Below, piece after piece: positions 1 to 18,332 of a stretch of DNA of 18,332 nucleotides. Numbering within the stretch: position 1 is the stretch's first letter; every line of letters starts with the position of its first letter. The DNA comes from Macrostomum lignano (Eukaryota). The position numbers and the translations under genes were made by a program. The stretch spans positions 1 through 18,332 of the forward strand of contig NIVC01003433.1 in the NCBI GenBank assembly GCA_002269645.1, read 5' to 3'. The notes below the pieces were generated by a model, which did not search any database, was not told where the DNA came from, and saw nothing but the letters and a program-made list of their open reading frames with translations.

Positions 1-866
1 AGAAGGGAGGGTAGGAGATTGGAGATAGGAGATTGGAGGATAGGAGATTGGAGGATAGGAGATTGGAGGATAGGAGAATTGGAGGATAGGAGATTGGAGG
101 ATAGGAGATTGGAGGATAGGAGATTGGGAGGATAGGAGATTGGAGGATAGGAGATTGGAGGATAGAGATTGGAGGGTATGAGATTGGAGGGTAGGAGATT
201 GGAGGATAGGAGATTGGAGGATAGGAGATAGAGGGTAGGAGATTGGAGGATAGGAGATTGGAGGATAGGAGATAGAGGGTAGGAGAGAAGAGAGGGTAGG
301 AGACGGAAGGGTAGGACATTGGAGGATAGGAGATTGAGAGAGATAGGAGATTGGAGGATAGGAGATTGGAGGATAGGAGATCGAAGATAGGAGATTGGAG
401 GATAGGAGATTGGAGGATAGGAGATTGGAGGATAGGAGATTGGAGGATAGGAGATTGGAGGATAGGAGATAGAGGGTAGGAGAGAAGAGAGGTAGGAGAC
501 GGAAGGGTAGGACATTGGAGGATAGGAGATTGGAGGATAGGAGATTGGAGGATAGGAGACTGGAGGATAGGAGATTGGAGGATATGATTGGAGGATAGGA
601 GATTGGAGGATAGGAGATTGGAGGATAGGAGATTGGAGGATAGGAGATTGGAGGATAGGAGATTGGAGATAGGAGATTGGAGGATAGGAGATTGGAGGAT
701 AGGAGATTGGAGGATAGGAGATTGGAGGATAGGAGATTGGAGGATAGGAGATTGGAGGATAGGAGATTGGAGGATAGGAGATTGGAGGATAGGAGATTGG
801 AGGATAGGAGATTGGAGGATAGGGAATTGGAGGATAGGAGATTGGAGGATAGGAGATTGGAGGATA
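1..866. repeat. 15-bp purine-rich minisatellite (GGAGATTGGAGGATA)n, running off the window start
   Basis: Unit read directly; over 50 copies, homogeneous from about 525-866 and more variable upstream. The EDRRL/IGDWR ORFs are translations of the unit. Confidence 0.97.
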
Positions 867-1343
867 GAAGAGAGGTGCAGTGTCAGGGCGCAGGAAGAGA
901 GAGTGAGGACAAGGTGAGTGAGATGCTCACAGATTGGAGACGAGATAGCCGCCAGTGAAGAGTTGCGACATGCAAGAATGAAGCGCAGTGCCTGTATGAA
1001 GATGAGTGCCGAATGGTCAGAGAAAGAGGGAGGCAGGAATATACGAAAGAAGCAACAGGTGAGAATGTGAGCACAATGAATGGACAAAGCAAACGGGAGA
1101 GGCCGGTGGCTTGGCAATCTGCCATCTGAGTTTAATGTTTCATAAACACTTTTGTGCCAGTCTTCACTTTATGCAGCGGGTTATTAGGGCTGTTTGCAGT
1201 GAACCAGTGCTCAGTTAATGTGCTTTTTTTACAGCGAGGCGCGCGCTTATTATGAATTTTTTGCACAACCAATTAGAGTTTACACCGGAGAGAAAAAAGT
1301 ATATATTGTTTGGCATCAAATGCTTTGAGGTCTCTCTCTGCAG

Positions 1344-3616
1344 AGTCAAGAATAAATCTGCTGCCTCACCATTGGCGTTTCACGGCAGGTGAAGACGCTT
1401 AATCAGATAATTTGAAATGCCTGTCACGGTGAAGGATGTGCAGAAGGTGAGAGAGAGAGAGAGAGATTGACAGGTGCTGCAATTTTCTGGTCAATGATTC
1501 TCATGATTCACTAGCCACCAGTCCCTTTTCATGTTCTTTTCATGTATTACCAGCCCTTCTTTTTATATTCTTGTCATGTGCTATAAGTCCTCATATTCTT
1601 GTCATGTGCTACCAGTCCTCCTTTTTATGTTCTTGTCATGTGCTACCAGTTCTCCTTTTTATGTTCTTGTCATGTGCTACCAGTCCTTCTCATATTCTTG
1701 TCATGTGCTACCAGTCCTTTATATTCTTGTCATGTGCTACCAGCCCTTCTCATATTCTTGTCATGTGCTACCAGTCCTTCTCATATTCTTGTCATGTGCT
1801 ACCAGTCCTTCTCATATTCTTGTCATGTGCTACCAGCCCTTCTCATATTCTTGTCATGTGCTACCAGCCCTTCTCATATTCTTGTCATGTGCTACCAGTC
1901 CTCCTTTTTATGTTCTTGTCATGTGCTACGAGTCCTTCTCATATTCTTGTCATGTGCTACCAGTCCTTCTCATGTTCCTGTCACGTGACTGAGTTGTTGT
2001 CAATCAAACCAAAACCTTCAATTTCAGCGCCTGAAGCACGGCGGCAAACTGCACAACTGCACAGCCCAGACACCCGCTTTGAGCTGCCCTTCGACTTGAA
2101 GCGGCTGGAAGGTGAGGCGTCCGCTAGAATGTGGGACTTCGGAGAGGCACTGGGAACCTGCATCTCATTCCCTCATCTCAGTCCTTCATCTCATTCTCTC
2201 ATCGCATTCCCTCATCGCATTCCCTCATCTCAGTTCCTCATCTCGCATTCCTTCATCTCAGTCCTTCATCTCACGGCCTCTCATCTCAGTCCCTCATCTC
2301 AGTCCCTCATCTCAGTCCCTCATCTCAGTCCCTCATCTCAGTCTCTCATCTCATTCCCTCATCTCAGTCCTTCATCTCATTCCCTCATCTCACAGTCTCT
2401 CATCTCAGCCTCTCATCTCAGTCCCTCATCTCAGTCCCTCATCTCAGTCCCTCATCTCATTCTCTCATCGCATTCCCTCATCGCATTCCCTCATCTCAGT
2501 TCCTCATCTCGCAGTCCTTCATCTCATTCCCTCATCTCACAGTCTCTCATCTCAGCCTCTCATCTCAGTCCCTCATCTCAGTCCCTCATCTCAGTCCCTC
2601 ATCTCAGTCTCTCATCTCAGTCCCTCATCTCACAGTCCCTTATCTCGCAGTTCTTCATCTCAGTCTTTCATCTGAGTCCCTACTCTCACAGAGCAGCTTT
2701 CCCCACTCTTAAAAGCTAACAAACTGTGATTGACAGCTCCGATTTCTAAGGCAGATCTCCCTGCGCAACCTGACCGTCTCTTCGGCAAGCTTTAACGGTT
2801 GACTGAGTAGCAGAAAACAGCATTCGAATCGAATTTTGCGGTCACAAAGCTCTGGAGCTGACTGGGGCTGACTAGAACTGCACTTTAAAGCATATCGTAT
2901 TTCACGTCCCACTGAAGCCAGGCAGTCGATAGATGTATGCGCATAAATTAGAGGGAGGGAATCAGGAAACGATTACTTTTTAGTCCTAAAAAATTCAGGT
3001 ACTTGATAAAAAAACTGCTCTCCCTCTCTCTCTCTGCGTTTTTACCATTTGCTAGAAATACGGGTGGTAAAAAATTCTCAGTATTCTACTAAATTCTCTC
3101 ATCAGTAGTGTGGAACGAAAAAGTAGCCATTTCTATGTCTATCGCAAAACATTGCCAATCAGGCCTGGACGCCAAGGATTACCTGCGCCAGTACGCCGTG
3201 GTGTCCCAACAACCGTATCGTGCTGTACCAGCGGCTATTCCAGAAGTTTCGCAATCCGACAACCAACCTGATCGAGTCCAGGGAGCTGGACAAGTGCATC
3301 GGCGACCTGCTGATCGAGGGGCAACGTCCCCCGGGACCGGCTGGCTCAGCTCCGGGACCTGACTGGCACCGCTGATCTCGAGCAGCTCGAGCCACAGCTA
3401 TTCTACGCGTTCTGCGCCGTTGTTGAAAGGCTGGTCGCTGGCAAGTCGGCCGGCGCCTGTGGCGGCACACAAAAAGGGAGTACACAGAAACGACTAGGCG
3501 ATTTGGAAGAGTGCCGGCGGCAGGCGCTGGAATCAGCGGACTTTGCCGGCCTGCAGTACAAGCTGCGCGATGTCAACCTCAAGGAAGGACTGGCGCGGCT
3601 GCTGGCTGCCTTGTGA
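1344..3616 (+). CDS. Spliced gene (exons about 1344-1446, 2028-2111, 3163-3616) for an uncharacterised protein with a degenerate EF-hand-like helical pair; 5' end probably upstream; frameshifted in this sequence
   Basis: Acceptors ctgcag|1344, tttcag|2028, atcag|3163; donors 1446|gtgaga and 2111|gtgagg. The phase-1 junction G|GC is consistent. Correcting single-base homopolymer indels gives ...FEMPVTVKDVQKRLKARRQTAQLHSPDTRFELPFDLKRLEGLDAKDYLRQYAVVSNNRIVLYQRLFQKFRNPTTNLIESRELDKCIGDLLIEGNVPRDRLAQLRDLTGTADLEQLEPQLFYAFCAVVERLV...ALESADFAGLQYKLRDVNLKEGLARLLAAL*, with TGA at 3614-3616. Codon usage is GC3-rich like the other exons. Exon 1 is the least certain. Confidence 0.7.
1518..1987. repeat. 31-34-bp intronic minisatellite (TTCTTGTCATGTGCTACCAGTCCTTCTCATA)n, about 14 copies
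   Basis: Unit read directly; two variant classes (..TTCTCATA and ..CTCCTTTTTATG). Confidence 0.96.
2158..2690. repeat. 13-bp intronic minisatellite (CTCATCTCAGTCC)n, about 40 variant copies
   Basis: Unit read directly; variant blocks such as CATTCCCTCATCGCATTCCCTCATCTCAGTTCC recur at about 2205 and 2470. Confidence 0.96.
3163..3616 (+). CDS. Terminal coding exon of the uncharacterised EF-hand-like gene
   Basis: Continuous protein-like frame after removing one extra C (about 3206) and one extra G (about 3320); ends LARLLAAL-TGA; AATAAA at 4199 and 4278 downstream. Confidence 0.78.
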
Positions 3617-3629
3617 CCCGGGGTGTCGG

Positions 3630-3978
3630 GCGGAGTGATGCGGGTGCCTAGCCATAGACTGGGTTGGCGGAGCGGAGTGAGGTGGGTGTATGGCCATAGA
3701 TTGGGTTGGCGGAGCGGAGTGAGGTGGATGTATAGCTATAGACTGGGTTGGAGAGCGGAGTGAGGTGGGTGTCTAGCCATAGACTGGGTTAGCGGAGCGG
3801 AGTGAGGTGGTTCCTAGCCATAGACGGGTTAGCGGAGCGGAGTGAGGTGGGTTCCTAGCCATAGACGGGGTTAGCGGAGCGGAGTGAGGTGGGTTCCTAG
3901 CCATAGACTGGGTGGCGAAGCGGAGTGAGGTGGGCGTATAAACATAGACTGGGTTGGCGAAGCGAAGTGAGGTGGGTG
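3630..3978. repeat. 42-bp minisatellite (AGCCATAGACTGGGTTAGCGGAGCGGAGTGAGGTGGGTTCCT)n, about 8 copies, in the putative 3'UTR
   Basis: Unit read directly; begins 14 bp after the stop codon at 3616. Confidence 0.95.
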
Positions 3979-4493
3979 TGCAGCTAATTTTGATTAATTC
4001 AGGCATGTTACTATTAACTTTTTCAGTATTTATTTTTTTCAGTGAATTTCTGCAACAAACTACTTCTGGTTGCGTCAATTACCTCGGTGCAGATGTTGCT
4101 CTTAATTTTTATTGAATTAAACCTACATGTGGTGTCTATTGTTGGATTGTATCGACGCTGGGTTTAATTTACAGATAGCTATTATCGTATAAGTTGTAAA
4201 TAAACGTCAATTTATTATTATCTTAAAGCATTCGAGAACAATGCATTACACAAAGTACGAGCGTATGTGTTGGCGATAATAAAATGTATTAATTTTGGTT
4301 GTTGTACTTGCGTGAAAGAGAAACACAGCAGCCGCTTACGCATATGCTTTAAAAACTATTGAAACTTGTATTTCTGAAGCTGAAGATGACCTCTTCGAAT
4401 CCTTTCTTTTCTAGGAATCTTTCTAACTCGAACCTTTCATAATAGCATCTTCGAATCTTTCCTATGACCCGATTAAATATTTTCTAAAGAACT

Positions 4494-4653
4494 TCTTCTA
4501 ATGCATCCTATGCCCTCTTCTAATGCATCCTATGCCCTCTTCGAATGCATCCTACGCCCTCTTCTAATGCATCCTATGCCCTCTTCGAATGCATCCTACG
4601 CCCTCTTCTAATGCATCCTATGCCCTCTTCGAATGCATCCTATGCCCTATTCT
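4494..4653. repeat. 22-bp minisatellite TCTTC(T/G)AATGCATCCTA(T/C)GCCC x7
   Basis: Seven units at 4494, 4516, 4538, 4560, 4582, 4604 and 4626, plus a partial unit. Confidence 0.96.
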
Positions 4654-5209
4654 AATTGGGCTCTCTGAATCCCCTGTCCTAACTAGAAGCGGCTCAGAGC
4701 AGAGAAGCCGCACCCAAAGTCCTGAGTCGTGAGTCACCTTAGCAGCAACCGGTTTTGCATAGCGCGCTTCCCGCCGCCTTAGCACAGAGGAATCCCATTC
4801 CGGGAATTCCAGTCTGAGTGATTTTGCTTTTGATCAAAGCCTCTGCCTCACCCCCTCCTCCAGTGCGGCTCTTGAGCTCTCCAGGAAATGAGTCTCAGAA
4901 ACTGAAAGCAGAAGACGGCAGAAGCCAGAAAGCCGTTGTTCCTCTACGGGGTTGGGCGAAGCAAATAGCCACTTGAGTCATGTTTCTATTTTTAGCTCAC
5001 AATGCTGTCCAAGCCGATTCCCCTTTACTTCGGCCCCCTCGATGCATTTTCTAGCGGGGAAAACCGGCACTGAATGCCACATCGCACAAAAGAGAAAAGC
5101 TGCTTTTTTGGCTCAATGCCAGATCTCTTCTAATGGCTTTTTAAAGTTACAAGGTGATTTTTAGGTTGAGTATTTCAGTATAAGGTTTGCCACTGCAGTT
5201 TGATAAAAA

Positions 5210-5546
<337 letters not shown>

Positions 5547-6286
5547 TGAATGGAATTCATTTGGCAGCAAGTCATCATGATCAGTTCATCCACCCCTAAT
5601 CCGATATATTTAGCACCGAAGAGGCTGCTCGGATGCAGACCGGGCTGAAACTGTCATCAAGAGATTAAGCGGGGCGATATGATGGTCGGTTGGCCTAAAA
5701 AAACCCAATCGGAATTGCGTGGCGGCGCAAGTCCTCATATTTCCAGCCTCCCGGATGGCGGACTTTAAGGCCGGCCCAGTCAATATTTGTCTGCAGCCTG
5801 GGAGTCGCTCTGTGCCAGACGGAGCCTCCTAGTTTGCGTCACAGCGAGCGAATCAGGTTGGCAACTGGGGCGGATTTAGAACCGATTAAGGACAAACCAA
5901 ACAGAGGATTAATCGCCCACCGCCCCTTTTTCCCCCACAATAAAAGCTGCCGCTATTCTTAGCTACTTGGGTGGATAAAAATAGCTGCCCGCCTGACAAG
6001 AGTCTCTCGGCGAGATTCGCGTACGCGGAGTGGATCCGCAACCTCCATAATAGGAGTGTGCACCCCCCCCCTGGCGCCCACCCCGGCCGCGAGGCTATCA
6101 GGGAAATAGCCCCCGTTGCCAGCTAGCGGAGGCCTATCTAGAGGGGGGGTGGCTCAGCCAGCCAGCTCTGCTCTACAGTTTAGCTGACTGACGGGCGGAT
6201 CCAGGAAGAGGGTGAGGGAGGGGGGTGGAGAAAATCGAGAGAGGAAGTTTCTGCGGGAAAGGGGAGTTGAGGGCTACAAGAGATGC

Positions 6287-6294
6287 TATAAAAA
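6287..6294 (+). promoter_or_regulatory. Candidate TATA box for the PH-like gene
   Basis: gcTATAAAAAggg in a GC-rich context, about 100 bp upstream of ATG 6385. Confidence 0.5.
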
Positions 6295-6384
6295 GGGACC
6301 CGCATCGATGTGGGAAATTTTTCCCAAACTGAAGCAGCAATTCGTAACAGTTTAGAGCAGGGCAGCTGAACAGACATTTTATTG

Positions 6385-6852
6385 ATGTGCTTTCAAGACG
6401 ACGCCAAAGCGATGAAGCTGAGCACGTCGGGCGCCGCGGTGCAGCGGCGGAGCAGCCGGGCGCTCATCACCCTGGTGCGGCCGGACCATCTGGCCACCCT
6501 GGCCGGTCGGCTCTGCCTGTTCGGCGGCGGCGGCGACGCCTCTGGCGGGCCCGGCTTCGTGGTGGTCTTCAGTGAGGCCACCGAGGAGGCGGCCGGGCAG
6601 CCGCTGGGCTGCCTGAGCCTTCGCGGGCTCAGCGCAGAGCCGCTGGGCAGACGGAAGCTCAAACTGGCCAGGCGAGGCGAAGACGGAGTTGGCCGGGCCT
6701 ACTCGGTGGTCACCTTCGACAGCGAGGAGGAGCGGCGCGTCTGGCTGCGGCTGCTGGCCGACTGCCGGCTGTCCGGGCCGGGCCTGCGGCCAATCAGCGA
6801 GGACGAGGCCGCCTGCTACTGCGGCTCCGCCAATGTTGGCGTTGTGCGATAA
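6385..6852 (+). CDS. Small protein consisting essentially of one PH-like domain (ATG 6385 or 6412; could alternatively be the last exon of a longer gene via tttcaag|6398)
   Basis: Very GC-rich 155-codon ORF. Pattern of beta-strands (LAGRLCLF, FVVVFSE, PLGCLSLRGLSAE, KLKL, YSVVTF) followed by the PH C-terminal helix motif FDSEEERRVWLRLL. AATAAA at 7162 and 7425. Confidence 0.75.
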   Translation: MCFQDDAKAMKLSTSGAAVQRRSSRALITLVRPDHLATLAGRLCLFGGGGDASGGPGFVVVFSEATEEAAGQPLGCLSLRGLSAEPLGRRKLKLARRGEDGVGRAYSVVTFDSEEERRVWLRLLADCRLSGPGLRPISEDEAACYCGSANVGVVR

Positions 6853-7824
6853 TTTCTATACAGTGTCGGATTTGAATTTGCGCCCGAATATTTCTGTTTT
6901 AATCGAGCTGTCAGGACTTAATGACTCAGTGGTGCCTTTGAAAGAAATTCAAGATACAGTTAGCTGTACAATACATGTATATGTGCGGCATTCTTGTCCC
7001 GTATATAAAACTTTTTCCGTTCAATGCGTAACTATAGGGAATGCTACACTTAATTTGTTTGTCCTTCAACTGTTATCAATTGCACTACTTCATGTTAAAT
7101 TGACCGCAATATTGCTGACTTATATAGTTGTAAATTTGTTTAAACTATTAGATTTTAACACAATAAAATAGCACTGCAACTAGATGTACTTCAACTATCC
7201 CGCAGTAATTTTGAGTTCCCATTTCGTTGTCAAATACGAAATAATTTCGCCATTTCGAGTTATTTCTACTAATAGTAGGCAAAAATACACAAGTTCAGAA
7301 TTTGAGCGCGGCCAAAAAAATTTAAAAGCTCAACAACAACTTCTCTGGAGAGAAATGCTCTGGGTGCAATGAGTGCTATAGTCTCTGACAGTGCACTGAT
7401 AAAATACACGAGGACTTGAGGTTTAATAAAAACCATAATGTACTGTATACTCGCAGTCTGTGACTGACCCCTAGCTATGCCTCACCGCGTGTTCTCACGC
7501 TAGCTAACATTATTCGCTTATGAAATTCGCTTCTCTGCGCCAACAATGCAGACTCCGTTTTTATTAGAGAAAATGAGTCTGTCTTATCTGGCTGTTTGTC
7601 TGAAGAAATCCGAAAGAAACGAACTTTGGCGATAATTACTTTAAAAATGTTAGACAATTAGATAAACATCTATCATTTGTTTAAAAGACAATTTGAATTC
7701 AATGGCAGTTTTGTGATAAGAATAGGAAATATCCCCCACAATAGCACATCACTTGCTCTGCTTGAAGAAAACTGGAATGCTGGTGAAACTCGTCACGTCG
7801 ATATCGTAAGCAACGAATTGCAGC

Positions 7825-8057
7825 TCAAAGTGGCTTTGCGGTGCTCCGTTGATGAAGTGCATAGCTTTGCTGATGGTCCGCTGAAGACACCGCAAACTCC
7901 TGTGCCAGCGGAGTGAAACGGAACGCATAGAGATTGATGGGCTACCATCCCCTCCAACCAAACCATCCTCACTTACCAAGCACAGATCCTTGTTCTCCTT
8001 GACCTCACAATCCAGCACTGTAGTACCGCTTTGGTATTTCTGCACTTTCTTATAAGT
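7825..8057 (-). CDS. ATP11: Putative ATP11 C-terminal exons 8057-7977 (TYKKVQKYQSGTTVLDCEVKENKDLCL) and 7899-7825 (EFAVSSADHQQSYALHQRSTAKPL*)
   Basis: ttgcag|8057 acceptor; 7977|gtaagt donor; cacag|7899 acceptor. All phase 0; introns of 79 and 77 bp resemble the 84-bp first intron. Minus-strand AATAAA at 7560-7565. Confidence 0.55.
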
Positions 8058-11000
8058 CTGCAAGTTTTTATAGAAATTTTAAATAATATCATGACATCAT
8101 CGCAAAGAGTTCTCCAGCCAGACATTTTGAACAAACATTTTTCGCAATTTTCAACTCAAGTTCGGTGCGCCAGTCTTGCAGGAATCGAATGGCCAAGTCT
8201 GGCGCCACGGCCAGCACCAAAACGCACAGCAGCAGCAGCCAGGACGAGGGCTGCCCGCTCAGATCAAAGTAAGTCCAGTAGTAAGTGAGCTGCTTGGATA
8301 GAAAAGCGGTTGAGATCCCGCTGTAGGCACTGAGCAGAATCACGTATGTGACTGTGGAGAACAGGAAACCAATGAGCGTTGGCACACTGAAGCTGTAGGT
8401 GATGAGCAGGATGCGAGTGGTGACGCACACCAGAACGCAGGTGATCACCACCGTGCCGAACGCGTAGACATCGTACGCGTAGCCGTTCGAGCCGACCCAG
8501 TCGTTGGTCAGAAACACGGCCGCTACGCCAAAAAAGCAGCAGGCCGAGTGCCAGAGGCCCAGCGCGCACCACAGGGCGAGTTGGCCCCAGGACAGGCGCC
8601 GATTGTTAGCGATGCCTCGATAGAGACGTGGCTCGGACTCCAACCGCTGTCGAGGCAGGTGCTGTTCAAACAAGCCGTAGAGAAAAATCGGCAATGAAGT
8701 CATGGTCATGTTGTAGAGAATGAAGAACGCCGTGTCGTACATTGGCTGGGCGCTGAATGCGGAGAAAAACGCGAAGAAAAAGGGAGGCATAACGAACACA
8801 ATGCTCTTGTAAAAACAGTACAGAACGAGATTTGAGAGTCGAATGTAGAACAGGTGGCCGTGGAACAGCAGGGCGGTGCGAGTGAACGCGAACCTGGCGA
8901 ATGCGTAGTCGGCGTTGAGAGCGGCGGCCCGGCCCTCCTTGCCGAAGATGCCGATTCCAACGTGGGCCTCTCGGATCATGAGACGTCGTTGGCTCCGTCG
9001 CCGATCGCGCAGGTGGTTGGCTCGGGCCGAACTCCATGCTTCACCATGGCGATTATTCTGGCCTTCTGCAGAGGCGTGCAGCGGCAGCACAAAACTGCGG
9101 CTGTCTTGCAGCACAGTTCTAGGAACGAGTCCCTCAGGTCGGGGTGCTCATCGGACAAAATAAATTGCAGCGAGTCACCGTCGACAATCGTGCAGAAATT
9201 TATCGGAATTGACACTTTGGACGCCTCAATCATCTCATGTCCGCTGCTCACACTCTCGCGGCAGACATCCGCCGACAGCTGCTCCACAATGCGGATGCGC
9301 TGCATGGATTCCACAAAGTGTCCCGATGACAGGCTGATGTTTTCGGCTGTCTCGCGCTTGTCGCCGGTGAGCACCCACACCTGGATGCCTGCCTCGCGCA
9401 GATCCGTCAGCGTCTCGCACACGCCTGGTTGCAGCTCGTCTTCGATAGCTGTGAGGCCCAGCGCTTCGAGGCCTTGCTCTATCGACCTGGTCGAAGAGAG
9501 GTTTATGGGAAACCTGTGGTGATGTAGTACAAGGGTCCTAAATCTACAGGTTGCGACTGCGAACTAGGTTGTGGAATTTCTGCACCTTTAAAAAATATCA
9601 TTTTAGCCTACTGACCATTTCAGACTTTCAGCTGTGGATTCGATCTGTTATCTCATCGGATCTGCTTGAAGTCTCTAACCGTTATTGTTGCCTTCTTCTG
9701 TACCATTACCTACTTAAGACCAAATGTTGCACTAAAAAGTACTCACATGTACACTTCCGTCAGCTTGGCATCTCTGTTGGCTACATCTATCTCGGCGATG
9801 GAGAATTGCAACTTTATCTGCTCATACTCGGCTTCTGTCAGCTCTTTGTGTCCGATTGCCAGCACTCTCAGACCTTGGACGGCGAATTCGGCGGAGAACT
9901 TCACAATAGAATCCTTGTCTCCTGTGCAGCACTTCTCCAGCATTGTGCTTTCGGCTCCTTTCGTTAGCAGCCAATAAGCGCCGTCGGCTCTCTGCACGAT
10001 GACCGACATGCACTTGCGCTCTGAATCAAACTCGAGCACGTGCAGTAGCCGGAATTGCTGAACAATGCACTCGCCATTGGCACTAGACAGGCTGACTGTG
10101 CTGACCCCGCCCTCAGTGCCGTGGAAAATTATCCCAAAACTACGGGCGGCCTCAACAAAAGCCTTCTCATCTGGAGAGCTGGCCTGGTAGGTGTAATCCT
10201 CCGCTTCAAGTGTAGAGAATGCATACCGATTTTGCTCATCATTGCCATACGCCGTAGGCCGTTCAACTCGAATGGTGTGGCACAGGGCCAAAACGGTAAA
10301 GAACAGCAGCTGTCGGTCTCCCAGCCTCTCGCACCGACTCAGTCGTTGTCCACCGCAGCTGTCTGTCTCCCAGAGTTCACCACTGAATTCACTGAACGTA
10401 CGTCCGTCTACCGAGCAGTGTCTGAAGGTCATTTTGTTCTCGGTAAGAGTGCCCGTTTTGTCCGAAAATAAGTACTGAACTTGTCCGAGTTCCTCATTCA
10501 AATCGGATGTGTTTGCTCTCGCTGGCATTTTCTCGCCCGTTTCTGGATCCTCGTAGTACATGCTCAAGTCATACTCAATAAACTTCGAGCTAACAAACTT
10601 CGTTACCTCCATTGTCACATATAGTGCAATAGGAATCATGTAGTTGAACAGTATTAAGTAGCCCATAAAATCTTGAATTATTCGATATGGTGTCAATTGC
10701 TCGACTGGCAGGTACCAAGCCCCAGTGACTGTTGTTTTATGATTCGCGTAGCTCCATTTCATAGCAGAGCAAACAATTACCATAAACAGTAGAACGCCCA
10801 GGAGGCACACAAGAAATTTGTCCAGGCGACGCTCAATGACGGACTTTTTGGAACGGCCGTACTGCGAATTCAGCTGCATCTTGGTCTCTTGACCAGTGTA
10901 CACGGCCACTCCCATTACATGCTTGGTGTTCCGCAGCACTGCCCCGCGAAGAAGAAGGTTCTTGATGCTCAGGGAAACTTGGTACGGCAATCCCGTGCTC

Positions 11001-11788
11001 AATCGGACACTGATATTTCCCTTAAATTTGTACAGATCTGCAGTGGGCTGCTCGCAGTCTATCTGAGCACGCAGGTTTGCACCTATGTCGGCGGCTGTCC
11101 TCAGGTGTCTGGTCAGCTCCACGGAGTGCACAGTCTTTAAGTTGGACTCGCCGTCTAAGTTAGCTGTCGTTATGCGACATTCTCCTACAAGCGGACCAAT
11201 GATGCTAAACTTTAAGCTATTTTCCTGAAAAAAAGTATAGAACTAAGTGTATTTTCTTATAGGCTCACCTGTGTCCTCAGATGACGAAAGCAGAATCAGG
11301 TCACAGGGAAAGCTTTCATTTTGATGTATCCGTACAACATCGCCAACCTGAATCTCTAGGGACTTTATATCAACTAATCGATTCTCCCTGACAACTTTAA
11401 CAGGAGCCAAATTTACTGTGTCGTCAGACTTGTGCCTCAGAATGTCTTCGTAGGCCTGTTTGACTGCAGTGGCACCGAGCACAAAAGCCAGAGGCACAAA
11501 TGATGAGGTTGGGCTCACCGGAGCATCAATAAGCAATTGAGTTGTGGCCGCAATTAAAAAGTAAAAGTTGGCTACGCGAGTGAATTGTTCCAACATATTC
11601 TTTATTAGAAAGTTGTAGACAGTGTAGCGAGATGTGACAACCCGATTGTCTGGATATAATTGTCCTTCTAGTAGTGCATCACTCAATCCGATGCGCTTGT
11701 GGTTGACGAAGACAGTTCTGAACTCTCCATAGAAGACAGGTTTTTGCACGCCGAAGAAGGCTAAAAGGTTCTCAAGCCATCGGTGCAT
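7825..11788 (-). CDS. ATP11: P4-type ATPase phospholipid flippase, ATP11-like; exons 11788-11269, 11184-9747, 9486-8137, then probably 8057-7977 and 7899-7825 (about 1154 aa), or read-through to the stop at 8089 (about 1118 aa)
   Basis: Motifs VVTSRYT, FYFL..TQLLIDAPVSP..PL, KQAYEDILRHKSD, TANLDGESNLK, DKTGTLTEN (10448-10462), YQASSPDE, FDSERKCMS, TKGAE, TAIEDELQ, VWVLTGDKRETA, CCRCTPLQK, IGDGANDVS/MI and GIGIFGKEG. The TM1-2 signature matches ATP11 rather than ATP8/ATP10. Intron phases (1, 2, 0, 0) all reconcile. One missing base at about 8980. Confidence 0.95.
8137..9486 (-). CDS. ATP11: ATP11-like coding exon 3 (P domain, TM5-10), containing a 1-nt deletion at about 8980
   Basis: SIEQGLEALGLTAIEDELQPGV...GDGANDVS, then one-base shift to MIREAHVGIG...LAIRFLQDW; putative phase-0 donor AAT|gtttgt at 8136. 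Confidence 0.93.
9747..11184 (-). CDS. ATP11: ATP11-like coding exon 2 (A domain, TM3-4, P and N domains)
   Basis: Starts G|GA-ECRITTANLDGESN; ends TAC AT|gtgagt at 9746; 260-bp intron to ccag|9486. Confidence 0.95.
11269..11788 (-). CDS. ATP11: ATP11-like coding exon 1 (N-terminus, TM1-2, start of the A domain)
   Basis: ATG at 11788; donor AG|gtgag at 11268; 84-bp intron to ttgtag|11184. Confidence 0.93.
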
Positions 11789-13899
11789 TTTTGGCAGTTT
11801 CTAATGTCGAAGAATTTATGTAGTTTTAGCTCGTAACTATAAAGCGTTTATAGTTGACCTGAAAATGTTCGAGTACATGTGGAATTTTAATTTATGCAGA
11901 GATAAGCCACCTAGAAAAATTGATACGAATCAATGATTTTCTGGTAATGCTGTATGTGCAAATTTGCTCGTACCTGAAGGCACTACACTCAGATATTCAC
12001 ATCAGATTTTTTTCGATTGTTCAATTAGTCCAAATAGAAATTTGGTTGCCATTGGTCATTGGCTTGCGAATTTACGATGGATAATTCTCTGCTGTTAAAA
12101 TTCATGAAATTGTTGCGATGTGGAGTTCTGTAATAGTATGTCAGTCCGTCATCGTGTAGTATGCTTGTTGATGGAGTTCGAATTTCAAGTGGTATTAATT
12201 AAGAATGGATTTCACTTACCTTCAAGTTCTTACAAATGCTTTATTATTGAGTTTATTCAAAAACAACAAAAATGTGCAGATTTGCTGCCAAAAAAGAAAA
12301 CGGTACCATCTATTGGTACGGAGCTAGCTGGTTTTGTGAATTTAAATCACTGCCAAAAACTGATGCCGCTATTAAAACCACAAAAAAATCTGTAATAACT
12401 GAAGTAATTTTTTTCAGTGTGCACAGAGTCACTTACTTTTTTATTATGAATATCCTAAGCCCTTACGTAATTTTTTCAGTTAAAAAAGGTGATCAAAATC
12501 ATAAGTAATCATGCCAATGGTTCGTGTTGATCGGCATTTGATACCAATGGTGTTGCAACTTACTGGTGATTGTCTGATTGGAATGGCACTGCCACATCTA
12601 ACCCCTCGACTTACTTTTTCTCTGATTTACTAGGCCTATTATTTTCGACTTTTATTGATGATGCTTAAAATCTAACCAATGATTCTAGCGGTCTGTTGGC
12701 TTGGCTGTGTGGTGTTGTTGCTAGTCATTGGGACTCAGTCATGCTAAGTTGTTATTGCTAGCGATGACGATTAGACTAGTTAACTTGACTTAGGACTAAT
12801 TCAGTAGATTTCTTTTTGCATTATTTGGCTAAAAAGTAACTCATAACGAGTTATTTAGCAGAAATGCATAAATCACTATGTATGCTAGGAACTTAGTACC
12901 TACTTGCTATTGTCCTAGTGATTAATTGCAAAGCTATAGGAGTAGGAAGCTACAGCTTCTAATGTTTTGGCATTTGGAGTCTAGTTGGGCTTACTTTAGG
13001 CATATTTCTACATCATTAGCTATACATTTTTAATAAGCCTATTAGTATTATATTAATTACTGTAAATTTTTAAGACTCATACATATAATAGGCCTTAAGG
13101 CTTTAATCTAATTTAACAAGGCCTATTTTAAACTTAAATCAAAGACAACTAAAACACTTAGGTCTAGGACACAAAATAAGCAAAATCATAATAAAAAAGT
13201 TAAGTTAGAGGCAGTTAAAATTGTTGGCAACCAGTTTTTTATATATTAAATAGGCTGCATAGGCCTACATTACAATTAATGATCAGCTTGGTTGTTTAAA
13301 AGACTAAGGTCCCATTTCTATTATTTTTGCTTCAAAAGGTTTAGTAGAAAGTTCTCTTAAAGGTTTTTTAAATATTAAATATTTTCTCATTTTCTTTGAC
13401 TTTTAGTAGGCCTAGTATTAGTAAAAAAAAGCTATATTGTTGTAGGTGTCTTTACTATTATTGTATTTTTATTCCGCTATGCCACCAAGTTGTCGCAGGG
13501 ATATTTCTGTCTGTTAAGATCCCACTGCTGTTACCAAGTTGTACCAGGGGGTGTTTAACTATTGTAGACTATCCTACCGATGTCACCAAGTTGTCGTAGG
13601 GCTATCCACTTCCTAGTTTATAATCACGCTGCTGCTTTAAGTTGTTGTAATTTAGAATAGTTATTACTCCATAAAATTACTTAGTCAATTATTGTTTCTT
13701 AGAAAACATTAGGTCTAGAATTCTAATCTAAGGACTCCTTGAATCTATGCAAGTCGCCCTGGTAGCAGTGTCGAGCGGCAAACACTGGTCTACATGTAGT
13801 TATGAATCTCACTACTATTATTATTACTACTATTAATTCCCTATATTTAGTTGCAGGCTCCCTGGGAAGGAGTTGCCCGACTCGTCAACCGTCTATTTT

Positions 13900-14132
13900 T
13901 GGCTTCTCACAGCTTTCCTGGCCTCTTACGGCTTTTTCTGGCTTCTTACAGCTTTCCTGGCCTCTTACGGCTTTTTCTGGCTTCTTACAGCTTTCCTGGC
14001 CTCTTACGGCTTTTTCTGGCTTCTTACAGCTTTCCTGGCCTCTTACGGCTTTTTCTGGCTTCTTACAGCTTTCCTGGCCTCTTACGGCTTTTTCTGGCTT
14101 CTTACAGCTTTTCTTACTTCTAACAGCTTTCT
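13900..14132. repeat. 39-bp minisatellite (TGGCTTCTTACAGCTTTCCTGGCCTCTTACGGCTTTTTC)n, about 6 copies
   Basis: Unit read directly; built from two related 19/20-bp halves. Confidence 0.96.
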
Positions 14133-15598
14133 CTCCTGTCTTGCTTTCCAGTGACTAAGACAACACATTTTGCTTTCTTAACCGAATCAAGGAAACGGTT
14201 ATATGAAGGAAACGGAAAATGTGGTTTTAAAGCCCGAAAAACGCTTGTATTTATAGTCTCAAAAAGGGGAGGTGGGGTGCGCGGGTCGTGAATAAACAAA
14301 TTTCTTTATAGCGGTTTAACAAAATAATTTTCCCAAATAAAACAAACCCATTAAAACAAAGATTTCGTTCTAACAAAAATGCGTTGTTAAGCGTAGTTTG
14401 GCGGAAATTTAAAATCATGGTTATGTGAATATTAAACACATCGGGCCTGCCTCAATATTATAGAGTACAATATTTAAGCACATAAGAAAAACACAAAGAA
14501 AAGGTTTAAACTCAATATAGTATCTATAAAATTATAAAATCAAACTCAATATAACCTAATACAAGTTAGTTTGCCAGACATATATAGTACAATATGTAGA
14601 ATATAGCCTACAAGGTATAGGGTACACTGGTACAGTGCAGTTTACTACTACTGTCTGCAATGCTACATAAGTAAATAAATGAATGATAAATCAATAGCAA
14701 AAGAGTGAGAGCAGAAGAAAAGGAAGAGAAATAAGGTACTTCCATTTTTCAATAAGCTTAAACACACAAAGTGTGCTATCCCCTCTCCTTGTCCTTCAGT
14801 GTGGTGGTGCATAGGTAAGTCACAACTAAGTTGTACCAAATGGATGAAATTTTGAGGTTGGGCATATATAACCTATCTAAGAAGAAACTCATATGAAGGT
14901 CTATAATTATATAGAAAAAACTGGGGTTGGGGTATTAAGTGCAGATATATATTTAAGCATGGGATAAATGGGCCTATGAAAAGAAAAAAGTTAAAAAATC
15001 TAAAATGATGCTTAAGCAAGGCAACTTGTACTTGAAGAATAGAATATATAAAGAATTAGTATTAAATAGAATACATTTTAGGAAGAACCCAGATAAGAAA
15101 CAACTGAACTATATATGAAAGAATTTAGTTTAGAAAATTAATAATTCCAAAGTTGAATATTTAAAAATATACTGCAAATTCATTGGCCTCCTAGTTTATA
15201 AGTCTCAAATCAAAACTAACATATGCATCATAAATATATAAATAGAAAAGTTTGGGGTAAAAAAACTTGAATTAAAAGTGTTTTATCTACATTGAATAAA
15301 AATAAGTAGACTTACCAAGAATGATAGCAATCAATGTATGCTTATCAATTTCTAAATCCTTGACAACTACTTAGAATATTACCCATTTGTAAAAAGTATA
15401 TACTAAATCTTAAATTAAAAATTAAAAATTATATATGATGCATTAGTAGCTCATATTGCTTTTTAAAATACTTTAAATGCTTTAACTTGCATTAAATAAG
15501 AATTTTCAAATAGAAGACATTTCCATCTAATTGTGGTAGAGTTGCTCGCTTAATTAATAGCAAATAAATAAAGCTTAAGATCAACATTTATGGCGAAA

Positions 15599-15636
15599 AC
15601 CAACGCGTTTCAACCCACTAGGGCCGTCGTCAGGGT
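15599..15636 (-). ncRNA. Minimal type I hammerhead ribozyme, identical copy in the left arm
   Basis: Exact reverse complement of 16230-16267. Confidence 0.8.
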
Positions 15637-15850
15637 ATATTTTATCACTGAACGAAACACTCAATATAAATAAGCAAACGATTGTACTATCTCAAGTGTC
15701 AAATTGAAAACGGGAGGGTAACCAATGTACGAAAAACATAAAAAACTAGGGGTTGGAGTTAAGCGAGAATAATGAGAGAGAGAGAGAGAGAGAGAGAAGG
15801 CAAACAGATGTAAAAAAACAAAATGTACGCGCAACAAAAAATAGTCAAAC

Positions 15851-15958
15851 TCAAAACACCCTAAGAAGGTGGCCCACACCACTATGTAGCAATTGCACAT
15901 TGAGACTGGGATTTTGAGCTTTGATGTGCAGCACTTCAAGAATGCTAAGCTTGAATTC
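15851..15958 (-). pseudogene. C-terminal remnant of a PLE GIY-YIG endonuclease: EFKLSILEVLHIKAQNPSLNVQLLHSGVGHLLRVF*
   Basis: Hand translation (this frame is not in the ORF track). Matches the L.I.E.L.I....P.LN.Q......L..F* ending typical of endonuclease-bearing Penelope-like ORFs. Confidence 0.8.
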
Positions 15959-16229
15959 AGAGATTGAATTGAATTCAGAGAGCTACATAGTGGTGCGGGC
16001 CACCTTCTTAGGGTGTTTTGAGTTTGACTATTTTTTGTTGCGCGTACATTTTGTTTTTTTACATCTGTTTGCCTTCTCTCTCTCTCTCTCTCATTATTCT
16101 CGCTTAACTCCAACCCCTAGTTTTTTATGTTTTTTGTACATTGGTTACCCTCCCGTTTTCAATTTGACACTTGAGATAGTACAATCGTTTGCTTATTTAT
16201 ATTGAGTGTTTTGTTCAGTGATAAAATAT

Positions 16230-16267
16230 ACCCTGACGACGGCCCTAGTGGGTTGAAACGCGTTGGT
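16230..16267 (+). ncRNA. Minimal type I hammerhead ribozyme (PLE-associated)
   Basis: ACC-CTGACGA-C-GGCCC-TAGT-GGGTT-GAAA-CGCG-TT-GGT: core CUGANGA and GAAA, stem II GGCCC/GGGUU, palindromic stem III ACGCGU, stem I ACC/GGU, predicted cleavage after GUU at 16264. Confidence 0.8.
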
Positions 16268-18332
16268 TTTCGCCATAAATGTTGATCTTAAGCTTTATTT
16301 CCATCTAAATTATTAAAAATAAAATGATTAAACTTAGTAATTTGGTCACAATAGACAAAGAAGCTAAGAAATAAGCAAAGAAATCTATATTAGCATTATT
16401 TTGGTTTTTAGCAATGCCACATGCTATACTAGTGCTAATGGCTCATTCCATATAAGCACGGTTGTAACATGACAGGCTATTTTTACTTATAATATGAAAT
16501 CTAATAATAGAATATACTAAACCAATATTTTAAATGAAAGATTATTTTGTCTAGAATATATTTATAGAGTTTCATATAGATATCATCATTAGTATAGATG
16601 CTATTAAACCTTAAATGACACTTATGGTCGTAACCACATTTGACATATATAAACTAAAAGATAAAAGTCTTACAACATTTTTCATTTTTGATATTTTGCA
16701 ATACATTTTTAAAATTTGACTAAGAACATCTGTAGAAATCATACTCTTTTATTAGAATATATAAACTCAAAAGGCAACAAAGATACAAAAAAGGCAGCCT
16801 TATGGTCGTAACATTATGGTTGTAACATATTTTTTTCTGTCAATTCAGTAACTGAGGTACTAATACATAAAAAATATAATCGATTATTTGGTCACCAATG
16901 ATTTTATCTGATGATGCAAGTACTATACTTTTATCTATAGTTTGTTTCAACCTTCAAAAGCTTTCTATTTGTTTTTAAAAGGTACAAAATCTTAATGGTG
17001 TCTTTTGCTTTGAAAAATGTCCAAATTTTTACAAAGATGACTTTTTGCTAATTGATCCAACATTTAATCTAATACTAATCCAACATTTTACCACTCCTTT
17101 ATTCTTAGATTGTATATATTGCACATAAAAACAGTTGGTAAAAATAGGCTAATAAGGCAATGGCAAGCAAAAATATTGACTTTTTTCTATTTTCCAAATG
17201 TCTATCTTATATGGAATGAGCCTAATGGCTATATATTAGTAGTAGTAGCACTGTGTGTATTGCTTAGCCTAGTCATTTCCTAGTCTGCTCATGCGCATAT
17301 TATATGCATATTACACACATCAATTGTGCATAATATACATATAATTAATGCATGGGAAACACATTTTGTGTCACTTTATATAAATTTATGCGCATATAGA
17401 TATACGCAAAATACACAAATAAGTTACACATAAAATGTATATTTTATATACACTTTACACAAATAATATCCACATATGTGTATTATTATTCCATTAAATA
17501 CACAACTAAAAGATAATAATTAAGGCATAGATATTGCATGTCAGGCTTTTTTTAATAGATGGAGGCTTGCAAAATGCGCCGGTAAATTTCTTATAAGTTG
17601 ATATTGATATTGGTATTGGTATAAGTTGAAAACTAATAATACACTCATAGATATATTTAAATAGATATACATATACAAGAAGCAAATTCATTGTTTTAAA
17701 TTGATAGTGAACAAAACAATAGAGATATTTAGAAGTCTACTAACAGGATATAGAAAATTACAATAGACCCCTACTTTAAAGCCTTGCTGTAGACCATGAT
17801 AGAAGTCTGTGGCAACACCCTGCAGCTTTAGCAGGCTGGCAAGACATGCTCTATGCATATCCACATATGCTATAATGCCAAGCAAGTCTTCTAAGCAGAC
17901 AATGATTGGCTTGGAAGCCATGGTAATACAATAATAGATAGGAGAGCTAGTCAGACAAATCAACTAGCTTACCAAAGCCAATTGCCGACTAGGATGTCCC
18001 CACTTGCCAACAGGCTGAGATGCCAAAATGCTTTGAGGAGGGCAACCAGAGAAAGACTCTAGACCAGCTAACAAAATTGTAGCAAGGACTGATTATTGAC
18101 CTACTGATTGAAACTGATTCCTCAATCATGTGTAGCATGAAACCCAATGGTATAAGGGTAAACCCAACCTCCCTCCACTTCTCTATCTTATCTCTCTGCT
18201 TCTATTGCTGCTTTTGTGTATGAGGGTCATCCTAAAAGTTCTTTGTATCACACTGAATTCCTATAAACTTCCTAATAAAATAAAAATCTTAAACTCCTAT
18301 AAACTGGCACCAATTTTAAAGAAACTGCACAC

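Follow-up and report, generated by a model that had tools for sequence, protein, structure and literature searches.

Within an 18,332-nt contig of Macrostomum lignano (NIVC01003433.1; the whole of this stretch is referred to as the window), we examined a 735-bp hairpin (15566-16300) that carries two outward-facing minimal hammerhead motifs. A preliminary description of the locus had suggested that this arrangement could be both a self-cleavage switch and a source of small RNAs silencing its own family. The question is whether the twin ribozymes and their hairpin were built for a function at the RNA level, or whether they are what an integrating element leaves behind.

A repeat search reported two pairs of inverted repeats (15566-15791/16075-16300 and 15780-15890/15982-16092), with 99% complementarity in each. 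Both pairs belong to one interrupted repeat of ~325 nt per arm, with arms at 15566-15890 and 15982-16300 that are 99% complementary, around a centre of 91 nt that is asymmetric and only a degenerate palindrome. The region folds as a single hairpin at -605 kcal/mol, compared to -175 +/- 7 kcal/mol for shuffled sequences (z = -64.6). The hairpin noted in the preliminary description is real, but its extent had been given too short, as the repeat covers 15566-16300 and the insert 15531-16296 (Table 1). Alignment of the two arms revealed three substitutions and a 6-nt length change in the (GA)n microsatellite; all three substitutions are CpG transitions (CpG to CpA).

Table 1 Features of the insertion and its flanks, in window coordinates
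Feature	Position	Strand	Remark
Left TSD copy, ATTTCCATCTAA	15519..15530		First 4 nt (ATTT) ambiguous with element end
One-sided 3' extension (tail, 35-39 nt) of left copy	15531..15569	-	Missing from right copy
Left arm, 5'-truncated element copy, 3' end leftward	15570..15890	-	99% complementary inverted repeat
Minimal type-I hammerhead motif, left copy	15599..15636	-	Predicted cut after 15602
(GA)12 microsatellite in left arm	15774..15797		Right-arm counterpart (TC)9 at 16075-16092; sole arm length difference
Central non-repeated 91 nt, junction of two 5'-truncated ends, hairpin loop	15891..15981		
Right arm, 5'-truncated element copy, 3' end rightward, without tail	15982..16296	+	Adjoins right TSD directly
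Minimal type-I hammerhead motif, right copy	16230..16267	+	Predicted cut after U17 = 16264
ATG-initiated reading frame, right copy	16279..16296	+	Starts 15 nt past cut site
Right TSD copy, ATTTCCATCTAA	16297..16308		Exact 12-nt direct repeat of 15519-15530

The 766-bp insert is bracketed by a 12-bp target-site duplication (TSD). Direct repeats of at least 12 nt occurred in 6 of 5000 shuffled flank pairs and in 6 of 4686 random segment pairs (p ~0.001). On the right, the TSD abuts the end of the arm exactly; on the left, the arm is reached only past an extra segment of 35-39 nt, the tail, which fills the gap from the left TSD to the inverted repeat. The 3' ends of both arms point outward, which corresponds to a head-to-head join of two truncated 3' regions, and the minimal hammerhead of each copy is located ~30 nt from the 3' end of that copy. 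The insert also stands out from its flanks in composition (CpG o/e 0.95 vs 0.48; GC 38% vs 27%), and the left arm taken by itself reaches a CpG o/e of 0.98 compared to 0.48 in the surrounding intergenic DNA. Together with the CpG to CpA differences between the arms, this contrast suggests that the insert is foreign, recently arrived DNA that is decaying neutrally.

Each arm contains the identical sequence ACC-CUGACGA-C-GGCCC-UAGU-GGGUU-GAAA-CGCG-U-U/GGU (the slash marks the predicted cut), and rereading of the sequence gave the motif of each arm and the cleavage site after 16264 just as the preliminary description had them. Both motifs of the proposed twin are present, but they represent one duplicated sequence and cannot be counted as two independent observations. 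The catalytic boxes C3-U4-G5-A6-N7-G8-A9 and G12-A13-A14, the A15.1-U16.1 pair, and H17 are all in place, spanning 16233-16264 on the + strand and 15633-15602 on the - strand. Stem I consists of 3 bp (ACC/GGU) and helix II of 5 bp (GGCCC/GGGUU). Two departures from the hammerhead consensus were observed: the 10.1-11.1 pair, which is G-C in nearly all natural hammerheads, is a G-U wobble here and in 7 of 78 aligned sequences, and the extra C between A9 and 10.1 (16240 on the + strand, 15626 on the - strand) is able to pair with G12, as it does in the MFE fold. For helix III, the self-complementary ACGCGU named earlier proved to be part of an 8-nt palindrome, AACGCGUU. This helix is impossible in a monomer because a 2-nt hairpin loop would be required; two-strand folding gave a probability of 0.97-1.00 for an intermolecular ACGCGU helix. 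The minimal hammerheads of Penelope-like elements (PLEs) reportedly cleave as dimers, according to Lunse, Weinberg & Breaker in 2017 (cited in PMC6765202).

Minimal hammerheads (min-HHRs) reside in the pLTRs of PLEs, where dual motifs are found ~100-700 bp apart on opposite strands (PMC4209133). Their helix III is palindromic and pairs solely between two copies (PMC4209133; review PMC6765202), and an unpaired nucleotide between A9 and 10.1 is counted among their conserved features (PMC4209133). The assignment of the window motif to this architecture was supported: helix II is long, helix I short and open, helix III palindromic, and one nucleotide between A9 and 10.1 is left unpaired. In common with the PLE min-HHRs of Cervera & De la Pena (2014), the motif is of type I, with CUGANGA and GAAA boxes and a helix II longer than the canonical 4 bp; it likewise shares their occurrence as solitary copies or as opposite-strand pairs at a distance of 100-700 bp, and a helix III reduced to a palindrome (PMC4209133). 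In contrast to these ribozymes, the window has G-U at 10.1-11.1, where G-C is highly conserved, and its extra nucleotide is C, whereas T occupies this position in at least 90% of 77 distinct aligned relatives.

The bare boxes CTGANGA...GAAA were found five times in the window against 1.5 expected, which is not significant. The hammerhead search proposed in the preliminary description succeeded with a complete descriptor of the min-HHR, which demanded the boxes, a helix II of 4 bp or more, H17, a palindromic helix III, and 3 bp or more in helix I. This descriptor picked exactly the two motif sites and nothing else in the window and found no match in 3000 simulated windows. The hammerhead motif is far above chance. 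No hammerhead model of Rfam, however, reported it at the gathering score or with E values up to 10, be it in the window, in a 971-nt slice, or in a 96-nt slice. This negative result has little weight, since the same models equally missed the min-HHRs of six related loci that served as a control. In viral contigs, 93 matches to CTGANGA-N13-18-GAAACGCGTT were obtained, which look like chance and are taken as null because none of the 93 has a helix II of at least 4 bp. Two other Rfam matches were discarded. The match to snR86 (RF01272, a yeast H/ACA snoRNA; 137 bits) places a long hairpin on a long-hairpin model without sequence conservation, and is absent at the gathering threshold with standard filters; the match to MIR408 is an artefact of the hairpin and (GA)n.

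A metagenome scan with a pattern derived from the window identified more than 120 loci whose ribozyme has the architecture of the window motif, mostly in arthropod-type DNA (at locus L101, an insect 7tm_7 receptor is present). The palindrome ACATGT replaces the ACGCGT of the window in 99 of 136 unfiltered matches, and by sequence comparison ACGCGU versus ACAUGU is a compensatory change that preserves the palindrome. The alignment of relatives, with its 77 distinct members, was filtered on palindromy. Helix I, which lay outside the search pattern, is paired and covarying in the relatives (AU 32 vs GC 31 at one pair), with a covariation score reached by none of 500 shuffles. A covariance model built from the related loci only recognised exactly the two window copies (31.1 bits, E ~1e-7; next match 10.8), although part of this score, like the agreement in core and helix II, is circular because the search pattern came from the window.

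All 15 opposite-strand motif pairs among the relatives face outward, with an arm spacing of 30 to 1150 bp. A tail was present on exactly one arm in 11 of 14 such pairs and on both arms in none of the 14, and the TSDs of relatives measured 12 bp (L131), 9 bp (L161), and 9 bp (L167). Most relatives are short solitary copies; at locus L129, two motifs stand in tandem, 144 nt apart. Comparison of the 766-bp insert with the related loci by blastn matched the ribozyme core and (GA)n only, so that the window element belongs to a different family, and exact family patterns returned no second copy from bacterial/archaeal genomes or metagenomes.

None of the ORFs inside the hairpin matches Pfam, and no reverse transcriptase (RT) or endonuclease (EN) was found among the window ORFs. 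An ORF with RT and GIY-YIG endonuclease is absent from the insert as well as from the window, which makes this a dead, non-autonomous insertion, at most a truncated or non-autonomous copy of a PLE. Among 141 ORFs scanned near related motifs, seven matched RVT_1 and none GIY-YIG; those directly downstream of the motifs had no Pfam match. The RT near locus L164 was rejected as a PLE enzyme, being a LINE-type RT (FADD motif) that is interrupted by the element. Considering that no RT/GIY-YIG is linked to the element in the window or in its relatives, the PLE assignment rests on structural hallmarks and the literature.

In addition to the short frame of the right copy, the left copy contains an ATG frame (ATG 15587-15585, - strand) that is open across the whole tail (MLILSFIYLLLIKRATLPQ). 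The pLTRs and tails of PLEs hold first ORF codons (PMC3846280), and the tails of related families encode MENPQFR or MEHIGTNKVK; by analogy, there is weak evidence that the frame in the window parallels these. A flippase gene lies on the - strand, 3.7 kb downstream; its 462-aa exon has best protein matches that are only 44% identical and spread over metazoans. Exact-protein look-ups found both the first flippase exon and the hairpin ORF to be unrecorded.

In PLE insertions, a 5'-truncated copy lies inverted, and one end has a tail of 30-40 bp (PMC8557442, PMC3846280). Head-to-head inverted pLTRs are known (PMC3846280, PMC8557442), and the combination of head-to-head inversion with a 30-40-nt tail on one side is said to occur in PLEs alone (PMC11167929, PMC8557442). 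Like the canonical PLE insertion (Arkhipova et al. 2013; Craig et al. 2021), the present locus has head-to-head copies, a one-sided tail of 35-39 nt, a TSD of ~10 bp, and an ATG frame extending out of the repeat into the tail. In contrast to it, the locus has no internal RT-GIY-YIG ORF and no direct pLTR, but two truncated 3' regions only. We consider it likely that the 766 bp are one non-autonomous insertion of fairly young age, either of a Penelope-like retroelement or of a short element that PLE machinery mobilised.

The PLE endonuclease cleaves and extends both strands, reverse transcription has two internal start sites that lie on either side of the tail, and the ribozyme works with protein assistance (PMC11167929). 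At the present locus, the endonuclease of the element would have nicked both target strands, and each nick would have primed reverse transcription of element RNA (twin priming, for which we draw on in vitro work with a lizard element), the staggered nicks leaving a TSD of 8-12 bp. As reverse transcription may start at either of two internal sites, we propose that this is why only one arm received a tail, and that the hairpin and the outward-facing ribozymes are by-products of the integration mechanism. The ribozyme motif itself is inherited from the family, where its role, as hypothesised in the literature, may be the dimer-dependent, protein-assisted processing of tandem element transcripts. 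The motif at this locus is unlikely to cleave: a second sense copy is lacking in cis, a monomer is unable to form helix III, and a transcript over both arms is predicted to fold into a duplex of ~325 bp.

A different origin would be a non-autonomous retroposon that bears a hammerhead but is mobilised without PLE enzymes, either SINE-like, as schistosome Sm-alpha, or a non-LTR 'retrozyme', spreading via LINE or circular RNA. Such an origin would agree with the lack of a linked PLE enzyme, with relatives that are mostly short and solitary (one of them inside a LINE), and with the tandem motifs 144 nt apart at L129. The locus resembles animal non-LTR retrozymes in being short and non-coding, with type-I hammerheads that need two copies and a probable derivation from PLE pLTRs. 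However, the defining trait of retrozymes is the tandem direct repeat (PMC7229834), and none is present here. Unlike retrozymes with their head-to-tail tandem repeats and circular RNAs, the locus is an inverted pair from which no unit-length RNA with a sense ribozyme at each end could arise; with only two copies, on opposite strands, and no tandem array in the window, we rejected a non-LTR retrozyme. A poly(A) or LINE-like 3' end is likewise missing, the one-sided tail and head-to-head inversion are those called unique to PLEs (PMC11167929, PMC8557442), and animal retrozymes are in any case traced to PLE pLTRs in a recent preprint (10.64898/2026.07.22.740005). Mobilisation independent of PLE enzymes is therefore quite improbable. 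Foldback elements, too, are marked by long terminal inverted repeats with a TSD, and the missing Rfam hammerhead match would suit a fortuitous string; an explanation by a foldback/MITE-type DNA transposon, by local duplication into a palindrome, or by faulty assembly, with a hammerhead-like string by accident, nevertheless has very little to recommend it. Only one side has a tail, which makes the ends asymmetric, and a TSD of 12 bp is atypical of DNA transposons; the motif lies far above chance and is recognised by the model built from relatives; and an assembly artefact would lack the three CpG substitutions, the microsatellite length difference, the asymmetric centre, and the TSD.

The view of the locus as a designed 'self-cleavage switch' was not upheld. 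The inverted arrangement is explained by integration, the insert having a TSD and a one-sided tail; at unrelated loci, all 15 opposite-strand pairs show the same outward orientation; and both dual opposite-strand min-HHRs (PMC4209133) and head-to-head inverted pLTRs (PMC3846280, PMC8557442) had already been published. The suggested sequestration does stand, in that the sense ribozyme of a read-through transcript would be enclosed in a duplex of very high stability. The twin may accordingly be seen as a working RNA device, whose hairpin masks the ribozyme as an on/off switch and is diced into family-silencing small RNAs, and this may hold alongside an origin as an insertion by-product. In animals, endogenous siRNAs are known to arise from long inverted repeats, and any transcript across the locus is predicted to form a 325-bp hairpin that is 99% paired; if such a transcript is made, the locus resembles animal endo-siRNA hairpin loci in its long near-perfect duplex. 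Penelope copies of the rotifer Adineta vaga give rise to abundant antisense small RNAs that switch polarity across the inverted halves (PMC3846280), and by analogy, small-RNA production at the present locus is plausible. On the other hand, signs of selection are absent, with decay of the arms at CpG sites and in the microsatellite, and the geometry common to all 15 pairs, at such variable spacings, is as expected of a mechanical by-product. An antisense partner is of no benefit to a dimer-dependent ribozyme, for which the inverted pair is the worst arrangement because it offers no second sense copy in cis, and unlike endo-siRNA hairpin loci, the structure of the locus is accounted for by the integration mechanism alone. 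We thus regard a working device as unlikely. It is distinctly doubtful that the twin has been co-opted, such that a spanning transcript, e.g., one toward the flippase, would form the 325-bp hairpin and yield anti-PLE small RNAs while the sense hammerhead is locked, leaving cleavage to transcripts that start inside an arm.

The hairpin is most likely the ordinary footprint of a PLE that inserted as two head-to-head truncated copies, and not a purpose-built RNA switch. The locus raises no new biological question unless the hairpin proves to be transcribed and processed. Its main value is for annotation, as a true minimal hammerhead motif can be recognised from raw sequence although the Rfam models overlook it, and as a TSD, a one-sided tail, and outward 3' ends identify a PLE-type insertion even without a reverse transcriptase. 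The comparison set, in which 15 of 15 pairs face outward and no pair has two tails, independently supports the view that PLE endonucleases prime on both target strands, and also that of two alternative start sites of reverse transcription.

The two hammerhead copies lie in the arms of a near-perfect inverted repeat. A repeat search of the window recovered two inverted pairs, each 99% complementary (15566-15791/16075-16300 and 15780-15890/15982-16092), which combine into arms of ~325 nt flanking an unrepeated centre of 91 nt. Compared base by base, the arms differed by only three substitutions (15654/16212, 15731/16135 and 15876/15996), and a (GA)3 length difference was the sole other discrepancy. 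The hairpin segment folded as a single RNA hairpin of -605 kcal/mol, compared with -175 +/- 7 kcal/mol for shuffles (z = -64.6). Two Rfam hits obtained with permissive filters were rejected as artefacts: snR86 (15600-16268, 137 bits, gathering score 120), in which a long perfect hairpin met a long-hairpin model, and MIR408 (15769-16103, 25-31 bits), in which (GA)n was aligned to a purine-rich miRNA arm.

The arms are bounded by an insertion signature. The 12-mer ATTTCCATCTAA directly abuts the end of the right arm and recurs on the left, where 35-39 extra nucleotides separate it from the left arm; this tail has no right-hand equivalent. A repeat as long as the 12-mer occurred in 6 of 5000 shuffled flank pairs and in 6 of 4686 random segment pairs. 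Tail length is ambiguous by 4 nt because ATTT occurs at the end of the element, at the start of the tail and in the target alike. Based on the repeat and the one-sided tail, we define the unit as a 766-bp insert with a target-site duplication (TSD) of 8-12 bp and a 3' extension on one arm. GC content is 38% in the insert and 27% in the flanks, and the observed/expected CpG ratio is 0.95 compared with 0.48 in the surrounding intergenic DNA (window 12000-18332). All three arm substitutions have CpG on one side and CpA on the other. This composition fits recently arrived DNA in which CpG deamination decay has already begun. Together, the CpG-depleted intergenic DNA, the undepleted insert and the CpG to CpA differences suggest CpG methylation in the host and a young age for the insert.

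Coordinates of the twin insertion and of the flippase gene in the window
Feature	Position	Strand	Remarks
Left 12-mer	15519-15530		
Tail	15531-15569		between left 12-mer and left arm
Left arm hammerhead	15636-15599	-	identical to right-arm copy
Unrepeated centre	15891-15981		
Right arm hammerhead	16230-16267	+	ACC/CUGACGA/C/GGCCC-UAGU-GGGUU/GAAA/CGCG/U/U, then GGU
Right 12-mer	16297-16308		abuts right arm end (16296)
Flippase gene	8089-11788	-	P4-ATPase
Flippase exon	11243-11788	-	PhoLip_ATPase_N
Flippase exon	9743-11131	-	large exon
Flippase exon	8089-9114	-	PhoLip_ATPase_C

Every structural element of the insert agrees with published insertions of Penelope-like elements (PLEs). These comprise a 5'-truncated copy, often with an adjoining inverted 5'-truncated copy, mostly head-to-head, a tail of 30-40 bp that is often at one end only, and a TSD of ~8-10 bp (Arkhipova and colleagues; PMC3846280, PMC8557442). 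Minimal hammerheads were defined in the pseudo-LTRs of PLEs by Cervera and De la Pena; one nucleotide is unpaired between A9 and 10.1, helix II is long, helix I is short and open, in vitro activity is very low, and the palindromic nature of the 15.x-16.x segment implies dimer action (PMC4209133). The same study noted dual motifs on opposite strands, ~100-700 bp apart. The preliminary description had assigned the motif to this minimal, dimer-dependent class, and the fit to the published features, including the palindromic helix III, bears this out; its string and its predicted cut site were likewise correct.

In standard hammerhead numbering, the motif consists of C3-A9, one extra C, G10.1-U11.1 in helix II and G12-A14, followed on the helix III side by A15.1, C15.2, a central GC, G16.2 and U16.1, and then U17; helix I has 3 bp (ACC/GGU). 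Cleavage is predicted after 16264 in the + copy and after 15602 in the - copy. The two conserved boxes alone were not significant in the window (5 matches vs 1.5 expected). A full descriptor further demanded that helix II span 4 bp or more and adjoin the boxes directly, allowing no more than one extra nucleotide, that helix III be a self-complementary A...U block, that H17 be present and that helix I span 3 bp or more. It matched only the two arm sites in the window and nothing in 3000 first-order-Markov simulated windows scanned on both strands. As an empirical null, we used 93 IMG/VR contig matches to CTGANGA-N13-18-GAAACGCGTT, among which helix II reached 4 bp in none and helix I reached 3 bp in only two. 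Since the descriptor is absent from the simulations and such a helix II from the null matches, the hammerhead motif is real. The two copies are a single sequence doubled by the inverted repeat and count as one independent observation. Rfam reported no hammerhead family for the window, whether at the gathering threshold or with E values up to 10. As Rfam also reported none of the minimal hammerheads of six related loci, its negative result on the window says little.

Exact patterns of the window's family had no matches in the sequence collections searched. The relaxed pattern CTGANGA-N-GGCCC-NNNN-GGGYY-GAAA matched at least 120 metagenome contigs, against a chance expectation of at most 10, estimated for an assumed collection of up to ~1e12 bases of even composition. 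Among the matches listed, most contigs were AT-rich eukaryotic DNA; one encodes an insect-type 7tm_7 chemoreceptor (L101) and another a NACHT-ankyrin protein (L211). In 99 of the 136 motifs among the matches listed, the unselected palindrome ACATGT was followed by H17 and the helix I partner. These relatives have the window's architecture with two central helix III positions altered and the palindrome kept. Across 78 distinct aligned sequences, the three core-nearest pairs of helix I were standard in 86-92%, and one of them was divided between AU (32) and GC (31). None of 500 shuffles equalled the observed helix I covariation, and slid registers dropped to 27-42% paired; helices II and III were set by pattern and filter and carry no evidential weight. 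A covariance model built from 77 relatives only recovered the two copies in the window and no others (31.1 bits, E ~1e-7; next-best match only 10.8 bits), a score that is partly circular because the core and helix II of the window had served to retrieve the relatives. In a blastn comparison of the insert with the related loci, only the ribozyme core and (GA)n matched. Judged by sequence, the window's element belongs to a different family, and its host probably differs from theirs.

A minority of the matches, bacterial or phage hammerheads with a closed helix I, was set aside from the relatives. In this group (L105, L138, L201, L204, L218, L223, L224 and others), helix II is again GGCCC/GGGCC and A9 is followed by an extra U; helix I is closed into a GC-rich hairpin, and an ATG begins ~15-35 nt farther downstream. 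Three of them were scanned with Rfam, which reported none at gathering score. Two IMG/VR contigs of 300-301 nt (L219, L220) each carry a + strand hammerhead, and Rfam assigned a Hairpin ribozyme (75 bits) to the - strand of L219. This arrangement is of the nepovirus-satellite-like small circular RNA type, the - strand ribozyme having been scanned in L219 alone. Within the same motif class, one locus (L129:47-216) has a same-strand pair of minimal hammerheads 144 nt apart, a tandem, retrozyme-like arrangement. In another (L188:7301-8448 and flanks), the arms of an inverted pair are 100% identical throughout the stretches compared, which extend 400 nt outward from the motifs and 1200 nt inward; the pair is a large palindrome of very recent origin or else an artefact of assembly.

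Opposite-strand motif pairs were found in 15 related loci among the matches listed, with spacings of 30 to 1150 bp, and in 15 of 15 the - copy lay left of the + copy, i.e., facing outward. Tails were recognisable in two sub-families (ACGTACACACAACGGGATGGAAAACCCCCAATTTAG and GGAACACATCGGGACTAATAAAGTTAA) and were present on exactly one arm in 11 of 14 pairs and on both arms in none. Three loci had clear TSDs (L131, TGGATGATAAGT, 12 bp; L161, AAACCTTGG, 9 bp; L167, TGCTTTTCC, 9 bp), placed as in the window with one beside the bare arm and the other beside the tail. In loci L094-L213, tails ~70-95 nt downstream of the motifs start with ATG and encode a conserved MENPQFR or MEHIGTNKVK, right after which similarity between copies ceases. 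Such a pattern would be expected of a tail in which the element's ORF begins, and the peptides are probably the first codons of an autonomous element's ORF. In Adineta vaga, the ORF's first codons also lie within pseudo-LTR plus tail (Arkhipova and colleagues; PMC3846280, PMC8557442). In the window, a reading frame from ATG 16279 (15587 on the - strand) remains free of stops for 19 codons through the tail, by itself weak evidence, and ORFs within the hairpin had no Pfam match. No PLE reverse transcriptase was found adjoining relatives among the loci listed. The only reverse transcriptase resolved near a relative was a LINE-type ORF (L164:1-1672; FADD motif, RVT_1 E = 9e-22), which is broken by a hammerhead-bearing short element plus its tail, a nested insertion.

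The sole recognisable gene in the window is a P4-ATPase (phospholipid flippase, ATP11/IF-like), with its start codon 3.7 kb downstream of the left end of the insert; its closest database relatives reach only 44% identity. Minisatellites are strikingly dense (6-871, 1517-1987, 2161-2688, 3630-3978, 4494-4656, 5211-5546 and 13896-14111), with units including a 15-mer x58, a 31/96-mer, a 13/147-mer, a 42-mer, a 22-mer, (AGAC)85 and a 39-mer x5.6. Long ORFs over them were dismissed as repeat artefacts.

For an insert with demonstrated boundaries, copy orientation, one-sided tail, motif and hairpin stability, the literature suggests the following origin. The endonuclease would nick both target strands, and each 3'-OH would prime reverse transcription of an element RNA close to its 3' end, one from a site downstream of the tail and the other from a site upstream. 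Both cDNAs would be incomplete and would become joined mid-insert. Such dual priming and joining would yield outward 3' ends, a one-sided tail, a TSD and an irregular centre. In vitro, a lizard PLE enzyme cleaved and extended both target strands, and reverse transcription began at two internal RNA sites bracketing the tail; the lizard hammerhead cleaved only with protein assistance and was dispensable for insertion (2024; PMC11167929). Located ~30 nt from the 3' end, the window's hammerhead would simply be carried along.

Structure predictions make cleavage at the window locus unlikely. Helix III is out of reach for a monomer, in which it would consist of 2 bp closing a 2-nt loop, and the second copy at the locus is antisense; an intermolecular ACGCGU duplex is the only route to helix III (probability 0.97-1.00 in two-strand prediction). 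Moreover, a stable 3-bp helix I is not predicted (double-hammerhead -21.1 vs dimer MFE -32.3 kcal/mol), the extra C could pair with G12, and the 10.1-11.1 pair is a wobble. C11.1 is present in 71 of the 78 aligned sequences, and the window's U11.1 is possibly its CpG-decay product.

The preliminary description had also suggested that the inverted pair could be both a self-cleavage switch and a source of silencing small RNAs. The switch finds no support, as the inverted geometry arises as a by-product wherever such elements insert, and decay in the arms looks neutral. Production of small RNAs from the hairpin is plausible by analogy, since Penelope copies of A. vaga yield small RNAs that are chiefly antisense (PMC3846280). 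We consider it highly improbable that a transcribed hairpin both feeds small-RNA silencing and gates the ribozyme. The locus is most probably a dead, non-autonomous PLE-type twin insertion of an already known kind, bearing its family's minimal hammerhead.
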